From Coriobacteriales bacterium (lineage in GTDB: Bacteria; Actinomycetota; Coriobacteriia; Coriobacteriales; UBA8131), in assembly GCA_031277035.1 (NCBI GenBank), contig JAISLY010000025.1, forward strand, positions 32,068 to 96,067: a DNA stretch of 64,000 bases. Direction: 5' to 3'. The notes beneath the pieces are model-generated. The model was given only the letters and a program-made list of their open reading frames with translations, searched no databases and was not told the origin of the DNA. Positions within the stretch are counted from its first letter, which is position 1. The number at the start of each line of letters is the position of its first letter. This document shows, one piece after another, positions 1 to 64,000 of the stretch. The translations under genes were made by a program, and so were the position numbers.

Positions 1-1623
1 ATCCAATACGGCCAATTCGTCATTGCAGCGAATACCTCCGCAGGTAGCCAGAAACTGGCTTGGCCCAATGGTGTTGACGGCGCCATAGAAGGGGCCCTGT
101 TCGATTTTAAGCAGGTACTTATCTGTCTTATGAAAATCGTCGTCATGTTGGGCATCACAAAAGCCGTTATAGCGCTCGATGGTCTTTCTGGCGTTCTCAA
201 CATCAAGGCCATCCAGCTGCGCGAGCACCTCATCGATGCTATCGCCCTTAACCCAACCACCGGATTCCACGCCAGCTTCTATCTCGACGAGCTTTTCGGC
301 GGCGCTTATCGGTTGTGTACCGAGCAGATCCATATTGACGCCCAGGCCGTTATAGGTGGGCCAGTGTGGGAGAAAGTTGGAGTCAAAGATCGTATACACT
401 GCATTGTCGCTTTGACACTGGATGGTGTAGCCGGCGTAGACCGATGTCGAGGACTCGTTCATGAACCGCTGACCTTCCTTGTTGAGAAGGATGCCGGGGT
501 GGTTCATGTCGCTTTCCGGGGCCGGAAAGCCATACCAGCCAATCATCGGCGCACAGGGATTGGTGTGCTGCCAGGCGCCGCCGACCCAAAGCGCCATCTT
601 GTGGCCATCGCCCGGCATGAGACCGCCGAATTGGAACTCAGCGTCGTAATCGCCGCCTTCGATAGAAACCAGGTCCTGATAGGCAGAGCAGTATTTGGCC
701 ATCAGATCCGGGCTCCCGGAAAAATCGCCGGTTGCCAGGACAATGCCCTTGCTGCCCTCGTACTTCACATAGCTGCCATCGGCATTGCTGGCAATAACTC
801 CACTCACCCGACCGGTATTGTCGGCCTCACGCACCAGGTACTCCGCCTTGGTGGTGTAATGTATCTCTCCCCCTTTACTGGCAATGTACTTCTCCAGAGT
901 TGCCGTGAGCAGGGGCTCGCCATTGTTTGCGGAGTTGTCAATCTCAGGGCCATAGAAATTGTGCGCACCGCTGGGGATTGAGAACACGCCACCGTCAACG
1001 TCCACATAGGGGACCTCCAGGGTCGTGGTATACCCCGCCTCGTCCATGATGTCGGTAATCCAGTCCATGGCCTCGCCGCTCCTGTTAATCCAGGTCCACC
1101 ACTTGCGGCAGTCGATGCGATACCCCTGCCGGCTGATCTCGTTTTGGAAGTGATTGACCACCTTGTCCGGTGTGTAGTCGACAAGGCCAAGACGTTGCTG
1201 CGTCTTGGTGCCAATGGCATGATTGGAACCACCACGCGAGACTGCCTTGGTGCCTGCTGAGAACAAAATGCACTGACCGCCATTGTTCAGTACTGAGGCT
1301 GCGGTTACCAGACCAGACACACCGGAACCGATGACGATGACCTCAGAGGTGATGGTCTGGGTGATTTCGCTTTCTGGCACCGGCTCAGGGGCAACATCAA
1401 AACTCCAGGTAGCATTGTTGAATTTCTCCGCTGTCATCAATTCGCCGCCCTCGGCCTCACCGCTGCCGCCGCCGGCACCGCCTCCGCCGCTCCCCTTATC
1501 ACCGTCTCCAGACTGCGGAGCACAGGCGCCGAGTGCCGCACCGGCCGCACCGATGGCGCCAAGGGCAAAAGCGCCCTTCAGAAAATCTCGACGCCCCAAT
1601 TTTTCAACTCGTTCTTTACTCAT
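1..1623 (-). CDS. Tat-exported FAD-dependent flavoprotein reductase (fumarate reductase / FAD_binding_2 family); 3' end cut by the window edge
   Basis: Absent from the ORF track because it runs off the left edge. My translation from ATG 1623 gives MSKERVEKLGRRDFLKGAFALGAIGAAGAALGAC (twin-arginine motif plus lipobox Cys), then SEVIVIGSGVSGL (GxGxxG). It stays open for 541 codons to base 1. Paralogous to the products of 36553..38325 and 38369..40054. Confidence 0.8.
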   Translation of the reverse strand, partial: MSKERVEKLGRRDFLKGAFALGAIGAAGAALGACAPQSGDGDKGSGGGGAGGGSGEAEGGELMTAEKFNNATWSFDVAPEPVPESEITQTITSEVIVIGSGVSGLVTAASVLNNGGQCILFSAGTKAVSRGGSNHAIGTKTQQRLGLVDYTPDKVVNHFQNEISRQGYRIDCRKWWTWINRSGEAMDWITDIMDEAGYTTTLEVPYVDVDGGVFSIPSGAHNFYGPEIDNSANNGEPLLTATLEKYIASKGGEIHYTTKAEYLVREADNTGRVSGVIASNADGSYVKYEGSKGIVLATGDFSGSPDLMAKYCSAYQDLVSIEGGDYDAEFQFGGLMPGDGHKMALWVGGAWQHTNPCAPMIGWYGFPAPESDMNHPGILLNKEGQRFMNESSTSVYAGYTIQCQSDNAVYTIFDSNFLPHWPTYNGLGVNMDLLGTQPISAAEKLVEIEAGVESGGWVKGDSIDEVLAQLDGLDVENARKTIERYNGFCDAQHDDDFHKTDKYLLKIEQGPFYGAVNTIGPSQFLATCGGIRCNDELAVLD

Positions 1624-1776
1624 TCGTCATACTCCTTTTTCCTCGTAAATGCACAATATAACCTGCTGTCCTGACGACAGCCTCGCACTTGAATGGTAAC
1701 GCCACGGTGTACGCATATTTGCCTCAGATGGTATTGATTATGGTATTGATTGCCCGATTAGTACCGCCGAAAATGC

Positions 1777-3396
1777 TTGGTATCACGTACTATGGGAGTG
1801 TTCGGTGCCAGTTTGCACGCACCGTGGAGGAAGACGGTGGATACACGACTGCACAAATGGGCATGGTTGAGGCCTGCTGGTGGAGGCCTTATCTGGGCAC
1901 TCTTTTTCATCTGCATGTTCAACTACCCGCTTTTTGGCTTTACCAATCCGTCCTCTCAGGCCAATAATCCTTTTAACATGGGCTTCATCATTACCTTGGC
2001 CCTTGCTCTGATTGCCCTCGGTTTTTGTATTGCCGCGCCCGCCGTGCGCAAACATTTGAACAAACGTCGTCTCCTGCCAGCTATGGCCATGCTGAGTTTG
2101 ATCGTCGGTATCGTTGCTGCGGCAACCTTTAACGCAACGGGTGCCGTTGAATATCCTTCCTATATCGCCACGGGGTTTGTGGCCGGCTGCGGGCTGGCAG
2201 TCTTTCTGGTCTATTGGTTCTATGATTTCAGCACTTTGAAAGCTTCGATGATTGCCCTGCTTATTCCTCTGGATTTTCTCCTGAGCGCACTCATCACGAT
2301 AGGGACTCTGATGCTGCCCCGACCTTTTGCTGTCGCCATCATCATCTTGACAGTCTGCGTGGTCTTCCTCTGCATCGTAAGCTACAGACCGCCCTCCATA
2401 CCCCAAGGCCAACCTTCTCAACCGCAAGCTGCTTCGAAAAGAGAGCGTCTCAGGGGCTTCTTTGCCGCGATCCGACGTACCGATCGGTTTGGGGATTTTG
2501 TTTCTTACACCGTCTGCACTATCATCCTGTCTGTCGTTTATACCCTTGTCGGTCAGGTGGCCATATCGGCGTCCATGACCTACTCGGCCTTGAATCTGAT
2601 AACAATTGCCGATATGAGTGGCGCAGCAGTGGTGGCATTGATTATCAGGTCCATTACCAAGATTAATCTCTCACAAATCTACAAGGCTATCTTTATCGTG
2701 CTCTCCACGGCCCTGTTTTTCCTGCCTTTTTTGGGTGAGAGCTACTGGATCGTTACCAATAATCTCGTGGTCTTTGCCTACTATCTGTTCTTCATGCGTC
2801 TGATTGTTCTGTTAGCCCAGGAATTCAACGGCTTTGGACACTACGGCGTTACCCTCTTTGCACTGGTAAGCGGCCTGGGTTTTGCCTTTACTCTGGCGGG
2901 CGTCATTGCCGGTACCATACTAGCTGCCTCGGGGGGATTTGGCATCATACGTCTCTCAACAGTGGCTTTTGTCTGCGTTTATATCATGTCTATGGCCCTG
3001 GTTTCTTTCGCCAACAAAAAGGGTAGAGGCGTTGATTTGGAAAACGATGAGACTAGTTGGGATGAGACCAAGTTGGCGGTACGCGATGATGTGGTGCGCA
3101 TACAGCAACGCGCGAAACACTCGATAGAGCAGCCGCTCTGGTCGCTTTCAGATGATGCGCTCAACTCCTTATGTGATGCCTTCGCTCACCGCTACCAACT
3201 GACCCGGCGTGAACGCGAAATGCTTCCCTTCATCATCAAGGGCAAGACTTCTACCGAGATATCCGAGACTCTGTTCCTGGCTACCAGCACCGTTAAGGGC
3301 CATGTGTACGGGCTCTATCAAAAGTGTACGGTGCATTCCAGGCAGGAGTTGCTGAGTCTTCTGGAGCACGACAGAATAATCTCTACTGAGATATGA
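1777..3396 (+). CDS. Membrane-embedded LuxR-family transcriptional regulator (multi-TM N-terminus, C-terminal HTH)
   Basis: Many hydrophobic helices, then the C-terminal LuxR HTH REREMLPFIIKGKTSTEISETLFLATSTVKGHVYGLYQKC. Divergent from the flavoprotein gene. The true start may be downstream of 1777. Confidence 0.8.
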   Translation: MVSRTMGVFGASLHAPWRKTVDTRLHKWAWLRPAGGGLIWALFFICMFNYPLFGFTNPSSQANNPFNMGFIITLALALIALGFCIAAPAVRKHLNKRRLLPAMAMLSLIVGIVAAATFNATGAVEYPSYIATGFVAGCGLAVFLVYWFYDFSTLKASMIALLIPLDFLLSALITIGTLMLPRPFAVAIIILTVCVVFLCIVSYRPPSIPQGQPSQPQAASKRERLRGFFAAIRRTDRFGDFVSYTVCTIILSVVYTLVGQVAISASMTYSALNLITIADMSGAAVVALIIRSITKINLSQIYKAIFIVLSTALFFLPFLGESYWIVTNNLVVFAYYLFFMRLIVLLAQEFNGFGHYGVTLFALVSGLGFAFTLAGVIAGTILAASGGFGIIRLSTVAFVCVYIMSMALVSFANKKGRGVDLENDETSWDETKLAVRDDVVRIQQRAKHSIEQPLWSLSDDALNSLCDAFAHRYQLTRREREMLPFIIKGKTSTEISETLFLATSTVKGHVYGLYQKCTVHSRQELLSLLEHDRIISTEI

Positions 3397-3406
3397 GCGG
3401 TCAAAA

Positions 3407-3455
3407 GGCGACAGAAGGTGACAAGGGGGACGGTTCCATTTTGTCATCTTTTTGC
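3407..3455. repeat. REP-like repeat, inverted copy, left flank of the Y1 transposase gene
   Basis: ggcgacagaaggtgacaagggggacggttccattttgtcatctttttgc is the near-exact reverse complement of the repeat at 4371..4429. Confidence 0.75.
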
Positions 3456-3522
3456 CTTTTCCCAGCGTTGGAAGAGCGTTTGCGCAGTAACACCCGGCGG
3501 TCTGGCGACCACGCGGCGTCAC

Positions 3523-4293
3523 CTACCGGCGGCATTTCGCGATGATGCCGCGCGAGATGCCGGTCGCTCTCTCTATCTGGCGGATGGAAAAACCCTTGTC
3601 CCGCAGCAGACAAAGCAGGCGGTCGCGCTCCTTTTTGTCGGCAATCCCTACGAGTGCCACAGGCGCGGTGTCGCCAAGGGCTGCCTTGATTCCCGATAAC
3701 ACCTCGGCATCCGTCCTCAGCTTGCCTTCGGAGGGCATGCGCTCCGCACCGTCGAACACCTGGTGAAACGCACGAAACTCCGCAATCGCCTTCTTGTGGT
3801 CATCGGAGAACATGTCCAGCACCAGGCTCGTCTCCAAAAGCGCGTCGTTGCCCTTGAGGTAGCCGCGGTAGCTGCTCCAGCGGTATGCTCTGGCGTCCTT
3901 CGCGATGCCCGCCACCACGGGGTTTTGGTGGATATAGCGCACCACGGCAAGCAGGTAACGATCCCTGTCAACAGATTCGCTCTTGTAGCGGTTTGCCACC
4001 AGCGCGCCGCTGCGGGCGTATTTACGATTAAACCATCCGGCGTACTGGACAAGAACCCTGTGCATGAGTGCGCTGACGTTGCCAGGCGTGCCCTCGTGTA
4101 CCAGCAGGTGGACGTGGTTTCCCATCAGGCAGTAGGCATAGACGTCAAAGGGGACGGCGTCTTTTGTTGCAAAAAGCAGGTCGAGGAACTTCCTGTAGTC
4201 CGCATCCTCCTCAAACAGGTGACAGTGGTTCACCCCACGAAAGACGATATGGTAGATACCTGACGCACTGATCTGACGGGCGACCCTGGTCAT
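3523..4293 (-). CDS. Y1 (IS200/IS605-type, RAYT-like) transposase with C-terminal HTH-like tail
   Basis: IYHIVFRGVNHCHLF and YCLMGNHVHLLV (HUH-type motif), and RYIHQNP (catalytic Tyr region). The gene is flanked by inverted REP-like repeats. Confidence 0.8.
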   Translation of the reverse strand: MTRVARQISASGIYHIVFRGVNHCHLFEEDADYRKFLDLLFATKDAVPFDVYAYCLMGNHVHLLVHEGTPGNVSALMHRVLVQYAGWFNRKYARSGALVANRYKSESVDRDRYLLAVVRYIHQNPVVAGIAKDARAYRWSSYRGYLKGNDALLETSLVLDMFSDDHKKAIAEFRAFHQVFDGAERMPSEGKLRTDAEVLSGIKAALGDTAPVALVGIADKKERDRLLCLLRDKGFSIRQIERATGISRGIIAKCRR

Positions 4294-4363
4294 CTGTCAT
4301 CAACTCCTTCTTGTGCGGACATCATGCGGATAATCGCAGCAATACGGTTTTGGACAGTATAGT

Positions 4364-4429
4364 CGATAGCGCAAAAGTTGACAAAATGGAACCGTCCCCT
4401 TTGTCACCTTATGTCACCCCTTGTCAGCT
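4364..4429. repeat. REP-containing 66-bp repeat, copy 1 (right flank of the transposase, left flank of the TA cassette)
   Basis: cgatagcgcaaaagttgacaaaatggaaccgtcccctttgtcaccttatgtcaccccttgtcagct. It recurs at 5223..5289 with 2 mismatches. Confidence 0.85.
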
Positions 4430-4439
4430 ATCCACATCC

Positions 4440-4763
4440 TTACTCATCGCTGGTGGGGCGGTGGTGCTTCAGGATGCCGATTATGTTGCGTGAGCCGTGG
4501 AGGATGCGGTAGATAAAAACGGTTTGCTGCTCGTCGTCGACCTGATAGAAAATCAGGTAATCGTCAACGACCGCCCGGCGGTATCTGGCGTCATGTTCAT
4601 ATGGCGGGGCACCGTAAGGGTTCTCGGCAAGGCTTTTGCACCGTGCCTTCAGTGCATCGATGATTTTCTTTTGGTAGCTGTCTGAGAAACGCCTGTTGAA
4701 CTCCTGTATTTCTGTCACATCGGCCAATGCGACCTCAAGATAGCGGAGTTTGTAGGGTTCCAC
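4440..4763 (-). CDS. Type II toxin, RelE/ParE family
   Basis: 107 aa ending YLIFYQVDDEQQTVFIYRILHGSRN. Lies 7 nt downstream of the antitoxin gene. Confidence 0.8.
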   Translation of the reverse strand: MEPYKLRYLEVALADVTEIQEFNRRFSDSYQKKIIDALKARCKSLAENPYGAPPYEHDARYRRAVVDDYLIFYQVDDEQQTVFIYRILHGSRNIIGILKHHRPTSDE

Positions 4764-4769
4764 ACGGCC

Positions 4770-5039
4770 TCACGCACCAGTTGAAGCCCAGAACTCATCG
4801 TGTGAGAGCCACTTCGCATCCGGGCCCTCGGCAAGCCGCTCGCCCTCGGCGAGGCGCTCCCGCACGTACCGGAGGTGGAGGTACTCCTCATACCCCTTGA
4901 AGTCCTCAAAGTTGATGAGCACCGCCTGACCCTTGCCCCTGTTGGTGATAATCACGCTGTCGCGCTCCTCAAGTCGTTTGACGACGGCGGCATAGTTGTT
5001 CCTGAGTTCGCGGGAGGGGATGACTTCGGCGTTCATCAT
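4770..5039 (-). CDS. Type II antitoxin, Phd/YefM family
   Basis: MMNAEVIPSRELRNNYAAVVKRLEERDSVIITNRGKGQAVLINFEDF. AAAGGAG RBS upstream of ATG 5039. The longer track ORF starting at 5141 is unlikely. Confidence 0.8.
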   Translation of the reverse strand: MMNAEVIPSRELRNNYAAVVKRLEERDSVIITNRGKGQAVLINFEDFKGYEEYLHLRYVRERLAEGERLAEGPDAKWLSHDEFWASTGA

Positions 5040-5222
5040 GGGGCGCTCCTTTTGTTGCAAGGGCATCGCTGAGGTTTGCGTGACAATCCGACAGCAGTGT
5101 ATCACAGTTTGCCTACATGGGTGAACAGGGTCTGCCCGCATGAGCCCGCATGAGCTAAACGCAGCTTGACTGGCTGCGGCCCAACTGCTGCAAGTTTACA
5201 TCGAAATCACAGGTCGGGTAGC

Positions 5223-5289
5223 CGATACCGCAAAAGTTGACAAAATGGAACCGTCCCCTTTGTCACCTTATGTCACCCTTTGTCAGCTT
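5223..5289. repeat. REP-containing 66-bp repeat, copy 2
   Basis: Direct repeat of 4364..4429. It overlaps the stop codon of the adhesin gene. Confidence 0.85.
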
Positions 5290-7772
5290 GAACTGCCCCC
5301 ACGGCGAACCCTGAAGGTGTTCCGGAGAAGAGCGCCTCCACCCAGAAGCAAAAGAGCGACTGCCAGCAGCGTGCGCATGCCCCCGCTGTCGCCAGCAGCG
5401 GGAAACGCGGTCGTGGTGCCAGGAGTGTCGGGTGCGTCAGGTGTTTTGGGGGTATCAGGGGTACCGGGCGTCTCGGGAGTGTCAGGGGTATCGGGGGTAT
5501 CGGGGGTATCAGGGGTATCAGGGGTATCAGGAGTATCGGGCGTTTGGGGGACAAAGGTGTTGATGAACGTGACCGCCGTGCCACAGGCCTGCGCATCGAG
5601 CACTATCTCCGAGGCGTCCCCTGCAAGCACTGCGCCTGATGCCAGTTGATAGGTAGTCGTATACGTGGTGCCTCCGTCCGTCTGCTCGCTCACGCGATAG
5701 CGTCCCAACGGCAGCCCCGTGATACTCACGCTGTCTTTTCCTGCAAGCGTAAAACTGCCATCGGGGCTGAGAGCGGTCAGGTTCGATGCGCCTGAGATGT
5801 TGGCGTCGACAAGCGGCTCGGGGATAAGCGGCACCGGCACCCACTGAGAAAGGCCGGTGTCAAAGGTCTCGAGCGTAAACGCAAACCGGTCAACGTCCGA
5901 GGCATTGGCAGCGCCGCTCACGGCCTTGCCCACATCGATACGCCCAAGCTGCGCCTTGGGTGCAATCGTGTTGGTGAAGGCAATCGTATGCCCGGGATTC
6001 GTAAAACTGAGCACGATGTCATCTGAGACAAAACCTGCCCGTTCGGGGTTTGTGCTCAATCGGTTGACGGCCGTATAGCCCCCGATGCTCTCCTGTTCGC
6101 TCACCCGGTATCGACCGAAGGGCAGTCCGGTGACCTGCACCGTGTCCCCATCTGCCAGCGAGAACACCCCGCCCGGGCTGATGTCGACAAGGCCGGAGTT
6201 GCCTGAGATACCAGAGATGTTGGCGCCGTTGAGCGGGGCTGGAATGAGCGGTACCGGCATCCACTGAGAAAGGCCGTTGTCGTAGACCTCCAGCGTGAAC
6301 ACAAAGCCTCCCGCATCCGAAGCATCGGTGGCACCGAGTACGGCCTTGCTCACCGTGATGCTCGCGTTGTCGCTGTTGCCGCGCAAAAGCAGATGCCCCT
6401 CGCCATAAAGACTTGCCTGCATGTTGTTCACAAAGCCGATGAAGGCCTGGACGTGCCCCCATTCCTGCGCACCGGTTGCGGTGTCGGCAGGCCCCTGCCA
6501 GGCCATGATGGCAGGCGTGTCCTCGTAGGTCACGTTTACCGAGCGCCCAAAGCCGTGCAACGCAAGGTAGGCGAAGTCCATGTTTAGCTGGCCGATGTTC
6601 ACCAGAGCGCCCTGACTCGCAGTCAGGGCGGGTATCTTGAGATAAAACGAGCCGCCATTGGCAACGTAGGGCGCCACTTGTGCCGAGCCATACACGGTAC
6701 CCGTTGGAAGCGCCACGGCAACCGGCGAAGCGTCATTGACAAAAGTAAACTCCGAGGCATACATGCCGCTTGCCGTAAGGTAAATCTCCTGCGGCGTACC
6801 CGTGTTGTTGGAGGAGGCAATGCTCGCCTGCACAGGGCCGTAATACCAGTTAGTGCCGGCCCCGCCCGGCTGCGTGAACTCCGCGTTGCTGTTGTCAAAG
6901 TTCACCTCCAGCGTGGTGGTGGCAAGCGTGAGCCCCTCTGCGCGCGCATCGGCCACAAGGCCCTTCATGAGCGCGACCATGAGCCCGTAGCGGGCCTTCT
7001 GTGCGGCGGTGGGGTTTGCGGTATTCGGGACGAGGCTCGTGGAGAGCAGCGCGAAGGTCGGGTCGGTAAAATTCCATACAGCTGCCTTGGTCGCCATAAT
7101 CGCGATGGTCTCGTCGATGGGCGTTCCATAGTGGCTCTCAAGCGCGGTGTAGCGGCTGCGGATGTCTGTGAGATTGTTGACCCCGCCACGCTCACCGCGA
7201 AAACCGTTGACCGCAAGCCAGTACAGGCTCGGCAGGTTCGCGCGCACGTTTGCCGAGACCGCAAGCGGCGAGGCGACCACATAGCCCTGGGCCGTCGTGT
7301 CGGTAGTAACCCCGTGTGGCCAGCTCGTCTGGGTCTCCGTTGAGCCGTGGAAGGCGACCGTCGCATCGACGCAGTATGCCTGGTCAAGCAACTGGTTGCC
7401 GGAGCCATCGATAAAGCCACCGATGGGTATGTCGCCCGTGGTCGTCCAATACTCATCAATACCGTGCTGCACGATATAGCGCATCTGAATAGCGTCGTAG
7501 TAGCGAACCTCGGCGTAATAGGTGTTCGAATCCGCGTTCGCCGCCCATGCCGCACGAGGAGTCGCCACCAGGATGCCGGCCGTAAGCAGGAGCAACAGCG
7601 CCGCAAGGACGAGGCGCAGAGTGCTGCGGTGAGCGACAGGGGTGACAGGGGTACTATGGGCGATAGGGGCAATGGGGGCGGTGGGAGTGGTGGGGGCGGT
7701 ATAGGCACTATGGGTGATATGGGTACTATGGGTGATATGGGCGGTGCGCATGCGATTCTGATTCTTCATCAA
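5283..7772 (-). CDS. Cell-wall-anchored surface adhesin: signal peptide, thioester-domain-like region, two SpaA/prealbumin-like repeats, PDT linker, sorting signal
   Basis: N-terminal hydrophobic signal ending AAWAA. YCVD and TKAAVW motifs. Two roughly 125-aa repeats ending GRYRVSEQ. A (TPD)n linker. C-terminal FPAAGD, then a hydrophobic helix, then RNTFRVRR. Confidence 0.75.
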   Translation of the reverse strand: MMKNQNRMRTAHITHSTHITHSAYTAPTTPTAPIAPIAHSTPVTPVAHRSTLRLVLAALLLLLTAGILVATPRAAWAANADSNTYYAEVRYYDAIQMRYIVQHGIDEYWTTTGDIPIGGFIDGSGNQLLDQAYCVDATVAFHGSTETQTSWPHGVTTDTTAQGYVVASPLAVSANVRANLPSLYWLAVNGFRGERGGVNNLTDIRSRYTALESHYGTPIDETIAIMATKAAVWNFTDPTFALLSTSLVPNTANPTAAQKARYGLMVALMKGLVADARAEGLTLATTTLEVNFDNSNAEFTQPGGAGTNWYYGPVQASIASSNNTGTPQEIYLTASGMYASEFTFVNDASPVAVALPTGTVYGSAQVAPYVANGGSFYLKIPALTASQGALVNIGQLNMDFAYLALHGFGRSVNVTYEDTPAIMAWQGPADTATGAQEWGHVQAFIGFVNNMQASLYGEGHLLLRGNSDNASITVSKAVLGATDASDAGGFVFTLEVYDNGLSQWMPVPLIPAPLNGANISGISGNSGLVDISPGGVFSLADGDTVQVTGLPFGRYRVSEQESIGGYTAVNRLSTNPERAGFVSDDIVLSFTNPGHTIAFTNTIAPKAQLGRIDVGKAVSGAANASDVDRFAFTLETFDTGLSQWVPVPLIPEPLVDANISGASNLTALSPDGSFTLAGKDSVSITGLPLGRYRVSEQTDGGTTYTTTYQLASGAVLAGDASEIVLDAQACGTAVTFINTFVPQTPDTPDTPDTPDTPDTPDTPDTPETPGTPDTPKTPDAPDTPGTTTAFPAAGDSGGMRTLLAVALLLLGGGALLRNTFRVRRGGSSS

Positions 7773-7849
7773 TCCCCCTCCCCTGCCTGCATGACCTTAT
7801 TGTAGCACTCAGGGGGGCGCTTACCACAGCACTGCGCGACTTTTTTGTG

Positions 7850-8224
7850 TCACGCCCGGGCGGATGCCTCGTAGGTCATGGAGCAGCTTACGTCGAGGCC
7901 ATTGTCGTCCATATATCCCACTCCCCACTCGTATAGGGCGTTGAGGATGGGTTTGAGGCTCAGCCCGAACTCCGTGAGTGAATACTCGACTTTTGGCGGC
8001 ACCACTGGGTAGACGGTGCGGATGACGAGTCGGTCGCTTTCCAACTCGCGCAGCTGCTGGGTGAGCATCTTGGGGGTCGCCTGGGGGATGAGCTTCTGGA
8101 GCTGCCCAAAGCGCAGGGTCTGTTCCACAAGATGCCAGAGGATGAGCGCCTTATACTTGCCGCCGATAAGGCGAATCGTCGCGTCGACCGGGCAGTTGAG
8201 GTCTCGATGGTCACAGCAGCCCAT
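7850..8224 (-). CDS. HxlR-family transcriptional regulator
   Basis: [22 protein letters not shown]...[12 protein letters not shown] is a typical HxlR winged helix. Confidence 0.85.
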
Positions 8225-8324
8225 AATAGTCTCCCCTTCAGCGTCTTTCCAGGCTGTTCCAGCCTTACAGTATACTTTTTATAGTATCTTTCTTTCAGGT
8301 GCCTACTTGCAGTATTCATAGTAT

Positions 8325-9752
8325 ATGTTTCAATGGAATGATGCAAGGTATGCGGCCGTCAGGCGCTCGGGCGAGCGCTCGGTTGCTGTCAGATACGACG
8401 ACGATTTGGAGCAGCGGGGCATGGGAGCACCTCAGAGAAGACAGCGGGGCGCAAAAGCGAGCGGTGCCGACGCGCAGCAGGGTGCCGACGCGCAGCAGGG
8501 TGTCGCTGCCAGCAACCCTGAGCGCAGCAAGCGGCACGGCCAAAATCTGCTCGGCCTTATCGTCCTTGCGCTGGGCATCTTTGTATTCGCACAACACCTC
8601 GGCGCAGGCCGCCTGTTCAGCTCCTTTCCTGTCGTAAGCGAGGGCGCGGGCCTCGCCCTGCTCTTTGTCATAGGCCTGCTCACCTCGCTGCACTGCCTTG
8701 CCATGTGTGGCGGCATCAATCTTTCACAGACCATCTCCCGCAACGACGAAGGCCAGGAGGGCCCGGCAGGCAAAGCGAACAGACCCGCAGAGCGTGGCGA
8801 AGAAGGAGGCCCGCTCCCGAGCGGTGCGATGCGGGGGGCCGCGACGATGGGAGGCTCGCTCCCGAAAGCCGCGACGATGGGGGCCGCGACGCTGCGCCCG
8901 AGCCTGCTCTATAACCTCGGCCGCGTCATCTCCTACACCCTCGTCGGTGCGCTCGTCGGCGCACTTGGCTCGGTGATAGCCTTCGACGGCTTCTTCAAGG
9001 GCATCGTGCAGCTGGTCGCGGGCGTGTTCATGGTGATCATGGCGCTCATCCTGCTCGGCATCTTTCCGTGGCTGCGCCAGTTCAACATCACGCTGCCCAA
9101 GGCTCTCACCTCGCTCGTAGACCGACGGCGCGAGCGGAGCAAAAGCCCGCTGGTCATCGGCCTGCTCAACGGGCTCATGCCCTGCGGCCCCCTCCAGGCC
9201 ATGCAGCTCTATGCGCTCTCGACCGGCAGCGCGCTCACCGGCGCGCTCTCGATGCTCGCGTTCTCACTGGGAACCGTGCCGCTGATGTTTGGACTCGGAG
9301 TGCTCGGCTCGATGCTGAGCAAACGCTTCAGAGAGCGCGCCACAACCGCCGGAGCAGTGCTCGTCGCCGTGCTCGGCTTCTTCATGTTCTCGACAGGCTG
9401 GAACCTCTCGGGCTTCTCCAATCCTCTTGACGCCTTTGCCCCCGCACCCGCCGCAAGCGTCAGCGAGGTGAGAGTCGAAGACGGCTACCAGATTGTGAAC
9501 AACTCCCTGGAACCGGGCACCTACCCCAGCATCACCGTACGTGCCAACCTGCCGGTCAAATGGAACCTCAGCGCCACCGAGGACAGCATCAACGGCTGCA
9601 ACAATCGCATCTCCATCCCCGAGTATGGCATCGAGTATCCCCTCAAACCCGGCGACAACATCATCGAGTTCACCCCCACCAGGCCGGGTCGCTATACCTA
9701 CAGCTGCTGGATGGGGATGATACGCGGAACGATATACGTCACCGACGCGTGA
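8325..9752 (+). CDS. UreH/DsbD_2-type metal-transporter-like membrane protein with C-terminal cupredoxin-like domain
   Basis: TM helices carrying the paired Cys motifs LHCLAMCGGINLSQ and LNGLMPCGPLQAMQLY. The soluble C-terminus ends RPGRYTYSCWMGMIRGTIYV. The start is uncertain and may be near 8421. Confidence 0.6.
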   Translation: MFQWNDARYAAVRRSGERSVAVRYDDDLEQRGMGAPQRRQRGAKASGADAQQGADAQQGVAASNPERSKRHGQNLLGLIVLALGIFVFAQHLGAGRLFSSFPVVSEGAGLALLFVIGLLTSLHCLAMCGGINLSQTISRNDEGQEGPAGKANRPAERGEEGGPLPSGAMRGAATMGGSLPKAATMGAATLRPSLLYNLGRVISYTLVGALVGALGSVIAFDGFFKGIVQLVAGVFMVIMALILLGIFPWLRQFNITLPKALTSLVDRRRERSKSPLVIGLLNGLMPCGPLQAMQLYALSTGSALTGALSMLAFSLGTVPLMFGLGVLGSMLSKRFRERATTAGAVLVAVLGFFMFSTGWNLSGFSNPLDAFAPAPAASVSEVRVEDGYQIVNNSLEPGTYPSITVRANLPVKWNLSATEDSINGCNNRISIPEYGIEYPLKPGDNIIEFTPTRPGRYTYSCWMGMIRGTIYVTDA

Positions 9753-9858
9753 TGGCGTATGCGACGGGGGATGCGGGCGAGATGCGGCGGGGGATGCGGG
9801 CGAGATGCGGCGAAACTGCGAAGGGCGCGCACATGACAACACGACAGGAAGGCACAGC

Positions 9859-10482
9859 ATGAACGGCAAACCAACAGTATGGCACCGGGCAGCAGCCCTT
9901 GGGTGTGCAACGCTGCTCCTTGTCGCGCTCGCGGGACTGCCCGCCTGCTCAGGCTCCGCGGCCGATGCGGGCGCGGACGGCGGCGCGGCGGATGCGGGCG
10001 CGGACGGCGGCGCGGGAGCAGGCGCAGCTGGCGGTGCGGACTCGGGCTCGGACGCAGGCGGCGCGGCCGGTGCGGCTCCGGGGGAAGGCGCAAACCGCGC
10101 CCCCGCCACAGCCGAGGGTTCAGATCTCGTCATCCCCATTGCCGACATCTCCGAGCAGGCGCGCTTCTATCCCACCACCGTCGACGGCACCGCGCTTGAG
10201 GTGCTTGCAATCAGGGCGCCGGATGGCAGCATCCGCACGGCCTTTAACACCTGCCAGGTCTGCTACGACTCGGGGCGCGGCTACTATGAACAGGAGGGCT
10301 CGGTGCTCGTCTGCCAGAACTGCGGCAACCGCTTCGCGCCGGGCGATGTGGAGATACAGACGGGCGGCTGTAACCCCGTGCCCATCTTTGAGACGGACAA
10401 GCTCATCACCGACGATACCATCACCATCCCCGCCAGCTATCTGAAAGAGGCGAGCGACATCTTCGCGAACTGGAAACGCTAG
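9859..10482 (+). CDS. DUF2318-like Cys-cluster lipoprotein
   Basis: Lipobox LVALAGLPAC, a G/A/D-rich linker, then CQVCYDSGRGYYEQEGSVLVCQNCGNRF. AGGAAGG RBS before ATG 9859. Confidence 0.6.
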   Translation: MNGKPTVWHRAAALGCATLLLVALAGLPACSGSAADAGADGGAADAGADGGAGAGAAGGADSGSDAGGAAGAAPGEGANRAPATAEGSDLVIPIADISEQARFYPTTVDGTALEVLAIRAPDGSIRTAFNTCQVCYDSGRGYYEQEGSVLVCQNCGNRFAPGDVEIQTGGCNPVPIFETDKLITDDTITIPASYLKEASDIFANWKR

Positions 10483-10488
10483 GAGTGC

Positions 10489-10640
10489 CCGAACCACCCG
10501 AACCACCAGAACCACCCGAACCACCAGAACCACCCGAACCACCAGAACCACCAGAACCGCCCGAACCACCCGAACCACCAGAACCACCCGGGCCACCAGA
10601 ACCGCCAGAACCACCCGGATTACCAGAACCGCCAGGATTA
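10489..10640. repeat. Roughly 16 tandem copies of a 9-bp unit (GAACCACCN) between the DUF2318 gene and copA
   Basis: Read directly: ccgaaccacccgaaccaccagaaccacccgaacc... Confidence 0.85.
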
Positions 10641-10657
10641 CCAGGACAGGAGCACCG

Positions 10658-13096
10658 ATGAGCACCGCGACCACACTGAGCATACCGATAGGCGGCATGA
10701 CCTGCGCGGTCTGTGCGCAGCGGGTCGAAAAGGCACTCGGCAGCGTCGAGGGCGTCGCGGAGGTCTCCGTCAACTTTGCGACCGAGAAGGCAACCGTGAC
10801 CTACGACGCTACCGCCGTGCGCGCCTCAACGCTGCGCGAGGCGGTTGAGGCAGCTGGCTACCAGGCGCTTTCTGGCTCGCTGGCAAACTCGCTCGATGCC
10901 GACGGTGAGCGCAAGCAGCAGGAGATACGCGCGATGTGGACAAAGTTCATCGTCGCGGCCGTCTTTGCGCTGCCCCTGTTCTACCTCGCAATGGCACCCA
11001 TGATTCCCGGCTCGCCGCTGCCCGTCCCCAGCTCGCTTGACCCCATGATGCACCCCGTGCGCTACGCGCTGACGGAGCTGTTTCTCGTGCTGCCCATCAT
11101 CGGCGTGGGCTGGCGCTTTTACACCGTCGGCTTTGGCTCGCTTATCCGCCGCAGCCCCAACATGGACACGCTTGTCGCCGTCGGCACGGCCGCAGCCTTC
11201 CTGTTCAGCGTCTATCACATCGCCCAGATGCTGCTCGGCGACCCCGCCCAGGCCCATCGGCAGGCCGACGCGCTGTACTTTGAGACCGCCGGCATGATCA
11301 TCACGCTCATCCTGCTGGGCAAGACGCTTGAGGCGACCTCAAAAGGCCGCGCGAGCGAGGCCATCAAGCGGCTCATGGGGCTGACGCCAAAGACCGCGCT
11401 CGTACGCACAGACGGCGTCGAGAAAGAGCTGCCTATTGAGGATGTAGAGCCGGGCGACGTGCTCATCGTCAAACCCGGCGCGCGCATACCCGTCGACGGG
11501 ACGGTGCTCGAGGGCCAGACCGCTATCGACGAGTCCATGCTCACGGGCGAGAGCATGCCGGTCGACAAGCAGGCGGGAGATGCGGTGTTTGCCGCCTCGC
11601 TCAACACGAATGGCAGCATTATCTTCCGGGCAGATAAAGTTGGAGCGGACACGGCGCTTGCCCATATCATCCAGCTCGTCGAGGACGCTCAGGGCTCAAA
11701 GGCCCCCATCAACAGGCTCGCCGACGTTGTCGCAGGCTACTTTGTGCCCATCGTCTGCGCCGTCGCGCTCGTCGTGGGCATCGCCTGGTACCTCGCCACC
11801 GCCTTTGGCGGCTTTCCGCTGCCAGAAGGCAAGACGCCCGCTGAGTTCTCGCTGCTCATCGCCATCTCCGTCCTCGTCATCGCCTGCCCCTGTGCGCTCG
11901 GGCTCGCGACGCCGACCGCCATCATGGTGGGCACGGGACGCGGCGCCGAGCTGGGCATTCTCATCAAAAGTGGAGAGGGACTCGAGGTCGCGCACAGCAT
12001 CAACGCCGTCATACTCGACAAGACCGGCACGATAACGGAGGGACGCCCCTCCGTCGCAGACATCGTACCTGTTGCAGACATCGTTCCCGTTGCTAACGCG
12101 CGGCTCAAAGACACGCAGCAAGCCGAGCGACAGGGGCAGCAGGCGCAAGCCGAGCGACAGGCGCAAGCCGAGCGACAGGGGCAGCAGGCGCAGCAGCAGG
12201 GCCAGAGCGCTGAGCTCGCGCGGCAAAATATGATCCTCGCGCTTGCGGCGGCGGCCGAGAGGGGCTCGGAGCATCCTCTCGGGCAGGCGCTCGTCGAGGA
12301 GGCGGCCAAACGCTCGCTCAGCCTCGGCCCGGCAAGCTCCTTTGAGTCGCTTGCGGGGCGGGGCATCGTCGCCACCATCGACGGGCGGCGCGTACTCGCC
12401 GGCAACCGCACGCTCATGGAGGAGGGCGGCGTGAGCGTCGCAGAGCTTGCCCCCATCGCAGACGCGCTTGCCGCCGAGGGCAAGACCCCTATGTACATCG
12501 CCGCAGACGCAGAGCCTCTCGGCATCATCGCCGTGGCGGATCGAGTAAAGCCCACAAGCCAGGCGGCCATCAGACGTCTTGAGGCCCTGGGGATAGAGGT
12601 CACGCTGCTCACCGGGGACAACCAGCGCACGGCGGATGCCATCGCCGCAAAGCTCGGCGTCGCCACTGTTCTTGCCGAGGTACTCCCCGAGGACAAGGCG
12701 CGGGAGGTCGCGGCGCAACAGGAACAGGGCCGCACGGTTGCCATGGTGGGCGACGGAATCAACGACGCGCCGGCGCTTGCTCAGGCCAACCTTGGCATTG
12801 CCATCGGCTCCGGGACAGACGTTGCCATCGAGAGCGCGGATGTCGTGCTCATGCACTCCGACCTCACAGACGTGCCACGCGCCATCGAGCTCTCCAAAAG
12901 AACGATGCGCACCATCAGGCAAAACCTCTTTTGGGCCTTTGGCTACAACGTGGTGGGCATCCCCATCGCGGCTGGCGTACTCTACCTGTTTGGCGGCCCG
13001 CTGCTCTCCCCCATCATTGCCGCCGCCTGCATGAGCCTGAGCTCCGTCTCGGTGCTGGCAAACGCCCTGCGTCTGCGCCGCTGCCGCTTTGAGTAA
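10658..13096 (+). CDS. copA: Copper-translocating P1B-type ATPase
   Basis: HMA motif GMTCAVCAQRVEKAL, TGES, the CPC motif ACPCALGLATP, DKTGTIT and GDGINDAP. Carries a Q/A/E/R-rich low-complexity insert after DKTGT. Confidence 0.9.
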   Translation: MSTATTLSIPIGGMTCAVCAQRVEKALGSVEGVAEVSVNFATEKATVTYDATAVRASTLREAVEAAGYQALSGSLANSLDADGERKQQEIRAMWTKFIVAAVFALPLFYLAMAPMIPGSPLPVPSSLDPMMHPVRYALTELFLVLPIIGVGWRFYTVGFGSLIRRSPNMDTLVAVGTAAAFLFSVYHIAQMLLGDPAQAHRQADALYFETAGMIITLILLGKTLEATSKGRASEAIKRLMGLTPKTALVRTDGVEKELPIEDVEPGDVLIVKPGARIPVDGTVLEGQTAIDESMLTGESMPVDKQAGDAVFAASLNTNGSIIFRADKVGADTALAHIIQLVEDAQGSKAPINRLADVVAGYFVPIVCAVALVVGIAWYLATAFGGFPLPEGKTPAEFSLLIAISVLVIACPCALGLATPTAIMVGTGRGAELGILIKSGEGLEVAHSINAVILDKTGTITEGRPSVADIVPVADIVPVANARLKDTQQAERQGQQAQAERQAQAERQGQQAQQQGQSAELARQNMILALAAAAERGSEHPLGQALVEEAAKRSLSLGPASSFESLAGRGIVATIDGRRVLAGNRTLMEEGGVSVAELAPIADALAAEGKTPMYIAADAEPLGIIAVADRVKPTSQAAIRRLEALGIEVTLLTGDNQRTADAIAAKLGVATVLAEVLPEDKAREVAAQQEQGRTVAMVGDGINDAPALAQANLGIAIGSGTDVAIESADVVLMHSDLTDVPRAIELSKRTMRTIRQNLFWAFGYNVVGIPIAAGVLYLFGGPLLSPIIAAACMSLSSVSVLANALRLRRCRFE

Positions 13097-13258
13097 AACC
13101 TTAATAGCAAGCGAGCATATCGCGTCTTCAGGCCGCTTTGTATACAGTGACATGATCCTGTGCGCGGGGTATAATTAAACAGGATTGTTACAAAAGGCGG
13201 GACACGGCTGAGGGTTTCGAATATTCGCATAACGGAGAGAAGAAGAGCGGGGCGCACC

Positions 13259-16159
13259 ATGCGGTTCAGAAGTATTGCTTCGCGTGTCATCCTGTCCGTC
13301 GTTCCCATCATTGCGCTCTCCACCGTATTGTTTGTCTTACTGGTGGGCACAAGGACCTCAGCGCAGGTTGGCGAACTGATGGACGAAAAGATGACCAAGA
13401 GCCTGGAGACTGCTTCCCTGTCGGTCGAAAAGGAGCTGCAGGAGAGCTCCTTTATCGCAAGCTCCCTGGCGCGCTATATGGAGGCCTGCAGCCTGGAATC
13501 CGTCGAGAACGGCGAGATGGAAGAGTACCTGAAGCGAATGATATCGTTTGACCCCGACACAATAGGCGGCGGTATCTGGTTTGAACCCTATGAACTCTAT
13601 CCCGACAGACTCTATTCTGGCTCGTATGCCTACCTTACGGATGGAAGGGTTGCCTACGAGCCGGACTATGCCTCTGCCGCAGGTGTCGATTACCACAACG
13701 TCGGCTGGTATCTCAACGGAGCCCAGTCCACGGGGAATCCGGTGTGGTCGGGCGCCTATTACGACCCGCTTGTCGACGCGACAATCGTCACCGCCACCAT
13801 GCCCTTTTTCGGACCGGATCGCCGAATGCGGGGCGTCACCACGACCGATATGACCCTAAGCGACATTCAGGCTCTGGCCCGTTCCATCACGGTGGGCGAG
13901 ACGGGCCGAGCGCTCATCATCGGAGCTGAGGGGGAATACATCTCATTTCTCGATGACAGCAGGGATGCACAGAACCAAATCCAAAACGACAGCGACCCCG
14001 CCCTGCAGAAGCTGGGAGAGGTCATACTGGAGACAGGCAGCGGCACGACAACGCTTGAATGGGGCGGCACGACCCATCGCGCGTATTACAAGACGATTGA
14101 CATCAACAACTGGACCCTTGTGGTGCTGATTGACCAGAGCGAGATTGCAAGCATGAGCTGGTATCAGATGTTGATGACCCTGGCGGTGCCCCTGATCGGA
14201 CTGTTCCTTGCCGTCATCAGCATCATCTTTACCGCTCGGCATCTGCGCAAGGTGGCCAACAAGGTAAATGGCTTTGCCACGCGCGCCGCGTCAGGGGAGT
14301 TCTCAAAGCGAATCGACGTCACCGAGCATGACGAGTTTGGGGTCATGGAAGCCAAGCTGAACACGATGATGGACAACATGAGCGAGATGTACGCACACTC
14401 GGTGCGGATGAAGGAAGCGGCGGAGGAGGCGTCGCGCTCAAAGAGCGACTTTCTCTCCAGCATGAGCCATGAGATACGCACACCGATGAACGCGATTGTG
14501 GGAATGACCTCCATCGGCAGAGCAAGCTCTGACATCGAGCGCAAGGATTATGCCTTTGAAAAGATTGAGAGCGCCTCGGCACACCTGCTTGGCGTCATCA
14601 ACGACGTCCTGGATATGTCAAAGATAGAGGCAAGCAAGATGGAGCTTTCTCCAACGGAGTTTGACTTCGAGAAGATGCTTCAGAAAGTGGTCGGCGTCAC
14701 CAACTTCCGCATGGAGGAAAAGCAGCAGGAGTTTGTGGTGCACATCGACCCGCATATCCCGCGCACGCTGATTGGCGATGACCAGAGGCTGGCGCAGGTC
14801 ATCACAAACCTGCTCTCCAACGCCGTCAAGTTCACCCCGGAGGGCGGCACGATACAGCTCAACGCACGCTTTGTGGAGGCGGGCGCGGCGGAGGCGGCCG
14901 CGGGGGACGAGGCCGCGGGGAATGCGGATGCGAGCGCGGGGGAGGCGGCCGCACAGGAGGCGAGCGCGCGTGAGGCGGATGCGGCTGCACGGGATGAGAG
15001 CGCGGGGGACGCGGATGCGAGCGCGGGGGAAGAGGCCGCCGGAACAGCGGCTGCTCAGGAGGAGCTCTGCACGATACAGATTGAGGTGACAGACAACGGC
15101 ATCGGGATTTCCGAGGAGCAACAGGCTCTTCTGTTCACCTCGTTTCAGCAGGCCGAAAGCAGCACGTCGCGCAAGTTTGGCGGCACCGGTCTGGGACTTG
15201 CGATATCCAAACGCATCGTCGAGATGATGAATGGAAGAATCTGGATCGAGTCAGAACTCGGATGCGGCTCAACCTTCGCCTTTGTCATACAGCTTCAACG
15301 CGGAAGCGGCGAGGCGGCGACATCCCGTGTGAACTCCCAGGTAGATTGGGAGAAGGTCCGTGTGCTGGCCGTGGATGATGCGCTGGAAGTGCGGCTGTTC
15401 TTTGAGGAGTCTGCGCATGCCCTTGCCATAACCTGCGAGGTGGCCGCCAACGCGGAGGAGGCCTGCGCCCTCATAGAGCAACACGGGGGCTATGACATCT
15501 ACTTTGTGGATTGGAGGATGCCCGGCATAAGCGGTATTGAGCTTGTCCGTCGGATACGTGAGAACGAAACGGAGCACTCGGCAGTTGTCATGATCTCTGC
15601 TTCGGCGTGGGAGGATATAGAGGATGAGGCGCGGCAGGCCGGGGTGGACAGATTTTTGCCCAAACCGCTCTTCCCCACCACGATAGCCGACTGCATCGCC
15701 GAGTGCCTCGGCAGTACCCTGACAGGCGGCAAACGCGAGGCCCGGGAAGGGAGAGATGACACCTTTGAAGGAAGACGCCTCCTCCTTGTTGAGGATATAG
15801 AGGTCAATCGCGAGATTGTTCTGGCGCTTTTGGAGCCGACCCATCTTGAGATTGACTGCGCAGAGGACGGCACAGAAGCGCTCCGCGCCTTTCGCGAGGC
15901 GCCCGAGCGCTATGACATGATACTCATGGATATACAGATGCCCGAGATGGACGGATATGAGGCCACCCGCCAGATACGTGCGCTCGATACGCCGTTTGCA
16001 CAGACAGTCCCCATTGTCGCCATGACCGCCGACGTCTTTCAGGAAGACATTGATAAAGCCCTCGCTGCCGGCATGAATGACCACATCGGAAAGCCGCTTG
16101 ACCTCGATGTCCTGTTCGAGAAGCTGAGAACCTACCTGCCGCCGGCACCTGCAGACTGA
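13259..16159 (+). CDS. Hybrid sensor histidine kinase / response regulator (extracellular sensor, HAMP, HisKA, HATPase, two REC domains)
   Basis: H-box SHEIRTPMNAI and G-box GGTGLGLAISKRIVEMMNG. Two receiver domains (VLAVDD...DIYFVDWRMPGISG and LLLVEDIEVNR...ILMDIQMPEMDG). Confidence 0.9.
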   Translation: MRFRSIASRVILSVVPIIALSTVLFVLLVGTRTSAQVGELMDEKMTKSLETASLSVEKELQESSFIASSLARYMEACSLESVENGEMEEYLKRMISFDPDTIGGGIWFEPYELYPDRLYSGSYAYLTDGRVAYEPDYASAAGVDYHNVGWYLNGAQSTGNPVWSGAYYDPLVDATIVTATMPFFGPDRRMRGVTTTDMTLSDIQALARSITVGETGRALIIGAEGEYISFLDDSRDAQNQIQNDSDPALQKLGEVILETGSGTTTLEWGGTTHRAYYKTIDINNWTLVVLIDQSEIASMSWYQMLMTLAVPLIGLFLAVISIIFTARHLRKVANKVNGFATRAASGEFSKRIDVTEHDEFGVMEAKLNTMMDNMSEMYAHSVRMKEAAEEASRSKSDFLSSMSHEIRTPMNAIVGMTSIGRASSDIERKDYAFEKIESASAHLLGVINDVLDMSKIEASKMELSPTEFDFEKMLQKVVGVTNFRMEEKQQEFVVHIDPHIPRTLIGDDQRLAQVITNLLSNAVKFTPEGGTIQLNARFVEAGAAEAAAGDEAAGNADASAGEAAAQEASAREADAAARDESAGDADASAGEEAAGTAAAQEELCTIQIEVTDNGIGISEEQQALLFTSFQQAESSTSRKFGGTGLGLAISKRIVEMMNGRIWIESELGCGSTFAFVIQLQRGSGEAATSRVNSQVDWEKVRVLAVDDALEVRLFFEESAHALAITCEVAANAEEACALIEQHGGYDIYFVDWRMPGISGIELVRRIRENETEHSAVVMISASAWEDIEDEARQAGVDRFLPKPLFPTTIADCIAECLGSTLTGGKREAREGRDDTFEGRRLLLVEDIEVNREIVLALLEPTHLEIDCAEDGTEALRAFREAPERYDMILMDIQMPEMDGYEATRQIRALDTPFAQTVPIVAMTADVFQEDIDKALAAGMNDHIGKPLDLDVLFEKLRTYLPPAPAD

Positions 16160-16295
16160 CAGCGTGCGGGGGTGACGGGGCGGTAGGTGAGGCAGGGGTG
16201 AAGGGAGCGGTGGGCGGCAAGGGTGAAGGAGGCGGCAGATGAGGCAGGTGAGGTGGCAAGGGTGAAGGGAGCGGGCGGAGCGTCGCCCGCGCCAC

Positions 16296-19208
16296 TCACC
16301 GTATATGTACCCTGCCGTTGCTTCCGTCCACCAAAACGGTGTCGCCGCTGCAGATGAGGCGCGTGGCGTTGCCGCAGCCGAGCACTGCAGGAATGCCATA
16401 CTCACGTGCGACTATGGCGCTGTGAGAAAGCGGGCCGCCTGTGTCTGAGACCACGGCGGCGGCAAGGGAGAACAGCGGCGTCCATGCCGGGTCGGTGTAG
16501 CGGCAGACCAGCACCTCTCCGTCCTGCATCAGCGGAAATTCATCCAGGGACAAAATCACCCGTGCACGCCCTCTCGCCATCCCCCGATTGCCGGAGGTTC
16601 CCCTGAGTGCGCCGGCCTCATCCGCCTTTGCACTGATCTCCATCTCGTTCCACAAGGCGCTGTTGACGACGTGGGTGGCCTGGCGCCGTTTGATGAGTGC
16701 TCGGCAGGCATCCGAATCATCAAGCCATATCCGGTCAAAAAGCTCCTCCATCATCAGGAAACGGATGTCGTCCTCGCTTAAAAAGGTCGCCGGGTTGCGT
16801 CTGGCCAACTCACGGACGAAACGCCGCATGAGGCCGTAGCAGGTTTCCAGAAGGTACAGGCTTTCCTCGCGGTTGACGTGGTAGGTTCTGAGCTGCTCTA
16901 TGCGCTCGCGCAGCCGTTTTGCCGCTCTGGGCCGAAACACCTCGTCAATCCTTTGCAGTATGCCGGCATACCTGCCCCCAGATGCCTCAGCGCCCGCCTT
17001 CGGCCCGCCACCAGCCGCCTCGCCACCAGCCGCCCCACCATCCGCCGTTGCACACGGCAGTTCTCCTGCCTCCGCGTACTCAGCGCCCGCCTTCGCTCCC
17101 CGCGCCTTCAGCGATATCGCGAGAAGGCGTTCGAGTGTCCTGGGGTCTTCGTTAAAGGAGGTCGATCCGAAGGGCAGGTAGCTGGCGGTTGACTTCCAGC
17201 CGAAGTCGTTGAGAAAGGCGGCGTATTCCTGCCGAAACCGAACGCGAGCATTTGTCGCCTCCACCTCTGCCTCCACCTCTGCCTGCTCCTGCACTCCCCT
17301 CCCTTCAGGTTTCTCAAGCGCCTGTGCCTGTGCCTGCGCCTCCACCTGCGCCTGTGCCAGCTCGGAGAGGCGCTCGTTCATGCAGGCGGTGAGGTAGGGT
17401 AACTCGACGAGCAGGTCGTATTCTGTCAGCCCCTTCCTGATTCTGCCAAACCGACCACCGAGCAGCTTGGACAGGATGACAAAGGGAAAGATGTTGTGAC
17501 GAAAGCGGATGTGTGCGACGACCCGAGATGCCTCCAGAAGCGCATCCAGCCTCTCAAGCAGCTGTTCTTCGCTCAAAGCCGTCACCTCCTCGGCCTCCAT
17601 GTCGTGCAGTTTCGCACGGATGGCGACAAAGTTCGTCGCCGTTGTTTTCTGATTATCCGCAAAGTCCAAAAGCCGTTTGAGCGTGCCGGGCAGCCGCATG
17701 ACGTTTGCATTAAGGCGCACCTTCTGCGGGGCGGGATACAGTTGCCCATCTGCATCGAAGTCAAACTCATCGCCCACCACAATGCCCAGTGTGGCAAAGG
17801 TCTGTGCCTTGGCGGCCTCCATAATTCTGAGCGGGACAAATTCAAGCGGATACAGAGGCTCGGGGCAATGTTCGATGAGATTGTTCATCATGGCGCGCTC
17901 TGCAGCGGCGTTGAGCCCTGAGCTTCGGCGATGTGGTGTGCGTGACCGTGCCTGCGACGACGACTGCGGCGACGGCGACTGCGCCAGCGGCGACGACTGC
18001 GGCGACGGCGACTGCGGCGACTGCGGCGACAACGACGGCGAGGACAACGAGGGCGGCGTCGCCTGTTGCGCAGGTGGCGAAAGCGTGGTGATGGCCCGCG
18101 ATTGCAAAATGAAAAGCCGTCCGCCTGCCAGTGCCCATTCGATGTCCTGGGGGCATCCGTAGTGGCGCTCTATCCCGGCAGCCAGGGCGACCAGGTCTTT
18201 GAGGGTGGGAGCGTCAAGGCAAAACTCACTTTGGAGTGCGGCGGGTACCGGTAGTGTCCTGGTCTGCGCAAGACGTGCGCCGCTCTCAACACCAGGGCCC
18301 TCGCTGGCGCCATCCGCGGCTGCGTCTTTATCCGTATGTCCGTCCGTATCCGCACTCCCATAGACGATCATCGTCTCCTTGCTGCCCAGATTTTGAGAGA
18401 TAACCGCGCCTGTTTTCTTGTCGCAGAGCCAGAAGTCGGGTGTTACATGACCCGACACGACAGACTCGCCCAGGCCAAAGGACGCGTTTATCATCATCCG
18501 GTCCGCATCCTGCGAGAGCGGATCGACGGTAAAAAGAACGCCCGACACATCGGCCTCTATCATCTTCTGTACGACCACTGCCATCGAGACAGAGCTCTCG
18601 CCAAAACCCGCCTCACGACGATAGGCAACAGCGCGCTCGCCATAAAGTGAGGCGTAACAGGCCCGTATCGCCTCAAGCAGGCCCTCCGGTGTCTGGACGT
18701 TTAAAAAGGTCTCCTGCTGACCGGCAAAACTGGCCTGTGGGAGGTCCTCTGCGGTGGCAGAGGAGCGGACGGCAACCCCGACACGGGCCTTTGCGCCCGC
18801 TTCGCGCGCGGCGGGCGAGGCAGGCGAGGCGGGTGCAGCTGGCGAGGCGGCCGACGCAGGCGCTGCAGGCGCGGCGGGCGAAGTGTTGATGAGTGCCTGG
18901 TACGCCTCCAGTATCTCCTCACGCAGTTCTGAGGGAAAGCGCCCGTTTAAGAGTCCTGTCCGCATTGTTGCCCCGTCTTCAGCCTGCGTCCCGTGGGTGG
19001 CCGTGGCGGTCTGCCTCGTTGCCGAGTGTTCGGCAGAAAGCTGGTTTTCTTCCAAAAACCATTCAAAAGCGGCGCTTGTGAGACAAAACCCGTCGGGCAC
19101 CGGAAACGAGGAGCGCCACAGGTTCCCAAGGCTGGCACCCTTGCCTCCCACTACCATCAAAGCATCTTCGGGTATCTCGTCAAAACGAAGAAGGGTCTTT
19201 GTTCTCAT
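16296..19208 (-). CDS. PEP-utilising enzyme family protein with rifampin-phosphotransferase-like architecture (N-terminal PPDK_N ATP-grasp, C-terminal swivel His domain)
   Basis: N-terminus VVGGKGASLGNL and C-terminus VSDTGGPLSHSAIVAREYGIPAVLGC. AAGGGAG RBS before ATG 19208. Several low-complexity inserts. Confidence 0.8.
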   Translation of the reverse strand: MRTKTLLRFDEIPEDALMVVGGKGASLGNLWRSSFPVPDGFCLTSAAFEWFLEENQLSAEHSATRQTATATHGTQAEDGATMRTGLLNGRFPSELREEILEAYQALINTSPAAPAAPASAASPAAPASPASPAAREAGAKARVGVAVRSSATAEDLPQASFAGQQETFLNVQTPEGLLEAIRACYASLYGERAVAYRREAGFGESSVSMAVVVQKMIEADVSGVLFTVDPLSQDADRMMINASFGLGESVVSGHVTPDFWLCDKKTGAVISQNLGSKETMIVYGSADTDGHTDKDAAADGASEGPGVESGARLAQTRTLPVPAALQSEFCLDAPTLKDLVALAAGIERHYGCPQDIEWALAGGRLFILQSRAITTLSPPAQQATPPSLSSPSLSPQSPQSPSPQSSPLAQSPSPQSSSQARSRTPHRRSSGLNAAAERAMMNNLIEHCPEPLYPLEFVPLRIMEAAKAQTFATLGIVVGDEFDFDADGQLYPAPQKVRLNANVMRLPGTLKRLLDFADNQKTTATNFVAIRAKLHDMEAEEVTALSEEQLLERLDALLEASRVVAHIRFRHNIFPFVILSKLLGGRFGRIRKGLTEYDLLVELPYLTACMNERLSELAQAQVEAQAQAQALEKPEGRGVQEQAEVEAEVEATNARVRFRQEYAAFLNDFGWKSTASYLPFGSTSFNEDPRTLERLLAISLKARGAKAGAEYAEAGELPCATADGGAAGGEAAGGGPKAGAEASGGRYAGILQRIDEVFRPRAAKRLRERIEQLRTYHVNREESLYLLETCYGLMRRFVRELARRNPATFLSEDDIRFLMMEELFDRIWLDDSDACRALIKRRQATHVVNSALWNEMEISAKADEAGALRGTSGNRGMARGRARVILSLDEFPLMQDGEVLVCRYTDPAWTPLFSLAAAVVSDTGGPLSHSAIVAREYGIPAVLGCGNATRLICSGDTVLVDGSNGRVHIR

Positions 19209-19381
19209 CTGGTCGACTCCCTTGACGGAGCTTGTTGGGATAAAAGTAAAAAGTTGCTTACTTTTAACAGTATAGATACAATAGGGGTGCATGTCAAAAG
19301 AAATTGAGTAATTACTCAATTTTAGGCAGGAATGCGCTTTGCTCAGAGTAATGTCGGACGATGTGACGGGGATGGACAGCT

Positions 19382-20077
19382 ATGGCATCTGAGGTAAAGA
19401 TGGTACAGAAACGCAGCTTTGAGACACGCGGCAAGATTATCGCCACGTCGATGGAGTTGATAGCGGAGATTGGCTACTTTGCCCTCACCACCAACGAAGT
19501 GGCGCGACGAGCCAAAGTATCCATCGGCTCGCTGTATTCTTACTTCTCAGACAAGAAAGATATTATGCTCGCCTGTATGGAGCAGTACCACGAACTGGTC
19601 AAAGCCAGTATCGATACTGACGACCTTGAACAGGCGGAGCAGCAGGGCAACGTCCGCGATACCGCCTCCAGCGCCGAGCGCGATACCGCCTCAACAACAG
19701 AGCGCGATGCTGCCTCAACAACAGAGCGCGATGAGGTGCTCGCCCTCTCCATCCGCAACGCCATAAAAAGCGTCTTTGCTGCCCACCGAATCATGCCGGG
19801 ATTTCATCGGGCGATGATGGCGGCCTGCCTGCAGGATGCAGACATCCGAGAGCTTGAGGCGCGACACAACGACGACAGCCGGCAGCGGATACTGAGCCTG
19901 TTGTTGCAGTGGCAGCAGATTCTTGTGCCGACGAACATCCCCCTGGCGGCGGATATGATCTATCTCCTGATAAGCGAGACGGTGCATGGGTACATGAATG
20001 GCACCATCGAGGGTGATGAGGAGCAGCTTGTCGATGAGTTGACTCGTATGGTGCGGGCCTATGTGCTGCCACGTTGA
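19382..20077 (+). CDS. TetR/AcrR-family transcriptional regulator
   Basis: RGKIIATSMELIAEIGYFALTTNEVARRAKVSIGSLYSYFSDKKDI. Divergent from the PEP-utilising enzyme gene. Confidence 0.85.
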   Translation: MASEVKMVQKRSFETRGKIIATSMELIAEIGYFALTTNEVARRAKVSIGSLYSYFSDKKDIMLACMEQYHELVKASIDTDDLEQAEQQGNVRDTASSAERDTASTTERDAASTTERDEVLALSIRNAIKSVFAAHRIMPGFHRAMMAACLQDADIRELEARHNDDSRQRILSLLLQWQQILVPTNIPLAADMIYLLISETVHGYMNGTIEGDEEQLVDELTRMVRAYVLPR

Positions 20078-20156
20078 CAATCTGGCGTAATCGGGCCCCT
20101 TAAAGCAGGCCTCTTAAAGCAGACCCTCAACCCGGGCCCTTAACCTGAATCATTAA

Positions 20157-20208
20157 CCCGGGGCATAGAGGCAGATTACCTGAGCTCTCTGCCAGTCTCC
20201 GCCCCGGG
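20157..20208. terminator. Possible bidirectional hairpin between convergent tetR-like and hppA genes
   Basis: cccggggc (20157-20164) pairs with gccccggg (20201-20208), with an inner ggcaga/tctgcc stem. There is no clear U-run. Confidence 0.35.
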
Positions 20209-20220
20209 TATCGGTTGAAC

Positions 20221-22356
20221 TCAGCTCAGTACGCCGTGCAAGAAGCCGCCTCCCAGGGTGAGGAAGAAGGGCACAAAGACCAGCGAGACGACGGTGACCA
20301 CCTTGATGAGAATATTAATCGAGGGGCCAGAGGTGTCCTTGAAGGGATCGCCCACCGTGTCGCCGACGACGGCAGCCTTGTGCGCGTCTGATCCCTTGCC
20401 GCCATGCGCCCCGGTCTCGATGTATTTTTTGGCGTTATCCCAGGCACCACCGGTGTTGGCCATGTAGACGCTCATCAAAAAGCCGCAGGCCAGCACGCCA
20501 ATCAAAAAGCCGGCGAGAATGTTCACATCAAGAATCCCGAGCACGACGGGGATGACGACCGCAAGGATGCCCGGAAGCATCATCTCCTTTAAGGCCGCAT
20601 TGGTCGATATGCGCACGCAGGCCTCGGTGTCAGGCTCAACGCCCGGCTCACCGGCAAGCAGGCCCTTGATCTCGCGGAACTGCCGACGTATCTCGATAAT
20701 CATGGCGTTTGCTGCACGCGAGACCGCACCCATCGTCATGGCGCCAAAGAAGAAGGGCATCATCGCGCCGATGATGACGCCGATGATGACGAAGGGATTT
20801 GCCAGGTTGATGTCCAGTGGTTGACCGCCGGCAGCAGTCAATCCCGCCTCGAGGTTGGTCTTGAAGGCCACAAACAGAGCAAGGGCGGTGAGTGCCGCAG
20901 AAGAAACTGCGAAACCCTTGGCGACGGCGGCGGTGGTGTTACCCACACTGTCAAGCTGGTCGGTGCGCTCGCGAATCTCGGGCGGCAGGCCGGCCATCTC
21001 CGCAATACCGCCCGCGTTGTCGGCAACAGGCCCATAGGCATCTACGCCTACGGTGGTCGCGGTGGTCGTCAGCATGCCGAGGGCAGAAAGGCCGATGCCG
21101 TAAACCCCGAACTGCATTGCCGCCTCGGCTCCGCCGACCTGCATACCGCAGATATAGGCAATCGCAACCGCAGCCACCAGCACAATGGCAGGGAGAACCG
21201 TGGAGAGCATGCCGGTCGAGAGCCCCTCGATGACGTTGGTCGCATAGCCGCTCTCGGAGGCCTGGGCTATCTTTTGCACGGGCTTGCTGTGGTAACTCGT
21301 GTAATACTCGGTAATCTTTCCAATCGCGAGGCCAGCCGCCAGGCCGGCGGCGGCGGAGCCAAAGAACCAGACGGTTGCCAGATCGGTCTCAGAACTGCTC
21401 TGCCAGAAGATAACCACGACGAGAATCAGGACGAACACAATGCCGGAGGTCAGATAGGTGCCGCGATCAAGTGCCTTGTGCACCTTTGAGGAGTCGTTGG
21501 TGTTGACAACAAACAGCCCGATGATTGAGGCGATGATGCCGCCCGCCGCGAGCACCAGGGGCAAAACGAGCGCGAGAAGAGCATCGGTGCCCGTAATGAC
21601 CTGAGCTGCGGTCATGGCAACGGCAAGCGCCATCGGCGCGAGGATGGCACCAGCATAGGACTCATAGAGGTCGGCGCCCATCCCGGCCACGTCACCCACA
21701 TTGTCTCCCACATTGTCGGCAATGACACCGGGGTTGCGCGGATCGTCCTCGGGGATACCCGCCTCAACCTTTCCCACAAGGTCTGCCCCAACATCGGCGG
21801 CCTTGGTGTAGATGCCGCCACCAACGCGGGCAAAGAGCGCAATCGAGGAGGCGCCCATGACAAAGCCGTCCACCGCCTCGATGTTATGGAAGAGGTCGAC
21901 GTTGCCTATCAACAGGACAATGGCCCACAGGCTCAGGCCCATCAGGCCAAGCGATGCGACGGTCAGGCCCATCGTCAGGCCGGAGCGGTAGGCCACACGC
22001 AGCGCCTTTGCGATGCCGGTAACGGCCGCCTGGGTCGTACGCGTATTGGCGCGAGTCGCCACGTACATGCCGATATAGCCCGCGACGACAGAAAGTGCGC
22101 CGCCGGTGAGAAAGGCGGCTGCTGTCAGGGGGCTGATGGCAACCCCGAGGATGATTGCGACGATGACCGCGAAGATGATAAGCGCACGGTACTCGGCGAA
22201 CAGAAACGCGGTCGCGCCTTTTTGTATCAGACCTGAGAGATGTTGCATCCTCTCATTGCCAGGGTCCTGCTTGAGAACCCAAAACGCCAGATAGGCCGCA
22301 ACCGCAAGACCGATGACCGCGGCAACGGGAGCCAGCCAAGCCAGATACTCTGCCAT
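20221..22356 (-). CDS. hppA: Membrane-bound ion-translocating pyrophosphatase
   Basis: GGIYTKAADVGADLVGKVEAGIPEDDPRNPGVIADNVGDNVGDVAGMGADLYESY and DTVGDPFKDTSGPS. GGAGGGTGAG RBS before ATG 22356. Confidence 0.9.
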   Translation of the reverse strand: MAEYLAWLAPVAAVIGLAVAAYLAFWVLKQDPGNERMQHLSGLIQKGATAFLFAEYRALIIFAVIVAIILGVAISPLTAAAFLTGGALSVVAGYIGMYVATRANTRTTQAAVTGIAKALRVAYRSGLTMGLTVASLGLMGLSLWAIVLLIGNVDLFHNIEAVDGFVMGASSIALFARVGGGIYTKAADVGADLVGKVEAGIPEDDPRNPGVIADNVGDNVGDVAGMGADLYESYAGAILAPMALAVAMTAAQVITGTDALLALVLPLVLAAGGIIASIIGLFVVNTNDSSKVHKALDRGTYLTSGIVFVLILVVVIFWQSSSETDLATVWFFGSAAAGLAAGLAIGKITEYYTSYHSKPVQKIAQASESGYATNVIEGLSTGMLSTVLPAIVLVAAVAIAYICGMQVGGAEAAMQFGVYGIGLSALGMLTTTATTVGVDAYGPVADNAGGIAEMAGLPPEIRERTDQLDSVGNTTAAVAKGFAVSSAALTALALFVAFKTNLEAGLTAAGGQPLDINLANPFVIIGVIIGAMMPFFFGAMTMGAVSRAANAMIIEIRRQFREIKGLLAGEPGVEPDTEACVRISTNAALKEMMLPGILAVVIPVVLGILDVNILAGFLIGVLACGFLMSVYMANTGGAWDNAKKYIETGAHGGKGSDAHKAAVVGDTVGDPFKDTSGPSINILIKVVTVVSLVFVPFFLTLGGGFLHGVLS

Positions 22357-22647
22357 GTAAAACTCACCCTCCAATATCAAATCTAATCTCGGGATAACTT
22401 TGCAATTCTACTGTATAGCCGCGCCCTCGACCAGATAAATCACGGGAAAGGAAGAGAGCGCAGAGGAAACGGCTTAAACGGAGCCAGAGAGTTGACAGAG
22501 GAAACTGGCCAAGAGGGCATGGGCTGAGGCGGCAGCGACTGAGAGGGCACTGGCTGAGAGTTGACAGAAGGCACTGGCCGAGAGGGCCCGTGCCCGCTGT
22601 GCTCTGCTATACTTGCTGTGCGCAGAGACCCGCAGGGGAGAGAGGGC

Positions 22648-24042
22648 ATGGGCATGTTGAAGCAGATACATCATCACATATGCTTACGCACAGGCAGGTC
22701 GAAGACCGGCGGCATGACGCTCATCGAGGTCATCACCGCGGCAGGTATCATCGCGCTGGTCTCGCTGGTGGTCATAAGCGCCTTTTCGACCTTTCTCAAC
22801 GCGCAGCGCCTGGCCTTTGAGAACAAGGCGGACGCCGAGGCCGTTGAGGCTCAGATTGCGACAGGCGAAGAGCCCTTTGAGAGTCTGCCGGGCGATCTTG
22901 AACTGAACGGCTATTCCCTGCCAGGCGACATTGAAACCTACACGGAGGGGCGGCGCTCCTACTCTGTGCTTGAGGGTACTGACCCTGTGGACGTATCGGT
23001 CCTGACCCTGTACTTTGGCGACGGAGCGAGCGTGTATGAGGGGCAGGGCCAGGTGTATGAGACCGGTTCGGCCGGCAACACGATGGAGTACCAGGTCACG
23101 GCAGACGGCCGCTACCTGCTGGAAGTCTGGGGTGCCAGGGGCGGGGGCGTCGACAAATCAGCTTCAAGTGGCGCAGGCTATGCAGGTGGTGGTAAGGGGG
23201 GTTACGCAGCCGGCGTTGTCAGTCTGCAAAAGAGTGATCTTCTAATTCTGTATGCGGGCGGGATTGGTTCTGCATACCAGACAGCGGGAGAGAAGATTGG
23301 CGGCTTCAACGGCGGCGGCAACCTCATGACAAACACCGAAGGTGGCGCAACCGGTGGCGGTGCCTCGGACATCCGCATCGGCACCGACAGCCTCGATGCC
23401 CGTATCATCGTTGCTGGGGGCGGCGGGGGCGGGGGGTTTACCCGTATCCCCTCCACCTATAGCCACACGCCGGGCGTCATCACGGGCGGAGCAGGTGGGG
23501 GTACGAGCGGTTTCAAGGGCGCACTATGCAGCGATAGCTGGAAAGTTTATGTGATGGGTCTTGGCGGAACGCAGTCCACCGGCGGATCCTTTGAGGGTCC
23601 ATCAGGGAACGCGAGCAGCTACAACAACGGAAGCGGCAACAACGGAGCCGGGTCAAGCTATCTTGCCACCAATGGTTCGTTTGGCCGAGGTGGCCAGGGA
23701 ACAGGTTTTAGTGCGGGCGGAGCAGGCGGAGGCGGAGGCTGGTATGGCGGTGGCGGCGGATGTATCAACGCGGCCGGCGGTGGCTCAGGCTGGGTCTTTA
23801 CCGAGACGGCCTACAACGCCTGGAACAACACGACGGATAAACCGCGCTACCTCTTGGACGATTTTGGCTCCCGGTACCACCTCTCCAACACTTCGCTCAT
23901 CGCCGGCAATGCCGCCCTGCCCGATCCTCTGGCCAGCACGGTCACCCCTGCTACGGAGGGGGGGGGGGGGCAGGTTGTCGGACAGATGATTACCGGTAAC
24001 GCCCGCGGCGGCTTTGTCCGCATCACCTACCTGGGAAACTGA
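22648..24042 (+). CDS. Prepilin-type N-terminal domain protein with glycine-rich (Gly_rich/PF12810-like) C-terminal region
   Basis: Class III signal KTGG|MTLIEVITAAGIIALVSLVV, with Glu at +5. Then WGARGGG...GGGKGGYAAG...LLILYAGGIGS...GGFNGGGN...GGGASDIRIG...RIIVAGGGGGGG. The start could be 22648 or 22654. Confidence 0.65.
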   Translation: MGMLKQIHHHICLRTGRSKTGGMTLIEVITAAGIIALVSLVVISAFSTFLNAQRLAFENKADAEAVEAQIATGEEPFESLPGDLELNGYSLPGDIETYTEGRRSYSVLEGTDPVDVSVLTLYFGDGASVYEGQGQVYETGSAGNTMEYQVTADGRYLLEVWGARGGGVDKSASSGAGYAGGGKGGYAAGVVSLQKSDLLILYAGGIGSAYQTAGEKIGGFNGGGNLMTNTEGGATGGGASDIRIGTDSLDARIIVAGGGGGGGFTRIPSTYSHTPGVITGGAGGGTSGFKGALCSDSWKVYVMGLGGTQSTGGSFEGPSGNASSYNNGSGNNGAGSSYLATNGSFGRGGQGTGFSAGGAGGGGGWYGGGGGCINAAGGGSGWVFTETAYNAWNNTTDKPRYLLDDFGSRYHLSNTSLIAGNAALPDPLASTVTPATEGGGGQVVGQMITGNARGGFVRITYLGN

Positions 24043-24050
24043 GAACGCGC

Positions 24051-24186
24051 GGTGTCAAACGGGGCGCAGGTCAGAAATGATACTGATACCCAGCGCAAAA
24101 TCACCCTGTTCGGTCCTGTTGAGACTCAGCAGCTCTGGAACAGCGTGCCGGACGCGCTCCATCATACCACGTCAACAGGTGCCAGA
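24051..24186 (-). pseudogene. Decayed hicAB copy (three collinear fragments of the intact locus at 26807..27316)
   Basis: 24051-24084 matches 26807-26840, 24091-24161 matches 27073-27143, and 24155-24186 matches 27284-27316. Most of hicA and the middle of hicB are deleted. Confidence 0.7.
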
Positions 24187-24265
24187 GGGGGTGACAGACT
24201 GTATGGAAAAGTTTTGATCACAGATGAGTAACACGCTGTCGAAAAGCGGGCTGTAGCACCTAGGT

Positions 24266-24312
24266 ACGGGTGCCAAGAGGCGCATAAGCTGACACTCGGC
24301 ACCCGTCATTTT
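24266..24312 (+). terminator. Hairpin followed by a T-run, downstream of the glycine-rich gene
   Basis: acgggtgcc (24266-24274) pairs with ggcacccgt (24298-24306) and is followed by cattttg. The 23-nt loop is long. Confidence 0.35.
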
Positions 24313-24515
24313 GCGTTCCGCAGAATCTATTTCTTCCGCGGGCATTTCTCATTATCGGATGATTTGCATTTCCGAGCCTCATTGCTTGAAATTTTTATGT
24401 TTTGAAGCTTGCAGATATTTGGTTTGTTTGTCCACACAGACTCACCTTCAAAGTATTTACATACTGACATGGCATTACCTCTTTTCATTGCAAAGAAGGT
24501 CACTATTGGAAAAAA

Positions 24516-25028
24516 TTAACAAGATATAGCTTCATTGCAGGCAAGCATAAAGGCTTTACTTTCAAAATCTTCCCACGATAACGGCTTCTCCCATCCCGGC
24601 AACCCGGTTTCTGGCAAACAATCAAAGATGGCAGATTTATAGATAGTCTCTTCAAGCACTGTGAATAGGCCCTCGAAAGCATCGCTAAGGACAAATGGTA
24701 GAGGCATCTTCATTCCTGCCATTAACCTCCAATCTGAGTCACTTTGCCCACACGAAGGCCAAGCGTACAAAAAAACATTGTTGGTACTGATATTGTCCGC
24801 CGCCTGCAAAAGCTCATTGTTCAGCTGAAGCCCTTGCCGAACAATAAAAGTAAAATTCACAGACCAGTTGTATGCAACGAGCCAGACCCCAATGTCGGTC
24901 ACAAAGAAACTCGGGAATCCACTTTGCGTAAGATCGAATCCAGTATGTCGCCCGCTAAAGTGCTTTTCGAGATTCCGTTGCACAGACATTGCCATTTGTC
25001 GACGCTGCTCAAACCTCTGATTATCCAT
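24516..25028 (-). CDS. Hypothetical protein (AT-rich island gene 3)
   Basis: 170-aa ORF with GAAGGAGAA RBS. Its composition matches the island. I recognise no motif. Confidence 0.6.
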   Translation of the reverse strand: MDNQRFEQRRQMAMSVQRNLEKHFSGRHTGFDLTQSGFPSFFVTDIGVWLVAYNWSVNFTFIVRQGLQLNNELLQAADNISTNNVFLYAWPSCGQSDSDWRLMAGMKMPLPFVLSDAFEGLFTVLEETIYKSAIFDCLPETGLPGWEKPLSWEDFESKAFMLACNEAISC

Positions 25029-25099
25029 CGGATTCTCCTTCAGATTTCCAGCTAAAAAGTTTACTGACGTATTAAAAAATTTATTACGCGATACCGGCG

Positions 25100-25459
25100 C
25101 TAGACCATTCTTTCAAAGGCATTCGACATTTTTACTGCTATTTTGCTGCTTGTCGATAACTTCGGATAATGTCGTGACGGTGCTATGAACGCACCCATTA
25201 AGGTAGTCAGTCTGCCTACGCCCCCAGGGCAGAAAAGCACCGAATGAGTAGTACCGGAACCAATTACTATTATACGTACTTCCCATTGTTGAAGATCGCG
25301 ATACATGATGAGATCAAGTTCCTGGTTCTCGTATCTCTTGCTTTCAGAACTTACTTGCACATCTGCCCAAAACTGCTTTGCTAGACCAGCAAGGGCACCG
25401 TCGACCTCTTGTATAGAACGGCCTTGAATTTCCTTTGTAATAACCTCTCCTGATGCCAT
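25100..25459 (-). CDS. Hypothetical protein (AT-rich island gene 2)
   Basis: 119-aa ORF with GAGAAGGGG RBS. I recognise no motif. Confidence 0.55.
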   Translation of the reverse strand: MASGEVITKEIQGRSIQEVDGALAGLAKQFWADVQVSSESKRYENQELDLIMYRDLQQWEVRIIVIGSGTTHSVLFCPGGVGRLTTLMGAFIAPSRHYPKLSTSSKIAVKMSNAFERMV

Positions 25460-25556
25460 TTCGAACCCCTTCTCTCAACCTTGCCCCTTCTTGCCTCTAT
25501 AAGATTGCGATTAGAATTACCAGTGTGAGATTTTTGGTACATCAATGTCTCCTGTA

Positions 25557-26000
25557 TTAGTGCCCATCCCATCCATAGCTCTTTGCTATTTCGAATATAT
25601 GATTAGCGACCTTTTGGTAAGGATGCTCTGGCAAATTATGTATTTCCATCATATTGTCAAATAAAGCCTGCTGATATCGTTTCTGCAGATAAATTGCCAA
25701 GTCTAAATTCTGATCCACTGAAAAAAGTTTATCGAATTCCCCATTTATCATTTGAGTCGTAAGGCTTTGTATCTGATCAAAGAGGCGCCAATCTCTGAGA
25801 GTCGTGAGAAGAAAAAGGAGTCGCATATTAAATACATACGGATCGTCGTTCCCTTTCTGTTGTTCTAACCAACCTATGACATCAAGAAAATATTTAACAT
25901 ACTGTTGCGTCGGAAAATCAGGGCTGTCAGAATAGCTGGGGTCGCTGTTTACCCTTTGAGATGTGTTGAAAACAAACTCGAGTTTCTCTTGGTTTTCCAT
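25557..26000 (-). CDS. Hypothetical protein (AT-rich island gene 1)
   Basis: 147 aa from MENQEKLEF, with a strong GGAGGAATAAT RBS before ATG 26000. I recognise no motif. Confidence 0.6.
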   Translation of the reverse strand: MENQEKLEFVFNTSQRVNSDPSYSDSPDFPTQQYVKYFLDVIGWLEQQKGNDDPYVFNMRLLFLLTTLRDWRLFDQIQSLTTQMINGEFDKLFSVDQNLDLAIYLQKRYQQALFDNMMEIHNLPEHPYQKVANHIFEIAKSYGWDGH

Positions 26001-26826
26001 ATTATTCCTCCATTGATACATTTTTTAGCATTTGCATTATAGTGTTGGCACAAATCATATTAGGATTCTATAAAAATGGTATTTTCATGTTCGCCCCCTT
26101 CCCTCAGTTTGACATCATTACTGAATGCCTAACGGTGATATGTGGGGGGTGGCAATCTCCGAAGCCTTTGTCTGACGACTGAATGCGGAGAAGGACATCC
26201 ACCCTTTAGTCGCCAAACTAATAAGTGACGCATCACGCCATTTATCGGACAGATGTCCTTCTACATACGTGATGCGAACTCTTTGTTGAATTCACTTATT
26301 AGTTTGGCATCTCATAATATACCACATCGTTTCCCATGCGATTGTGAGGATTAACGGATGTGGGAATTAACAGATGCGTTTTTATGCAAAACAGCGGACA
26401 ACTTACGTGCCCACTTTTGCTCAAAGCGGGCGAGGCGTGCGCCTTGATGTCAAGCCAATTATCGGCGGTCGAGAGCACGGTGTCAAAAACGGTGCGCTAT
26501 GCCTCCCCGACCTCCTCGATGTCGGTCTACTCAAGGTAGTCCGCCTCGACGTTCTTCGCGATAATGACAGTCCGCTGTCTGGCGCGTCGGTGCCTGCGGT
26601 GCTATTGAACAGCGTCCTCTTGTAGGTACCGTTAGACCCAACAAGCGCATAACGTCCGCGCTCGTTTATGCAAAAGACCACGTCTCTAAACAACGCGCAC
26701 GGCCCATACATAGGACTTGCTCAGCCCGTCAACCGTAAGAATTAGGATGAGACGTTATTGCAAAAAAGAGCAGGCTCGTTCCCACCGCTTTGCCCATGCA
26801 CATAGAGGTGTCAAACGGGGCGCAGG

Positions 26827-27021
26827 TCAGAAATGATACTTGATGCCGCTTCGCCTCATGATGCCATTTGCCGTATGTCGAGATTTAATCTTGTTATCGA
26901 CCGTGACGTTGACGCCTGAAATCGGACTGAACCAGATGTCGTGATCACCTTTCCCATGCCTGATAAACACGCAGCCATGCTCCCGCAGTTTATCGCGTAC
27001 CTTCTTCTCGTACTCCGCCAT
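26827..27021 (-). CDS. hicA: HicA-family mRNA interferase toxin
   Basis: 64 aa with KLREHGCVFIRHGKGDHDIWFSP (YcfA/HicA-like). Immediately downstream of the hicB-like gene. Confidence 0.8.
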   Translation of the reverse strand: MAEYEKKVRDKLREHGCVFIRHGKGDHDIWFSPISGVNVTVDNKIKSRHTANGIMRRSGIKYHF

Positions 27022-27033
27022 CAGAGCCTGCCA

Positions 27034-27255
27034 TCAGAGGGCAATATGTTCGTGTCGTTCGGAGTAGAAGTGCAGCGCAAAATCACCCTGTTCGGTTCTG
27101 TTGAGACTCAGCAGCTCTGGAACAGCGTGCCGGACGCGCTCCATAAGGGCGTCAAGGGAACCCGCCTCGAGCACGAGCCCCGGAACTTCGTCGCTGGTGG
27201 CAATCCAGACAGCGGCCTCGTTATCCCAGAAAAAACTCACCTTGTATTCGGGCAC
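27034..27255 (-). CDS. hicB: HicB-like antitoxin (DUF1902-type, no obvious DNA-binding domain)
   Basis: YKVSFFWDNEAAVWIATSDEVPGLVLEAGSLDALMERV. Confidence 0.7.
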   Translation of the reverse strand: MPEYKVSFFWDNEAAVWIATSDEVPGLVLEAGSLDALMERVRHAVPELLSLNRTEQGDFALHFYSERHEHIAL

Positions 27256-27417
27256 AGCACACCTCCTGACATCACGTGCCGTCGCGCTCCATCATACCAC
27301 GTCAACAGGTGCCAGGAAGGCGCAGGTCTCAGAGGGTTGCCGGAAGGGAGGAGTAACGCAGCAGGGACGCAGGTGTCAGGGGACGCAGGTGTCAGGGGAC
27401 GCCCCCCCCCTGGCAAC

Positions 27418-28662
27418 CTAGTCGACGATAAAGCGGTACAGCTCCTCTGAGAAATCCTCGCCTTTCATCAGCCGCGCGATTTCCTGCGCTCTTTGTCGGT
27501 ATGCGTTGTTGTCGAACAGCTCGCGAACCGCTGCCTTCAACCTGCCCTCGTTAAAGTCGCCGATGCGAAACCCCCGAAGGCCAGCTCCTGCCCTGTGGAC
27601 GAGAGCGCCCCACATCGGCTGGTCAAGGACATGCGGAATAGCCATCATCGCGCAGCCCGCCTTCAGCGAGGACTGCGTGGTCCCTGCCCCGCCGTGGTGG
27701 ATGGTCGCGTACATATGAGGGAGTATCCCGTCATAGGGCACCGAGCGAGTGAAGTGCACCAGCGACCGGTCGTACTGTGCAGGCTCTACAAGGCCTCCGC
27801 TGGAGCTGTTGATGACCGCAGGGATACCGCACTGCGCAAGCACCTGTAAAAACGTCGCCGTCTTGCCAACAGGGTCGGGGTTGAGCATGCTGCCAAAGGT
27901 GATGAAGAGAATCTTTTCGTGCGCATCGATGAAGTCCTGAAGCGCAGGCGGCGGCTGCCAGCCAGAGGCCTGGTCGCGCTCCCAGAACCCTGCGACCATC
28001 GTGTTGTCCGGCCAGGAGCTGGGCTTTGGGAAAAGCGTGGGAGAGACCACGTAGACGTTCTTCGCCGCTGTAAGCGCACCGAGCAGCCGTTGTCTCGAAA
28101 GAGGGGTCTTGGAGTACCGCTCGGCGGCAGGCATGAAGGTCGAGGCAATCCAGGAGTTAGCGACGCGATAGGTCAGGGGGTTCAGGATGCCAAGACTCCT
28201 GCTAAAGCCGACGCTTGGATAGCCTGGCACCGTGTGGAGGAAGTGCGGCACCGTGGAGAGCAGGATGGCACGCCCACCCGTGTTGAGGGACCAGATGAGC
28301 GGGTAGGTCGCCTGGTTATGGAAGATGATGCAATCCGGTCGCACCTGCTCGACGGCTTCGCATTGCAAATCCAGCATGTCGGTGAGGCCACGCGTCCTTA
28401 CCGCTACCTCCCGTTTTGCCAAAAACCGCTTGATGGCGCTGCTGGTGCCACCCATGGCAAAGCGGCCAATCCCGCCTTCCAGCAGATCGATGTAGCTGGT
28501 ACCCAGCGAAAAGAAGGAGAAGCCAGACGCTTCGGCAAGGCCACGGTACTGTTCGGGAAAGGCACAGAAGGCATCCTCGCCGCGCGCTCTGAGCATCATT
28601 CCGACGCCGAGGAACGGCTCACAGTCCCCACGTGTGCCGACCGACATCAACAGTATCCTCAT
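27418..28662 (-). CDS. GT1-family (MGT/UDP-glycosyltransferase-like) glycosyltransferase
   Basis: MRILLMSVGTRGDCEPFLGVG at the N-terminus and HHGGAGTTQSSLKAGCAMMAIPHVLDQPMWG at the C-terminus. The 75-codon upstream extension in the track ORF is unlikely to be translated. Confidence 0.8.
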   Translation of the reverse strand: MRILLMSVGTRGDCEPFLGVGMMLRARGEDAFCAFPEQYRGLAEASGFSFFSLGTSYIDLLEGGIGRFAMGGTSSAIKRFLAKREVAVRTRGLTDMLDLQCEAVEQVRPDCIIFHNQATYPLIWSLNTGGRAILLSTVPHFLHTVPGYPSVGFSRSLGILNPLTYRVANSWIASTFMPAAERYSKTPLSRQRLLGALTAAKNVYVVSPTLFPKPSSWPDNTMVAGFWERDQASGWQPPPALQDFIDAHEKILFITFGSMLNPDPVGKTATFLQVLAQCGIPAVINSSSGGLVEPAQYDRSLVHFTRSVPYDGILPHMYATIHHGGAGTTQSSLKAGCAMMAIPHVLDQPMWGALVHRAGAGLRGFRIGDFNEGRLKAAVRELFDNNAYRQRAQEIARLMKGEDFSEELYRFIVD

Positions 28663-28772
28663 ACATCGCTCCTTCCTGACCTTCTGTAGCGGGCAACAGA
28701 CGAGCCATAGTGAGCCACAGGGGTGGGAACGTGGGGACAGAACATGCGTATCCGAGTTGACAATCCCCCGGC

Positions 28773-29699
28773 TTACTCCAGCGCGGCGCGTATGGGGGAA
28801 AGCCAGGCAGAAAGATCGGCGGCAGCCGTGGCGGGCGAAGCGCCGATGCGTTGCACGATGGCGCTGCCGATGATCACCCCGTCGCACAGCGCAGCCAGCT
28901 CACGGGCCTGCTTGGGCGTATGCACGCCAAACCCAACGGCAATCGGCACGTCACTGACCGCCCGCACCGCCGCGATAATCGGCCTGAGATCGGTCGTGAT
29001 ACTCTCGCGCACGCCCGTGACGCCCAGCGAGGAGACCAGATAGAGAAAGCCGCGCGCCTCGCGGGCTATTCTGGCAACCCGCGCTTCGGAGGTCGGCGCG
29101 AGCATGGAGATCAGCTCAAGGCCATGCGCACGCACAAAGGGCTCCATCTCCCCCTTCTCCTCAAAGGGCAGATCCGGGACGATAATGCCATCGACCCCCG
29201 CCTGCTCACAGTCTGCAAAAAAGGCTTCGTAGCCGTAGTGAAAGACCGGGTTGAGATAGGTCATGAAGACCAGGGGCAGCTGGGTACGCGCACGCAGACG
29301 CCGCGCCAGCGCGATGCAGTCGCCTATCGTTGTGCCCGATGCCAGCGCGCGCAGACTGGCCTGCTGGATGATAGGCCCCTCGGCAATGGGGTCGGAGAAG
29401 GGGATGCCAATCTCGATAAGATCGACGCCGGCCTTCTCCAGAGCGGCTACATATTCCTCGGTACGCGCAAGCGAGGGGTCGCCCGCCGTGAGAAAGGCAA
29501 TGAGCGCCTTGTGCTCGGCAAAGGCGCCCGCTATTCGAGAAGATGCTGGTGTGACGGGGGCGCCGGGGGCGCCTGGTGTGCCCGTTGCGCCTGGTGTGCC
29601 TGGTGTGCCTGGTGTGCCTGGTGTGTCCGTTGCGCCTGGGGCGTCTGGTGTGCCTGGTGCGCCTGGTGTGCCTGGTGTGCCGTTTGCCACACTACTCAT
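28773..29699 (-). CDS. trpA: Tryptophan synthase alpha chain with a roughly 45-aa G/T/P-rich N-terminal extension
   Basis: [27 protein letters not shown] and [13 protein letters not shown] 29699 overlaps the trpB stop. Confidence 0.9.
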
Positions 29700-30876
29700 G
29701 AATGCTCCTTCCCCGATAGCGGGCAATCGCCGCCACATCCTTATCACCGCGTCCGCTCAGACAGATGATGACGCTCGTATCCTTGGGCAGACGAGGGACA
29801 AGCGTCAGCGCGTGGGCAAGCGCGTGGGCACTCTCGATGGCGCAGATGATGCCCTCGCTGTGCGCCAGATATTCAAAGGCACACACCGCCTCCTCGTCAG
29901 TGATTGGCACGTACTCGGCTCGGCCGCTTTGGTGCAGCCAGGCGTGTTCGGGGCCGATGCCCGGATAGTCGAGCCCAGCGGAGATGGAGTAAACCGGGGC
30001 AATCTGGCCGTCCGCATCCTGACAGAAGTAGGACTTCATGCCATGAAAGACCCCCTCTGCGCCCGTTGCGATGGTGGCGGCGTGCTGCCCTGTCTCGATG
30101 CCCCGCCCGGCCGCTTCACAGCCGATGAGACGCACGTCCGCATCGGGGATGAAGTGATAAAAGCTGCCGATGGCGTTGCTCCCACCGCCGACGCAGGCGA
30201 GCACCGCGGCGGGCAGGCAGCCTTCGCACGCAAGAATCTGCGCACGCGCCTCGGCGCTGATGACCGCCTGAAAGTCGCGCACCATCGTCGGAAAGGGATG
30301 CGGCCCCATCACCGATCCAAGCACGTAATGCGTATCGTCCACACGGCTTACCCATTCGCGCATGGCTTCGTTCACCGCGTCCTTCAGGGTTGCGGTGCCG
30401 CTGGTCACCGTGTGGACCTTCGCGCCGAGCAGCTCCATGCGATAGACGTTGAGCGCCTGGCGCTCGGTGTCCTCACGACCCATGAAGACCTCACACTCAA
30501 GGCCGAGCAGAGCCGCCGCCGTTGCCGCCGCAACACCGTGCTGACCAGCGCCCGTCTCGGCGATGACGCGTGTCTTGTTGCGTCGTTTTGCGAGCAGGGC
30601 CTGTCCCAGCACGTTGTTAATCTTATGCGAGCCCGTGTGGTTGAGGTCCTCACGTTTGAGATACACCTTCGCGCCACCGAGCTCACGCGTCATTTTCTCG
30701 GCAAAATAAAGCAGCGAGGGCCGGTTGGCATAGGTGTTGAACAGGGTGGTGAGCTCTGCCTGGAAGTCGGGGTCGCGCTTTGACGCCTCATAGGCGGCCT
30801 CCAGCGCATACAGTTCGCTCATCAGGGTCTCAGGGATATACTGGCCCCCAAAGTCTCCGAAGCGTCCTTTTGTCAT
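29692..30876 (-). CDS. trpB: Tryptophan synthase beta chain
   Basis: [29 protein letters not shown] and GGGSNAIG. Confidence 0.95.
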
Positions 30877-31643
30877 GCCTGCCTCACTCTCTTTACCAGC
30901 TCGTTTATCTTCTGCGAATCCTTCACGCCGTCCGTCTCGGCCCCGCTGCTCACGTCGATGCAGTACGGCTTCAGTTCCAGCGCCTCCTCGATGTTTCCAA
31001 GCCCGATGCCACCCGCAAGAAAATAGGGGCGTCGGATGCCCGCAAGACAGCTCCAGTCAAAAGTTCGCCCGCTCCCCGGTTCGCGATAGTCGAACAGCGG
31101 GTAGTCGACCTCGTCGGCAATGTGGAGAAGGTCAGTTGACAAAGGGGACGGTTGAGTTGACAAAGGGGACGGTTGCGTCTGAGGGCGGCTGCGAGTTGAC
31201 AAAGGGGACGGTTCCAAATTGTCAACTTTTTCCAGATGCTTTGCGACTCCATGACCGCACTCAAAAAGTTGACAATTTGGAACCGTCCCCTTTGTCAACT
31301 CAACCGCCACGGCTCGGATGATGGTCAGGTTCGCTCCGCAGCGCTGCCTGAGTTCGCCTATCTGCTCAGGCTGCCAGGCGCCGTGTAGCTGCGCCGCCGC
31401 AAAGAGTCCCCGGTCGTAGAGTTCGGCGATGCGCTCAGGAGCCTCCTCAACAAAGACGCCCACCGACACGATGCGCTCGTCAAGCTGTGCCCGCAGCGAA
31501 GCGGCGTGCTCGGGCGTCACGCGGCGTGTGCTGGGGGCAAAGACAAAGCCCACGTAGTCTGGCAAGGCCCGGTTGACCGCCGCGACATCCGCCTCGCGAA
31601 AAATCCCGCATATCTTGATGCGCGTCGTATGCGTCGTGCTCAT
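30873..31643 (-). CDS. trpF: Phosphoribosylanthranilate isomerase, carrying an in-frame REP-like insertion
   Basis: [24 protein letters not shown] and [11 protein letters not shown]. Operon position between trpC and trpB. Residues [17 protein letters not shown]...PSPLSTD come from the repeat element. Confidence 0.85.
31135..31300. mobile_element. REP/MITE-like palindromic element inside trpF
   Basis: Three gttgacaaaggggacgg motifs, then the long inverted arms gttgacaaaggggacggttccaaattgtcaacttttt / aaaaagttgacaatttggaaccgtcccctttgtcaac around a 31-bp core. It has the same core motif as the repeats flanking the Y1 transposase. Confidence 0.8.
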
Positions 31644-32542
31644 CGGCTGGCCTCACGCATCTGGGCAAGCAGGGCGTCGCGGTTCTTTGAGCGCATCAGC
31701 GTCTCACCAATGAGCACCGCGTCAACTCCGGCGCGGGCGAGCAGCGCCACATCATCAGCGGTGCGGATGCCGCTCTCCGCGACATAGAGCACATCGCCTG
31801 GCACCACCTCGCGCAGCCTGACACTCAGCGACAGGTCGACTTCAAAGCTGTGAAGGTCGCGATTGTTCACGCCCACAATGCCCGCACCCGCAGCAAGCGC
31901 ACGCTCAAGCTCCTCCCTGGTGTGCGCCTCCACAAGCGCGTCCATGCCCAGGCTGTGGGCGCAGGCGATAAAGGCCGCCAGCTGCTCGTCGCTGAGCAGA
32001 GCAACGATGAGCAGCACCGCCGCCGCCCCGAGCGAGGCCGCCTCGTGTATCTGGTACGCGTCGATGATGAAGTCCTTGCGCAGCGCCGGTATGCGCAGCG
32101 CCGCCGCAATTTCGGCGAGATAGCGCGGTGCACCCTGAAAGAAGTTGGGCTCGGTGAGCACACTGATGGCGGCAGCGCCTGCCTCCTCGTAGGAGCGGGC
32201 GATGCCGAGATGGTCAAAGTCCTCGGCGATAATGCCCTTGGATGGCGATGCCTTCTTTACCTCGCAGATGAAGGACAGCTCCGGCGCGGCAAGAGCCGCG
32301 GCAAAAGGCCGCAAAGCAGGCGGTTGAGTTGACAAAGGGGACGGTTGCGTCTGAGGGCGGCTGCGAGTTGACAAAGGGGACGGGTACAAATTGTCAACTT
32401 TTTGAGTGCGGTCATGGAGTCGCAAAGCATCTGGAAAAAGTTGACAATTTGGAACCGTCCCCTTTGTCAACTCGCCCGCCTGCTTTGCGGCCTCAACACG
32501 ACGATAGGTATCGGCTACTATCTTCTCCAGGATGCTGTGCAT
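31640..32542 (-). CDS. trpC: Indole-3-glycerol-phosphate synthase, carrying an in-frame REP-like insertion near the N-terminus
   Basis: FICEVKKASPSKGII, ISVLTEPNFFQG, LRKDFIID and GVNNRDL. Residues [17 protein letters not shown]...PSPLSTQP come from the repeat element. Confidence 0.85.
   Translation of the reverse strand: MHSILEKIVADTYRRVEAAKQAGELTKGTVPNCQLFPDALRLHDRTQKVDNLYPSPLSTRSRPQTQPSPLSTQPPALRPFAAALAAPELSFICEVKKASPSKGIIAEDFDHLGIARSYEEAGAAAISVLTEPNFFQGAPRYLAEIAAALRIPALRKDFIIDAYQIHEAASLGAAAVLLIVALLSDEQLAAFIACAHSLGMDALVEAHTREELERALAAGAGIVGVNNRDLHSFEVDLSLSVRLREVVPGDVLYVAESGIRTADDVALLARAGVDAVLIGETLMRSKNRDALLAQMREASR
32321..32471. mobile_element. REP/MITE-like palindromic element inside trpC
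   Basis: Near-identical to 31135..31300 except for one fewer leading motif and an inverted 31-bp core. Confidence 0.8.
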
Positions 32543-32557
32543 GAACCTGCTCCGTCC

Positions 32558-33565
32558 TCACTCGTTTGACAGTGCGATAAAGCGCTCGAGCTGCGCCAGG
32601 GCAGCCCCGCTGTCCAGTTGCTCGGCGGCGATTGCGGCTGCCTCCATCAGACTCAACTCCGGCCGGGCAACAAAGATGGCCGCTGCCGAGTTCATCACCA
32701 CGGCGTTGCGCTTTGCACCCTGCTCACCGCTCAGGATAGCGCGGGTGATGGCGGCGTTCTCCTCGGGTGTTCCCCCCACCAACTCCGATTTGGCACAGCG
32801 CGCAAAGCCAAAATCCTCTGGGTGAATATCGTAACTCTTAAAGCGTCCATCGCGCACCTCGCACACGCTCGTCGCGGCGCTCATCGAAAGTTCATCCAGA
32901 CCATCCTGCCCGTAGACGACCAGCGCGTCGCGCACCCCAAGCTTACTGAGCACCTGCGCAAGCGGCTCAACCAAATCCTCCTCGTAGACGCCAAGCAACT
33001 CACGGTTCGCGCCGGCCGGGTTTACCAGGGGCCCAAGGATGTTAAAGATTGTGCGGATGCCAAGTTCGCGACGCACGGGCGCAACATACTTCATGGCGAT
33101 GTGATAGTTCTGCGCGAAAAGGAAGCAGAGTTTGATGGAGCGCAGCAGCTCCAGGCTTTTCTCCGGAGACACCGTGATGTCCACGCCGAGGGCCTCCAGC
33201 ACGTCCGCTGCGCCGGAAAGCGAGGTCGCGGCGCGATTGCCGTGTTTGGCAACCGGGATGCCCGCCGCGCTGATAACGAGGGCCGAGGTTGTGGAGATGT
33301 TAAAGGAGTGCGCCTCATCACCACCGGTGCCAACAATCTCAAGCACATCCATGTCATGCAGCAGACGGATACAATGCGAGCGCATGCCCGCCGCCGAGCC
33401 GGTTATCTCGTCGATGGTCTCGCCTTTGACCGCCATCGCTGTCAGATAGGCCGCCATCTGGATGTCGCTTGCCTCACCGCTCATGATCTCGTCCATCACC
33501 TGCTCAGCCAGGTCGTAGCCGATGTCCTCGCGGTTTATCGCCTTTCTCAACGCCTCGGTTATCAT
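32558..33565 (-). CDS. trpD: Anthranilate phosphoribosyltransferase
   Basis: VGTGGDEAHSFNISTTSALV, KHGNRAATS and FNILGPLVNPA. Confidence 0.9.
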   Translation of the reverse strand: MITEALRKAINREDIGYDLAEQVMDEIMSGEASDIQMAAYLTAMAVKGETIDEITGSAAGMRSHCIRLLHDMDVLEIVGTGGDEAHSFNISTTSALVISAAGIPVAKHGNRAATSLSGAADVLEALGVDITVSPEKSLELLRSIKLCFLFAQNYHIAMKYVAPVRRELGIRTIFNILGPLVNPAGANRELLGVYEEDLVEPLAQVLSKLGVRDALVVYGQDGLDELSMSAATSVCEVRDGRFKSYDIHPEDFGFARCAKSELVGGTPEENAAITRAILSGEQGAKRNAVVMNSAAAIFVARPELSLMEAAAIAAEQLDSGAALAQLERFIALSNE

Positions 33566-34173
33566 TGCTGACCTCCCTGTTCGCTTGCTCCTGAAACCTC
33601 TGTAAGGCTCAGGAAGTTGCCCATTATCTTCTTTCCCTGTGGGGTGAGTATCGATTCAGGATGAAACTGCAGGCCAAAGACCGCAAAACTGCGATGCTCA
33701 ACGGCCATCACCTCGCCGGTGGCCGTTTGAGCGGTAACGCGCAGCTCGTGGGGTATGGTCGCGGGGTCGGCCACCAGGGAGTGGTAGCGTGCGCCCTCCA
33801 GCTGCCCCTGTGGGCTCAGGCCCGCAAAGAGTCGTGCGTCTGGCTCGAGCAGCATGGTCGAGGCCTTACCGTGCATCAGGCGCTCGGCGTAGACAATCCG
33901 TGCGCCAAAGGCCTGGCAGATGGCCTGATGTCCAAGGCATACCCCGAGCAGGGCAATGCGTCCGGAGAAGGCCCTGATGACCTCGGGGCACACACCCGCG
34001 TCCTCCGGACGCCCCGGGCCGGGTGAGAGAATGATATGCGTGGGCGCAAGCGCGTCAATCTCCTCCAGCCCTATCGCATCGTTTCGCACCACGCGGATGT
34101 CTGGCTCAAAGGTGCCCAGCATCTGGTAGAGGTTATAGGTAAAGCTGTCGTAGTTGTCAATGATGAGAATCAC
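33562..34173 (-). CDS. trpG: Anthranilate synthase component II (glutamine amidotransferase)
   Basis: ILIIDNYDSFTYNLYQ, GVCLGHQAI and QFHPES. The GTG start overlaps the trpE stop (GTGA). Confidence 0.9.
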   Translation of the reverse strand: MILIIDNYDSFTYNLYQMLGTFEPDIRVVRNDAIGLEEIDALAPTHIILSPGPGRPEDAGVCPEVIRAFSGRIALLGVCLGHQAICQAFGARIVYAERLMHGKASTMLLEPDARLFAGLSPQGQLEGARYHSLVADPATIPHELRVTAQTATGEVMAVEHRSFAVFGLQFHPESILTPQGKKIMGNFLSLTEVSGASEQGGQQ

Positions 34174-35912
34174 GCGGCACCGCCCTTCGCGCCCGTGCCC
34201 ACTCCCGCCGCGCCCTTCGCGCCACTCTCGCCGACCGCACCAGCGCCCGCACCAGCGCCCGCGCCTGCGGTCGCCACTCCCGCCGCGCCCTTCGCGCCCG
34301 CGCCCGTGCCCACTCCCGCCACACCCTTCGCGCCACTCTCGCCGACCGCACCAGCGCCCGGCACATCCTCCGCACCATCTTCAAGAGCCGCGAGCACCGC
34401 GGCCATCTTATCGCGACATTCCTGATATTCGCGTGCCGGCACGCTGTCGGCCACAATACCGGCACCGCTGCGTATGAAGAGGCGGCCCTCCTTCTTAAAG
34501 GCGAGGCGGATGGCGATGCAGGTGTCGAGGTTGCCGTTAAAGGCCAGGTAGCCAACCGCACCACCGTAAACGCCGCGCTTGCTGCCCTCAAGTTCGTTGA
34601 TAATCTCGCAGGCGCGCAGCTTGGGGGCACCGGAAAGCGTACCCGCCGGGAGAATCGCATCGATGACCTCGCTCGGCGAAACCTCGGGGCGCAGGGCGCC
34701 GCGCACGGTCGAGCCGATGTGCATGACGTGCGAGAAGCGCAGCACCGTGCGATACTCCTCAAGCTCCACACTGCCAAAACGCGCGACCTTGCCCACATCG
34801 TTACGGCCCAGATCAACGAGCATGTTGTGCTCGGCGAGCTCCTTCTCATCAGCGAGAAGCTCAGCTTCAAGAGCCGCGTCCTCTTCAGGCGTCGTGCCAC
34901 GGGGGCGAGTGCCCGCCAGAGGGTAGGTAAAAACATCGCCGTCGATGACCTTCACGAGTGTCTCGGGCGACGCACCGGCCAGCTCGATGTCATCGCTGGC
35001 GAAGTAGAAGAGATACGGCGAGGGGTTGATGCGCCGCAGCCTCTCGTAGGTGCCAAAGAGGCTGCCCGTGGCCGGAGCGGAAAGACGGTTTGAGAGCACG
35101 ACCTGGAATATATCACCCTCGTGGATGTAGTGTTTTGCGCGTTGGACCATACGAGCATAGCGAGCCTCGTCAAACAACGCTTCAAAGGGGCCCTCCCGGC
35201 ACAGGGGGGGAAAGTCGGCCTTCTTTCCTGTGGCAAGGAGCCGGGCAAGGGAGCGGAGCTCATGGGTGGCCTTCTCGTAATTCTCCTCAAACGTGTCGGT
35301 GCGCACCGTGGCGATGAGCAGGATGCGACGTTGATGGTGGTCAAAGGCTATAACCTTGTCAAAGAGCATCAGGTCAAAGTCCTTAAAGCCCTCCTCGTCC
35401 GCATCGGCAAAGCGCAGGCTTGGTTCACAATAGCTGAGATAGTCGTAGGAAAAGTAGCCCACCAGCCCGCCGGTAAAGGGGGGCAGTTCGGTCAGCCGAG
35501 GGCAGCGATACTCCTCGAGGATGCCGTCGATAAAGCTGCCCGGCTCACGGGTGGCAACTTCGAACTGCGTGCCGTTTTTGATCTGTAGACGCCCGTTCTG
35601 ACAGCTGATTTCGGCTGTCGGGTCAAAGCCGATAAAGGTGTAGCGCCCCCATCGGTCGGGGTCCTCCCGGCTCTCCAGAATAAAGCAGTGCCTGCTCAGA
35701 CGCTTGAGGACTGCGAATAGTTCGAGCGGATCGCGGCCCTGGCCCGGAAGAATCGCGTAGACGGGCATTGAGGCAAAGCCGCGAGCCAGAAGCTTTGCGG
35801 TCGCAAGGCTTGGGTGGCAGGTGACGCTTCGGTGCTCCGCAGACGGCGAGGCGTCTGGTGCCGCAGCTGATGCGGCAGGGAGCCGTGGGTCTTGTTGTGC
35901 GGTCTGATCCAT
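34170..35912 (-). CDS. trpE: Anthranilate synthase component I with a roughly 65-aa G/A-rich C-terminal extension
   Basis: GGLVGYFSYD, LAGTRPRG, MHIGSTV, GTLSGAPK and GGAVGY. GAAGGGGAAG RBS before ATG 35912. The longer track ORF to 36011 would overlap the leader terminator. Confidence 0.9.
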   Translation of the reverse strand: MDQTAQQDPRLPAASAAAPDASPSAEHRSVTCHPSLATAKLLARGFASMPVYAILPGQGRDPLELFAVLKRLSRHCFILESREDPDRWGRYTFIGFDPTAEISCQNGRLQIKNGTQFEVATREPGSFIDGILEEYRCPRLTELPPFTGGLVGYFSYDYLSYCEPSLRFADADEEGFKDFDLMLFDKVIAFDHHQRRILLIATVRTDTFEENYEKATHELRSLARLLATGKKADFPPLCREGPFEALFDEARYARMVQRAKHYIHEGDIFQVVLSNRLSAPATGSLFGTYERLRRINPSPYLFYFASDDIELAGASPETLVKVIDGDVFTYPLAGTRPRGTTPEEDAALEAELLADEKELAEHNMLVDLGRNDVGKVARFGSVELEEYRTVLRFSHVMHIGSTVRGALRPEVSPSEVIDAILPAGTLSGAPKLRACEIINELEGSKRGVYGGAVGYLAFNGNLDTCIAIRLAFKKEGRLFIRSGAGIVADSVPAREYQECRDKMAAVLAALEDGAEDVPGAGAVGESGAKGVAGVGTGAGAKGAAGVATAGAGAGAGAGAVGESGAKGAAGVGTGAKGGAA

Positions 35913-35924
35913 GCGTTTCTTCCC

Positions 35925-36286
35925 CTTCTCGGACTCTCTTTTGGGCCAGAGGGGATAAAAAACCGCCCCTGGCGTCTTTGCCAAGGACGGATGGAAAATC
36001 CGCGGTGCCACCTTGATTCGGGCATCTTACGCCCGCTCTTCATGGAGTACGGTCATACTCCCGACCGGTAACGTCGATCCTACGTCGTCAGCTACTCGTT
36101 TGTTTTCTTCGACACGTGCCCCGGCAATCACGTCACCAGCTTGGGTCGAAACTGAAAACTCCCTTTCACCACGCCCTCCGTGGCCCATTTAGCAGACTGC
36201 ATACTGCCGGATTCTCAACACCCCGGCTCTCTGTAAGCGCATCTCCTGCTTTTATTCCCACATCAACGGTTTAAGATATTCGGTTA
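35925..36286 (-). ncRNA. T-box leader (probable tRNA-Trp specifier) upstream of trpE
   Basis: Minus strand has the Stem I elements CAGAGAGCCGGGGUGUUGAGAAUCCGGC, a candidate specifier region CUAAAUGGGCC containing UGG, the T-box sequence AAUCAAGGUGGCACCGCGG (36000-36018), and then the terminator. Confidence 0.7.
35957..35990 (-). terminator. Intrinsic terminator of the trp leader
   Basis: Minus-strand RNA reads CCGUCCUUGG-CAAAGACG-CCAGGGGCGG-UUUUUU, a 10-bp stem with two G-U pairs. It overlaps the region 3' of the T-box sequence. Confidence 0.7.
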
Positions 36287-36293
36287 GAGAGAC

Positions 36294-36323
36294 ATTCTAG
36301 GAACTTCTTCCTCCTTTTGTCAA
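36294..36323 (-). promoter_or_regulatory. Sigma-70-type promoter for the trp leader/operon
   Basis: On the minus strand: TTGACA (36323..36318), an 18-nt spacer, then TAGAAT (36299..36294). Confidence 0.55.
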
Positions 36324-36552
36324 ATCGAGATTGTCGGCGCCGAGGCAATGCGCCGAGGCAAAGGTCGGGCTGGGGCGCAGCACGAAAGCCTCATCATCGT
36401 CCCTGATGAGGCTTTCGTGGATCGTGCTGACAGGTGCCAATCTTTCCCGGTCTTTTCCGACCCTTCCTGGCCTTTCCAGGTCTGTCCCGGCCCTTCCCGA
36501 CCCTTCCTGGCCTTCCCGGGTCTCTCCTGGACTTTCCCTGGGCACTGACTCC

Positions 36553-38325
36553 TTATGCGGTAGCGGCTGCCTTACCGGCGTGCCGACCAAAGGTCACCGT
36601 GCGGCCGCAGGCATGGCCGGTCGCCAGGTTAAAATACGTATTAGCATAATAGCCCCCGCTGTCGTTGCCCACCACATACAGACCGGGAATGGGCTCACCC
36701 TGCGCGTCCAGGGCACGCATATCGGTATCGATGCGGATGCCGTCAAGAGTGGCAAGCGTGTAGGCGCAGGCCCATGTCCCAAAAAACGGTGCCTGTCGAA
36801 CGGCGGAAAGTCGGAACGCCTCCTTGCCGTAATCCTCATCGGCTCCTGCGTCATACAGCTCGTTATAGCGCTCTATCGTCGCCTTGAAGGCATCGGCTGG
36901 CAGCTGGAGCTTTTCGGCCAGCTCCTCAATGCTGTCGGCCTGCTGCACGATGCCCTGCTCAATCAGACCATCTACCATGCCCGCCGCTATCTCCAGAGGG
37001 ATGTCCGGCTGAGCACCGTTGTCATTTGGGAAGGTGCGCGAGCAGCCGTGCATATCAAAACGCACGATGTCGTCTTTAAAGTTGCCATCCCAGATGGTGC
37101 AGTAGACCCGCTGCGGCTGTTTACTGGCGGCATGGGCGATAAAGTCGTAGGTGCCCGACTCATTGGTAAAGCGCCTGCCCTTGAGGTTGACTTTCAGGAA
37201 GGGTTGCTCGCCAAGCCAGAAGAAGGCACCGCCGCTGTCCGGCCCCTGAGGTTCGGTACCCACGGGCAGGGCACAGCGGTCAAAAAGCATCAGACAGTGG
37301 TCGATGTCATGGTCTGCCCCCGCCCAGATGCAGGCCTTGATGCCATCGCCGGCGGCGCCGGGTATAATCATCTCCCAACCCAGCAGGTCGTAGGTCTCCG
37401 GCTGCAGAGCCTTGAGCATCTCATGGTTCTCGGCATAGCCACCGGTACAGACGATGACGCCCTTGCTGGCGTTAATCTGAACATAGTCGCCGGTGTCGCT
37501 TTGCTGCGCGATAACGCCGCTGATGCGTCCATCGGTCTTGAGGAGTTTGACCATTGGCGTGTTGTAGCGAAACTCCACGCCCAGACCAAGGGCGTAATCT
37601 GTGAGCACCGTGGCGCCGTTGAGCGTAGCAGCGCCGTTCTCGTCCATCGGCCATGCCGGCGAGTGTCCGGTGACAAAATGCTTGTAATTGACCGTCTCCT
37701 TTTCCTGGGTATACTCCAACCAGAGTTGCACGTCCCGCTCCGCCAGGCGGTCTGCGTACCAGTCGACCGTCTGGCCGCTCTCACGTGCCCAGACATAATG
37801 CAGGTCGGGCTGCATGCGGCCAGCTGAGTAGCGGTAGGCCTCACGGACTATCTCCTGAATGTCGATGTCCACGCCGGCCTCCTGCTGGTAACGGGAGCCG
37901 ATAGCCCCCATGTCATCGCGTATGCCGCCGGAGGTAAACTTGTCGATGACCAGCACCTTGGCGCCGTTTTCTGCCGCTGAACAGCAGGCGAACAGGCCGC
38001 CGGTGCCGCCGCCCACCACAAGCACCTCGGTCTCAAGGGTCTGCGTGATAGCGGCCGCGTCTATCTCGGGCTCGCTGCCAAGCCAGTCGTAGGCGGCTGT
38101 CGAGCCCCCTGCGCCCGCAGCACCGGCGGCGTCGCCGCCTGCGGCAGCACCTGCAGCGCCGCCGTCCGCCGCGCCGTCCGTGCCGCCGCGTGATGCCGGG
38201 GCACAGCCGCTCAACGCCCCGAGGGCAGAGACCGTTCCAATCGAAAGCGCACCAGCCAAAAAGCCGCGCCGGGACAATACGTGCTCAATCTCGGGGCTCA
38301 GCTTCTCCCTGTCTGTTGTTGCCAT
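36553..38325 (-). CDS. Tat-exported FAD-dependent flavoprotein reductase (fumarate reductase family), lipoprotein
   Basis: SRRGFLAGALSIGTVSALGALSGC signal, VLVVGGGTGGL FAD motif, and a C-terminal GLYVVGNDSGG motif. Confidence 0.8.
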   Translation of the reverse strand: MATTDREKLSPEIEHVLSRRGFLAGALSIGTVSALGALSGCAPASRGGTDGAADGGAAGAAAGGDAAGAAGAGGSTAAYDWLGSEPEIDAAAITQTLETEVLVVGGGTGGLFACCSAAENGAKVLVIDKFTSGGIRDDMGAIGSRYQQEAGVDIDIQEIVREAYRYSAGRMQPDLHYVWARESGQTVDWYADRLAERDVQLWLEYTQEKETVNYKHFVTGHSPAWPMDENGAATLNGATVLTDYALGLGVEFRYNTPMVKLLKTDGRISGVIAQQSDTGDYVQINASKGVIVCTGGYAENHEMLKALQPETYDLLGWEMIIPGAAGDGIKACIWAGADHDIDHCLMLFDRCALPVGTEPQGPDSGGAFFWLGEQPFLKVNLKGRRFTNESGTYDFIAHAASKQPQRVYCTIWDGNFKDDIVRFDMHGCSRTFPNDNGAQPDIPLEIAAGMVDGLIEQGIVQQADSIEELAEKLQLPADAFKATIERYNELYDAGADEDYGKEAFRLSAVRQAPFFGTWACAYTLATLDGIRIDTDMRALDAQGEPIPGLYVVGNDSGGYYANTYFNLATGHACGRTVTFGRHAGKAAATA

Positions 38326-38368
38326 ACAATCCTCCTCATTCGTTTTCTGCGATGCGAGCCGCAGGCCA

Positions 38369-40054
38369 TCAGGCGTTGGCGATATAGTCGTGTGCGTGGT
38401 TGGCAGCCGTGCGGCCGCTGTTTACGCTGTTTGCACAGGCCGATCCCGGCATACTGATGGTATAGGTGCAGTTATAGAGCATGGCGCCATCAACACCGGC
38501 GACATAGAGACCGACAATCGGCTCCTTTGCAGCCGTCAGGGGGCGAAAATGCCTGTCAGTACACACGCCTCCAAGAGTCGCATCTCCCATGATCTCTGAC
38601 TTGAACAGGTAATACGGAGAGGTATCCAGCGCGACCAGAAACTCCGGCTGCTTACCAAAATCCTCATCTTTACCATTCGCGCAATAGCCATTGTACTTGT
38701 CTATCGTTGCCTTGAGCGCAGCGCCATCCAGGCCTTTGGCGTTTCCTAACTCCTCGATACTGTCGGCCTTCACAATCGTGTCAGGATAGGTTTCCATCAA
38801 TGCGACAAAGGCTTCCCTGAGCTCATCGGTGGACATGGAGGTGTCAACCCACTTCTGGTCAAAGACCTGATACTGCTCCTTACAGAATTTGCGAGGAGCA
38901 ATAGCAAGCTCGTCTGCTGATTCCGCGCCAATGCCCTCATTTACAAACCTCTGGCACCCTTCTTCAACCCATACCGTCGAAACATTCATAAAAATGAGCG
39001 GACCCATCAGTGTTCGCCAGTTGACCTTGTCGGTAATCATCAAGGTCCAACTTTGCGAGGCGTCTCCACAGGGTATGCCTTCCGGCTGCACGCCTCCTTC
39101 GATACAGGTCAGAGGGTAGGGCTTTGCGCCGACTTGCTGCGCCATGAGCATGCCGTCTCCCATGCGGTTCATCGCCTTGGCCACTTCCAGACACGCTTTC
39201 GAAACCTCGCCTGGGCTGATGTTCATCTGCTGCGACAGGAGATCCTCGTTGCCTATATACCCCCCGGCACACAGGATGACTGCCTTTGCGTTTACCTGAA
39301 GGTACGTACCGTCACCTTTGATGGCATACAGACCGATAACCTTACCAGCTCCATCGGTAATGAGCTCTTTCGCGGCGGTATTAAAGATGAATTGGACGCC
39401 ATTGGTCTTGGCCTTTGCCTCCATCTGGGAAACGTAGCCGTCCTTGGCGTGGCCGTCTTTGAACCAGTGAAACGTGGTCACTTCGCCGCCGGGCATATAG
39501 CCGTCAATGACTCCCGAGAACTCAACTCCGTTGTCAATCATCCACTGAATGTTTTGCGCTGAGTTGGAGATGAGGTCATCCCACATCAAACCGCTCACTG
39601 CATAGCCAGCCTTTTTGACTTCATTACGTAAGATGCCAGCCTTGTCCAGGTGTATGCCCTGCTCAATTTGCATGGGAGAGTCGACGCCGAAGCAGCCTTC
39701 AACCCCATTGCCGGCTCCGCCGACAAGGCCGCCGGCTTCCAGCGTTACCACGTTATCACCGTTTTCTGACGCCTGGACAGAAGCAGAAAGTCCCGACATA
39801 CCTGCACCGACAATAACAATATCGCAGTCGATGGTTTCGGAGACGTCTTTAGAGGTCTCCTGACTGTCCATGCCTTCCGCGTTACTGGTGTCGCCTTGAT
39901 TATCTGTCCCACCACCAGCATCTGTGCAGCCTGCCAGACCCAGAGCCGCGAGTGCGGCAACCCCACCGACAACCGCGCCTTCTTTAAGAAACTGCCTCCT
40001 GTTGATTCCTGTGCTGTCCATGTCTGTCTCCATATCTTCCGTTGTATCCTTCAT
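38369..40054 (-). CDS. Tat-exported FAD-dependent flavoprotein reductase (fumarate reductase family), lipoprotein
   Basis: NRRQFLKEGAVVGGVAALAALGLAGC signal, IVIVGAGMSGL, and GLYVAGVDGAM. AAAGGAGGGAAC RBS before ATG 40054. Confidence 0.8.
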   Translation of the reverse strand: MKDTTEDMETDMDSTGINRRQFLKEGAVVGGVAALAALGLAGCTDAGGGTDNQGDTSNAEGMDSQETSKDVSETIDCDIVIVGAGMSGLSASVQASENGDNVVTLEAGGLVGGAGNGVEGCFGVDSPMQIEQGIHLDKAGILRNEVKKAGYAVSGLMWDDLISNSAQNIQWMIDNGVEFSGVIDGYMPGGEVTTFHWFKDGHAKDGYVSQMEAKAKTNGVQFIFNTAAKELITDGAGKVIGLYAIKGDGTYLQVNAKAVILCAGGYIGNEDLLSQQMNISPGEVSKACLEVAKAMNRMGDGMLMAQQVGAKPYPLTCIEGGVQPEGIPCGDASQSWTLMITDKVNWRTLMGPLIFMNVSTVWVEEGCQRFVNEGIGAESADELAIAPRKFCKEQYQVFDQKWVDTSMSTDELREAFVALMETYPDTIVKADSIEELGNAKGLDGAALKATIDKYNGYCANGKDEDFGKQPEFLVALDTSPYYLFKSEIMGDATLGGVCTDRHFRPLTAAKEPIVGLYVAGVDGAMLYNCTYTISMPGSACANSVNSGRTAANHAHDYIANA

Positions 40055-40253
40055 GTTCCCTCCTTTCTCTCGCATCCTTCCCTCGCGTCAATACCAGATT
40101 GACGCCTGAAGATTCTGCGGAAGATTGGTGCGTCTGGAAACTCCCAAAACAGGTAAAACGGCTCTCCTGGGACGATTGCCCCGTTTTGGGGGAATGTCAT
40201 GGAGGCTTCCCACGTCTATACTGTAGGAGGATGTTGAGACAAGGAGTGGGAAT

Positions 40254-41729
40254 ATGGGAGGCAGCGGGGACATGGCCGACGGCGGCCTTCGCTCCGTAGT
40301 GACAAGCTTCAGCGCAGTGGCCAAAGACAGCCTCTGGCTGCTTGCAAGTTTTGGGTTGTACTGGACCTGGAACCTGCTCTTTTTGCTCGGCCCCTCCTTC
40401 TCTGCCGGTGGCAGTCTGGCAATCGATGACCATGTGCCCCTGGGTTTTGCGATACTCCTTACGGGAAGCGCCGTCTGCTTTGCAAGCGCCGCGCTGTGTG
40501 AGCGCTACGACCGGCTTGCGAGCGGCAGGCTCTTTGTCCCCCTTCAACTGACGGCCCTGCTGCTGGGAATGATCTGTTACCAGTTGGGCCAGGTGATTGC
40601 CCCCTCCCTCGCCTTCAGCGGTGCCCGCTTCGCCGTACGTATCGCGGGGTCGGTGCTGATTGGCGGCGGCATGGCCCTTTTCTGTCTTGAGGGCGCTCGC
40701 CTGTTCCGAGCCGTCGGACACAGAAAGACCCTGTACCTTGGTATTCTCTCGATGTTTGGCGGCAGCACGCTTGCCTATCTCGTCACTTTAAGTCCCCCGC
40801 TTCTTGCTTCCTGCCCCATGCTGCTTCTCCCCATCCTGATGGTGTATTGCCAGAGGCGCGGCTTTCGTCAATATCCGAAGCCCTGGCTCTATATCGCACG
40901 ACCCGAACCTCGACGCAGCATCCCCCGTGGATTTTTGATCGTAACCGCGCTACAGGGGATTGCCATGGGAGGGATGTTTGCCCTGTTGAGAAGCCTCGGA
41001 CTGCCCGCCAACCACCTTGCGAACTTCATTGCCTTCACGATTGCCACGGGCATCCTGGTTTTGACGGTGCTTCCCCGGGACCTGAACTTTAACAACCTGA
41101 TATTTCGGCTGGGGTTTCCCATCATGGCATCGGGCTACTTCCTGATCTCGCTCATCCCGGGCGCACCTTTGGCGGGCAACCTCCTGTTCTATATGGGCTA
41201 CTGCTACCTCTACCTCATCATCTGCTGCCTCTGCGTATATCTGGCACGCATACACAGGCAGTCGGCCATCTGGGTCGTGGGTCTGGGTACTGGCTGCCTG
41301 TTGGCGGGACAACTCCTCGGCGAGTTTGCCGGCAGTATGCTCTCCGAAATCTCAAGCGTTGGATTTGCCACCGTCATGACATTCCTCTACCTGCTTTTGG
41401 CGACCGTCCTCAGCGGCACAGACATTGCCCACGGCTGGGGATCGGTTCGGCTGGGCACGGCAGAGTACCTCAGCCTGGCCATGAACTCCGCCTGCGAAAA
41501 ACTCGCGGTTGAGTTTTCCCTGTCCGACCGGGAAAAAGAGGTTCTGCTGCTGTTGATACGGGGGCGCACCAGACGCTACGTCAGCGAACAGCTCAACGTC
41601 TCCGAGGAGACCGCGAAAAGCCATACGGGCAGGATATACGCCAAACTTTCTGTCCATTCGCACACCGAGCTGGTAAACCTCGTGGAGCACTACGCCGATT
41701 CGTTTACCGAAAATCCGGATGCCCCGTAG
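40254..41729 (+). CDS. Membrane-embedded LuxR-family transcriptional regulator
   Basis: About 10 hydrophobic helices, then LSDREKEVLLLLIRGRTRRYVSEQLNVSEETAKSHTGRIYAKL. Divergent from the two reductase genes. Confidence 0.8.
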   Translation: MGGSGDMADGGLRSVVTSFSAVAKDSLWLLASFGLYWTWNLLFLLGPSFSAGGSLAIDDHVPLGFAILLTGSAVCFASAALCERYDRLASGRLFVPLQLTALLLGMICYQLGQVIAPSLAFSGARFAVRIAGSVLIGGGMALFCLEGARLFRAVGHRKTLYLGILSMFGGSTLAYLVTLSPPLLASCPMLLLPILMVYCQRRGFRQYPKPWLYIARPEPRRSIPRGFLIVTALQGIAMGGMFALLRSLGLPANHLANFIAFTIATGILVLTVLPRDLNFNNLIFRLGFPIMASGYFLISLIPGAPLAGNLLFYMGYCYLYLIICCLCVYLARIHRQSAIWVVGLGTGCLLAGQLLGEFAGSMLSEISSVGFATVMTFLYLLLATVLSGTDIAHGWGSVRLGTAEYLSLAMNSACEKLAVEFSLSDREKEVLLLLIRGRTRRYVSEQLNVSEETAKSHTGRIYAKLSVHSHTELVNLVEHYADSFTENPDAP

Positions 41730-41935
41730 GCCGGGCCAGGGTCAGGGGCCGGGGCGGGCCAGGGCCGGGGCGGGCCAGGGCCGGGTCGGGCCAAGGGTCG
41801 GGCCAGGGCCAGGGGCCGGAGCAGGGTCAGGGCCGGGGCAGGGTCAGCGGGGGCGGCAGGGGCCGGGGCGGGCCAGGGCCGGAGCAGAGACAGCGGGGGC
41901 GGCAGGGGCGAGCGGGCGCATCGGGCAGAACCGCC
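41725..41935 (+). repeat. G-run-rich degenerate repeat block between convergent genes
   Basis: gggccagggtcaggggccggggcgggccagggccggggcgggccagggccgggtcgggcc... Dozens of G3-4 runs separated by 1-7 nt. Confidence 0.8.
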
Positions 41936-41977
41936 AGAGAGGGCCGGAGACAGCAGGAGCGCCAGGCAGCCAAGCCC

Positions 41978-42967
41978 CTACAGGTTCTCCTGAACCCAGG
42001 CGATATTGGCGTTCACGGTGCGGACGAGTTCCTCAACGCTTTCAAACGCGCGCATCGGACGGAGATACTCAACGAAGGCAAGCTTTACGTGCGCACCATA
42101 CAGATCGCCCGTAAAGTCGAGGAGATGCGCCTCGATGGTGGCGTTCGTCTCCGAGAAGGTCACCGGCACACCAACGGAGATGGCCGCCTTATAGGGCAGG
42201 TCATCGACCAGCACATAGCCTCCGTAAACGCCATCTCCCAAAGGTGCCAGGCCGGCCTCAGGCACGATGTTCGCGGTCGGAAAGCCCAGCTCACGACCAA
42301 CATAGCGTCCCGGAACCACCCGCCCCCGCAGGTAAAACGGCCTTCTGAGCAAGTTGTTTGCCTCCTCAAGATGGCCCGCTGCAAGCGCATCGCGAATACG
42401 TGTGGCCCTTACAGCTGCACCGTCTGTGGTGAGAAGATCGTGCCCAACAACTTCGCAGCCGCGTTTGCTGCCCCATTGCCGCAGGTCGTCTACCGTGCCG
42501 AGCGCTCTGCTGCCAAAATGAAAGTCGCGTCCCACATGGATTGCACGCGGCGTACCCTGCGCGGCAATCACACCGTCGAGAAAATCGCGGGGTGAGCGGG
42601 CAGCGAGTGCCTCGTCAAAGGGGATGACCAGGACGTGCGCGACCTCCAAGGTTGCCAGATGGGCGAGACGATCCTCATTGGTCATCAGCTTCCGCTGACG
42701 CTCAAGGGGCAAGAAGAGCTCGTCTGGATCGTGGTCAAATGTGATAACGGCGACCGGCAGGCCGAGAGAGGCCGCCTGTTTGACAGCGGTGCCGATGATA
42801 TAGCGATGCCCCTCGTGCACACCGTCAAAGACGCCCATCGCACAGACCGCTTCGTCGATGACGCACGGCTCGCCAAAAGGAACGTCGGCCTTCAGATCAA
42901 CGATGCGTGCCCGCTGCGCCGCGGTCAACCAGGCATCGGTGAGTTCCCGTTTGTCGAGGTACTCCAT
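41978..42967 (-). CDS. ribF: Bifunctional riboflavin kinase / FMN adenylyltransferase
   Basis: AMGVFDGVHEGHRY, GRDFHFG and GFPTANI. Confidence 0.9.
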   Translation of the reverse strand: MEYLDKRELTDAWLTAAQRARIVDLKADVPFGEPCVIDEAVCAMGVFDGVHEGHRYIIGTAVKQAASLGLPVAVITFDHDPDELFLPLERQRKLMTNEDRLAHLATLEVAHVLVIPFDEALAARSPRDFLDGVIAAQGTPRAIHVGRDFHFGSRALGTVDDLRQWGSKRGCEVVGHDLLTTDGAAVRATRIRDALAAGHLEEANNLLRRPFYLRGRVVPGRYVGRELGFPTANIVPEAGLAPLGDGVYGGYVLVDDLPYKAAISVGVPVTFSETNATIEAHLLDFTGDLYGAHVKLAFVEYLRPMRAFESVEELVRTVNANIAWVQENL

Positions 42968-43828
42968 TTACGCCTCAACCTCGATTCGGAGCGGCTCAAG
43001 CAGGGAGGCGGGCAGAAAACATGAGCTGATGCCCTTCGCGCCCTCCAACGCTTCCAGGGTATACGCCAGCTCGATGCCCACCGTGCCGATACGCGTCCGC
43101 CGCAGGGCGCCAAGATGTGCCCGCGTACCACAGGCTTCGCCAAGATCGCGTGCCAGGGAGCGGATGTAGGTTCCCTTTGAGACCTCAGCGGCAATGTCCC
43201 ACCAGCGCGCATCATGTGCGCCGCTGCCGGCGTCGGCAGACTCGTCGGCGCCCGCGACGCCCGCGACTCGCGCGGCTTCCACGACTCCCATGCCGAGCAG
43301 CTCAAGGGCGTATATCGTCACCCGTCGTGGCTTGACGGCGACCGTCTCGCCGCGTCGCACCCGCCGGTAGGCCGCCACGCCATCGGTCTTGATGGCAGAG
43401 ACCTGCGGCGGAATCTGCTCCTGTTCGCCTTCAAAGCGGCTCAGGAGCTCACGGGCAAAGGAAGGCTCACCTACCTTTTCGGGGACAGCTGCCGTGGCGA
43501 TACGCTCCCCTTCCGCGTCATCACTCTGCGTCGCCGTACCAAAGATGATACGCGCCTCATAGGACTTACGCGCACCAGCAAGCGTTGCGAAACGCCTGCA
43601 GGCCGGGCCGACGCAGACCAACAGAAGGCCGGTCGCCATCGGGTCAAGCGTTCCGGCATGGCCAACGCGCCCCTCCCCGCTTATCCGCCGGACACGGTCA
43701 ACAACATCGTGCGAGGTCATTTTTGCAGGCTTGTCCACCGCCAACACGCCATCGAGAGAGGTCGCGCCGCGCCGGGGTCGTCGTCGCGGGCGCTGCGATT
43801 CGCTTTCGCTTTGTCGCGCGTTACTCAT
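42968..43828 (-). CDS. truB: tRNA pseudouridine(55) synthase
   Basis: GVLAVDKPAKMTSHDVV and GHAGTLDPMATGLL. ATG 43828 overlaps the nrnA stop. Confidence 0.9.
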   Translation of the reverse strand: MSNARQSESESQRPRRRPRRGATSLDGVLAVDKPAKMTSHDVVDRVRRISGEGRVGHAGTLDPMATGLLLVCVGPACRRFATLAGARKSYEARIIFGTATQSDDAEGERIATAAVPEKVGEPSFARELLSRFEGEQEQIPPQVSAIKTDGVAAYRRVRRGETVAVKPRRVTIYALELLGMGVVEAARVAGVAGADESADAGSGAHDARWWDIAAEVSKGTYIRSLARDLGEACGTRAHLGALRRTRIGTVGIELAYTLEALEGAKGISSCFLPASLLEPLRIEVEA

Positions 43829-44894
43829 AGCACGCCAGGTGAGAAGTGCCCGCAAGCAGGGCGGCCAGCGTCTCATTCAGAGGCTTTTTGACGGTAAAGC
43901 CCGCTGCGGCCCTGTGGCCGCCGCCGCCAAAGCGCCGGGCTATCGCCCCCACATCGCAGCTTCCCTTCGCACGCATGTTCACGCGCGTGGCATCGCCCTC
44001 CTGCCGCAGAAGAATGGCAATATCAATCCCCTTGACCGAGCGCAGGATGTTGGGCAGCCCTTCGCTTTCGTCGCGCTTGAGGCCAAGCTCGATAAAATCG
44101 TTCTCATCAACCCAGGAATAGACAACATGCCCCTCGTCGGCAAAGCCGATACGCGAAATCAGACGTGCGTCGAGCTCAAGTGCCGCCATGGGCTTTTGGT
44201 CATAGACCATCAAGTTGATGAAGGACGGCTCAACGCCTGCAGAAATCATCTCGGAGGCGGCGGCAAAGGTCTCGGCATCCGTGTTCTGAAAGGAGAAGCG
44301 CCCGGTATCGGTCACCAGAGCGACAAAGCAGCACTCGGCAATCCCCTTGCTGATTGGTATGCCGCTGGCCTTCAGCAGGCGCCAGATGAGGATGCCGGTC
44401 GCACAGGCGGAAGAATCGCCAAAATAGGCATCGGCAAAGCCGTTGTAGTCGGGGTGATGATCGATACAAAGCGTCCTTTTCGAGCGTTTGAAGACGCTCT
44501 GCGCATCTCCAAGCCGCTCAAGGTTGGGCGCATCGACGGAGACAAACAGGTCGGGCGCTCCCTCATAAGACGAGGCCGAAACAAATTCGTAGCCCTCCAG
44601 AAAGGTATACAGGCCCGGCGGAGGCGTATCCTGCGCCAGCAGGCTCGTTACCCGAAACCCCCGTGCACGCAGGAGCGCGGCTAAGGCGAGGTTTGAGCCC
44701 AGGGCATCGCCATCCGGATTGGTGTGCCCACAGACAACGGCTTCGCCGGGGCCGTCGAGAAAGGCGAGCGCCTCGGCAAGATTGATACTGTCTGGCAAAG
44801 GTTCCTCGCCGCTGCAATCTGGCAAGGGTTCCTCACCGCTGCAATCTGGCAAGGGTTCCTCACCGCTGCGGTCTGTCAAAGCTGCCTCACTCAT
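43821..44894 (-). CDS. nrnA: DHH/DHHA1 phosphoesterase (NrnA-like oligoribonuclease/pAp phosphatase)
   Basis: CGHTNPDGDALGS, IDHHPD and GGGHRAAAGF. The N-terminus carries a 3x SGEEPLPDC repeat. Confidence 0.8.
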   Translation of the reverse strand: MSEAALTDRSGEEPLPDCSGEEPLPDCSGEEPLPDSINLAEALAFLDGPGEAVVCGHTNPDGDALGSNLALAALLRARGFRVTSLLAQDTPPPGLYTFLEGYEFVSASSYEGAPDLFVSVDAPNLERLGDAQSVFKRSKRTLCIDHHPDYNGFADAYFGDSSACATGILIWRLLKASGIPISKGIAECCFVALVTDTGRFSFQNTDAETFAAASEMISAGVEPSFINLMVYDQKPMAALELDARLISRIGFADEGHVVYSWVDENDFIELGLKRDESEGLPNILRSVKGIDIAILLRQEGDATRVNMRAKGSCDVGAIARRFGGGGHRAAAGFTVKKPLNETLAALLAGTSHLACYE

Positions 44895-45268
44895 AGGGGA
44901 TAGCCCTCCTCATCCTTTGCAATGGCAAGCGTCTTCGGCGTGGTTGCCAAAGCCGCATTGATACGCTGAGCTGTATCGATGGCAGAATCCAGATAGAAAC
45001 GTAGCTCAGGGGTCACACGCCATGAGAGCCGCTGCCCCAGAAGCGAGCGAATACGCCCGCGCGCACTGGCAAGCCCCGCTTCGACTTCCTGGTATCGAGC
45101 CTGGTCAGCGGTGACAAAGACATTTGCGACGCTGCGATCCCTGGAGACTTCCACGCTGGTAATCGAGGTAAAGTCGAGCCGCGGGTCGGAAACCTCGGTC
45201 AGAAGAATGGCGGCCAAAGCCTCGCGCACGACCTCATTGAGCCTGCGTGACTGTGGAGTCTGCTTCAT
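44891..45268 (-). CDS. rbfA: Ribosome-binding factor A
   Basis: RLNEVVREALAAIL...DPRL...ITSVEVSRDRSVANVFV, and its position after infB. Confidence 0.9.
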   Translation of the reverse strand: MKQTPQSRRLNEVVREALAAILLTEVSDPRLDFTSITSVEVSRDRSVANVFVTADQARYQEVEAGLASARGRIRSLLGQRLSWRVTPELRFYLDSAIDTAQRINAALATTPKTLAIAKDEEGYPL

Positions 45269-45270
45269 GC

Positions 45271-48153
45271 CTATCCCTCCCGCGCGACTTCCCTCACCTG
45301 GTAACCCTCAAGCGTGTCACCTATCTTCACATCGGAGAAACCGGCGATACCGATACCGCATTCATACCCACTCTTGACACTCTTGACATCCTCCTTGAAG
45401 CGTCTGAGCGAATCGATTGCGCCCTCAAAGACGATGGCGCCATCGCGCACAACACGCAGGCGATCCTCGCGGCCTATCTCGCCCTCGGTAACAAAGCAGC
45501 CCGCGACGGTACCGACCTTCGGCACCTTGAACAACTCGCGAACCTCCGCGGCGCCGGTGTCCTCCTCCACAATCTCGGGTTTGAGCAGACCGACGCGCGC
45601 GGCGTTGATGTCGTCGATGGCCTGATAGATGACCCGGTAGGTCTTGATTTCGACCTTCTCCTTCTCCGCAAGCTGTCGCGCCTTGGGTTGCGGTCGGACG
45701 TTAAAGCCGATGATAATCGCATCCGAGGCGGCGGCGAGCACGACGTCGGTCTCGGTGATGCCGCCAACGGCCGAATGGATGACATTGATACGAACTTCGC
45801 TTTGGTCCATCTTGTCAAGCGCGTCCTGCAGGGCCTCGATGGAGCCCTGGACGTCGGCCTTGACCACAAGGTTCAGTTCGCTTATGCCCTCTCCGATACG
45901 GGCGAAGAGATCCTCAAGCGAGGCGTGGCCCTTCTGCTGCTGCTCGGCCAGACGCTTGCGCAGCGCACGGTCCTCAGCGAGGTTGCGGGCGTCGCGTTCG
46001 TCGCCAAAGACGCGAAACTCGTCGCCAGCATCCGGCACGCTGCCCAGGCCAAGTATCTCGACCGGGTCGGCCGGACGGGCGCTTTCGACCATATTGCCCT
46101 TTGGATCAACCAGTGCGCGCACCCGACCATGTGCGGTACCGACGACCACCGCGTCGCCGCCCTTGAGGGTTCCGCGCTGCACAAGCACGGTAGCGACTGG
46201 CCCGCGGCCCTTGTCCAGTTTTGCCTCGATGACAAAGCCAGATGCCAGCGCGTGCGGATTGGCCTGCAACTCCAGCACATCGGCCTGCAGCAAAATGGTC
46301 TCAAGCAGATCGTCGATGCCGGTGCGCTGCTTTGCGCTGACCTCGACGAACATATTCTGTCCGCCCCACTCCTCGGGGACAATGTTATGTTCGGTGAGTT
46401 CCTGGCGCACCCGCTCGGGGTTTGCTCCCGGCTTGTCAACCTTGTTCACGGCGACGACAATCGGAACGCCCGCAGCCTCGGCGTGGTGGATGGCTTCAAC
46501 GGTCTGAGGCATCACGCCGTCGTCGGCGGCAACGACCAGAACAACGACGTCGGTCACCTTCGCACCGCGCGCGCGCATGGCCGTAAATGCCTCATGGCCC
46601 GGCGTGTCGATGAAGGTGATCTGGCGCTCCTTTATCTCGACGACCGAAGCGCCGATATGCTGGGTGATGCCGCCCGCCTCAGTGGCAACAACGCCGGTCG
46701 AACGGATGGCGTCGAGAAGCGAGGTCTTGCCGTGATCGACATGGCCCATGACCGTGACCACCGGCGGGCGCGGGGACATATCCTCGGGGGCGTCCACGTC
46801 GTGGATGGCGTACTCCTCCTCGGGCGAGACAATGCGCACCGTACGGCCCATATCCTCGGCAATCAGTTCCACAAGATCGTCGGTCATCGTCTGTGTCACC
46901 GTAAGCGGGGCGCTCAGCAAAAACAGTCGTTTGACAATGTCATTCGCTGAGACCTTCAGCAAATCGGCAAATTCCTGAACCGTCACACCAGTTGTTACCT
47001 GCACAAACGAGTCGTCGAGGAGAAGTTCGGGGTCGATGCCCTTCTCGATGGCCTCCGCCTCGGCCTTCTCCCGCGCCTCGTCCTCACGCTTCTTCTTACG
47101 CTTCTGGCGGCGACCCTCGCCCTCGCCCGTCGCGGCTGCCACCGCGGCGCGCGCATCGGCCAGCACGCGGTCGCGCTGGAGTTTCTCCGCTACCTCGGCC
47201 ATCTTCCGATAGCGGTCGACGCCGACCGCACCATCTTCATCGCTGCTGGCAAAGGCATCAAAGTCCTCAAGGCCCTCAAGGCTGCGGTTGCTCGCACGAC
47301 CCTTCCCCTTACGACTTTTCTGGCGAGAGGAAAGATCGCCGGCCTCGCCCTCTTCCTGTCGACCTTCCGCGCCAGCTGCCTTACGGGCGGCTCGGCCGCG
47401 CGGCGTCTCGTCCGTCTCCACAGACAGACGTGCCGCGCCTGCAGTGCGCGCCGCCTCGACGCCCGCGCCTGCTCCGGTGCCTGCAGTGCGCGCCGCCTCG
47501 ACGCCCGTGCCCGTGCCTGCACCTGCTTCGGCGCCTGCTCCGGCACCTGCTCCGGCGCCGCCCTCAACGCCAATCTGAACGTCGCCCGCATCCGGGGACA
47601 GCGCGTCTGAGGCGGCTGCTTCACCACGGCCCTTCTGGCCCGCAGAACGGGTTGTTGCCCTGGTCACCTGCTCGGTCTTCTCGGCTTCAAGGCGGTTATG
47701 TTCCGCCTCTATTTGGGAGAGCAGCCCGGCAAAGGGTTTGATAACTTTCTTCTCAGGCTCCTCCTCGCGTGCAGAATCGGAAGCCTCGGCCTCATCTGTC
47801 GCAGCGGCATCGGCACTGTCCTCGGCAGCCTGGGCCTCACGGGCAAGCCGTTCCTGCTCACGCAAAGCCCGCTCCTTTTGCACCGCGGCCTTGCGCTCAG
47901 CCTCCTCAATCTCGCGCGCTTTCTGCTCCTCTTCGACCAGCCGCGCCTCCTCCTCGATGCGCTTTGCCTCAAGTTGCGCGGTGCGCTCGGCAATTATCGG
48001 GGCGAGCTTTTTCTTGATGCGGTCGACGTAGGCGTCCTCAAGGGTCGAGGCGTGGTTTTTGACGGGAACCTTCATCTCGATTAGAAGTTCGAGGAACTCC
48101 TTGGAGTCGATGTTGAGTTCCTTGGCCAGTTCATGCACACGGGTCTTCGCCAT
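45271..48153 (-). CDS. infB: Translation initiation factor IF-2
   Basis: [28 protein letters not shown] and NKVDK. Long low-complexity N-terminal region. Confidence 0.95.
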
Positions 48154-48156
48154 AGC

Positions 48157-48492
48157 TCACTGCTCCTCAGGCATCTTCAGCGTCAGAAAATCCAAAAACT
48201 CAGTCTCAAGACGCTTGTAATCTTCAGTGCCGATCGCCACACGCAGGGCCCGCTCAAACATACGGCCCTTACGCGCCTTCTCAAAACAGGCCCCCTTGGC
48301 ACAGACATAGGCGCCCCGTCCGGCCCTGCGTCTGGTCGCATCGATACCCACGATGCCCTGCGCATCGCGCACGAAGCGCACCAGCGCAGTCTTTTCCGCA
48401 GTGCGTCGACAGGCGATGCAGCTGCGCTGCGCGATGCGGTTGCGCCGCGCCTTCGTGGGGGCCGGAGCCGAATAGGTACGCTCGGCAGACAC
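48157..48492 (-). CDS. ylxR: YlxR/DUF448 family RNA-binding protein
   Basis: RSCIACRRTAEKTALVRFV...GRGAYVC. Canonical nusA-ylxR-infB position. Confidence 0.8.
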   Translation of the reverse strand: MSAERTYSAPAPTKARRNRIAQRSCIACRRTAEKTALVRFVRDAQGIVGIDATRRRAGRGAYVCAKGACFEKARKGRMFERALRVAIGTEDYKRLETEFLDFLTLKMPEEQ

Positions 48493-49856
48493 TAGATGAG
48501 CTCCTCTTCTCCATCGGTGGGCGCGGCGGCGTCGGCTGCGGCGGCGTCGGGCGCGGCCTCTGCGGGCGCGGCCTCTGCGGCAGCGTCCTTCGCGGCGTCC
48601 TTCGCGGCAGCCACGTTCTCGGCCTCCTCCACCGCATCGTTCGCAGCTCCAAGCGCAGCGTTTTCATGGATACGACAAAAACGCGAGCCCTCCCGCGCGT
48701 GGTTGCGGCAGCGGATGCCATCAGGGGAGATGTACTCGCAGCGCCCGTCCTCGCTCTCGTTTGGCTCCTCCTCATCAAAAAGCGTATGCACCACCGAGGG
48801 CAGATCGCTGAGCAGCGAAGCGCTCTTGATGTCGATGTGCCAGCCGGTCAGGCGCGCGGCGAGACGGGCGTTTTGGCCCTCCTTGCCGATGGCCAGTGAG
48901 AGTTGGTCGTCAGGCACGATGACGGTCGCATAATGCGTCGCCTCATCGACGATGACATTGGTCACCTTGGCCGGCGAAAGCGCATTGGCAACAAAGGCGG
49001 AGGGGCTCTCGTCCCACTGGATAACGTCTACGCGCTCGTTACGCAGCTCCTCGACGACCATGCGCACGCGCGAACCCTTCGGGCCTACGCAGGCACCCAC
49101 CGGATCGAGGTTGCTCTCACGCGAAGAGACCGCGACCTTTGAGCGCGCCCCGGCCTCTCGGGCAATCGACTTGATCTCAACAATCCCGTCGTATATCTCC
49201 GGCACCTCGATTTCAAAGAGCCGACGGATCAGGTCGGGATGTGTGCGACTCACGACGATAGAGGGCCGCGTGTTTTCCGAGCGCCCGCTGCTCTCCATGA
49301 TATTGGGGTCGCGAACCTCGATGATAAGCGACTTGAGCCGCTGGTTGTGGCGGTAGTGTTCGTTCGTGGGCTTCTCATTACGCTCAGAGGAGTGGCGTTT
49401 GGTGTCAAAATGCGGCAGCTCGGCCTCCACGCCCTCGCGGATTTTGATGATGGTGAAGTCGGGCGTGGATTGCAGCACCGTGCCGGTTACCAGCTCGCCC
49501 TTGCGGTCAGAAAACTCCGAGAAAATCGCCTGCCGTGCCGCGTCGCGCACGATGGACATGATGACGTTCTTGGCGTTTTGCGCCGCAATACGGCTGACAT
49601 CGCCCGGTGTCACATCGCGCTCCTCAAAGGCGCTGTACTCGCCGGTCTCCTCGTCGGGCTCGCCAACGGGGACAATCTCATACACATAGATGGCGCCGGT
49701 CGCGCGATCGATGGTTACGCGGGCGTCCCATTCGAGTTTAAGAATGCTCTCGTAACTCTTCGCAAGTGACTGCTCCAGGCGTTCGAGCAGGTACATCTCG
49801 TCAATATTCTTCTCGGCGGCCAGCGCTTCAAGCGCGGACATGAGCTCAGATGACAT
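48492..49856 (-). CDS. nusA: Transcription termination/antitermination factor NusA with a Cys/His-containing acidic C-terminal tail
   Basis: S1 and KH regions ([50 protein letters not shown]). The start is probably MSSELMSAL at 49856. Confidence 0.9.
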
Positions 49857-50385
49857 CCTGGTCCCTTTCTTTGAAGTCGACACGCCCCTTTACGTGTGCC
49901 TTCCTTATCTTCCCGTACGGTATGCGGTGCACGGTCCCTGCGATGTTGAGCAGGATGAGCGCCTCCCCCTCGCGGGCATCCTCTGCGCCCGCAGGCCGAA
50001 CAGGAACATCCTCGAGGCCCACAAGCTCGCCCGTCCAGCTTCTCCGCCCCTCGAAAGACTCAGTCGCGAGGTGCACGGTCTCGCCCACAAAGCGCGCAAA
50101 GTGAGCCGTCGTGCGCAGCGGGCGGTCGATGCCGGGCGAGGAGACCTCCAGGGTGTAGCGACCCGATACGGGGTCAAGCTCCTCGACCACCGGGCCTACC
50201 CAGGCGTTCGCCTCAGCAAGCGCATCGATTCCAAGGCCGCCGGCCTCGGGGGCGCGGTCAAGAAAGACGCGCACGACACGAGCGCCCTGAGCGCCGCTAA
50301 TCTGGAGATCCACGAGCTCGAAGCCATGCGCAGCCGCAACGCTCTCGAGTATCTCCAACAAGGCCTGTTCCTTCTTCGTGCGCAT
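49846..50385 (-). CDS. rimP: Ribosome maturation factor RimP
   Basis: GFELVDLQISG...RVFLD...YTLEVSSPGIDRPL, and its position upstream of nusA. Confidence 0.85.
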   Translation of the reverse strand: MRTKKEQALLEILESVAAAHGFELVDLQISGAQGARVVRVFLDRAPEAGGLGIDALAEANAWVGPVVEELDPVSGRYTLEVSSPGIDRPLRTTAHFARFVGETVHLATESFEGRRSWTGELVGLEDVPVRPAGAEDAREGEALILLNIAGTVHRIPYGKIRKAHVKGRVDFKERDQDVI

Positions 50386-50813
50386 CCCTGTTCCAGCCAG
50401 CTTTCCATCCCCGACTGCCCTGTACCAACACCGCTCCGCGAGCCTTCGTGCCCGCCGTGTCCGGCGTGCCTGGCCCCGCCCGCCTCCCTAACAAAAGAAA
50501 GCGGGATAAATCCCACTTCCTCGAGGTCGGCCAGCATCGGCCACATATCCCAAAAGCCCGCAAGGAACCCCGCGCTTCATCCCCGCGGAGAAACACAGCC
50601 TCTCTTATACCACATTACGCCTCACCTGGCAATTATACTGCACCCGCCAGGCGAGGTCATGGACGGAGTCTTTACAGACAGGCAGCCAGTTATATATCTG
50701 ATTTGACCAGTTGTATCAGCGGCAGCATCCTTGCGGTAGCCTTGCCTATACTGCTTGTGTGCACAACAGGGTTATCCGCAGATGAGCGCAGATGAGCGCA
50801 GTACGGAGCGAGC

Positions 50814-51266
50814 ATGGATTACACACTGGAGATAGTTATCGACGAGCAGGCGAAGGTGCCGCGCCTTGTCATCTACACCGCCTGGCTCACCGACGAGGTG
50901 CAACAGCTGGCACGGCGGCTCGGCGCGGGCGCAAAAGGTTGCGACCGGCTGCTCGGCTACCGCGAGGAAGATGTGGTGCTCCTTGAGCCGGACGAGGTGT
51001 ACAGCTTCTTCACGCAGGGTCAGACCGTGCAGGCGCGCATCAAGGGGAGCACCGTCCGGGTCAAGCACCGCCTCTACGAGCTGGAAGAAATGCTTGCGGG
51101 CACGTCCTTTATCCGCATCTCAAACGCCGAGATTGTGAACTTTAAGAAGGTACGTAGCTTTGAGCTCAGTATCGCTGGCACCATCAGTCTGCGCCTGAGC
51201 GACGGCTCGTGCTCCTATGTCTCGCGCCGCAACGTCAAGGCCATCAAGGAGTACCTGGGTATCTGA
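50814..51266 (+). CDS. LytTR-domain DNA-binding protein
   Basis: LYELEEMLAGTSFIRISNAEIVNFKKV...LRLSDGSCSYVSRRNVKAIKEYL. Confidence 0.75.
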   Translation: MDYTLEIVIDEQAKVPRLVIYTAWLTDEVQQLARRLGAGAKGCDRLLGYREEDVVLLEPDEVYSFFTQGQTVQARIKGSTVRVKHRLYELEEMLAGTSFIRISNAEIVNFKKVRSFELSIAGTISLRLSDGSCSYVSRRNVKAIKEYLGI

Positions 51267-51333
51267 GGGTTATAGAGCTATCGCGTGATTATGGGAACAC
51301 CGTTGAGGAACTATCGAGGAATCGAGGAACATC

Positions 51334-51918
51334 ATGAAAACAACCGCCCACAGCAACAACGACAATAGCAGCAGCAACAACAATAGCAACAACAGCAACG
51401 GCAACGGCGGCGGCAACAGTCGCATCGCCAAAGCTCGCAGTGCCGACAGGGGCGCTACCAACATCAGGAAGGCCATCATCACGCGGACGTTGCTGGGCTT
51501 TCCACTGGGGATAGCGATAGGCGTTGTCATCCTGCTCGGCGTGTCGTTTGCCGCTGGCGACGGCAGGCTGCATCCGGTGACACCTGCCATGCTCGCATGG
51601 ATGCCCGACGAGCTGACCGCATCCTTCTGGCAGTTTGTCCTCTGCGGCATCCTCGGCGCAGCCTGCTCGGGCTCCTCCCCCATTTTCGAGATCGGACACT
51701 GGAGCCTGACGCGTCAGACCGTCGTCCATTTCCTGGTGCTCATGAGCGTCCTCATCACCGTCGCAAGCGTCTGTGGCTGGACCTCTCCCGCCGGCTTCAG
51801 CTTCGAGGGCACACTCCTCTACCTGGCGATTGCCGCCCTCGTCTACCTCGTCATCTGGACAAGCATGACCCTGTACTGGCGGAACTGGGTAAAAAAGGCA
51901 AACGCCCGCCTCAAGTGA
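51334..51918 (+). CDS. DUF3021-like small membrane protein (usual LytTR partner) with an N/S-rich N-terminus
   Basis: Four predicted TM helices, sitting immediately downstream of the LytTR gene. The assignment rests on context and topology only. Confidence 0.5.
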   Translation: MKTTAHSNNDNSSSNNNSNNSNGNGGGNSRIAKARSADRGATNIRKAIITRTLLGFPLGIAIGVVILLGVSFAAGDGRLHPVTPAMLAWMPDELTASFWQFVLCGILGAACSGSSPIFEIGHWSLTRQTVVHFLVLMSVLITVASVCGWTSPAGFSFEGTLLYLAIAALVYLVIWTSMTLYWRNWVKKANARLK

Positions 51919-52088
51919 AGGCGCGTATGTATCGGTCGTGCCTTACTCTGGTTCTGGTCGGCGTTTGACTCGGTTGCTCTCAGTCGTGACGGCGCTCAGA
52001 AGAACATCCTGTCACCGAATAATGTATGAAAACATCAAGAATACTGATAGAATATCTTCAGCGTATTGAACGTCGAAGGGAATGCCCC

Positions 52089-52361
52089 ATGCCACAAATC
52101 AAGAGCAGCACCGACTTGAGGAACAACTACAACGACATCTCGATATTCTGTCACGAAAGCGCTGAGCCGGTTTTCATCACAAAAAACGGACGAGGCGACC
52201 TGGCGGTCATGAGCATCGATCTCTACGAGGATTTGGTCGCACAACGGGAGCTTCACGAATTGCTTGACAGCGGCTTACGGGATATTAGCGCTGGCAGAAC
52301 ACAACCTGCCGGGAAAGTCTTTGCCGCGCTGAGAGCCGACTTGGACAATGACACATTATAG
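52089..52361 (+). CDS. Type II antitoxin, Phd/YefM-RelB type
   Basis: MPQIKSSTDLRNNYNDISIFCHESAEPVFITKNGRGDLAVMSIDLYE. Overlaps the toxin gene by 14 nt. Confidence 0.75.
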   Translation: MPQIKSSTDLRNNYNDISIFCHESAEPVFITKNGRGDLAVMSIDLYEDLVAQRELHELLDSGLRDISAGRTQPAGKVFAALRADLDNDTL

Positions 52362-52662
52362 CGTCGAACTGTCCAAAAGTGCCGAGTTGGATCTCCGGGA
52401 AACCATGCACTACATCTCGGAGAACCTTAAAGCACCAGCGGCGGCAAAAAGACTGCTGGATGAAATCGAGCGGGCAGTTAAAAACCTTGAGGAAAATCCA
52501 GCCAGATGCGCCCTTGCCCGCGACAAGCGCCTGGCCGATTCTGGCCACCGTTGGATTAAAGCAAAGAACTACCTCGTTTTCTTTGTTATCGACGAGAACA
52601 GCAAAACCGTGATGGTTTCCAGAATACTTTACGGAAGAAGAAATTGGGCGCACCTTTTGTAA
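52348..52662 (+). CDS. Type II toxin, RelE/ParE family
   Basis: YSVELSKSAELDLRETMHYI...YLVFFVIDENSKTVMVSRILYGRRN. Confidence 0.8.
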   Translation: MTHYSVELSKSAELDLRETMHYISENLKAPAAAKRLLDEIERAVKNLEENPARCALARDKRLADSGHRWIKAKNYLVFFVIDENSKTVMVSRILYGRRNWAHLL

Positions 52663-52748
52663 GCGACTTCAATCGCTTGCAAGCTGGCAGGTACTCTGCT
52701 TGGACACAGATCGGACGGGAGCCGGGGGCGCCTCCGAAGGCCACGGGC

Positions 52749-55502
52749 TCAGACGGGATAGCCGTTTTGAAGGAGATGGCCAAAGTCCTCGGAGACGTGG
52801 AGGTCTTGCCAGTTGCTCATGATGCACAACGCATCGATGCTTTTCTGCTGACGCGTGATGCTGCTCATCTCAATGATGGTCTGAAGCGAGCGCGAGCCGT
52901 GGCGGTACTCCCGTACAAAGACAAAGGCGTCGACCACCGCGTCGTCAACCGGCAGATAGCGATCATCCCCCTTGCCGATGCCGCACTTGGCCTCGAGCAC
53001 CGCTCGCAGAAGGAGTGCGCGTCTGATGCACACCTCCAGCGCCGCCTTGTCAAACTCGCCGCTGGCGTCGAAGGGGAAGCGCACAGATGCCTCGGCAGCA
53101 GGCGCGGGTGCGGGTGCTGCGGGGGCACCGGCCGCGGGCGAGGCGGGCGCGGCGGCGGCACATCCTGCCACCTCGTCGAGCTCGGGGTTCAGCCCGAGCA
53201 CGTCGATATAGCCCCGTATCCGACTCAGGAAGTCGAGGCCCTTCGCCTCCCGGTCACGCTCCGCCTGCCTGCGAAAATGCTCCCAGTTCTTGTTAATGCC
53301 GCCGGCAAAGACAAATATCGCCCGCCCCAGATAGTGTGTCACGCCGTTCTCGTAGAACTTCCCGTCCTGCATCGGCGCGAGAAACTGCTTGAGCCAATAG
53401 TAGGGCTGGCCGTTTTTCTGCGCGTCAAACTCGTCGAAGAACACGATGGGCAGCCGTCCCTGCAGGCCGGTGTCGCGCACATGGTGGTAGATGTTGACAA
53501 GGTCATGCTCGCTGTCCATCTGCGAGAGGTTGCACTCGATAAACTCGGTCGCAACCTCACGGCGCACCTCGCGCTCAATCTGCTTCACCACGAAGGATTT
53601 TCCCGCTCCCGGAGGGCCAAAGACGCAAAAGGAGATGGGATGGCTTGTGGCCGTATCCCGTATATAGGTCCAAAACGCATTGCGCACCACGCGCAGCTCC
53701 TCTATCTCGCGCCGCGTATAGACCAGCGAACCGCCAAAGGTCAGATGGGGTATCCGTCGCCGTTCCCGCTTGATAAAGCCGTGCTGAACGATGTCCTGGC
53801 AGTATTTGCGCAGCTCCTGAATGGTGCGGGTGCTCATATGCAGAATGCTGAAGTCCTCCTCTCCAAGGATCTCCCGAGGTATCGTCACCTCGGCCGGCAG
53901 ACGCAGGCCCGCCACACTCTCCCCCTCCTGTGCCTGCCGCGCGGCACACATCGCCTCGGTGACAATCCGATAGGGAAACTCGAGGACACAGCGATTGATG
54001 GAGCGCTTCCACTGCTCGTTGCCACAGCGGTAGTCCTTGAGGAGAAAGCCGGTTTCTTTGAGCTTGCGAATCCCCACAAGTCCACTTCGCACTGCCCGAT
54101 ACAACGCGTTTCGCAGGGCATCCAGGCGGGCGTCTGCGGATGTGTCGGGAGCGGAAGGGGCGCCCGCCGCGTCTGCCGCACCTGCCACGCCCGCCACGTC
54201 TGCCGCAGTAGGCACGCCCGCCACGCCCGCCACGCCCGCCGCGTCTGCCGCGTCTGCCACGCCCGCCACGTCTGCCGCAGCCTGGGCTGCCCTGCTGACC
54301 GCAGACAGCTCTTTGACAAGAGCCGCCTGCAAGGTGATGACCTCGCCAAAGGTCTGATGTGCTCCCGGCTGAAAATCGCCTTCAATCTCACTGCTGTAGA
54401 AAAACAGTCGGTGCTCTTCCCTGGAGGACACCAGGCAGCCGTTGTGGTTAAAGCAGACGACGACAGCAAGAAAATCGCCGGCCTTCTCACACAGGCGTTC
54501 CAGGGCCACGACGGTCTGCTGGACGAGCCGTTCCCAGGAAATGCCCTGCTCAATGGGAAAACCGGCGTGTCGCAGCTCGTCGATATTCAAGACGAGCACC
54601 GTGCGGTCGATAAGGCGGGGGTAGCCCTGAAGCTCGCGCAGAAACGCCGTGGGAGCCTGTGTGCGCTCAAAGGTGGTGCGCAGGACGATGACCCGGTTCT
54701 CAAGGTCTTCGCTCGCGTCGAGCCGCTCGAGCGCAGGTATCCCCTGCACTGCGGTCATCTGTGCCGCAAGCAGAGCATCCACCTTCGCACCCTCCTGCGT
54801 GCCAGTCGAGGAGGCGGGCGGCGTGCTTGCCGCGGCCGACACAGACGCCGCGCCTGGTGTGGTCGCCGCTGACGAGTGTGCGCTGTCGCCTTCAGGAAGC
54901 CGTGTGGCGCAGAAACGGGCGGACCTGCGAGCTGCCTCAGCCGCGTCGAGCCCCGAGAAATACCGGTTGTCGCGATCCGTGTTATACCCAACGATGGTGT
55001 GGCTTGTGCAGAGGAGGTCCTCGTCACTGGTGCGTACCACGAAGCGCTCCGCCCTCCCCGACTCATCCTCACGGGTAATGCGATCGTCAAGCACCCTGCC
55101 GTAGTAGTCCTTCAGGAAAAAACGTCGAACTTTCTTGGGCTTACCATCGTCATAGGCGGGATCAAAGATGTGCTCGCCGTTATCCGCGTCGAGAAAGACC
55201 TCGCTTTCAGACAGGCTCGACGGAGCGACGACACGCGGTATCCCCTCCCACGCCGATATGGCGCGATGACGCGGGTCAGCGGTCATTGAGAGGAGGCGGA
55301 CGTCTGCCTCCATTGGCTGCATCAGGTGCTCAAGCAGCCGCTCAAGCAGATGCGCGCCCCCTTTGAGCGTAAAGGACTCCTCGACATCCCAGCGGCGATG
55401 GTGCTGTGCCCGCGCCCCGTAAGGGTCCCTCCTGTCCTCCATGGCCTCATGCTTGAGGGCATAGTCATACGATACGTCGCCAAAAACGAATACGTCAGTC
55501 AT
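52749..55502 (-). CDS. Large (about 917 aa) fusion protein: divergent ribokinase/pfkB-like N-terminal half plus C-terminal AAA+ ATPase module
   Basis: Walker A FGPPGAGKSF and Walker B LPIVFFDEFDAQ, followed by FVFAGG. The N-terminal half has VFVFGDVSYDY, GGAHLLERL, VLVLNIDELRHAG and AVVVCFNHNGCLV, which resemble pfkB strand and motif order. AGGAAA RBS before ATG 55502. The track ORF's 112-codon extension is unlikely. Confidence 0.65.
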   Translation of the reverse strand: MTDVFVFGDVSYDYALKHEAMEDRRDPYGARAQHHRRWDVEESFTLKGGAHLLERLLEHLMQPMEADVRLLSMTADPRHRAISAWEGIPRVVAPSSLSESEVFLDADNGEHIFDPAYDDGKPKKVRRFFLKDYYGRVLDDRITREDESGRAERFVVRTSDEDLLCTSHTIVGYNTDRDNRYFSGLDAAEAARRSARFCATRLPEGDSAHSSAATTPGAASVSAAASTPPASSTGTQEGAKVDALLAAQMTAVQGIPALERLDASEDLENRVIVLRTTFERTQAPTAFLRELQGYPRLIDRTVLVLNIDELRHAGFPIEQGISWERLVQQTVVALERLCEKAGDFLAVVVCFNHNGCLVSSREEHRLFFYSSEIEGDFQPGAHQTFGEVITLQAALVKELSAVSRAAQAAADVAGVADAADAAGVAGVAGVPTAADVAGVAGAADAAGAPSAPDTSADARLDALRNALYRAVRSGLVGIRKLKETGFLLKDYRCGNEQWKRSINRCVLEFPYRIVTEAMCAARQAQEGESVAGLRLPAEVTIPREILGEEDFSILHMSTRTIQELRKYCQDIVQHGFIKRERRRIPHLTFGGSLVYTRREIEELRVVRNAFWTYIRDTATSHPISFCVFGPPGAGKSFVVKQIEREVRREVATEFIECNLSQMDSEHDLVNIYHHVRDTGLQGRLPIVFFDEFDAQKNGQPYYWLKQFLAPMQDGKFYENGVTHYLGRAIFVFAGGINKNWEHFRRQAERDREAKGLDFLSRIRGYIDVLGLNPELDEVAGCAAAAPASPAAGAPAAPAPAPAAEASVRFPFDASGEFDKAALEVCIRRALLLRAVLEAKCGIGKGDDRYLPVDDAVVDAFVFVREYRHGSRSLQTIIEMSSITRQQKSIDALCIMSNWQDLHVSEDFGHLLQNGYPV

Positions 55503-55852
55503 GGTGCGTTTCCTGTCCCACAGCCTTGGGCCGTGTTGTCGTTTCATGCTATCGATATGAGCACGCAGCCGTCCGTCACGGGAATGCGCAGGCGCAGGTG
55601 TGCAGTCGCGAGTGCGCGGGTGCAGGCGCGCGAGTGCGCGAGTGCGGGCGGCGGTCAGGCTCCCCTGCCCCATTATACCGCCACTTTGCCGCGCAGGCAT
55701 TTCACACGCAGGGCGTGCCGCACGCGCGCGGCGTGCCACGCGCACGGCGTGCGACCTACTGGCTGCACGGCGGCATGCTGACGTGTACCCACGCGCGGCG
55801 TGCCACAGGGCGTGCCGCACACCCTGCGGCAGCGACATTCGACCAGAGAATG

Positions 55853-57058
55853 CTACCGAAGCAGAATAAGCGTGCGCTCAAGGAGGCTCTGGGCAAACTC
55901 AAACGTGTTGAGGGTGCCGACAAGCGAGGCGCGGTGCAGATCGGTAATGTCGAGCCACTCGATGCGTGCGTCGCGCTTAAACCAGGTGCGCTGGCGCTTG
56001 GCATAGCGCCTCGTTGCCTGTTTTATCTCCGCAATGGCATCTTCCAGAGAAGACGTGCCTTCAAGCACCGGCACAAGCTCCTTATAGCCGATTGCCTGCT
56101 GTGCCGTCGCCGCCTCGCGAAAGCCCCTCTCCAAAAGACCGCGCACCTCCTCCAGAAGGCCACGCTGCATCATGTCGTCCACACGTCGCTCAATCCCCTC
56201 GTAGAGCACCGCGGGCTCAACCGTAAGTCCGATAAAGCGGGACGCATACACTGAGGTAAACGATGCAAAGCCCGCCTGTTGTCTCGCGTAGCTTGTCTTT
56301 TGGGCAAGAAGCTCAAAGGCGCGAACGATGCGCCGCAGGTTATGGGGATGGATAAGGGCGGCGCTTGCGGGGTCGCGCTCGACAAGCAGGGCGTAAAAGG
56401 CCTCTGGGCCGAGACGGTTTGCCTGCTCCATGAGCTGCGCCCGCAGGCTGGTGGCGCCGGATGCGCCATCGTCACCCTCGGCATTCTCACCAGTGCCATC
56501 CCAGCCCTCATCAAAGCGAAAATCGTCAAGGGCAGCGCGCAGGTACAGACCGCTTCCGCCGCAGAGCAGCGGCATCGTACCGCGTGCGAGCAGCGCGTCG
56601 AGAGCCGCGCGCGCCGCGCGTTGATACAGCGCAGCGGTAAACGGCTGCCCCGGGTCGACGAGGTCGATGCAGTGGTAGGGCACGCTTCGCTCGTTTGCCG
56701 GCAGCTTGGCGGTGCCGATGTCCATGCCGCGATAGACCTGCATGGAGTCGGCGTTTATGACCTCCGCGCCCAGATGGGCGGCGAGGGCATCGGCAAGGGC
56801 GGACTTTCCCGTGCCCGTCGGGCCAACGATGGCAAGCACCGAGGGCGGGGCGGGAGGTGCAGCGGTGGGTGCGGACGCGGGTGCAGCGGGATGTGCGTCA
56901 GGGTGTGCGGCCGAAGGTGCAGCCGAGGGTGCAGGTGTGGGTGCGGACGCGGGTGCAGCGGGATGTGCGTCAGGGTGTGCGGACGCGGGTGCAGCCAAGG
57001 GTGCAGCCAAGGGTGCAGCGGTGGGTGCCTCTGGCGTCGCGCCCGCGCTTCTGCTCAT
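55853..57058 (-). CDS. miaA: tRNA dimethylallyltransferase with a roughly 75-aa A/P-rich N-terminal extension
   Basis: LAIVGPTGTGKSALA, INADSMQVYRGMDIGTAK and PLLCGGSGLY. Confidence 0.9.
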   Translation of the reverse strand: MSRSAGATPEAPTAAPLAAPLAAPASAHPDAHPAAPASAPTPAPSAAPSAAHPDAHPAAPASAPTAAPPAPPSVLAIVGPTGTGKSALADALAAHLGAEVINADSMQVYRGMDIGTAKLPANERSVPYHCIDLVDPGQPFTAALYQRAARAALDALLARGTMPLLCGGSGLYLRAALDDFRFDEGWDGTGENAEGDDGASGATSLRAQLMEQANRLGPEAFYALLVERDPASAALIHPHNLRRIVRAFELLAQKTSYARQQAGFASFTSVYASRFIGLTVEPAVLYEGIERRVDDMMQRGLLEEVRGLLERGFREAATAQQAIGYKELVPVLEGTSSLEDAIAEIKQATRRYAKRQRTWFKRDARIEWLDITDLHRASLVGTLNTFEFAQSLLERTLILLR

Positions 57059-58416
57059 GTCTGCACCAGAAGGCCCCGAAGGTACCAGGTGCGAGCCTCC
57101 TCGATACGAACCGTTCCCAGGCAGCCGACGAAGTTCTCCACGGATTGTCCCTCAGAAAGCGGGGCGTGTACGGTCTGGTTTTTCGGGCTGCGGCCCACAA
57201 GCACACGCGCGTCTCGCTTCGAGGACCCCTCAAAGAGCACCGGCAACACGGCTCCAAGCTCCTTCTGATTCTGCTCCCAGGCGCTTTTCTGAACCAGCTC
57301 CACCAGGGAGTCAAAGCGCCCCTGAATCAGCTCTCGCGGGCTCGTATCCTCAAGCGCGGCCGCCGGGGTTCCCTCGCGTCGTGAGTAGATGAAGGTAAAC
57401 GCCTGCGCAAAGCCCACCGCTCGCACCAGCGCAAGCGTAGCCTCAAAATCCTCCTCGCGCTCCCCGGGAAACCCGACGATGAGATCGGTGGAAAGTGCCA
57501 CGTCCTTGCCGGCGGCTTTGCAGGCGACCCGCAGCTTCTCCACCAGCTCCAGATAGTGGGCAGCGGTGTAATGGCGATTCATGGCGGCAAGTATCGCGTC
57601 AGAACCCGACTGCACCGGCAGGTGGAGCTGCGGCATGATGGCCGGCGTTTCGGCAAAGGCGGCGATGGTATCGTCGCTGAGGTCCTTCGGGTGGCTTGTC
57701 ACAAAGCGGAGCCGCGCGATGCCGCTGGCACCCACCTCGCGCAGCACCTCGGCAAAACGCGGACTGCCGTAAAGGTCGCGCCCATAGGAGTTGACGTTTT
57801 GCCCAAGCAGGGTAATCTCCTGCACGCCTTCGTCCACAAGGCGACGAACCTCGTCTCGAATCTCCTCAAGGGGACGGCTCCGTTCGCGGCCGCGCACAAA
57901 GGGCACGACGCAATAGGAGCAGTAGTTATCACAACCGGTCATGATGGGCAGCCAGGCGTGCCAGCTGTGCTCGCGGCGAGAAGGCAGTGCCATCGCAGAG
58001 GGGGCGGCGGATTTTTCAGAGCCGTCAAGCACCTCGACCTGCGCACCGTGGCCCTCAAGGGCTGCGGCGAGCAGAGCGGGCAGATGAGCGATGTTGTGTG
58101 TGCCAAACACGACGTCCACATGCGGCGCCTTCTCCAAAAGCCGCGCCCCGTCGCGCTGCCCGATACAACCGCCCACAGCGATGAGCTTGCCCGAACCCTT
58201 CAGGGAGGCAACCTGGCCGAGCAGGCGCACGTCGGCCGCCTCGCGCACGCAGCAGGTCATGAAGATGACGACCTCGGCCTTCTCCACATCATCGGAAGCC
58301 AGGGCGCCAAGAGCCTCGAGCATGCCGTCGATTCGCTCGGAGTCGTGCTTGTTCATCTGGCAGCCAAAGGTGCGTACCTGGTAGGTGAGGCCGTTGAGGG
58401 AAGTCATGGTGAGCAC
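57055..58416 (-). CDS. miaB: tRNA-i6A37 methylthiotransferase (radical SAM)
   Basis: VRTFGCQMNKHDSE, TGCDNYCSYCVVP and a TRAM-like C-terminus. The start is either GTG 58416 or ATG 58407. Confidence 0.9.
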   Translation of the reverse strand: MLTMTSLNGLTYQVRTFGCQMNKHDSERIDGMLEALGALASDDVEKAEVVIFMTCCVREAADVRLLGQVASLKGSGKLIAVGGCIGQRDGARLLEKAPHVDVVFGTHNIAHLPALLAAALEGHGAQVEVLDGSEKSAAPSAMALPSRREHSWHAWLPIMTGCDNYCSYCVVPFVRGRERSRPLEEIRDEVRRLVDEGVQEITLLGQNVNSYGRDLYGSPRFAEVLREVGASGIARLRFVTSHPKDLSDDTIAAFAETPAIMPQLHLPVQSGSDAILAAMNRHYTAAHYLELVEKLRVACKAAGKDVALSTDLIVGFPGEREEDFEATLALVRAVGFAQAFTFIYSRREGTPAAALEDTSPRELIQGRFDSLVELVQKSAWEQNQKELGAVLPVLFEGSSKRDARVLVGRSPKNQTVHAPLSEGQSVENFVGCLGTVRIEEARTWYLRGLLVQT

Positions 58417-58439
58417 AGGCTGGGGCTGGGGCAGGGGGA

Positions 58440-58784
58440 TTACGAATCTGAGAAGTTCGCGCCAAAGCCGGCCCAGTCGAAGAAGGCCTCCTCGCCAATT
58501 TCGGACTGCTTGATGCCACGGAGATAGCGGGGTTCGACCTTAAAGCGGATGGCGGTGCGACTCTCGCCGGCGATGTTGATGTCGGCGAAAGACGGACTGC
58601 AGACGATCTCAATGCCGATTGGAGCCAGAAAGCCGCGTGCGATGGCGATGGCCTTGACCGCCTGATTAACAGCCCCGGCGCCAACGCTTTGCAGCTCGAC
58701 CGGGACGCCATCCTTAATCATACCGGCAATGGCGCCAGCGACCGATGAAGGCGAGGATTTTGACGATACCTTGAGGAACTCCAT
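58440..58784 (-). CDS. spoVS: SpoVS-family protein
   Basis: LKVSSKSSPSSVAGAIAGMIKDG...LQSVGAGAVNQAVKAIAIARGF. Confidence 0.85.
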   Translation of the reverse strand: MEFLKVSSKSSPSSVAGAIAGMIKDGVPVELQSVGAGAVNQAVKAIAIARGFLAPIGIEIVCSPSFADINIAGESRTAIRFKVEPRYLRGIKQSEIGEEAFFDWAGFGANFSDS

Positions 58785-59161
58785 AGTCGATGTCTGCTTT
58801 CTCTGCTACGTTTCGACTGCGTCTGGTATGCTGTGGAGCTACCGCCTTACCCTTTGAGGGAGCTGTTTTCGCACAGATGACGTTTTGGCTGTTCGCCATA
58901 TCCGTTGCGATTCCGCGTGCGGTTTGCACGTGCAGGCCACCCTCAGAAGTCCTGAGCAATCCATTATCGCACAGGAGGCGGCCGGTGTGCAAACGCGGGC
59001 AGAGAAGCGCTGGCTTTGGGCAGCGCGGGCGGGGGTTGATGGGGGCGGATGGGGGCGGTTCGGGCGAGGGCGGTTCGGGCGCGGGCGGATGGGGCGGATG
59101 GCGGCGGATGGGGGCAGACAGGGGAAATCCTCATGGGCTTTTCTGCAGGTACCCCAAATGG

Positions 59162-60061
59162 TCAACTCGCGCTTTCTTCAGCGTCCTCAGACAGAAGGAA
59201 GGCAGAAGAGTAATCCGAAATAAAGTGCAGAAGTATTCCGGGCAACAGGCTGCCTGTTGCCACATAGAGACAGCCCAGCAGAACACCGACCAGAGATGTT
59301 TTGACAAAGCCTGTCGGTCCCTGATAGAGATGCCCCGCACCAAACACGATGCTTGCCACAACAATGACGACCGCAATTGGCCACGATGGGAAAACGGCAA
59401 TCAGAAGAAAATAAAGAAATCCGCGCCATACGATTTCTTCACAAATTCCTGCTGAAGCCGATAGGAAAAACCACCAGGTTTTCTCCTTTTTAGTCCGCGG
59501 TATCATGCTGGCCACCACTGAGTCGTAGTAGTTTCCAGAGGTAGTTGTGCTGAACTTCAGTTTTACCTGCTCCCTGAAATCGGCACTGACAAAATATTGA
59601 ATAATCTGGTAGAGAAGCACCACCAAAAGGCCACCACAGAAGGCAAAGGTGACAATGCGAAACCAAAGCGGACCCCAAAAGCTGAATCCGCTCAGTCCGA
59701 TTTCTAAGAGATTCACAAGGGAAAACGCACCGATCAGCAGAATGCCTGCTACCGGAATCCATGCCCCAAGAATGCCTTCTTTATAAAACTGCACTCTGCT
59801 GGCTTCGGTAATAACGGTACCCTTCAGCTTTTTAATATCGTTCATGCCTCCGATGGACAGCACGACGAGATAGGCTATAAGAACAACCAGGAGCACTACA
59901 TACACGTATTTCACACCTTTCAGGCCAAAACTGTTTCTCGTCGGGCGCTGAGGGTCGGGCGAGGGCGGGGCGGACGGGGCCGGGCGGACGCTGACGGTCA
60001 GGTGCTGATGGTCGGCCACCGCAGAGTCCTCAAAATAGCTCCCGCTGCGCCCATTTGTCAA
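59162..60061 (-). CDS. CPBP (CAAX) family intramembrane metalloprotease
   Basis: EEIVWRGFLY, FGAGHLY and LHFISD, in a multi-TM protein. Confidence 0.75.
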   Translation of the reverse strand: MTNGRSGSYFEDSAVADHQHLTVSVRPAPSAPPSPDPQRPTRNSFGLKGVKYVYVVLLVVLIAYLVVLSIGGMNDIKKLKGTVITEASRVQFYKEGILGAWIPVAGILLIGAFSLVNLLEIGLSGFSFWGPLWFRIVTFAFCGGLLVVLLYQIIQYFVSADFREQVKLKFSTTTSGNYYDSVVASMIPRTKKEKTWWFFLSASAGICEEIVWRGFLYFLLIAVFPSWPIAVVIVVASIVFGAGHLYQGPTGFVKTSLVGVLLGCLYVATGSLLPGILLHFISDYSSAFLLSEDAEESAS

Positions 60062-60185
60062 GGGAATGGCTTTGTCCTATACTATCCAACCGCAGCTTTT
60101 TGACAGGAAGGCTGCACAGTTCTGTGAGACCTGAAGGGTACGAGCCTCGCTACCCAGTCCCCGTATATGAAGAGGGAAGATGAAG

Positions 60186-60530
60186 ATGGACATCATGCGC
60201 GCACTTGAGCAGCAGCAGATACGTACGGATCTCCCGGCCTTTGCCGTCGGCGACCGGGTAAAGGTGCATTACCGCATCATCGAAGGCAACAAGGAACGCA
60301 TCCAGGTGTTTGAAGGCGATGTTATCCGCCGCCACGGTGCAAGCAATCGCGAGACTTTCACGGTTCGCAAGCTTTCAAGCGGCATCGGCGTCGAGCGCAC
60401 CTTCCCCGTACACTCCCCCAAAATCGACCGCATCGAGGTACTGCGCCACGGTGCCGTACGCCGTGCGAAGCTCTATTACCTGCGCAACAAGATCGGAAAG
60501 GCAGCGCGCCTGCGCGAGAAGGGCTTTTAG
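60186..60530 (+). CDS. rplS: 50S ribosomal protein L19
   Basis: [13 protein letters not shown]...[29 protein letters not shown]...RRAKLYYLR. The GAGGGAAG RBS fits ATG 60186 better than 60180. Confidence 0.9.
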
Positions 60531-60533
60531 GCG

Positions 60534-61271
60534 ATTCGCAAAACCGACATCCGCGACGCTTGCGACGCCCCGAGTCCCGATCAGGAGCGAGATGCTTCGA
60601 GTCTCGGTCAGGAAGAGTATATTCCGCGCTCTGAGCAAAAACGCCTTGAGGCCCTCTACGCCGAACAGGAAGCCGCCGGCATCGACGCCTTTGTCATCGG
60701 TGTCGATGAAGTAGGGCGCGGTTCGGTGGCCGGCCCGCTGACCGTCGGCGCCGTCTGCCTGCCGCTCCGCCCACAGATTGCGTGGCTCAACGACTCCAAA
60801 AAACTCTCCGCAAAGCGCCGCGAGGAGCTTGACTTGCGGATACGTGCAAGCGCCCTGGCGCTGGAAATCGCCCATATTCCCCCTGAGGACATCGATCGCG
60901 ACGGAATGGCCGCCTCGCTCAAAAAGGCGATGCGCGCCGCTCTTGACGCCTGCTGTGCCGCCCGGTGTCTTGAGCCCGATCTTGTGCTGATCGACGGCAT
61001 ACCGCTTGGCGTCCATCCAAAGGAGCGAAGTGTCGTCAAAGGCGATGCCCGGGTTGCCTGTATCGCCGCCGCGTCCATCGTCGCAAAGGTTGCCCGCGAC
61101 GCCCTGATGCGTGAGGCGGACGCGTCGTTTCCGGGCTATGGCTTCGCTTCGAACAAAGGCTACGCCTCCAGACAACACATTGCCGCCATACGCGAAAAGG
61201 GTCTGACGACCTTTCACCGTGCCAGTTTTTGTCGAGGATTTTTCCAGGAGCAAATCACCTTCGACTGCTGA
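60534..61271 (+). CDS. rnhB: Ribonuclease HII (start codon unresolved, see findings)
   Basis: The catalytic motif IGVDEVGRGSVAGPL is encoded at about 60696-60740, upstream of the GTG (60726) used by the ORF track. DSKKLS and PGYGFASNKGYAS follow later. 60534 is a candidate ATT start. Confidence 0.75.
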   Translation: MRKTDIRDACDAPSPDQERDASSLGQEEYIPRSEQKRLEALYAEQEAAGIDAFVIGVDEVGRGSVAGPLTVGAVCLPLRPQIAWLNDSKKLSAKRREELDLRIRASALALEIAHIPPEDIDRDGMAASLKKAMRAALDACCAARCLEPDLVLIDGIPLGVHPKERSVVKGDARVACIAAASIVAKVARDALMREADASFPGYGFASNKGYASRQHIAAIREKGLTTFHRASFCRGFFQEQITFDC

Positions 61272-61272
61272 G

Positions 61273-61425
61273 GGTTCAGATTGCGGTTCGCATCCATTCG
61301 GCTGCGGTTCGGATTCCGTTCAGAATCCGTTCGGCTGCGGTTCGGCAATTGCTCAACATCCGTTCGACTGCGGTTCGGATTCCGTTCAGCACCCGTTCGG
61401 CTGTGGTTCGGGTCGCGGTCAGAGC
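61273..61425. repeat. Intergenic tandem repeat, about four 33-bp units in two alternating subtypes
   Basis: tccattcggctgcggttcggattccgttcagaa / tccgttcggctgcggttcggcaattgctcaaca / tccgttcgactgcggttcggattccgttcagcac / ccgttcggctgtggttcgggtcgcggtcagagc. Confidence 0.8.
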
Positions 61426-61539
61426 CTGCTTGACTGTGCGTCAGGGAACAGTCGGATGCGGGCACAGATTGGGTAAGAATCGGGTAAGGATCGTCTGCCA
61501 CACTGGTCTTCTCGCACCAACAGGAGCAAGGGAGACGAG

Positions 61540-61911
61540 ATGACCGAGAGACGTCAACGCTTAGGAAAACAGGGTGAGGACATCGCCTGTGCCCATCTTC
61601 AACGAGAGGGCATCAACATCATCGAGCGCAACTGGCGCTGCGCAGCGGGCGAGGTCGACATCATCGCGCGTGAGGGAGACGACATCGTCTTCATCGAGGT
61701 CAAGACCCGCTCAAATCTCGACAGGGGGCTTCCCGAGGATGCCGTCACCGCCACCAAGCGAAACCGCTATGAACGTATCGCCATGTACTACCTGTCGGAG
61801 AAAAGCCCGCCAACCTCGCGTCTGCGCTTTGATGTCATTGCGATACTCTCCGCAAACGGACAACAGGCGCTGCTCCGGCATCATCGCGACGCCTTTGGAT
61901 TCGGCGGTTGA
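61540..61911 (+). CDS. yraN: YraN-family (UPF0102) endonuclease-like protein
   Basis: GKQGEDIACAHLQREGINIIERNWRCAAGEVDIIAREGDDIVFIEVKTR. Confidence 0.85.
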   Translation: MTERRQRLGKQGEDIACAHLQREGINIIERNWRCAAGEVDIIAREGDDIVFIEVKTRSNLDRGLPEDAVTATKRNRYERIAMYYLSEKSPPTSRLRFDVIAILSANGQQALLRHHRDAFGFGG

Positions 61912-63617
61912 ACATGGGATTCAAGACACGCCTCGGCTTTGTGAAGACGGGAACTATCCACGGTGTCGAGGCCTTACCGGTCATCGTCGAAGTCTCGGTC
62001 AGCTATGGAGGCTTGCCGGGGATACATATCGTCGGCATGCCGGATACGGCGATTAAGGAGGCAACGCGGAGGGTGCGGCAGGCTCTGCAATCGGCCCATT
62101 TTGAGATCAGCAACCACTACGTTGTCTTCAATCTCGCCCCCAGCAGCCTGAAGAAGGTGGGTTCCGGCTTCGATTTGCCAATCGCACTTGCCTATCTCGT
62201 CGCAACGGGGCAAATCAACGCACGCCTGATCGCCGACAGGCTCTGTGTCGGCGAACTTTCCCTCGGTGGCGACGTCAAGGCAGTCACGGGGCAGCTTGCC
62301 TACGAGAAACTCGCCCAGGAGCAGGGTTTGAGGCTCCTGACGGGGCCGACCGAGGCAGGAGTCTTTGAACGTCAGGGATTAGAGCATCGCTGCCTGGAAA
62401 ACCTTGCCGCTCTCAAACAAAGCGATTCGGAGGGAGAGGGCGTTTTCGTCGAGCCGTGGGAGGCAGCGACCTCAGAGATGACAAACCATACCGACTATTC
62501 CGACATCGCGGGCAACGACCTGGCAAAACGGGCCCTGCAGATTGCCGCGGCAGGAGGGCACGGCCTGCTTCTGGTGGGCCCCCCAGGCTCGGGAAAGTCG
62601 ATGATGGCGGCACGCCTGCCCTCCATCCTGCCACCTTTACCTGAGGAGGAGCGTCTGGGCACCGCGATGATACATTCGGTCGCCGGACTGCCGACCGCAC
62701 GCATACTGGCTGGTGAGCGACCCTTCCGCTCTCCACACCACGGGGCGTCACGAGCCGGTCTCATTGGTGGCGGCACGCCGACAGGGCCCGGAGAGGTCTC
62801 TCTCGCGCATAACGGAGTCCTCTTTCTGGACGAGCTGCCCGAATTCGGCGCAGCGGTGCTCCAGCTCCTGCGCCAGCCAATGGAGCAGGGAAGCGTTGCC
62901 CTTGCCCGGGCTGGCGGTACCGTCACCTTCCCCGCGCGCTTCATGTTCGTGGCTGCAGCCAACCCCTGCCCCTGCGGTTTTTACGGCGACCCCAAGCACT
63001 CCTGTCGATGCACACCTGCGCAGATCAGTCGCTATCAGGGAAAGGTCGGCGGCCCTTTGATGGACCGCATCAATCTCATCGTCGATGTTCGGCGCAGTGA
63101 TCCATCGCTTGTGCTCGACACGGGAACCGGAACCAGCTCCGCCCATCTCAGAGAAGGCGTGCTTGCAGCGCAGGCCTTTGCCCTCTGGCGGCGGGCACGG
63201 TATGCGGCGCGTGATTCTGGAGGAGCGGCGCCAGGCGCAGGCGCGGGCGCGGCGGAGTGCGGCACAGCGGGCGCGGGCGCGGGCGCAGCGGGATCGGCGG
63301 CTGGCGTTGGCGCTGAAGCAGGCGCGAGCGGGGCGGCGTTCGGCACAGCGGGCGCGGATGCAACGGGCGCGGAGGCTGACACGGGAAGCACTCAGGTAAG
63401 GATTGCACAGGGCGCTGCCCTGCTCGCCGCCTGCCAACTTGGCACCAAAGAGCGCTCGTGGCTCGAGCTGATGAGCGAACGCTATCAACTCAGTGGTCGC
63501 GGAATCATGAGCGCGCTGGCAGTCGCGCGCACTATCGCCGATATGGAGGAAAGCGAGAAGGTACACCAGGATCACCTGCTTGAGGCCGTCAGCTTTCGGG
63601 CGCGTGATGTTACATGA
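61908..63617 (+). CDS. comM: YifB/ComM-family Mg-chelatase-like AAA+ ATPase
   Basis: GVEALPVIVEVSVSYGLPG-type N-terminus, Walker A LLVGPPGSGKSM, VLFLDELPEF, and the CPCG zinc-ribbon region. Carries a G/A-rich insert. Confidence 0.9.
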   Translation: MNMGFKTRLGFVKTGTIHGVEALPVIVEVSVSYGGLPGIHIVGMPDTAIKEATRRVRQALQSAHFEISNHYVVFNLAPSSLKKVGSGFDLPIALAYLVATGQINARLIADRLCVGELSLGGDVKAVTGQLAYEKLAQEQGLRLLTGPTEAGVFERQGLEHRCLENLAALKQSDSEGEGVFVEPWEAATSEMTNHTDYSDIAGNDLAKRALQIAAAGGHGLLLVGPPGSGKSMMAARLPSILPPLPEEERLGTAMIHSVAGLPTARILAGERPFRSPHHGASRAGLIGGGTPTGPGEVSLAHNGVLFLDELPEFGAAVLQLLRQPMEQGSVALARAGGTVTFPARFMFVAAANPCPCGFYGDPKHSCRCTPAQISRYQGKVGGPLMDRINLIVDVRRSDPSLVLDTGTGTSSAHLREGVLAAQAFALWRRARYAARDSGGAAPGAGAGAAECGTAGAGAGAAGSAAGVGAEAGASGAAFGTAGADATGAEADTGSTQVRIAQGAALLAACQLGTKERSWLELMSERYQLSGRGIMSALAVARTIADMEESEKVHQDHLLEAVSFRARDVT

Positions 63618-64000
63618 TACGCAGGGCGCGAAACGAAATTGGGGCCGAGCAGTCCGACTTTCCCGAAAGTCTCTTTAACGTCGAAAGCCCACCCGAGCGC
63701 ATCTACGTAGTCGGCGAGCCTTCTGTGCTCGCCAAGCCGGCATTGGCCATCGTTGGAGCCCGCAAAGCGACTCCCTACGGTTTGCAGGCTGCGCAACGAT
63801 TCGCGCGCATAGCTGCCCTGCACGGACTTGTCGTCGTCTCAGGAGGGGCCATCGGCTGCGATCAGGCGGCGCATCGAGGCGCGCTTGAGGCCGGCGGCAA
63901 AACCGTTGTCGTCTTAGGCTGTGGAGCCGATGTTGTCTATCCGGCAGGAGCTCAGGTGCTCTTCAGGCGAATACTTGAGGAGGGCGGCGTCATGCTCTCC
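63614..64000 (+). CDS. dprA: DNA-processing protein DprA (5' part, continues beyond the window)
   Basis: My translation from ATG 63614 (an ATGA overlap with the comM stop) gives MIRRARNEIGAEQSDFPESL...LAIVGARKATPYGLQAAQRFA...VVSGGAIGCDQAAHRGALEAGGKTVVVLGCG. Open to the window end. Confidence 0.85.
   Translation, partial: MIRRARNEIGAEQSDFPESLFNVESPPERIYVVGEPSVLAKPALAIVGARKATPYGLQAAQRFARIAALHGLVVVSGGAIGCDQAAHRGALEAGGKTVVVLGCGADVVYPAGAQVLFRRILEEGGVMLS

Follow-up and report, generated by a model that had tools for sequence, protein, structure and literature searches.

The window analysed here is a 64-kb stretch of a metagenome-assembled genome (MAG) contig from an uncultured gut Coriobacteriales bacterium. 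It carries a 2.6-kb islet (24186-26806) located between the remnant of a hicBA toxin-antitoxin (TA) unit and an intact copy of this unit. The islet DNA is compositionally foreign. Its segment 24200-26400 has a GC content of 0.425, as compared to 0.606 ± 0.029 in all other 2.2-kb windows (z = -6.3), a deficit of 18 points relative to the surroundings. The 400-nt windows of this segment have a GC content of 0.39-0.46 (~0.58-0.66 in the flanks), and the lowest-GC 1-kb bin of the whole window (0.416) is found in the islet. Its three genes, named here A, B and C, have GC3 values of 0.41, 0.40 and 0.48, respectively, versus 0.68-0.75 in host genes. The atypical composition reported by the first-pass annotation was thus recovered, although its description of the whole 24.2-26.8 kb stretch as AT-rich applies to 24200-26400 and not to 26400-26800, whose GC content is 0.55. 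The neighbours of the islet are core genes (the trp operon, H+-pyrophosphatase (H+-PPase), PPDK, a glycosyltransferase, infB, truB and ribF) and its sole conflict-type neighbour is hicBA. AT-rich xenogeneic islets in GC-rich Actinobacteria are targets of Lsr2-type silencing; the present islet resembles them by its GC deficit and by its orphan content in a core region. No tyrosine or serine recombinase ORF was found within or beside the islet by ORF and Pfam scans, and no tRNA or any Rfam family was detected in the segment 23000-28500 (E ≤ 1). On these grounds the islet was not classed as an integrase-mediated genomic island, which would combine a recombinase gene with insertion at a tRNA/tmRNA or att site.

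Genes A, B and C are encoded by the minus strand, each preceded by a Shine-Dalgarno site, as described previously for this locus. Gene A (25557-26000) codes for an acidic protein (pI 4.7) of 147 aa initiated at an ATG with GGAGGA ahead, whose N-terminal 35 residues are rich in Ser, Pro and Asp; initiation at an upstream ATG lacking a Shine-Dalgarno site would give 154 aa. Gene B (25100-25459; 119 aa) and gene C (24516-25028; 170 aa) are preceded by AAGGGG and AAGGAG, respectively. Three ATG-initiated ORFs of at least 119 aa were never found at once in 2000 shuffles of the island (mean of 0.04 such ORFs per shuffle). This result for three same-strand ORFs with Shine-Dalgarno sites, together with the existence of relatives of gene C (see below), supports A, B and C as real genes. 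They would form an expressed operon. An ORF downstream of gene C (24327-24470, minus strand) may be a fourth gene. It codes for a basic 47-aa peptide (MSVCKYFEGES...; 4 Cys, pI 9.4), has AGAGGT as Shine-Dalgarno site 6 nt 5′ of its ATG and matches DUF1540 weakly, under the cut-off (E 0.027). It has no protein annotation in the MAG, where the run of accessions leaves no slot for it. The left junction segment of the insert (24186-24326, minus strand; GC 0.525) includes a small hairpin (24308-24326) that is terminator-like on the plus strand.

No Pfam, NCBIfam, PADLOC or PHROG family was matched by genes A, B and C, in line with the first reading, which could not assign them to any family. Pfam at E ≤ 1 returned only noise (Ric8 and DUF6955, both under the cut-off) and PDB sequence searches gave nothing meaningful. 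Searches of plasmids and phages by tblastn and blastn yielded nothing but chance-level matches of gene B (E 0.4), and scans of viral contigs for gene A, gene B and the gene C family found no match. In a word-seeded homologue search the three proteins matched only themselves and all are singletons among 5.8 billion clusters; this is the method used for genes A and B, the exhaustive search covering gene C only. The latter search, against 1.8 billion proteins, identified two remote relatives of gene C (E 3e-6 and 5e-4), and the gene C family has therefore three known members. As judged by sequence, all three proteins are orphans, and the products of the operon would be three, perhaps four, small cytoplasmic proteins without relatives beyond the two of gene C.

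The segment 5′ of gene A (26001-26806), previously taken for a non-coding leader of ~800 bp, is a mosaic, because its part 26400-26800 has a GC content of 0.55 and contains a frameshifted ABC-F fragment. The insert as a whole is thus composed of a dead ABC-F fragment, 400 nt of AT-rich DNA in which promoter-like elements and a hairpin are found, and the small-protein operon. The AT-rich 5′ region of the operon (26001-26400, minus strand; GC 0.41) carries two putative promoter-like elements, a TATAAT (~26037-26042) and an extended -10-like TGGTATATT (~26314-26322), which may direct transcription of the operon. The latter is found directly upstream of a perfect nested palindrome of 97 nt (26212-26308) with a 17-bp outer stem, whose 17-nt arms are 100% complementary, a 9-10-bp inner stem and a 4-bp tip. 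Its folding energy is -51.7 kcal/mol (z = -5.5) and none of 200 shuffles was as stable. The palindrome has no Rfam match and is absent from the viral contigs scanned. A role as intrinsic terminator is ruled out by the lack of a T-run after the stem.

The ABC-F ATPase pseudogene fragment (~26400-26745, minus strand; GC 0.55) corresponds to the start of the nucleotide-binding domain. As shown by three-frame translation, its reading frame is interrupted by 2 frameshifts and 2 in-frame stops, and its Walker A motif has decayed to GSNGTYKRT. The fragment matches EttA (E 2.3e-12), and also YbiT, ExpZ and PoxtA, as well as PF00005 (ABC_tran; E 7e-6, 27.1 bits; single-frame E 6.5e-4), features that identify it as a piece of a dead ABC-F gene. 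A strong TTGACA-17-GATAAT site lies within the pseudogene (26486-26458) and is followed by an unremarkable hairpin (z = -1.1). A terminator-like hairpin with a T-run (26763-26786, minus strand) is positioned just 3′ of hicA and outside the duplicated unit.

The intact hicBA unit (26807-27315, minus strand; 509 bp) comprises a hicB-like DUF1902 gene (27034-27255, minus strand; 73 aa) and hicA (27021-26827 on the minus strand; 64 aa), separated by 12 nt. The hicB-like gene comes first, and the order hicAB given initially is to be reversed. The antitoxin candidate matches DUF1902 (PF08972; 79.4 bits), while HicA scores 25.3 bits against PF07927 (cut-off 27) and matches PHROG 353 ‘toxin’ (E 8.7e-12). 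The pair resembles HicAB type II TA systems in combining a putative HicA-like toxin with a DUF1902 antitoxin (HicB N-domain-like) in a tight pair that has its own putative promoter (an extended -10-like TGGTATGAT upstream of the hicB-like gene). It differs from them by having the antitoxin gene first, by a 73-aa antitoxin without a DNA-binding domain and by a HicA just under the Pfam cut-off. The three islet genes are unrelated to HicAB; only the flanks are hicBA. The pair is kept in 11 of 13 metagenome loci with 48-73% identity, in contigs whose GC content ranges from 0.41 to 0.66 and that have no other gene in common with the islet locus; HicA homologues in this identity range are invariably neighbours of the hicB-like gene. 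Direct repeats surround the pair in two of the nine loci scanned. This distribution suggests that hicBA is a portable cassette.

The decayed copy on the other side of the islet (24051-24185, minus strand) retains the last few hicA codons, the 20 nt that follow them, an internal piece of hicB (72 nt) and a 33-nt segment of the hicB promoter. These three segments (24051-24084 = 26807-26840, 100% identity; 24091-24162 = 27073-27144, 71/72; 24153-24185 = 27283-27315, 100%) show that the remnant is the 509-bp unit with two internal deletions of ~232 and 138 bp, the second of which sits between 10-nt direct repeats (CGCGCTCCAT). Identity is found at 138 of the 139 shared bases. The direct hicBA repeats end exactly at the insert, so that the boundaries proposed at the outset stand, and there are no further copies of the unit within the 64-kb window.

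Foreign composition and a position exactly between two direct hicBA copies fit the earlier proposal of acquisition by recombination at a TA locus. Recombination was probably homologous and of Campbell type. The islet would have entered the chromosome along with a second 509-bp hicBA copy, most economically by a single crossover between the hicBA already present there and an identical copy carried by a circular or circularised DNA of ~3.1 kb. The product, hicBA - insert - hicBA, would then have had one hicBA copy inactivated by the two deletions, one of them via slippage between the 10-nt repeats. As in Campbell-type integration of suicide plasmids and of some integrated plasmids, direct repeats of the shared segment bracket the insert, and the repeat ends are the homology ends. 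In contrast to such integrants, the insert has no recognisable replicon or selectable function and one repeat is eroded. Since neither an integrase nor a Rep protein nor any other mobility gene is encoded by the insert, it is not apparent how the proposed circular donor could have been maintained independently. Neither an empty site nor a donor sequence was found. The whole lineage has been sampled a single time, and even TrpB, TrpF and the glycosyltransferase fall into singleton clusters. A genome scan with the flanking glycosyltransferase retrieved only a 46%-identical Clostridiales gene, and exact-protein look-ups for window proteins returned no record.

The absence of a replication or integration gene is also what would be expected if the islet had arrived differently, by tandem hicBA duplication with later insertion of foreign DNA between the two copies, by homology-facilitated illegitimate recombination in which hicBA anchored a linear fragment, or by site-specific movement of a cassette at short repeats. 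We regard these routes as rather improbable. The last one draws on the 10-mer GGCGCAGGTC, found at both cassette ends (27319-27328 and 26819-26828) and in the remnant (24063-24072), on the related 16-nt unit tandem repeat GGGACGCAGGTGTCAG (x 2.4; 27364-27402, plus strand) on the far side of hicBA, and on the 41-nt and 54-nt direct repeats flanking two of the hicBA relatives (L012 and L016, respectively). However, the start of the duplicated unit precedes the GGCGCAGGTC 10-mer by 12 nt, and its end falls 3 nt short of the second copy of the 10-mer; given these offsets, the limits of the duplication are not set by the short repeats. The motif has an 8-mer core that shows no significant enrichment in the window, and no recombinase gene is near. 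Mobilisation by the only transposase-like gene of the window (IS200-like Y1_Tnp, 3523-4293) was ruled out because this gene has no sequence or hairpin in common with the locus.

Integron arrays and Xer-dependent ‘dif modules’ were also considered, as the islet shares with them co-oriented, small, AT-richer orphan genes next to a TA cassette, and short direct repeats at the cassette ends. The palindrome arms end in GCCAAAC and GTTTGGC, one base off the R″/R′ consensus of attC. An attC site has bulged bases and an unpaired spacer whereas the palindrome at 26212-26308 has neither. An integron cassette was ruled out by this perfectly paired stem and by the lack of inter-gene hairpins, no inverted repeats being found in the A-B and B-C intergenic spaces. 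There is no integron integrase among the window proteins scanned.

The 18-point GC step, the repeats at the boundaries and the origin of the sequence, a single record of a MAG contig, would also be found if the DNA of a low-GC organism had been stitched into the contig at short hicBA-derived repeats during assembly. Such an artefact is very unlikely. It would need two precise mis-joins, because the sequence carries on as one and the same GC-rich genome on either side. The repeated stretches of the remnant are just 33-72 nt long and their arrangement is that of the intact copy after specific deletions. The transition into the insert is gradual, through the hicA terminator and the ABC-F fragment with GC 0.55. 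Campbell-type acquisition remains the preferred route.

Gene C is the only islet protein to which a fold can tentatively be given. It is acidic (pI 4.65; 5.0-5.1 in its relatives) and has no hydrophobic or membrane segment, which predicts a cytoplasmic location. A metagenome scan with the alignment of the family found nothing. The AlphaFold2 model based on the three-sequence alignment (pLDDT 62.4, with 63-82 in the core blocks; pTM 0.56) has an a-b-b-b-a-b-b-a topology and a C-terminal 40-residue segment of low confidence; the single-sequence model (pLDDT 37) is unusable. The best Foldseek matches of the three-sequence model in the PDB belong almost all to the group of YbjN and class I type III secretion system (T3SS) chaperones, which accounts for each of the first 10. 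The top ones are YbjN (6vu7), the AvrPphF ORF1 chaperone (1s28), AmyR (5fr7), CesT (5z38) and STM2138 (3epu), while ExsC (3kxy), VecA (9uwz) and DR_1245 (4h5b) rank lower, mixed among unrelated matches. E values are ~1e-3 to 1e-1 (8e-4 to 1e-2 in the top 10) with TM-scores of 0.5-0.6 (target-normalised TM up to 0.58). No significant match was found among viral structures. Gene C thus most likely has the YbjN/class I T3SS chaperone fold, an assignment that we make with moderate confidence.

The link to YbjN is at the fold level only, because a comparison of the gene C family with Escherichia coli YbjN by hhalign gives a probability of 0.2%. PF10722 (YbjN) was undetected, none of the three family members has a Pfam match, and a PDB profile search with the family found nothing. 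Structure prediction, put forward earlier as a check on the islet proteins and run on gene C, therefore gave a moderately supported YbjN-like fold and no family identity. Gene C resembles the members of this ‘TY-chaperone’ fold (E. coli YbjN 6vu7, Erwinia AmyR 5fr7, Deinococcus DR_1245 4h5b, AvrPphF ORF1 1s28, CesT, ExsC) in size (~170 aa), acidity, cytoplasmic location and topology. It differs by the lack of sequence or profile similarity and by its extra C-terminal 40 residues. Type III secretion is not known in actinobacteria, the host group of gene C. Members of the fold famously have no mutual sequence similarity, and a peptide-binding role is described for this family (PMC5398634, PMC3575483). 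YbjN and T3SS chaperones dimerise and bind partners; gene C may share both properties.

Proteins of this fold class are small, acidic and dimeric, and grip extended peptide segments of their partners. By analogy, gene C, the last full-size product of the operon, may be a small acidic peptide-binding adaptor that would bind another protein and hold or regulate it, the products of the co-transcribed genes A and B being plausible partners. In that case the operon would act as an accessory module specific to the strain and would belong to no recognised defence, immunity or housekeeping system. The best joint reading, to which we give slightly more credence than doubt, is that the islet was horizontally acquired with the second hicBA by Campbell-type recombination and is an accessory operon in which gene C binds a partner.

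It is possible, but fairly unlikely, that the islet is instead decaying junk, a transfer remnant nearing deletion whose intact ORFs are non-functional in the host and possibly silenced as AT-rich xenogeneic DNA. The dead ABC-F fragment in the same insert, the hicBA copy already eroded by deletions, the orphan status of all three proteins and a codon usage far from that of the host (GC3 0.40-0.48 vs ~0.7) would agree with this. Yet three ORFs of 119-170 codons stay open in DNA of 42% GC, a situation absent from the 2000 shuffles, each retains a good Shine-Dalgarno site, and gene C belongs to a real, tiny protein family. The open ORFs are a weak test because the near-identical hicBA copies may mean a recent event, with too little time for decay.

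The first-pass annotation had suggested a defence or immunity function, in which the genes beside the TA cassette would either act against phages or provide orphan immunity proteins to polymorphic toxins. Such a role is unsupported and we consider it quite unlikely. In its favour are the adjacent hicBA, the foreign composition and the small acidic proteins. In addition, T3SS/YbjN-fold chaperones have been reported to take part in NAD/ADP-ribose conflict systems (PMC9503650), and one relative of gene C (P0005, with 174 bp of upstream sequence covered) adjoins a 1019-aa TIR-domain protein. However, this neighbour is a single case, convergent with P0005 and not in the same operon. Besides the lack of Pfam, NCBIfam and PHROG matches, genes A-C had no match in PADLOC-DB v2 at E ≤ 1, the only one being a chance-level match of DpdD to HicB, nor in the immunity families of Pfam (Imm, SUKH and similar). 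Nothing effector-like, be it a gene for a toxin, a nuclease or an ATPase, is present in or beside the islet: the segment 22-29 kb has no toxin-domain ORF, the ABC-F fragment is the neighbour on the upstream side, and the flanks (trp operon, H+-PPase, glycosyltransferase) are no defence island. The triad was seen nowhere else. It is not a conserved unit, as far as could be tested, because A, B and C are singletons and at least one relative of gene C (P0004) is solitary: the ~500 bp upstream of it are non-coding, and no homologue of gene A or B accompanies it. Highly improbable is also a new small conflict module in which gene C would restrain an effector- or toxin-like gene A or B product, spreading on the portable hicBA as homology anchor, with the 97-nt hairpin, placed where the transcript begins, as control element or DNA-level processing site.

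The main practical value of the analysis is negative: on present evidence the label “defence islet” is unwarranted for this locus. The genes of the islet are known from one uncultured lineage, and neither of the two points that follow alters current understanding. If our reading is right, the locus would be a natural example of a TA cassette serving as a recombination handle that imports unrelated DNA into a core chromosome, and gene C with its two relatives would represent a very divergent, three-member branch of the YbjN/secretion-chaperone fold in a Gram-positive gut bacterium.

The GC content falls from ~0.61-0.64 to 0.39-0.46 across positions 24200-26400 of the window and then recovers (400-nt windows). 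This segment has a GC content of 0.425, compared with 0.606 ± 0.029 in all other 2.2-kb windows (z = −6.3), and the AT-rich island described in the first-pass annotation is thereby confirmed. The 25-26 kb bin has the lowest value of the 64-kb window (0.416) and all bins outside 24-27 kb have a GC content of at least 0.51. A second, smaller dip (0.46-0.49) is found at 19000-19600, in the intergenic region between the divergent PPDK and TetR regulator genes. The AT-rich part of the islet, as we name the insert at ~24186-26806, is filled by three minus-strand ORFs: gene A (25557-26000; 147 aa), gene B (25100-25459; 119 aa) and gene C (24516-25028; 170 aa), which are LBO07_03560, LBO07_03565 and LBO07_03570 in the 112,687-bp contig of the Coriobacteriales MAG. 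GGAGGA, AAGGGG and AAGGAG sequences, respectively, are positioned 6-8 nt before their ATG. When the island was shuffled 2000 times, three ATG-initiated ORFs of 119 codons or more never appeared together (such ORFs averaged 0.04 per shuffle). The three co-oriented genes and their Shine-Dalgarno sequences had been recognized initially. Their third-position GC is 0.40-0.48 versus 0.68-0.75 in the neighbouring host genes. The first 35 residues of the gene A product are rich in Ser, Pro and Asp. A fourth ORF downstream of gene C (24327-24470), preceded by its own AGAGGT site, codes a basic polypeptide of 47 aa with four Cys; it has no protein annotation in the source record and its sole match, to DUF1540, is sub-threshold.

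The islet is bounded by direct copies of a hicBA unit, intact on the right (509 bp; 26807-27315) and reduced to a remnant on the left (24051-24185), as had been noticed from the sequence. The remnant segments 24051-24084, 24091-24162 and 24153-24185 correspond to 26807-26840, 27073-27144 and 27283-27315; a single one of the 139 bases differs. The left copy is thus the 509-bp unit minus two internal deletions, the second of which is flanked by 10-nt repeats (CGCGCTCCAT). No additional copy is present in the 64-kb window. The duplicated unit is a complete cassette composed of a promoter-like sequence (TGGTATGAT), an antitoxin-like gene (DUF1902, 79 bits), the hicA toxin gene (PF07927 at 25.3 bits, narrowly short of the 27-bit cut-off; E = 9e-12 to a PHROG toxin) and a 20-nt trailer. 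Of 13 metagenome contigs, 11 carry the pair at 48-73% identity; these differ widely in GC content and otherwise have nothing in common with the islet locus. Direct repeats bracket the pair in two of the nine relative loci scanned for repeats: 41 nt, 83% identical, in metagenome locus L012 (156-196 and 683-723) and 54 nt, 89% identical, in L016 (736-789 and 1288-1341). In the window, the 10-mer GGCGCAGGTC lies near both hicBA ends (26819-26828 and 27319-27328) and past the unit there is a related tandem repeat of 16 nt (27364-27402). Because the pair recurs in unlike contigs and is associated with flanking repeats, hicBA looks like a portable cassette, and there are hints that the hicBA family of this locus may move in this repeat-flanked form, by whatever mechanism.

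An insert between direct copies, with homology ending exactly at the insert, is the pattern expected of a single crossover. We infer that the resident hicBA would have recombined with an identical hicBA carried by a circular molecule of ~3.1 kb, and that one of the two copies would have been lost afterwards through two deletions, a loss that fits its redundancy. The composition of the islet and the hicBA copies at its ends support the earlier proposal that foreign DNA was captured by recombination at a toxin-antitoxin locus. Other possible routes are a tandem hicBA duplication followed by insertion between the copies, homology-facilitated illegitimate recombination and site-specific cassette movement; the analysis turned up no donor and no empty site for the islet, nor any replication gene or recombinase. 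An assembly artefact is unlikely because it would require precise mis-joining at two places, both in repeats of 33-72 nt.

The region between gene A and the intact hicBA unit (26001-26806), first read as an ~800-bp non-coding leader, is not uniform. Its truly AT-rich non-coding section is confined to 26001-26400, whereas 26401-26806 has a GC content of 0.55. Translation of ~26400-26745 across two frameshifts and two stops gives the start of an ABC-F nucleotide-binding domain (PF00005, 27.1 bits, E = 7e-6; best match EttA, E = 2e-12, followed by YbiT, ExpZ and PoxtA) whose Walker A is decayed to GSNGTYKRT. This segment is an ABC-F pseudogene fragment. Within it, on the minus strand and facing the orphan operon, there is a promoter-like TTGACA-17-GATAAT (26458-26486; 11 of 12 consensus positions) that may drive read-through transcription or be fortuitous. 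A terminator-like hairpin with a T-run (26786-26763) is located 3′ of hicA, outside the duplicated unit. The AT-rich section features a perfect nested palindrome (26212-26308) in which an outer stem of 17 bp encloses an inner stem of 9-10 bp and a tip of 4 bp; the palindrome is directly preceded by an extended −10-like sequence (TGGTATATT). Its predicted folding energy as RNA is −51.7 kcal/mol (z = −5.5). No T-run follows it and no Rfam family was matched.

The islet sits in core territory. PPDK, the TetR regulator, an H+-pyrophosphatase and a pilin-like glycine-rich protein are encoded to its left; to its right are a glycosyltransferase gene and the entire trp operon, with infB, truB and ribF farther out. 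No integrase or tRNA gene adjoins it. The glycine-rich protein (493 aa; 22561-24042) combines a weak type IV pilin-like N-terminal methylation motif (E = 0.011) with a strong ALK/LTK-type glycine-rich domain (PF12810, E = 5e-34), an unusual pairing for an actinobacterial MAG. Its gene is immediately preceded by a 15-nt tandem repeat (22512-22560) and has in its 3′ part a run of 13 G coding GGGG (23958-23970), possibly a slipped-strand phase-variation tract, possibly a sequencing/assembly weak spot. Nine C (27402-27410) directly follow the glycosyltransferase stop codon. At the trpB-trpA junction, a 9-nt unit repeated ~15 times (or a 45-nt unit 2.8 times; 29546-29681) codes a collagen-like GTPGAPG stretch in an ORF that precedes trpA in the same frame. 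A 256-aa protein (3523-4293) with an IS200-like Y1 transposase domain (PF01797, E = 2e-12) is longer than typical IS200 TnpA and may be of the REP-associated type; its gene shares no sequence with the islet.

Genes A, B and C matched no family in Pfam, NCBIfam or PHROGs, consistent with their initial description as unassigned, and had no match in the PDB by sequence, in plasmids and phages (protein and DNA level) or in viral contigs. Each matched only itself among 5.8 billion clusters. Even TrpB and TrpF, like the glycosyltransferase, stand alone in their 90% clusters; the lineage has been sampled once, which leaves no second strain in which to look for the islet. Relatives of genes A and B were sought by a word-seeded method, and those of gene C also by an exhaustive HMMER search of 1.8 billion representatives, which retrieved two relatives comparable to it in length: P0004 (E = 3e-6) and P0005 (E = 5e-4). 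The three share a core, ~"VWLS.GADD..W....G.KVP..WL..DTL", and as a family match neither Pfam nor PDB entries. The P0004 gene is preceded by ~500 bp of AT-rich non-coding DNA and followed by a gene for a secreted or membrane protein. In locus L002 (175-825 and 963-5815; also L003-L005) the P0005 gene, close to the end of its contig, is followed by a small Cys-rich ORF (34 aa; AAGGAGG site) and is convergent with genes for a TIR-domain protein of 1019 aa and a protein of 598 aa. Upstream of P0005, each of the four independent assemblies ends after 36-175 nt, suggesting a repeat there. Co-occurrence of the three genes in other genomes, which had been proposed as a check, was not found: no gene A or B homologue is present on the contigs of the gene C relatives, so the triad does not appear to be a conserved unit, as far as these short contigs can show.

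The single-sequence AlphaFold model of gene C was useless (pLDDT 37). The three-sequence alignment gave a model with pLDDT 62.4, pTM 0.56, core blocks at 63-82 and the element order a-b-b-b-a-b-b-a. The fold class had been anticipated from the secondary-structure order ahead of the Foldseek search against the PDB, in which a single class occupied the top ranks: YbjN (6vu7; E = 8e-4, TM 0.58 on target), the AvrPphF ORF1 chaperone (1s28), AmyR (5fr7/5frk), CesT (5z38) and STM2138 (3epu) at ranks 1-10. ExsC, VecA, SpcU, SycN-YscB and DR_1245 ranked lower, mixed with unrelated matches. The gene C family has no sequence support against E. coli YbjN (hhalign probability 0.2%), a usual situation for this fold since its members share structure, not sequence (PMC5398634). 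Like YbjN and secretion chaperones, the gene C product is an acidic protein (pI 4.65) that lacks a membrane segment. The model makes it fairly probable that gene C adopts the YbjN/secretion-chaperone fold. Known members are dimers that grip extended segments of partner proteins, and YbjN-type members are found without any secretion system (PMC5398634; PMC3575483); some are part of NAD/ADP-ribose conflict systems (PMC9503650). The gene C product may likewise bind a partner, for which the gene A and gene B products are plausible candidates.

The first-pass annotation gave an accurate description of a real feature and an interpretation that was half right. The suggested defence or immunity role finds no support: PADLOC gave no match, no defence gene adjoins the islet, and comparison with known defence systems and with toxin-immunity pairs failed on every point tested. 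The same was found for an integron array and for an integrase-borne island. Seen in a single uncultured lineage, the islet behaves most like an ordinary islet of xenogeneic orphan genes, in which the only interpretable protein, that of gene C, is predicted to resemble YbjN or a secretion-chaperone-type adaptor.

Follow-up and report, generated by a model that had tools for sequence, protein, structure and literature searches.

REPIN-type palindromic elements, probably of a RAYT-like transposase's REP family, lie in frame within trpF and trpC of a Coriobacteriales bacterium

Two palindromic elements within adjacent trp genes

The neighboring tryptophan biosynthesis genes trpF and trpC of an uncultured gut Coriobacteriales bacterium each contain a palindromic element through which the ORF stays open, adding 56 amino acids to each enzyme. 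We consider it likely that these are REPIN-type elements from the REP family of a RAYT-like transposase, which were filtered for reading frame, are located in loops and were turned over recently. The window refers here to the whole stretch of DNA analyzed, 64,000 nucleotides from a contig of 112,687 bp, and all motif and copy counts for this genome cover the window only.

An earlier note on this DNA had reported that the core of the repeats flanking the transposase recurs in both trp genes. A motif search bore this out at three loci: allowing up to three mismatches, GTTGACAAAGGGGACGGTTCC has 10 matches in the 64-kb window, compared to 0.00 expected from shuffles. Four matches fall in 31135-31299 (trpF) and three in 32328-32471 (trpC), while those at 3417-3437, 4388-4408 and 5247-5267, with one to two mismatches each, flank the ORF of the Y1 transposase and an adjoining toxin-antitoxin pair. 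Relative to the REPs that flank the transposase, the trp copies differ at one to two core positions and also in the stem.

In each trp copy, a pair of REP hairpins in inverted orientation forms a doublet, accompanied by extra half-REPs; the REP is built as GTTGACAA-AGGGGACGGTTCCA-AATTGTCAAC. The composite REPIN-like element in trpF occupies positions 31134-31301 (168 nt, 56 codons). It contains two tandem 21-nt half-REP motifs on the plus strand, GTTGACAAAGGGGACGGTTGA and GTTGACAAAGGGGACGGTTGC (31135-31176), which correspond to seven codons each and result in a PSPLSTQ peptide repeat. The doublet itself is composed of a left 39-nt arm (31193-31231, plus strand), a 31-nt loop (31232-31262) and a right 39-nt arm (31263-31301, minus strand) that is 100% complementary to the left one. 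The left arm is itself a small hairpin, in which GTTGACAA pairs with TTGTCAAC, and the folding energy of the doublet as DNA is -48.7 kcal/mol (z -14.4). The composite REPIN-like element in trpC (32306-32493) includes outer 41-nt arms (32306-32346 and 32453-32493) that are 95% complementary. Its REP doublet has an inner left arm (32363-32403, plus strand), a 31-nt loop (32404-32434) and an inner right arm (32435-32475, minus strand), also with 95% complementarity between the arms. When folded in the mRNA sense, the trpF and trpC elements reach -91 kcal/mol (z -9.7) and -109.7 kcal/mol (z -13.2), respectively. With two inverted REPs, a short 31-nt spacer and the capacity to form one long hairpin, the unit has the composition of a REPIN.

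A 153-nt segment is common to trpF (31149-31301) and trpC (32321-32473). The two segments are identical at 151 of the 153 positions, only once the central 31-nt loop is reverse-complemented; the two loops are exact reverse complements of each other, so that the middle 11-residue peptides differ between TrpF and TrpC. The degree of identity after the loop is flipped points to recent copying.

The palindrome in trpC had been suggested to extend 17 nt into the flanks. This match is exact, 32307-32323 being the reverse complement of 32476-32492, and it forms part of the outer arm pair. The stretch at 32476-32492 (minus strand, GGCCGCAAAGCAGGCGG) is native trpC sequence encoding AAKQAG and is kept in the related genomes L001 and L002 as GCCGCGAAGCAGGCGG. 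The inverted 17-mer was not found at the corresponding junction of L001 and L002; it is specific to the window, where it is read as PPALRP. Judging from this comparison, 32476-32492 is the template and 32307-32323 its inverted duplicate.

Reading frame and placement in the enzymes

The host genes are trpF (phosphoribosylanthranilate isomerase, Pfam PRAI; 30873-31643, minus strand), encoding 256 aa with the 56-aa insert included, and trpC (indole-3-glycerol-phosphate synthase, Pfam IGPS; 31640-32542, minus strand), encoding 300 aa, likewise with the insert. Identical proteins at NCBI are MDR2197029.1 for TrpF and MDR2197030.1 for TrpC. The Pfam PRAI match to TrpF is broken into two stretches, one on each side of the insert, while TrpC matches Pfam IGPS with 284 bits over residues 72-292 and the NCBIfam TrpC profile with 318 bits. 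Both genes are part of a complete trpEGDCFBA operon in which all seven trp genes are intact. The enzyme cores of TrpC and TrpF are under purifying selection in comparison with relatives (dN/dS 0.08-0.18), and all family-invariant residues of the two enzymes are kept. Because of the dN/dS values of the cores, the sequences confirm both genes as still functional rather than as pseudogenes, the outcome that the earlier note had named as one that would overturn its reading. PGAP annotated trpC and trpF as full-length; the JGI gene caller cut TrpC to 224 aa.

The insert codons, at 31134-31301 for TrpF and 32306-32473 for TrpC, make up a length that is a multiple of three; the addition had been estimated at 50-55 residues. 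On each strand, one of the three frames through the element is free of stop codons, and this open frame is the one that the host genes use.

A location in loops, also proposed from the sequence earlier, was supported for both enzymes by different means. In the AF2 model of TrpC, the insert (residues 23-78) is mostly coil with a pLDDT of 46-75, compared to more than 90 for the barrel, and a single short helix is predicted at residues 39-43. The model thus places the insert as a low-confidence coil in the alpha0-alpha00 linker, between helix alpha0 and the barrel. For TrpF, a single-sequence AF2 prediction reached a pLDDT of 36 and the placement was taken from sequence alignments to PDB TrpF chains. 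These alignments break at query residues 115/185, with 69 query residues against 18 in the chain, and they assign the insert to the loop following strand beta5. The 56-residue loop is rich in Pro, Ser and Thr and is probably disordered; we infer that the inserts are translated and neutral.

The inserted peptide has no Pfam match apart from the host domains, and a full HMMER search, restricted to 1.84 billion cluster representatives, returned 0 matches. An intein was rejected on these two results. A word-index peptide search also returned nothing for the insert, and is given no weight since the same search missed the window's own TrpF. A self-splicing intron or riboswitch was rejected as well, with no Rfam family at gathering score anywhere in the window, and the idea of a terminator was dropped after promoter and terminator scans showed nothing in the elements.

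The transposase and its flanking repeats

The RAYT-like Y1 (HUH) transposase (3523-4293, minus strand; 256 aa) has an intact ORF approximately 27 kb from the trp copies. Pfam Y1_Tnp matches it with 47.6 bits (cut-off 23), and NCBIfam REP_Tyr_transpos matches it over profile positions 4-146 of 146 with 57.2 bits, below the 80-bit cut-off. The translation contains the HUH motif at H60-V61-H62, a candidate catalytic tyrosine, Y120, in RYIHQNP, and a C-terminal tail that resembles a helix-turn-helix. By sequence, the transposase has no match in the PDB.

The gene is bracketed by inverted REPs, as in REPIN-RAYT systems. The left 57-nt inverted repeat (3396-3452, plus strand) holds the REP hairpin GGTGACAAGGGGGACGGTTCCATTTTGTCA, and the right 57-nt repeat (4373-4429, minus strand) is 86% complementary to it. 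A second copy of the right repeat is present past the RelE/Phd toxin-antitoxin pair (5232-5288, minus strand), in a region that is 96% identical to 4360-4429. In a Bacteroidales MAG (L044), a transposase with 36% identity has the identical 19-mer in its flanks, which suggests that motif and enzyme travel together. The trp elements would be candidates for mobilization by the transposase at 3523-4293.

The trpF and trpC sites in related genomes

Comparison with related genomes indicated that both sites have a history. At the trpC junction, the closest relatives L001, L002 and L069 have different GGGGACGG palindromes at the same site, such that a palindromic junction is retained in four diverged genomes; the L069 contig stops inside its own trpC palindrome. 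At the trpF site, different palindromes are held by L001, L002 and L071. The site is empty, with three to four residues, in L069 and in most orthologs, including most Coriobacteriales, and it reads AVTPEASPELL in L069 and, for instance, AVAVDEGFAPDLL in others. On this alignment evidence the trpF element is a true insertion, since the site is empty in L069 and most orthologs. In more distant Coriobacteriales, the TrpC linkers are long, of low complexity and non-palindromic. Palindromes were looked for in the linkers of L070, L077, L078 and L079 and none was found, which limits the palindromic state to the sub-clade of the window. The trpC site therefore appears, with partial support, to be an ancestrally variable linker. 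The earlier claim that both segments are insertions relative to orthologs stands for trpF and is partly undercut for trpC, and the other palindromes that relatives hold at the same positions speak against a simple new insertion into previously unoccupied sequence.

The inserts also change quickly. Between L001 and L002 the flanks are 96-98% identical while the trpC inserts are 72% identical (97/135), and their trpF inserts, of 33 nt and 84 nt, do not align. The insert palindromes thus outpace synonymous sites in divergence and yet keep their symmetry: the 24-bp stem has five double changes between L001 and L002 with the pairing kept. The stem of the window element is entirely unlike those of L001 and L002.

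Origin of the elements

In the explanation that we favor, the trp elements would be copies of a REPIN-type non-autonomous element whose REP family is that of the RAYT-like Y1 transposase. Selection on the essential operon would act as a filter, and the survivors would be in-frame, stop-free copies at permissive loops only. Older REP-like palindromes would already have been present at both sites in the sub-clade before the present pair. The near-identical pair would most likely be recent, formed either by transposase-mediated re-insertion at resident REP relics or by gene conversion between the sites, which are 1.17 kb apart; hairpin-driven template switching could then have turned the loop around and added the inverted 17-mer from the host flank. 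We infer this copying mechanism; what the data show is that the repeats match one another and the transposase flanks, that the frame is open, that the host genes are under purifying selection, that the TrpC insert lies in a loop and that relatives have palindromes at the same sites.

The palindromes could instead be kept for a role at the nucleic-acid level in the operon, with the peptide as a by-product, for example through highly stable mRNA hairpins within the cistrons that would bring about pauses in translation, processing by RNase III or differential decay between trpD, trpC, trpF and trpB, or through DNA cruciforms acting on supercoiling. The extreme mRNA-sense folds of both elements would fit such a role, as would the persistence of a palindromic trpC junction across four diverged genomes and the pairing-preserving double changes between L001 and L002 in sequence that outpaces synonymous sites. 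However, the same symmetry would arise without selection from element replacement or from template switching within a hairpin, and the same REP family is extragenic in other genomes. We regard this role as unlikely, given that L069 and most Coriobacteriales have nothing inserted at the trpF site, that the distant trpC linkers are long without a palindrome, and that the elements contain no Rfam family and no promoter-like or terminator-like site. It is also distinctly unlikely that recent transposition played no part, with the palindromes being ancient REP relics inherited vertically, the 99% identity reflecting gene conversion only and the transposase being irrelevant today. The short distance between the copies, the common orientation of their asymmetric left parts, the presence of palindromes at both sites in relatives and the absence of the exact variant elsewhere would all be expected in that case. 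Against it, the core motif recurs in the flanks of an intact transposase on the same contig, a flipped loop is no simple product of conversion, and the dissimilarity of the stem to those of L001 and L002 requires the arrival of a new variant at one site or both. An artefact or decay, as assembly chimeras at a repeat or as young trpC and trpF pseudogenes in a tryptophan auxotroph, is very improbable. Repeats do break assemblies, as the end of the L069 contig within its palindrome illustrates, and one gene caller shortened TrpC to 224 aa; but the two copies have different flanks and are both in frame with lengths that are multiples of three, and palindromes are present at the same junctions in related contigs from other samples. 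This possibility is largely refuted by the seven intact trp genes, the dN/dS of 0.08-0.18 and the full-length PGAP annotation.

The REPIN-type explanation may have an extension, which we put forward tentatively and hold to be possible rather than probable. Both sites, the linker in trpC and the beta5 loop in TrpF, could be long-lived landing pads within essential genes where successive REPIN variants overwrite each other, with the transposase or hairpin-templated repair continuing to act on REP relics in coding sequence. If so, this would account for inserts that evolve faster than synonymous sites yet remain near-perfect in-frame palindromes, and for growth by inverted copying of host codons. 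A lineage of selfish elements would then persist vertically within proteins, and palindromes, as they extend, would turn the antisense of existing codons into new coding sequence.

Distribution of the motif

Two non-flank copies were seen in the window, and these do not demonstrate a mobile population. The exact trp element variant was found nowhere else in metagenome or protein scans, a metagenome scan with a 28-mer gave 0 matches, and the motif string was not found in the literature searched. Five metagenome matches to the 19-mer GTTGACAAAGGGGACGGTT were rejected as chance, since none had the hairpin and all were from other GC contents. The REP core is common to several phyla and its doublets there are extragenic: other genomes yielded approximately 45 doublets with this core, of which 0 lie inside a long ORF.

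Relation to known systems

In-frame palindromic elements in proteins are an already published phenomenon, and the novelty that the earlier note had assigned to the trp elements was too strong. Di Nocera, De Gregorio and Rocco (2013, BMC Genomics 14:522; PMC3733652) catalogued in-frame intragenic REPs from several phyla that encode 20-82 aa, with head-to-head dimers encoding 20-30 aa and clusters 43-82 aa, as well as singles. The authors read intragenic REPs as tolerated in linkers or loops, and GTAG REPs are tied to RAYT transposases. The trp elements resemble the GTAG/CGTC REPs of that work, as described there, in being short palindromic REPs located wholly and in frame within known coding genes. 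They differ in that the trp REP is without a terminal GTAG and has CGTC inside the loop or core (GGAACCGTCCCC, reverse complement) rather than at the stem foot. The host also differs, being a Coriobacteriales MAG, and 'Actinobacteria' is absent from the main text of PMC3733652. The hosts in that work are mostly replication and repair genes, whereas the two hosts here are neighbors in a single biosynthetic operon, and we found in the paper no description of the same-site turnover seen in the relatives.

Fusions of this kind are also known for MITEs, and in-frame fusions by intragenic MITEs were called 'not unusual' in a 2024 review (PMC10969869). Intragenic ERIC and other MITEs are small non-autonomous palindromes with an open frame that give in-frame host fusions (PMC10969869), and the trp elements are similarly small, palindromic and fused in frame to the host ORF. 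ERIC/MITEs are of the TIR/DDE type with target-site duplications, whereas the trp elements have no direct duplication and the flank is duplicated inverted. The Rickettsia RPEs (Ogata et al. 2000, as summarized in PMC10969869 and PMC3733652) are approximately 100-150 bp and occur in frame in unrelated metabolic genes; their open frame gives a conserved peptide, and insertion was reported there to be compatible with fold and function. The trp elements are comparable as an in-frame palindromic repeat, with its shared 153-nt segment, in each of two genes. In contrast to the RPEs, which PMC3733652 describes as confined to Rickettsia with no dedicated transposase known, the trp elements share their contig with an intact Y1 transposase whose flanks match them. 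Descent from RPEs is implausible because the host belongs to the Coriobacteriales. In the REPIN-RAYT systems of Pseudomonas and Enterobacteria (Bertels and Rainey 2011, PMC3116915; bioRxiv 10.1101/2021.07.10.451892), two inverted REPs form a long hairpin, and REPINs are inherited vertically for long periods without a change of genomic position. An inverted-REP hairpin unit and a Y1 transposase gene between REPs are found here as well. REPINs in those systems are extragenic, at tens to hundreds per genome alongside a single-copy transposase, whereas both non-flank copies in the window are intragenic, and the transposase here has a C-terminal extension and scores under the NCBIfam RAYT cut-off.

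The trpF and trpC elements open no long-standing question. With them, in-frame palindromic selfish DNA in proteins is extended to a transposase-associated REP family of gut Actinomycetota and, within an essential operon, to a pair of neighboring genes. The four related genomes with different palindromes at the same codon junction also provide a natural experiment on REP doublet turnover and on peptide creation, for which antisense copying of host codons is one route. On the practical side, such elements break assemblies, as in one related contig, and mislead gene callers, as for the JGI version of TrpC.

Repeat motif and transposase

Allowing up to three mismatches, the window contains 10 matches to the 21-mer GTTGACAAAGGGGACGGTTCC; the expectation from shuffled sequences is 0.00. 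The matches are confined to three places: 31135-31299, 32328-32471 and the surroundings of the transposase ORF at 3523-4293 (3417-3437, 4388-4408 and 5247-5267). The proposal of the earlier note that trpF, trpC and the transposase flanks share a core motif is thus borne out. A relaxed 10-mer core search of the window revealed no further convincing site.

The transposase carries a Y1_Tnp domain with the HUH motif H60-V61-H62 and a RYIHQNP tyrosine motif, and motif-bearing 57-nt inverted repeats bracket its ORF. The NCBIfam profile 'REP-associated tyrosine transposase' was covered in full at 57 bits, below the 80-bit cut-off. Two direct copies (96% identical) of the right-hand inverted repeat of the transposase, at 4360-4429 and 5219-5288, enclose a RelE/Phd toxin-antitoxin pair on the minus strand (4440-4763 and 4770-5141), which looks as if it had been captured inside a duplicated REP end.

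Structure of the two elements

In both genes the element consists of two REP hairpins in inverted orientation, forming a doublet. The arms are 39 nt each and 100% complementary in trpF (31193-31231 and 31263-31301) and 41 nt each and 95% complementary in trpC (32363-32403 and 32435-32475), with an inter-arm loop of 31 nt in either case. A single arm folds as a small hairpin, GTTGACAA-loop-TTGTCAAC, and an asymmetric extension on one side comprises one or two 21-nt half-REPs and the spacer GTCTGAGGGCGGCTGCGA. A segment of 153 nt (51 codons; 31149-31301 and 32321-32473) is common to the two genes and is identical at 151 of 153 positions after reverse-complementing the loop, the two loops being exact reverse complements. 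Because loop orientation is flipped between the copies, a repeat search returned the left part as a direct repeat (95%) and the core as an inverted repeat (98%). Single strands of the elements are exceptionally stable: the mRNA-sense folds were calculated at -91 kcal/mol (z-score -9.7) and -110 kcal/mol (z-score -13.2).

On each strand one of three frames is stop-free, and that frame is in phase with both host genes; the 21-nt half-REP makes 7 codons, which yield PSPLSTQ peptide repeats. Queried with the 63-aa insert peptide, a word-index protein search gave no match, though the same database holds the exact peptide in a protein identical to the window TrpF (P0121); negatives from this search are unreliable for short, biased queries.

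In trpC, the reported 17-nt flank match was recovered as an inverted copy at 32307-32323 of 32476-32492. The sequence GGCCGCAAAGCAGGCGG (32492-32476 on the coding strand, encoding AAKQAG) is native, since L001 and L002, two of the closest relatives' contigs, have it with one mismatch. The inverted copy, read as PPALRP, is missing from relatives, and therefore the palindrome arm was extended by inverted copying of host sequence. Such a copy would be the footprint expected of intra-strand template switching at a hairpin (quasi-palindrome correction). In a direct comparison the native flank and the REP core agree at 9 of 16 positions (GCCGCAAAGCAGGCGG versus TTGACAAAGGGGACGG), a resemblance that could have favoured targeting or the template switch.

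Inserts in TrpF and TrpC

The host genes belong to a complete trpEGDCFBA operon (28773-36011, minus strand). TrpF (30873-31643, minus strand) matches Pfam PRAI, and TrpC (31640-32542, minus strand) matches Pfam IGPS at 284 bits and NCBIfam TrpC at 318 bits. Both ORFs are uninterrupted across the repeats, as had been claimed. The NCBI pipeline (PGAP) annotates both at full length, as MDR2197029.1 (TrpF) and MDR2197030.1 (TrpC, 300 aa), from a 112,687-bp contig of a 'Coriobacteriales bacterium' MAG. The JGI caller placed the TrpC start after the insert, giving 224 aa (P0001) rather than 300. Palindromes of this kind disturb assembly and gene-calling pipelines.

Ortholog alignment confirmed the trpF segment as an insertion: the window has 56 residues where orthologs have 3-4 (IIRAVAVDEGFAPDLL in most Coriobacteriales, IIRAVTPEASPELL in the close relative L069). 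The addition is in frame as proposed, and the estimate of about 50-55 residues becomes a measured 56 per gene. In the alignment with T. maritima TrpF (1lbm), query residues 7-115 matched chain residues 2-107 and 185-253 with 126-202, a break that places the insert after strand beta5, which we take to be where the regular helix alpha5 is missing. In TrpC the insert separates helix alpha0 (HSILEKIVADTYRRVEAAKQA) from the RPFAAAL helix preceding beta1. In an AF2 model based on 69 homologues, pLDDT exceeds 90 in the barrel and in helix alpha0 and is 46-75 for residues 23-78, which are mostly coil with one short predicted helix (39-43), in agreement with the suggested loop position.

Turnover in relatives

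The top TrpC matches came from JGI samples of the 33000426xx series and one NCBI MAG. At the trpC junction, L001, L002 and L069 carry different palindromes in the same position: a 24-bp-stem hairpin GGAATGGGGACGGTTCATGTGTCC...GGACACATGAACCGTCCCCATTCC in L001, AGACAGGGGACGGGTCCTGTGTCT...AGACACAGGAACCGTCCCCTGTCT in L002, and a further variant in L069, whose contig terminates within it (L069:1-125). The flanks of L001 and L002 share 96-98% identity (dS 0.11-0.14), their trpC inserts only 72% (97/135), and their trpF inserts, of 33 and 84 nt, are essentially unalignable. Five of the six differences in the 24-bp stem are pairing-preserving double changes. The inserts therefore outpace synonymous sites, yet stay palindromic and in frame.

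The trpF site holds a GGGGACGG palindrome in L002, a half-element relic in L001 and a small TGACACCCGTCCCC palindrome in the more distant L071; it looks recurrently hit or variably retained. The trpE gene of L001 (L001:760-840) contains a REP-like piece, GGACAGGAACCGTCCCCTGTTGAC, in frame as QEPSPVD and missing from the window TrpE. In TrpC of the more distant relatives L070, L077, L078 and L079 there are long low-complexity linkers, with neither palindromes nor the GGGGACGG motif, and the ELPLxxL segment is kept; it is lost in the window sub-clade. For trpC, the likely course was a single old event, in the ancestor that the window shares with L001, L002 and L069, after which the element turned over in situ.

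Further repeats were observed in relatives. The 570-nt trpC-trpF spacer of L071 (L071:1385-1952) is dense with other short repeats and holds a 34-nt, 91%-complementary inverted repeat. In L070 (L070:1809-1838), the TrpF N-terminus ATKGATKGATK derives from a tandem GCGACAAAGGGC unit resembling the REP core GACAAAGGGG.

Origin of the elements

We consider it probable that the elements are REPIN-like and of the family served by the Y1 transposase of this contig, and that they occupy two loop positions tolerating extra residues. Copies in any other frame would knock out an essential operon, which would be why only the stop-free frame is seen. At 99% identity the present pair would be recent, arising most likely by re-insertion at older REP relics or by conversion between them. 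Since the element has two-fold symmetry, the flipped loop is compatible with its opposite strand having been used, and equally with the perfect arms having recombined.

Retention of the hairpins for a selected RNA or DNA function appears unlikely, and gene conversion alone, with the transposase irrelevant, is an improbable account. An artefact or a pseudogene is very hard to credit. With the inserts left out, both genes show dN/dS values of 0.08-0.18 when the window is compared with relatives, and TrpF and TrpC retain the complete set of family-invariant residues; the genes are therefore under purifying selection and not pseudogenes. Overall, the finding is real and well supported. Beyond a transposase-served origin, we raise only tentatively, and with some doubt, that the sites might be lasting landing pads inside genes, at which one REPIN overwrites another and coding sequence is generated.

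The REP core across phyla and relation to known elements

The 19-mer core TGACAAAGGGGACGGTTCC occurs at 66 loci among GTDB representative genomes, most of them plus/minus doublets in rumen Bacteroidales MAGs. Other loci belong to Propionibacteriaceae and Coriobacteriia MAGs, with isolate names that point to the termite gut as their origin, and to Lachnospiraceae; the core is identical in all four groups. At one Bacteroidales locus (L044:3513-4615) the same 19-mer flanks the gene of a transposase only 36% identical to that of the window, and therefore enzyme and motif go together across phyla. For a REP sequence beside its enzyme, such conservation is unusually deep. None of the approximately 45 doublets in other genomes lies within a long ORF, so the intragenic position in the window is atypical of the family. 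The few flagged in-ORF matches consist of one motif each, lacking an inverted partner within 250 nt, and no doublet was found at the flagged loci L014, L019, L042, L063 and L045.

Di Nocera et al. 2013 (PMC3733652) describe REPs wholly inside ORFs in several species, with intragenic dimers encoding 20-30 aa and clusters 43-82 aa, argue that inserts of this sort could be neutral where they fall in linkers or loops, and identify certain R. conorii repeats located in genes with RPE-4 and RPE-6. A 2024 MITE review (PMC10969869) regards in-frame fusions by intragenic MITEs as not unusual, RPEs being the extreme case. These publications make the phenomenon as such a known one, and the novelty suggested earlier does not extend to in-frame palindromes in genes, whereas it holds for the lineage and for two adjacent operon genes. 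No paper was found in a literature search for the REP core as a string. What is new here is the host lineage, the cross-phylum REP core, the presence of the element in two adjacent genes of a single operon, the turnover at the same sites in relatives and the inverted copying of host codons.

Other repeats in the window

The window TrpA has an N-terminal collagen-like G-T-P repeat built from 9-nt tandem units, with a Pfam Collagen match, and TrpE has a Gly/Ala-rich C-terminal tail. These in-frame low-complexity additions (29528-29708 and 34173-34376) are lineage-specific and missing in relatives. Tandem repeats with a 10-nt period lie approximately 430 nt upstream of the trpE ORF (36441-36540), and others with an 11-nt period near 61.3 kb (61258-61444).

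Follow-up and report, generated by a model that had tools for sequence, protein, structure and literature searches.

Within the tryptophan operon of an uncultured Coriobacteriales bacterium we identified two copies of a REPIN, one inside trpF and one inside trpC, whose 31-nt cores are exact reverse complements of each other while a one-sided marker sequence outside the REP arms keeps the same orientation in both copies. From their sequences, the pair is probably explained by one duplication and one inversion of the loop between perfect arms, and the flip is best explained as an ordinary replication template-switch error rather than a programmed switch. The window analysed is a stretch of 64,000 nt (positions 32068-96067 of contig C2) from a 1.82-Mb MAG of 62 contigs and 60% G+C, which is 72.7% complete with 4.5% contamination; the best named relative of its TrpC is that of a Coriobacteriales MAG. 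In the window, the minus strand encodes the trp operon, which comprises the following genes.

28773-29747, minus strand: trpA
29692-30876, minus strand: trpB
30873-31643, minus strand: trpF (PRA isomerase), intact, with a REPIN-encoded insert of ~56 residues in the loop after strand beta5
31640-32542, minus strand: trpC (IGP synthase), intact, with a REPIN-encoded insert at ~residues 23-78, between N-terminal helices
32558-33565, minus strand: trpD
33562-34173, minus strand: trpG
34170-36011, minus strand: trpE

The two element copies are made up of corresponding parts, listed here from left to right on the plus strand.

31135-31194, plus strand: one-sided outer part of the trpF copy, consisting of U1, TTGA, U2 and a 22-nt linker
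31135-31151, plus strand: half-REP unit U1 of the trpF copy, with TTGA next to it
31156-31172, plus strand: unit U2 of the trpF copy
31173-31194, plus strand: 22-nt linker of the trpF copy, TTGCGTCTGAGGGCGGCTGCGA, the polarity marker
31193-31231, plus strand: left REP arm of the trpF copy, a hairpin (GTTGACAA-16 nt-TTGTCAAC) followed by T5
31232-31262, plus strand: 31-nt core (REPIN spacer or loop) of the trpF copy, CCAGATGCTTTGCGACTCCATGACCGCACTC, translated from the minus (coding) strand into 11 residues
31263-31301, plus strand: right REP arm of the trpF copy, 100% complementary to the left arm
32307-32323, plus strand: segment X of the trpC copy, GGCCGCAAAGCAGGCGG, in the same place as U1 of the trpF copy
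32328-32344, plus strand: outer unit U2 of the trpC copy, oriented as in trpF
32345-32366, plus strand: 22-nt linker of the trpC copy, oriented as in the trpF copy
32367-32403, plus strand: left REP arm of the trpC copy, with 2 mismatches to its partner (GGGTAC, not GGTTCC)
32404-32434, plus strand: 31-nt core of the trpC copy, the reverse complement of the trpF core, giving 11 residues from the minus (coding) strand
32435-32471, plus strand: right REP arm of the trpC copy
32476-32492, plus strand: flank X' of the trpC copy, largely native trpC, whose minus strand encodes (E)AAKQAG

The two elements align without gaps over 165 nt (31135-31299 vs 32307-32471), with only 9 differences outside the core. 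Within the core, all 31 positions of 31232-31262 are identical to the reverse complement of 32404-32434, compared with 8/31 in the direct register, which bears out the exact inversion described in an initial annotation of this DNA. A 31/31 inverted match bracketed by common arms is no chance event, and the features expected of a loop inversion are present in that the segment is an exact reverse complement, retains its length of 31 nt and lies between arms able to pair. The same annotation had placed identical, perfect arms around both cores. Common arms do flank each of them, and those of the trpF copy are perfect over 39 nt (31193-31231 / 31263-31301), but those of the trpC copy, which extend over 41 nt (32363-32403 / 32435-32475), are 95% complementary, with both mismatches falling in the left arm. 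When folded as single-stranded DNA, the arm-core-arm unit reached -48.2 kcal/mol (z ~-15), and a second fold gave -44 kcal/mol (z ~-13), values of highly stable hairpins.

The polarity of the event is provided by the linker. Read on the plus strand, a 20-mer of it (GCGTCTGAGGGCGGCTGCGA) stands at the left of each copy (31175-31194 in trpF, 32347-32366 in trpC), and the linker and outer unit agree in side and strand between the two, as had been noted for the asymmetric left portion of the element. With as many as 2 mismatches allowed, this 20-mer has no further site in the 1.82-Mb genome, and the core has no third match with up to 6. Since linker and core were found only in the trpF and trpC copies, both descend from one asymmetric ancestor, and the two copies are sisters. 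Because the core is reversed relative to a unique, one-sided linker whose orientation does not change, a flip of the core only, as opposed to the whole element, is the most parsimonious reading, in line with the earlier proposal. The comparison is one between two paralogous copies; in the closest relatives, including same-family genomes (G022, G008, G004, G018 and others), trpF and trpC carry no inserts, and DNA matches to the same-family genes stop at the element borders.

The element is a REPIN, comprising two inverted REP hairpins (arms of 37-39 nt) around a spacer, or core, of 31-33 nt. This identity follows from the inverted REPs, the many copies, the variable cores and the presence of a Y1 gene bracketed by the same REPs. 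The initial annotation was right about the structure, which it described as an intragenic element with inverted arms, and missed both the REPIN identity and the cognate RAYT located in the same window, where the following features were identified.

3417-3453, plus strand: REP to the left of the RAYT, GGTGACAAGGGGGACGGTTCCATTTTGTCATCTTTTT
3523-4293, minus strand: cognate RAYT, a Y1/HUH transposase of 256 aa (Pfam Y1_Tnp PF01797, E 2e-12)
4372-4408, plus strand: REP to the right of the RAYT, inverted relative to the left REP
5231-5267: third copy of the REP

Judging from these shared REPs, the REPIN is predicted to be the non-autonomous partner of the RAYT at 3523-4293. The genome contains ~40 occurrences of the arm sequence GTTGACAAAGGGGACGGTTCCAAATTGTCAACTTTTT or its complement, and 18 full arm-core-arm units were identified in addition to partial ones at contig ends. 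Their arms are near-invariant (0-2 mismatches), and their cores, of 31-33 nt, fall into at least four dissimilar families. A single arm forms a small hairpin by itself (GTTGACAA-16 nt-TTGTCAAC). Many copies are also flanked on either side by additional 34-bp units, each a half-REP plus linker, and these outer linkers vary between copies and mirror each other within a copy; substitutions in the arms and outer linkers are largely mirrored inside each copy as well. Contig C37 carries a second Y1_Tnp gene, and the REP found on either side of it (GGACACAAAGGGGACGTTCTCTTTTGTGTCC) is a different one of similar design, so that among the two Y1_Tnp genes there is one RAYT per REP family, with REP types unmixed within a doublet. 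In REPs as described by Di Nocera et al. (2013, PMC3733652), one foot of the stem bears a conserved tetranucleotide, GTAG or CGTC; on an informal reading the REP identified here has no GTAG, and its CGTC (within CCGTCC) sits in the 16-nt loop of the 8-bp hairpin, not at the foot.

A small number of further genera in the family have related REPINs. Searches of collections of genome contigs and metagenome contigs returned no match to the exact core 31-mer and none to the arm-gap-arm pattern, exact arms being found only here. The REPIN-encoded peptide of TrpF retrieved only the query itself from among 5.8 billion proteins, an exact look-up of the TrpD sequence for other strains gave no record, and the RAYT had no match among PDB sequences. 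Matches to microRNA precursors in Rfam were sub-threshold (e.g. 46.7 bits against a gathering score of 99) and were set aside as spurious, as any long hairpin gives them.

The trpC copy also carries a second trace of hairpin-templated change, at its outer left end. Of the 17 positions of segment X, 7 depart from U1 of the trpF copy, and each of these 7 changes serves to make X a perfect complement of X', located across the element at 32476-32492. The two segments are exact reverse complements. The AAKQ codons contained in X' are native, as they are conserved in relatives. Clustered changes that turn a quasipalindrome into a perfect one are the classical signature of template switching, and X is such a quasipalindrome-correction footprint, with X' as the template. 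This footprint shows that template switching has acted on the trpC element itself, and it lends support to the mechanisms put forward in the initial annotation, namely recombination between inverted arms or hairpin-mediated template switching. We also considered whether one template switch could account for both the core flip and the conversion of X. Such a switch would have deleted the linker and outer unit, both of which are still present, and the conversion of X must for this reason be an event separate from the core flip. The mirrored substitutions in arms and linkers described above would be expected if hairpin-templated synthesis acts on REPINs.

In total, three genes (trpF, trpC and thrC) were found to contain in-frame intragenic REPINs, each in a variable loop missing from relatives, the third of these copies having a 33-nt core and lying inside the threonine synthase gene (thrC) on contig C21. 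Protein alignments place the TrpF and TrpC inserts in length-variable segments. In the predicted TrpC model the barrel has pLDDT values >90, as against <50 for insert residues 28-73, and the family-invariant residues of TrpC are all retained. Since an inversion leaves the length of the segment unchanged, the reading frame is kept automatically; both open reading frames are intact, and the two core peptides had been given correctly in the initial annotation. The flip recodes 11 residues, which are located in the predicted disordered loop, and no effect of this recoding on function would be expected.

As in an inverton, the inverted repeats and the invertible segment lie wholly within an open reading frame and are stop-free in both orientations. 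This stop-free status both ways, whose enrichment among intragenic copies the initial annotation had proposed to check, is not meaningful when compared with random and extragenic sequences. Among random 31-mers of this composition, the probability that the reverse orientation is open given an open forward one is ~0.55, and most extragenic cores are likewise open both ways in a permissible frame. Few frames are open on each element strand because GTTGACA contains TGA, and those available depend on core length: frame 0 for 31 nt, frame 2 for 32 nt, and frames 0 and 2 for 33 nt. Given the probability of 0.55 and the behaviour of the extragenic cores, a core that is stop-free both ways is no evidence of selection or design.

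The history that we consider probable would begin with an asymmetric REPIN variant, possessing one-sided half-REP units with the 22-nt linker and a unique 31-nt core, being copied between surface-loop positions of trpF and trpC. During or after copying, the loop between the perfect arms would have been inverted in one of the copies, most likely by a replication template switch. Here the nascent strand would copy one arm and then pair anew with an identical arm, which could be that of the opposite strand, of the sister duplex or, in inverted register, of the sister copy 1.2 kb away; 31 nt would then be copied from that strand, followed by a switch back within the second arm. A RecA-type exchange between the inverted arms is an alternative that would give the same product. 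We infer both that the flip took place in situ and the enzymology outlined here. A conventional invertase was judged unlikely, as a segment of 31 bp is probably too short for synapse, and so was cross-strand joining by the RAYT, as crosswise joining by a Y1 enzyme would be expected to yield fold-back strands, not an inversion.

Because the arm-core-arm unit is symmetric, its orientation is defined by the core only, and a history of opposite insertions followed by homogenisation has to be weighed against the single flip. The symmetric unit could have inserted twice in opposite orientations, with the outer unit and linker gained once and spread by gene conversion over 1.2 kb, or a symmetric master carrying both linkers could have lost the same side twice. 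Aside from the core the unit is indeed a perfect palindrome, so that the direction of insertion is visible nowhere else; other copies have symmetric outer units, and the closeness and near identity of the trpF and trpC copies would favour conversion. Further, core families A and B occur in both orientations on the plus strand (5 vs 3 and 4 vs 3, respectively). The initial annotation had looked to this genome-wide orientation ratio, obtained from all copies, as a source of evidence on flipping; since the copies concerned are symmetric, outer units included, the ratio is uninformative. We nevertheless regard a history of two insertions as rather unlikely. It demands at least three events (two insertions plus conversion across heterology, or two parallel one-sided losses) vs one flip, native trpF and trpC sequence resumes 2-4 nt past the arm with no trace of a linker to the right of either copy, and in the assembled genome neither this core nor this linker recurs in any further copy, symmetric or otherwise. 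An assembly or binning artefact, in which the assembler traversed the hairpin loop backwards at one locus, is suggested by the fragmentation, incompleteness and contamination of the MAG detailed above and by the REPIN repeats, which form the break points of many contigs. Its probability is very low. Contig ends overlap by exactly 119 nt, which indicates a final assembly k of 119; the arm-core-arm unit, at 109 bp, is shorter than this, so every k-mer spanning the element holds the whole core plus flank or linker bases, and core orientation is tied to those bases by single k-mers. This speaks against an artefact in the orientation of the cores, and both loci are also interior to a 112-kb contig in which the flanking genes are intact.

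The inversion might alternatively represent one state of a loop that flips reversibly and often in the living population, i.e. a recoding intragenic inverton, enzyme-independent or helped by the RAYT, for which the assembly records the majority state at each locus. The perfect 39-bp arms would be an efficient substrate for flipping, and intragenic recoding invertons as small as 57 bp have been reported (10.1101/2023.03.11.532203). In addition, another REPIN, at the end of contig C2 (112388-112687), lies at the centre of a palindrome whose arms measure at least 100 nt each; at k=119 this palindrome is either real or a fold-back path, the latter requiring reads in both core orientations. It has a mismatch, however, and a real palindrome fits equally well. 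Against frequent flipping there also stand the shortness of the 31-bp segment with respect to synapse by a conventional invertase, and the location of the recoded residues in a disordered loop (pLDDT <50) with no selectable phenotype apparent. We therefore hold ongoing flipping to be improbable. The same doubt applies to a more general model, in which REPIN spacers would flip often and reversibly via their perfect REP arms, spontaneously or with help from the RAYT, the trpF, trpC and thrC REPINs would act as enzyme-independent recoding invertons, and flipping together with template-switch corrections would be a main source of REPIN spacer diversity and arm symmetry in general.

As it stands, the single flip at trpF/trpC is a neutral one-off event with no evident functional effect. 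It is genuine and belongs to a known mutational class, a modest addition to phenomena already described, and nothing about it points to function. It provides a clean natural example of a hairpin loop of 31 nt inverted inside a bacterial mobile repeat, where an internal marker records polarity and a quasipalindrome-correction footprint lies alongside. The combination points to replication template switching as an influence shaping the arm symmetry of REPINs, their variable spacers and the growth of their palindromes into flanking sequence. If flipping were ongoing, it would constitute a recombinase-free route to intragenic recoding.

The TnpA-REP/BIME system of E. coli is comparable to the system identified here. 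In common with REPIN/RAYT systems (Bertels and Rainey 2011, PMC3116915, PMC3337134), the present family has inverted REPs that fold into a long hairpin with a short spacer of low conservation between them, and it numbers tens of copies in the genome. Further shared features are a single Y1 transposase gene with the same REPs on either side of it, the grouping of REP units into higher-order clusters, and spacer diversity between copies. Such diversity is given in both PMC3116915 and PMC3337134, whereas inversion of a spacer relative to an outside marker is not described in PMC3337134. Also distinct are the host, an uncultured member of the Coriobacteriales where the best-studied systems are proteobacterial, and the intragenic position of three copies, which are translated in frame although REPs are by name extragenic.

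Inter-strand template switching is a documented source of hairpin-loop inversions, those in the rRNA hairpins of bacteria among them (Monttinen and Loytynoja 2022, PMC8794818), and minute inversions are known at the hairpins of chloroplast genomes (PMC6824564). The trpF/trpC pair resembles template-switch inversions in its perfect stem, its exact reverse-complement loop of unchanged length and its nearby quasipalindrome corrections. It differs in dimensions, with a loop of 31 nt and arms of 39 nt compared with rRNA loops of mostly 4-8 nt (PMC8794818), and in lying inside a mobile repeat within coding sequence, where 11 residues are recoded. Intragenic recoding invertons (Chanin et al., 10.1101/2023.03.11.532203) similarly have inverted repeats within an open reading frame and recode a short peptide with the frame unbroken; they are, however, defined by the occurrence of both orientations in reads and are presumed to be driven by an invertase. 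The trpF and trpC cores instead represent fixed alternative states at two paralogous loci, with no invertase implicated.

Rickettsia palindromic elements (RPEs), reportedly described by Ogata and colleagues in 2000, offer a further parallel. To our knowledge RPEs have no cognate transposase, and we know of no description of loop inversion between their copies. While the repeat family and host are unrelated to those examined here, RPEs (reviewed in PMC10969869) are also palindromic selfish repeats; they lie in frame in genes for conserved proteins, at sites exposed on the protein surface, where the extra peptide is tolerated. Alignments and the TrpC model indicate the same arrangement for the inserts described here, which lie in frame in genes of conserved enzymes, at variable sites exposed on the surface, and leave the fold intact. 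REPINs, normally extragenic, can thus persist in frame within housekeeping biosynthetic genes, as RPEs do.

At both the trpF and trpC insertion sites of the repetitive element (REPIN), the native sequence resembles the element's own unit end (window positions 31118-31134 and 31300-31310; 32472-32500). The trpF site reads ...GGCGGTTGA|GTTGAC and the trpC site ...GGCGGGCGA|GTTGAC, and the homologous site in G008, a same-family genome without the inserts, reads ACGGTCGA. The resemblance of the native sites to the unit end suggests that REPIN insertion is guided by microhomology or by target preference. Also identified in trpF of G022, another insert-free genome of the family, was a small hairpin-like repeat, GGGTGTCAAGG...CCCCTGACACCCGTCCCCCTGACACCC (L093:2287-2336), whose loop position corresponds to the REPIN position in our genome; this repeat may represent an element remnant or an unrelated small palindrome.

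Within both trp REPINs, each REP hairpin is followed by a T5 run on the hairpin's own strand (31195-31236 and 31258-31299; 32367-32408 and 32430-32471), so that every REPIN carries two convergent terminator-like motifs, here lying within the trp operon transcript. The computed RNA fold of the trpC element is -114 kcal/mol, and the 39-bp REPIN stem would be a strong mRNA structure inside coding sequence. Low-complexity tandem peptide repeats have been added to two other trp enzymes, TrpA and TrpE:

29560-29700, trpA 5' end: GTPGAPG-type repeat at the TrpA N-terminus
34170-34400, trpE 3' end: GAGAVGESGAKG-type repeat at the TrpE C-terminus

Outside the window, a third intragenic case was identified on contig C21, where a threonine synthase gene (...FKDMALQ...; 26636-28477, minus strand) is broken up by an in-frame REPIN that is read in the other entry frame:

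C21:27798-27904: REPIN in the threonine synthase gene, 33-nt core

A further REPIN, at the end of contig C2 (C2:112388-112687, also outside the window), possesses a palindrome reaching at least 100 nt per side, matching at 59/60 positions in the 60 nt past the arms and running through apparently unique flank to the contig end. Either the long palindrome is genuine or the assembler followed a fold-back path, which, given the inferred final k-mer of 119, would need reads of both core orientations.

Adjoining the cognate transposase gene (RAYT), two direct copies of a REP-containing repeat flank a ParE toxin/Phd-YefM antitoxin pair (4364-5289):

4440-4763 and 4770-5141, minus strand: genes of the ParE/Phd-YefM pair
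4372-4408 and 5231-5267: direct copies of the REP-containing repeat

A second RAYT (Y1_Tnp, 250 aa) lies outside the window on contig C37 (550-1460). The REP that borders it, GGACACAAAGGGGACGTTCTCTTTTGTGTCC, is a different one but similarly designed, and is doubled on one side.

Follow-up and report, generated by a model that had tools for sequence, protein, structure and literature searches.

The locus and its accessory gene

The window, a 64-kb stretch of DNA from a member of the Coriobacteriales, contains a gene encoding a protein of 917 aa. As the preliminary description had it, this gene lies in an islet between the rimP-nusA-infB and miaA-miaB operons, and we confirmed the neighboring genes as rimP, nusA, ylxR, infB, a LytTR gene, a DUF3021 gene, a Phd/YefM-ParE toxin-antitoxin (TA) pair, miaA, and miaB.

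52749..55502, minus strand: whole gene, 917 aa followed by a TGA stop (ORF list and translation)
55503..55852, minus strand: spacer of 350 bp from the miaA stop to the gene start, with miaA and the gene on the same strand

The longest open reading frame in the ORF list extends to 55838, where an ATG provides an upstream alternative start. Since the five homologs all begin at MTDVFVFGD (5/5, aligned from residue 1), we assigned the start to the ATG at 55502 and not to that at 55838, and the gene is real. It follows miaB-miaA, which has the same orientation, and its GC content equals that of the core genome (0.62). The spacer contains short direct repeats, and we looked in it for a terminator, a sigma-70-like promoter, and an Rfam match and found none of them.

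We found that six homologs share 64 to 81% identity over their full length, with every motif intact and with length differences only in loops. A search of 185,579 species genomes gave close relatives at only three loci. Where the three nearest relatives of MiaA are encoded, other genes (AbiEi/AbiEii in one case) come after miaA, and the position of the gene differs in every more distant homolog. Because its homologs lie in different contexts, the gene is accessory, in agreement with the earlier proposal. Purifying selection maintains this copy, which sits after miaA at a junction of the chromosome that is variable.

Domain organization of the protein

The preliminary description, made from the DNA alone, proposed that a divergent ribokinase/pfkB-like half is fused to an AAA+ ATPase and listed the motifs of both parts. 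We recovered all of these motifs by translation, and the domains and motifs are as follows.

54033..55502, minus strand: ribokinase-fold (pfkB-like) domain with beta-sheet lid, residues 1 to 490 (AF2 model, Foldseek)
55461..55493, minus strand: beta1 motif VFVFGDVSYDY, residues 4 to 14 (translation, alignment)
Residues 48 and 49: GG dipeptide (checked by translation)
54738..54947, minus strand: insert 1, residues 186 to 255, Ala/Ser/Thr/Pro-rich (alignment gaps; predicted disordered)
54561..54596, minus strand: LVLNIDELRHAG, residues 303 to 314, strand-then-helix at the pfkB NxxE position
Residues 306 to 314: NIDELRHAG at the NxxE position (checked by translation)
54306..54407, minus strand: LFFYSSEIEGDFQPGAHQTFGEVITLQAALVKEL, residues 366 to 399, putative counterpart of the pfkB DTxGAGD anion-hole helix
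Residues 372 to 376: late G-D segment EIEGD (checked by translation)
54129..54305, minus strand: insert 2, residues 400 to 458, (V/A)AG-type repeats
53703..54032, minus strand: helical linker and pre-Walker region, residues 491 to 600 (helices modeled with moderate confidence)
53178..53702, minus strand: AAA+ alpha/beta core, residues 601 to 775 (Pfam AAA; invariant columns; model)
53595-53618, minus strand: Walker A GPPGAGKS, residues 629 to 636 (translation)
53424-53447, minus strand: Walker B IVFFDEFD, residues 686 to 693 (translation)
AAA+ core, before sensor 1: FLAPMQDG helix, then a beta-hairpin
AAA+ core: FVFAGGIN, the sensor-1 strand
AAA+ core: DFLSRIRG with invariant R761, a candidate arginine finger
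53085..53177, minus strand: insert 3, residues 776 to 806, Ala/Pro-rich, separating the ATPase core from the lid
52752..53084, minus strand: AAA+ helical lid, residues 807 to 917, where the protein ends

The AlphaFold (AF2) model of residues 1 to 490 (pLDDT 78.8, pTM 0.80) was compared to the PDB with Foldseek. The top 50 matches were all pfkB-family kinases (50/50, E values of 1e-7 to 2e-5, probability 1.00), and the 171 matches at E ≤ 1e-3 comprised pfkB/ribokinase kinases only, with modest TM-scores (about 0.45 on the target) and a sequence identity of about 10%. The pfkB resemblance therefore stands at the fold level, but no sequence profile detects it: residues 1 to 490 yielded no sequence-profile match, with no PfkB match to the window protein at E ≤ 1 and none to 10 relatives at E ≤ 0.01. 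A family profile of the N-domain retrieved nothing at E ≤ 10 among PDB sequences, and hhalign of the N-domain with Escherichia coli RbsK gave a nonsignificant probability of 0.5%, with only the beta1 stretch aligned. Based on the model, the N-domain is a highly diverged ribokinase fold, and its resemblance to pfkB kinases is not due to chance at this level.

The residues conserved in the N-domain across the family are G8, D9, D13, G48-G49, L310, R311, S322, W323, E324, G355, E374, G386, R479, and G485; among 42 sequences, G8 is present in 42, D9 in 39, and D13 and G49 in 36 each. Judged by the order of elements, the conserved polar positions (D9, D13, GG48-49, R311, S322-W323-E324, E374, and R479) map to elements lining the substrate/ATP cleft of pfkB kinases. 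G8 and D13 have the spacing of G11 and D16 of E. coli ribokinase, an equivalence at the motif level only. At the NxxE motif, which is the Mg/phosphate site of pfkB kinases, all six Coriobacteriales proteins have N306 and E309; in the wider family, the N of NxxE is found in 17/42 sequences and an acidic residue at position 309 in 34/42, and L310 and R311 are nearly invariant throughout. We looked for a GAGD motif in the translated protein and found it absent, as previously noted, with TFGE (G386-E387) at that position. Here, the correspondence of residues 366 to 399 to the GAGD region is deduced from the order of secondary-structure elements, not from superposition. An inserted loop in this region bears the near-invariant E374. 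The catalytic-Asp position (387) is occupied by Y, L, A, E, or S across the family and by an invariant E387 within the Coriobacteriales clade. Kinase chemistry may thus persist in the N-domain, since N306, E309, and E387 are all invariant in this clade.

Like pfkB/ribokinase kinases (ribokinase, adenosine kinase, HldA, PFK-2, and ketohexokinase), the N-domain is predicted to have an alpha/beta core and a beta-sheet lid; the family has kept the beta1 G-x4-D and the GG dipeptide, and the strand-then-helix with N-x-x-E is present in the clade of the window protein. Unlike these kinases, it has neither the GAGD anion hole nor the catalytic Asp, it possesses the E374 inserted loop and a conserved S-W-E motif that have no pfkB counterpart, and it is fused to an AAA+ ATPase. 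Our searches turned up no described pfkB kinase fused to an AAA+ ATPase.

The low-complexity inserts mentioned in the preliminary description are three in number, all of them unconserved and with low pLDDT. Inserts 1 and 2 are loops that interrupt the ribokinase-fold domain; insert 1 varies in length among homologs and has a pLDDT of <50 at residues 200 to 234, and insert 2 is a 9-nt tandem-repeat expansion (array at 54161-54284). The linker region, conserved across the family, contains a DRxEIExxR motif that leads into the ATPase.

Residues 600 to 917 correspond to an intact AAA+ module, which matches Pfam AAA (PF00004) with 30.5 bits against a cutoff of 21.2 (E value of 5.8e-7) and whose core is modeled with a pLDDT of ≥90. 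G629, G632, G634, K635, D690, E691, R761, and R871 do not vary among 86 diverse family members. The model places two short strands (residues 714 to 717 and 720 to 723) between the post-Walker-B helix and the sensor-1 strand. By analogy with Clp motifs, we take R761 to be the arginine finger and R871 to be sensor 2. The DFLSRIRG segment is similar to the "PEFLNRID" arginine-finger motif of Clp proteins, the FLAPMQDG helix with its hairpin is similar to the LLQVLDDG region of ClpB NBD2, and the sensor-2 motif of the lid, YRHGSRSL (invariant G869 and R871), is of the GxRxL type, as in Clp/Hsp100 proteins.

The best Foldseek matches of the AAA+ model were CLPB (7xbk, E value of 6e-7), ClpB NBD2, ClpC1, RuvB, Skd3, Lon, and ClpX. 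Because dynein and classical AAA modules gave matches as well, our assignment to the Clp/Hsp100-NBD2-like (HCLR) clade is moderate: in the model, a hairpin precedes sensor 1, and the ATPase is, with moderate confidence, Clp/Hsp100-NBD2-like. Sequence similarity to CLPB is marginal (E value of 0.03). The Clp/Hsp100 NBD2 modules (human CLPB/Skd3, ClpB, ClpC, and ClpX, in the HCLR group with Lon and RuvB) share Walker A and Walker B with the window protein. Unlike Clp/Hsp100 proteins, the window protein contains no ClpP-binding loop, middle domain, or protease domain, and its N-terminal domain is unrelated to Clp N-domains. We sought an aromatic pore-1 loop of the GYVG type in the AAA+ core and recognized none, which makes substrate threading uncertain; an invariant NLSQ(M/F) stands in the place of the pore loop, between strand 2 and the next helix. 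Classification as a STAND NTPase, defined by a NACHT, NB-ARC, or novel-STAND profile match and a C-terminal repeat sensor, was rejected: the nSTAND_NTPase5 matches of the relatives reach only 17 to 22 bits against a cutoff of 34, there are no repeats, and the structure is nearest to Clp-type modules.

The family and its RyR-bearing branches

The architecture, far from being unusual, defines a family of at least 2,906 clusters at 50% identity (E ≤ 1e-3; 1,785 at E ≤ 1e-30), which spans bacteria and archaea. The N-domain, ATPase, and lid blocks are common to nearly all of the best 150 members. Viral matches were limited to one viral contig and one viral structure. Beyond the generic AAA match, the family is absent from the Pfam and NCBIfam copies searched, and we found no description of it in the literature searched.

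Tandem RyR domains are present at the C terminus of 56/155 top members (about a third of the relatives sampled), giving the order N-terminal domain, NTPase, RyR. These branches had been missed in the preliminary description. In the window protein, nothing follows the AAA+ lid, and a local HMM search found no RyR domain; local HMMs for RyR and SLOG-like domains also retrieved nothing from a six-frame translation of the entire window. No TIR domain was found among the window neighbors scanned, and we saw no conserved partner gene for this copy. RyR domains are likewise missing from the 36 nearest family clusters, some of them archaeal, which indicates that the RyR-less form is a stable lineage.

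We then looked into the genes surrounding the family members. Among 91 co-directional neighbors, we counted TrkA_N (12 cases), RyR (10), TIR (8), STAND-type AAA_16 (7), and DUF4062 (6). A SLOG-like gene is located directly downstream in 13 family loci and is fused to some members; SLOG-like-plus-SLATT and RelA/SpoT-SLOG-RyR proteins are also encoded nearby. RyR-bearing members adjoin TIR, SLOG-like, SLATT, TrkA_N-RyR, and STAND genes. Conflict-type neighbors are missing from 11/13 RyR-less loci. The genes near RyR-less relatives have metabolic or mixed functions (radical SAM, aminotransferase, KAS III, and TldD). A defense role for the window protein is therefore borrowed from other branches, and the argument for conflict rests on the RyR-bearing ones and not on the window locus, which lacks their TIR, SLOG-like, SLATT, and STAND neighbors. 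We conclude that the window protein is the minimal core of a large, uncharacterized, conflict-associated family and that the fusion is not rare.

The window protein does not belong to a described system, as the preliminary description supposed, in that nothing named was found in PADLOC, NCBIfam, Pfam, or the literature searched. Its matches in PADLOC-DB v2.0.0 are at the P-loop level only (RtcR, E value of 0.0034; QatA, 0.0089; IetA, 0.059), two other family members have none, NCBIfam contains nothing significant for it, and the ThsA/ThsB models do not match it. The RtcR match spans ∼55 residues around Walker A only. RtcR (CARF-AAA+-HTH) resembles the window protein in having a Rossmann-like small-molecule-binding domain N-terminal to an AAA+ ring ATPase; unlike in RtcR, the AAA+ module here is Clp-like rather than of the sigma-54 activator type, there is no HTH, and the putative sensor fold is ribokinase-like rather than CARF.

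Other branches of the family resemble Thoeris-type cADPR signaling and RyR-domain (RyDEP) proteins, with tandem RyR domains after the same core and with TIR, SLOG-like, SLATT, and channel-like TrkA_N-RyR genes flanking the RyR-bearing members. These four belong to the parts list of TIR/cADPR signaling (PMC13232231; bioRxiv 10.64898/2025.12.03.692087), and RyR domains of phage proteins were reported to bind or cleave 2'/3' cADPR (2026 preprint, PMC13232231). Unlike Thoeris proteins, the window protein contains no RyR, SLOG, or Macro sensor, and our searches turned up no Thoeris effector containing either a ribokinase fold or an AAA+ domain.

Possible functions

We tentatively propose, at somewhat less than even confidence, that the window protein is a ligand-regulated AAA+ remodeler from a conflict-associated family. 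It would be a ring-forming, probably hexameric, AAA+ ATPase, each subunit of which carries an N-terminal ribokinase-fold domain. The cleft of this domain would have lost the canonical sugar kinase function and would still bind a small molecule of the ribose, nucleoside, or sugar-phosphate type. Occupancy of the cleft would control the assembly of the AAA+ ring or its ATP turnover, and the ring would remodel a protein or nucleoprotein target. The whole family would be part of nucleotide-signaling conflict (antivirus) systems, of which the Coriobacteriales copy would represent a branch without RyR domains and without partners.

The ribokinase-fold domain might instead be a rewired but active kinase or other transferase whose substrate is a ribose-containing metabolite or immune signal; the AAA+ module would then be an oligomerization switch, E374 or E387 the catalytic carboxylate, and the C-terminal RyR domains the sensor in other branches. 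We regard this as possible, if on balance unlikely. The domain order of the 56/155 RyR-bearing members is that of effector-NTPase-sensor immune proteins, these branches would already possess a separate sensor because RyR domains are cADPR pockets, and charged cleft residues are invariant (D9, D13, R311, E324, E374, and R479, together with N306, E309, and E387 in the clade of the window protein). However, the catalytic-Asp position is unconserved family-wide, the N of NxxE is retained in a minority of sequences, no PfkB profile matches at a threshold as loose as E ≤ 1, and the window protein has no RyR sensor. It appears quite unlikely that the protein is a housekeeping or metabolic chaperone, i.e., an ATP-driven remodeler tuned by a sugar or nucleoside metabolite, with no part in conflicts involving viruses or mobile elements. 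Such a role would make the conflict-type neighbors of other branches coincidental or specific to the RyR lineage, yet the family is strongly associated with TIR, RyR, SLOG-like, SLATT, and STAND genes; moreover, close relatives are confined to three loci, the three nearest MiaA relatives have no copy of the gene at this position, and its location changes in every more distant homolog. A GC content equal to that of core genes, the same-strand location downstream of miaB-miaA with no predicted terminator between, the metabolic or miscellaneous neighbors of RyR-less relatives, and the lack of a PADLOC match are in line with housekeeping.

A partnership with the adjacent genes, either a three-part toxin-antitoxin-chaperone unit with Phd/ParE or a pairing with LytTR and the DUF3021 membrane partner, is very unlikely. 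Both here and at two homolog loci (81% identity, differing outer flanks), LytTR and DUF3021 adjoin the gene, but they are missing at the 68% and 64% homologs and in all distant relatives, and they share no operon with the gene because they are convergent to it. A TA pair adjoins the gene in 2/5 loci; these pairs are of different families and lie on opposite sides, with one close homolog having no adjoining TA pair and another having RelB/PemK on the other side, so that TA adjacency, previously read as a hint of antiphage or stress function, carries no weight. The Phd/ParE pair of the window, with a GC content of 0.50 versus 0.62 for the fusion gene, looks like a later insertion. Finally, it is highly improbable that the protein is a nonfunctional, decaying relic of a RyR-bearing system, left behind after the loss of sensor and partners. 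It is true that both RyR and partner genes are missing and that three loops are enlarged by low-complexity sequence, one of them via repeat slippage, but the gene has an unbroken reading frame and every ATPase motif, full-length identity of 64 to 81% is kept in six genomes with length changes in loops only, and the 36 nearest clusters are likewise RyR-less.

A degenerate ribokinase fold joined to a Clp-like AAA+ ring would extend the repertoire of AAA+ machines by a new sensor/enzyme module, in a large bacterial and archaeal family without an entry in the Pfam, NCBIfam, and PADLOC copies searched. Since the RyR-bearing branches adjoin TIR, SLOG-like, SLATT, and STAND genes and since RyR is a cADPR pocket, the family is a concrete candidate for a new class of effectors or regulators of TIR/cADPR immunity. 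A stronger proposal, which we consider unlikely, is that the family forms an undescribed immune class tied to ADP-ribose-derived signaling, in which the rewired ribokinase fold would bind or modify a ribose-containing signal or metabolite and act on the Clp-like ring; the RyR-less form would then be a self-contained, single-gene system for defense or stress, with the ribokinase-fold cleft as the direct sensor of its ligand. The minimal form found in Coriobacteriales would reveal the role of the core without its accessories.

The gene and its locus

We aligned the translated gene with its homologues. The longest minus-strand ORF in the ORF listing (52749-55838) would encode 1,029 aa. Five homologues, all found in metagenome-assembled genomes of Coriobacteriales (64 to 81% identity), share a start, MTDVFVFGD, that corresponds to the ATG at 55502. 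The product is therefore 917 aa long, as given in a preliminary description made from the sequence alone, and the alignment rules out a 1,029-aa product starting at 55838. All motifs quoted in that description were found at their places in the translation. The low-complexity inserts number three (residues 186 to 255, 400 to 458, and 776 to 806), differ in length between aligned homologues, and are predicted to be disordered in the structural models. The second insert, a (V/A)AG low-complexity loop within the ribokinase-fold domain, is encoded by an expanded tandem array of a 9-nt unit at 54161-54284. This array comprises about 12 copies of CGCCCGCCA and shows higher-order periods of 27, 36, and 45. 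Homologues have a far shorter insert or none at this position, which suggests a recent slippage expansion.

Pfam searches agreed with the described locus. They identified rimP, nusA, ylxR, and infB on one side of the gene, miaA and miaB transcribed in the direction of the gene, a LytTR regulator with a DUF3021 membrane protein, and a toxin-antitoxin pair:

50814-51918 (+), LytTR-only regulator and DUF3021 membrane protein, adjoining the gene convergently
52026-52662 (+), Phd/YefM antitoxin and ParE toxin genes, overlapping by 14 nt; GC content of 0.50 versus about 0.62 around
52749-55502 (-), gene for the 917-aa protein

The GC content of the gene is 0.62 and that of the core operons is 0.63 to 0.64, versus 0.50 for the Phd/ParE pair, so the latter seems to have been inserted later, between DUF3021 and the gene. 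LytTR and DUF3021 also adjoin the genes of two 81%-identical homologues convergently (L002, 11461-12576; L004, 8891-9962). The outer flanks differ from the window, with Tad-pilus genes on the other side in both homologue loci and a RelB/PemK pair upstream in one of them. The gene, LytTR, and DUF3021 may move as a block. The LytTR/DUF3021 pair resembles the LytTR regulator and membrane-inhibitor pairs of the HdrRM/BrsRM type. A 68%-identical homologue is located after an rfb operon, and a 64%-identical one is flanked by genes for a Flg_new protein and a molybdopterin oxidoreductase. The toxin-antitoxin adjacency, proposed earlier as a functional clue, is not conserved among these loci. We rejected a functional link because the pair varies from one homologue locus to another and has a GC content of 0.50 in the window, and the adjacency is unusable as evidence of function.

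The three nearest MiaA relatives (75%, 71%, and 65% identity) all keep the upstream DUF1015-SpoVS-miaB-miaA arrangement, and none carries the gene. What follows miaA is FdhE and formate dehydrogenase in one, DapF in another, and, in the locus with the 71%-identical MiaA (L090, 6471-11913), VanZ, then a protein of the DUF1016/YhcG type, then AbiEi/AbiEii as a pair. This site is therefore a variable junction and does not hold a conserved housekeeping gene. In this lineage, accessory and defense genes may have settled repeatedly at the position after miaA. The earlier interpretation stands for the fusion and its accessory status and falls for the toxin-antitoxin adjacency.

Several other features of the region were recorded. 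Searches of the 350-bp spacer after miaA in the window found no terminator, sigma-70-like promoter, or Rfam family, and so no support for a riboswitch or other known RNA there. At 55602-55752, this spacer has short direct repeats (periods of 8, 16, and 22 nt). Two ORFs lack a Pfam match, one of 292 aa (60375-61253, minus strand) and one of 221 aa (58790-59455, plus strand); the latter overlaps an opposite-strand CAAX-protease (Rce1-like) gene and may not be a real gene.

Ribokinase-fold and ATPase domains

The preliminary description had likened the N-terminal half to pfkB kinases by pattern recognition. By sequence, this half matched neither pfkB nor any other known family in Pfam, in NCBIfam, or when PDB sequences were searched with two family profiles (A1 and A3), and hhalign gave no match to E. 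coli RbsK (sequence 100% identical to 1GQT). The fetched DNA contained no canonical pfkB gene for a profile-profile test. Only the structural route links this half to the pfkB family. An AlphaFold model of residues 1 to 492, built on 42 family N-domains, was confident except at the inserts (pLDDT, 78.8; pTM, 0.80), and its top 50 Foldseek matches in the PDB were exclusively pfkB-family kinases (HldA, ribokinases, adenosine kinases, fructokinases, PFK-2, and ketohexokinase; E values of 1e-7 to 2e-5). There were 171 matches at an E value of ≤1e-3, and the pfkB matches had modest TM-scores (about 0.45) and about 10% identity. The resemblance therefore holds at the fold level.

The β1 G-x4-D motif and the GG dipeptide are kept across the family, the N of NxxE is present in 17/42 sequences, and the residue at the GAGD aspartate position varies. 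The Coriobacteriales clade keeps N306 and E309 at the NxxE positions and a glutamate, E387, at the aspartate position. Near-invariant residues specific to the family are R311, S322-W323-E324, E374 (in an inserted loop), and R479. Judged from the order of elements and not from a superposition, the residues conserved across the family would fall on parts lining the pfkB cleft.

The AAA+ module proposed for the C-terminal part was matched by PF00004 above the cutoff (E value of 5.8e-7). Profile searches gave weak P-loop matches to Torsin, BrxL, and RtcR, and sequence profiles recognized this part as generic AAA only. The best PDB matches of an AlphaFold model of residues 493 to 917, built on 27 family sequences (pLDDT, 80.5; pTM, 0.77), were human CLPB/Skd3, ClpB NBD2, ClpC1, RuvB, Lon, and ClpX; dynein and classical AAA modules were among them as well. 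Walker A, Walker B, an FLAPMQDG helix followed by a hairpin, R761 (DFLSRIRG), and R871 (HGSRSL) are invariant in 86 diverse family members. By analogy with Clp/Hsp100 motifs, we take R761 to be the arginine finger and R871 to be sensor 2. No GYVG-type pore loop was recognized, and an invariant NLSQ(M/F) loop occupies that position. Overall, this module appears to be an active ATPase that forms a ring.

In some close relatives lacking RyR domains, 250 to 430 extra residues split the ATPase core from the lid (proteins P0013, 1160 aa; P0014, 923 aa; and P0019, 1052 aa; loci L011 and L032). P0014 has a weak Intein_splicing match (E value of 8e-4), and the AAA+ module may therefore be interrupted by an intein.

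Family spread and genomic neighborhoods

We searched 1.84 billion cluster representatives exhaustively with HMMER and retrieved 2,906 proteins at an E value of ≤1e-3 and 1,785 at ≤1e-30, and nearly all of the best 150 matches share the N-domain, ATPase, and lid blocks. The matches are named only "AAA family ATPase" or "hypothetical protein" in their sources, and beyond Coriobacteriales the annotations of the nearest clusters are Bathyarchaeota or Candidatus Termiticorpusculum, Nitrososphaerota, and Firmicutes. The fusion, which the preliminary description did not recognize as a described system, is thus not rare; we could find no description of this large family in the literature searched, and PADLOC has no model for it. 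A word-indexed homologue search, even with an 86-sequence profile, returned only six close Coriobacteriales proteins and one partial homologue, probably because low-complexity words filled its candidate list. A scan of the genome collection, made with patterns particular to close relatives, says little about wider spread. A phage origin was not supported, the viral matches being one contig and one unnamed structure.

C-terminal tandem RyR domains (PF02026) occur in 56 of the 155 top members and are absent from the 36 nearest the window protein. Among 79 metagenome loci, 66 family members bear RyR, and 41 of these lie no more than three genes from a partner with RyR or from a STAND/TPR/WD40 protein. 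Pfam domains were then counted in the co-directional neighbors.

Pfam domains in co-directional neighbors of family members (n = 91)
TrkA_N: 12 neighbors
RyR: 10 neighbors
TIR_2: 8 neighbors
AAA_16: 7 neighbors
WD40: 6 neighbors
DUF4062: 6 neighbors
NACHT: 5 neighbors

A conserved gene of about 185 codons lies directly downstream of RyR-bearing members in 13 loci (L016, 3120-3677; L020, 7642-8199; and 11 others). Its product has weak SLOG-superfamily matches (DprA and YAcAr), and the same domain is found N-terminally in SLATT 2TM proteins (about 570 aa) and, as a fusion, at the ATPase C terminus in L059 (residues 706 to 902), L086, and L076. A RelA/SpoT-SLOG-RyR protein and TIR proteins are also found near family members, and we read the neighborhoods of RyR-bearing members as TIR/cADPR-type conflict systems.

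An 863-aa neighbor in L081 (1870-4461, minus strand) combines RelA/SpoT, TPR, SLOG (LSDAT_prok), and RyR and matches the PADLOC candidate model PDC-S33 (E value of 2e-17). TrkA_N (NAD-binding Rossmann) proteins that end in an RyR domain recur beside family members (e.g., L038, 10171-12360) and could act as effectors or regulators of the channel type, with gating through RyR.

The window protein stops after the lid, and no RyR or SLOG-like sequence was found anywhere in the 64-kb window. Eleven of the 13 RyR-less loci are without a conflict-type neighbor, and a conserved partner gene in RyR-less relatives was not supported, the neighbors of the closest relatives being heterogeneous. The window copy is a partner-less minimal form.

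Possible mechanism

The architecture is that of an AAA+ NTPase protein with an appended sensor or effector domain, and the best-supported reading is a ligand-regulated AAA+ remodeler. The ribokinase-fold cleft would bind a ribose-, nucleoside-, or sugar-phosphate-type molecule, the ligand-bound cleft would gate the ATP-driven AAA+ ring, and the protein would belong to a family used in nucleotide-signaling conflict systems. In the main rival, the ribokinase-fold domain would be a rewired enzyme and the actual effector, the ATPase would serve as a switch, and sensing would fall to RyR in members that have it. The data do not discriminate between these readings. Beyond the observed folds, motifs, family size, and neighbor statistics, we infer a ligand, an oligomer, a target, and a defense role. 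The most interesting result is the family-level link to RyR, TIR, and SLOG-type signaling.
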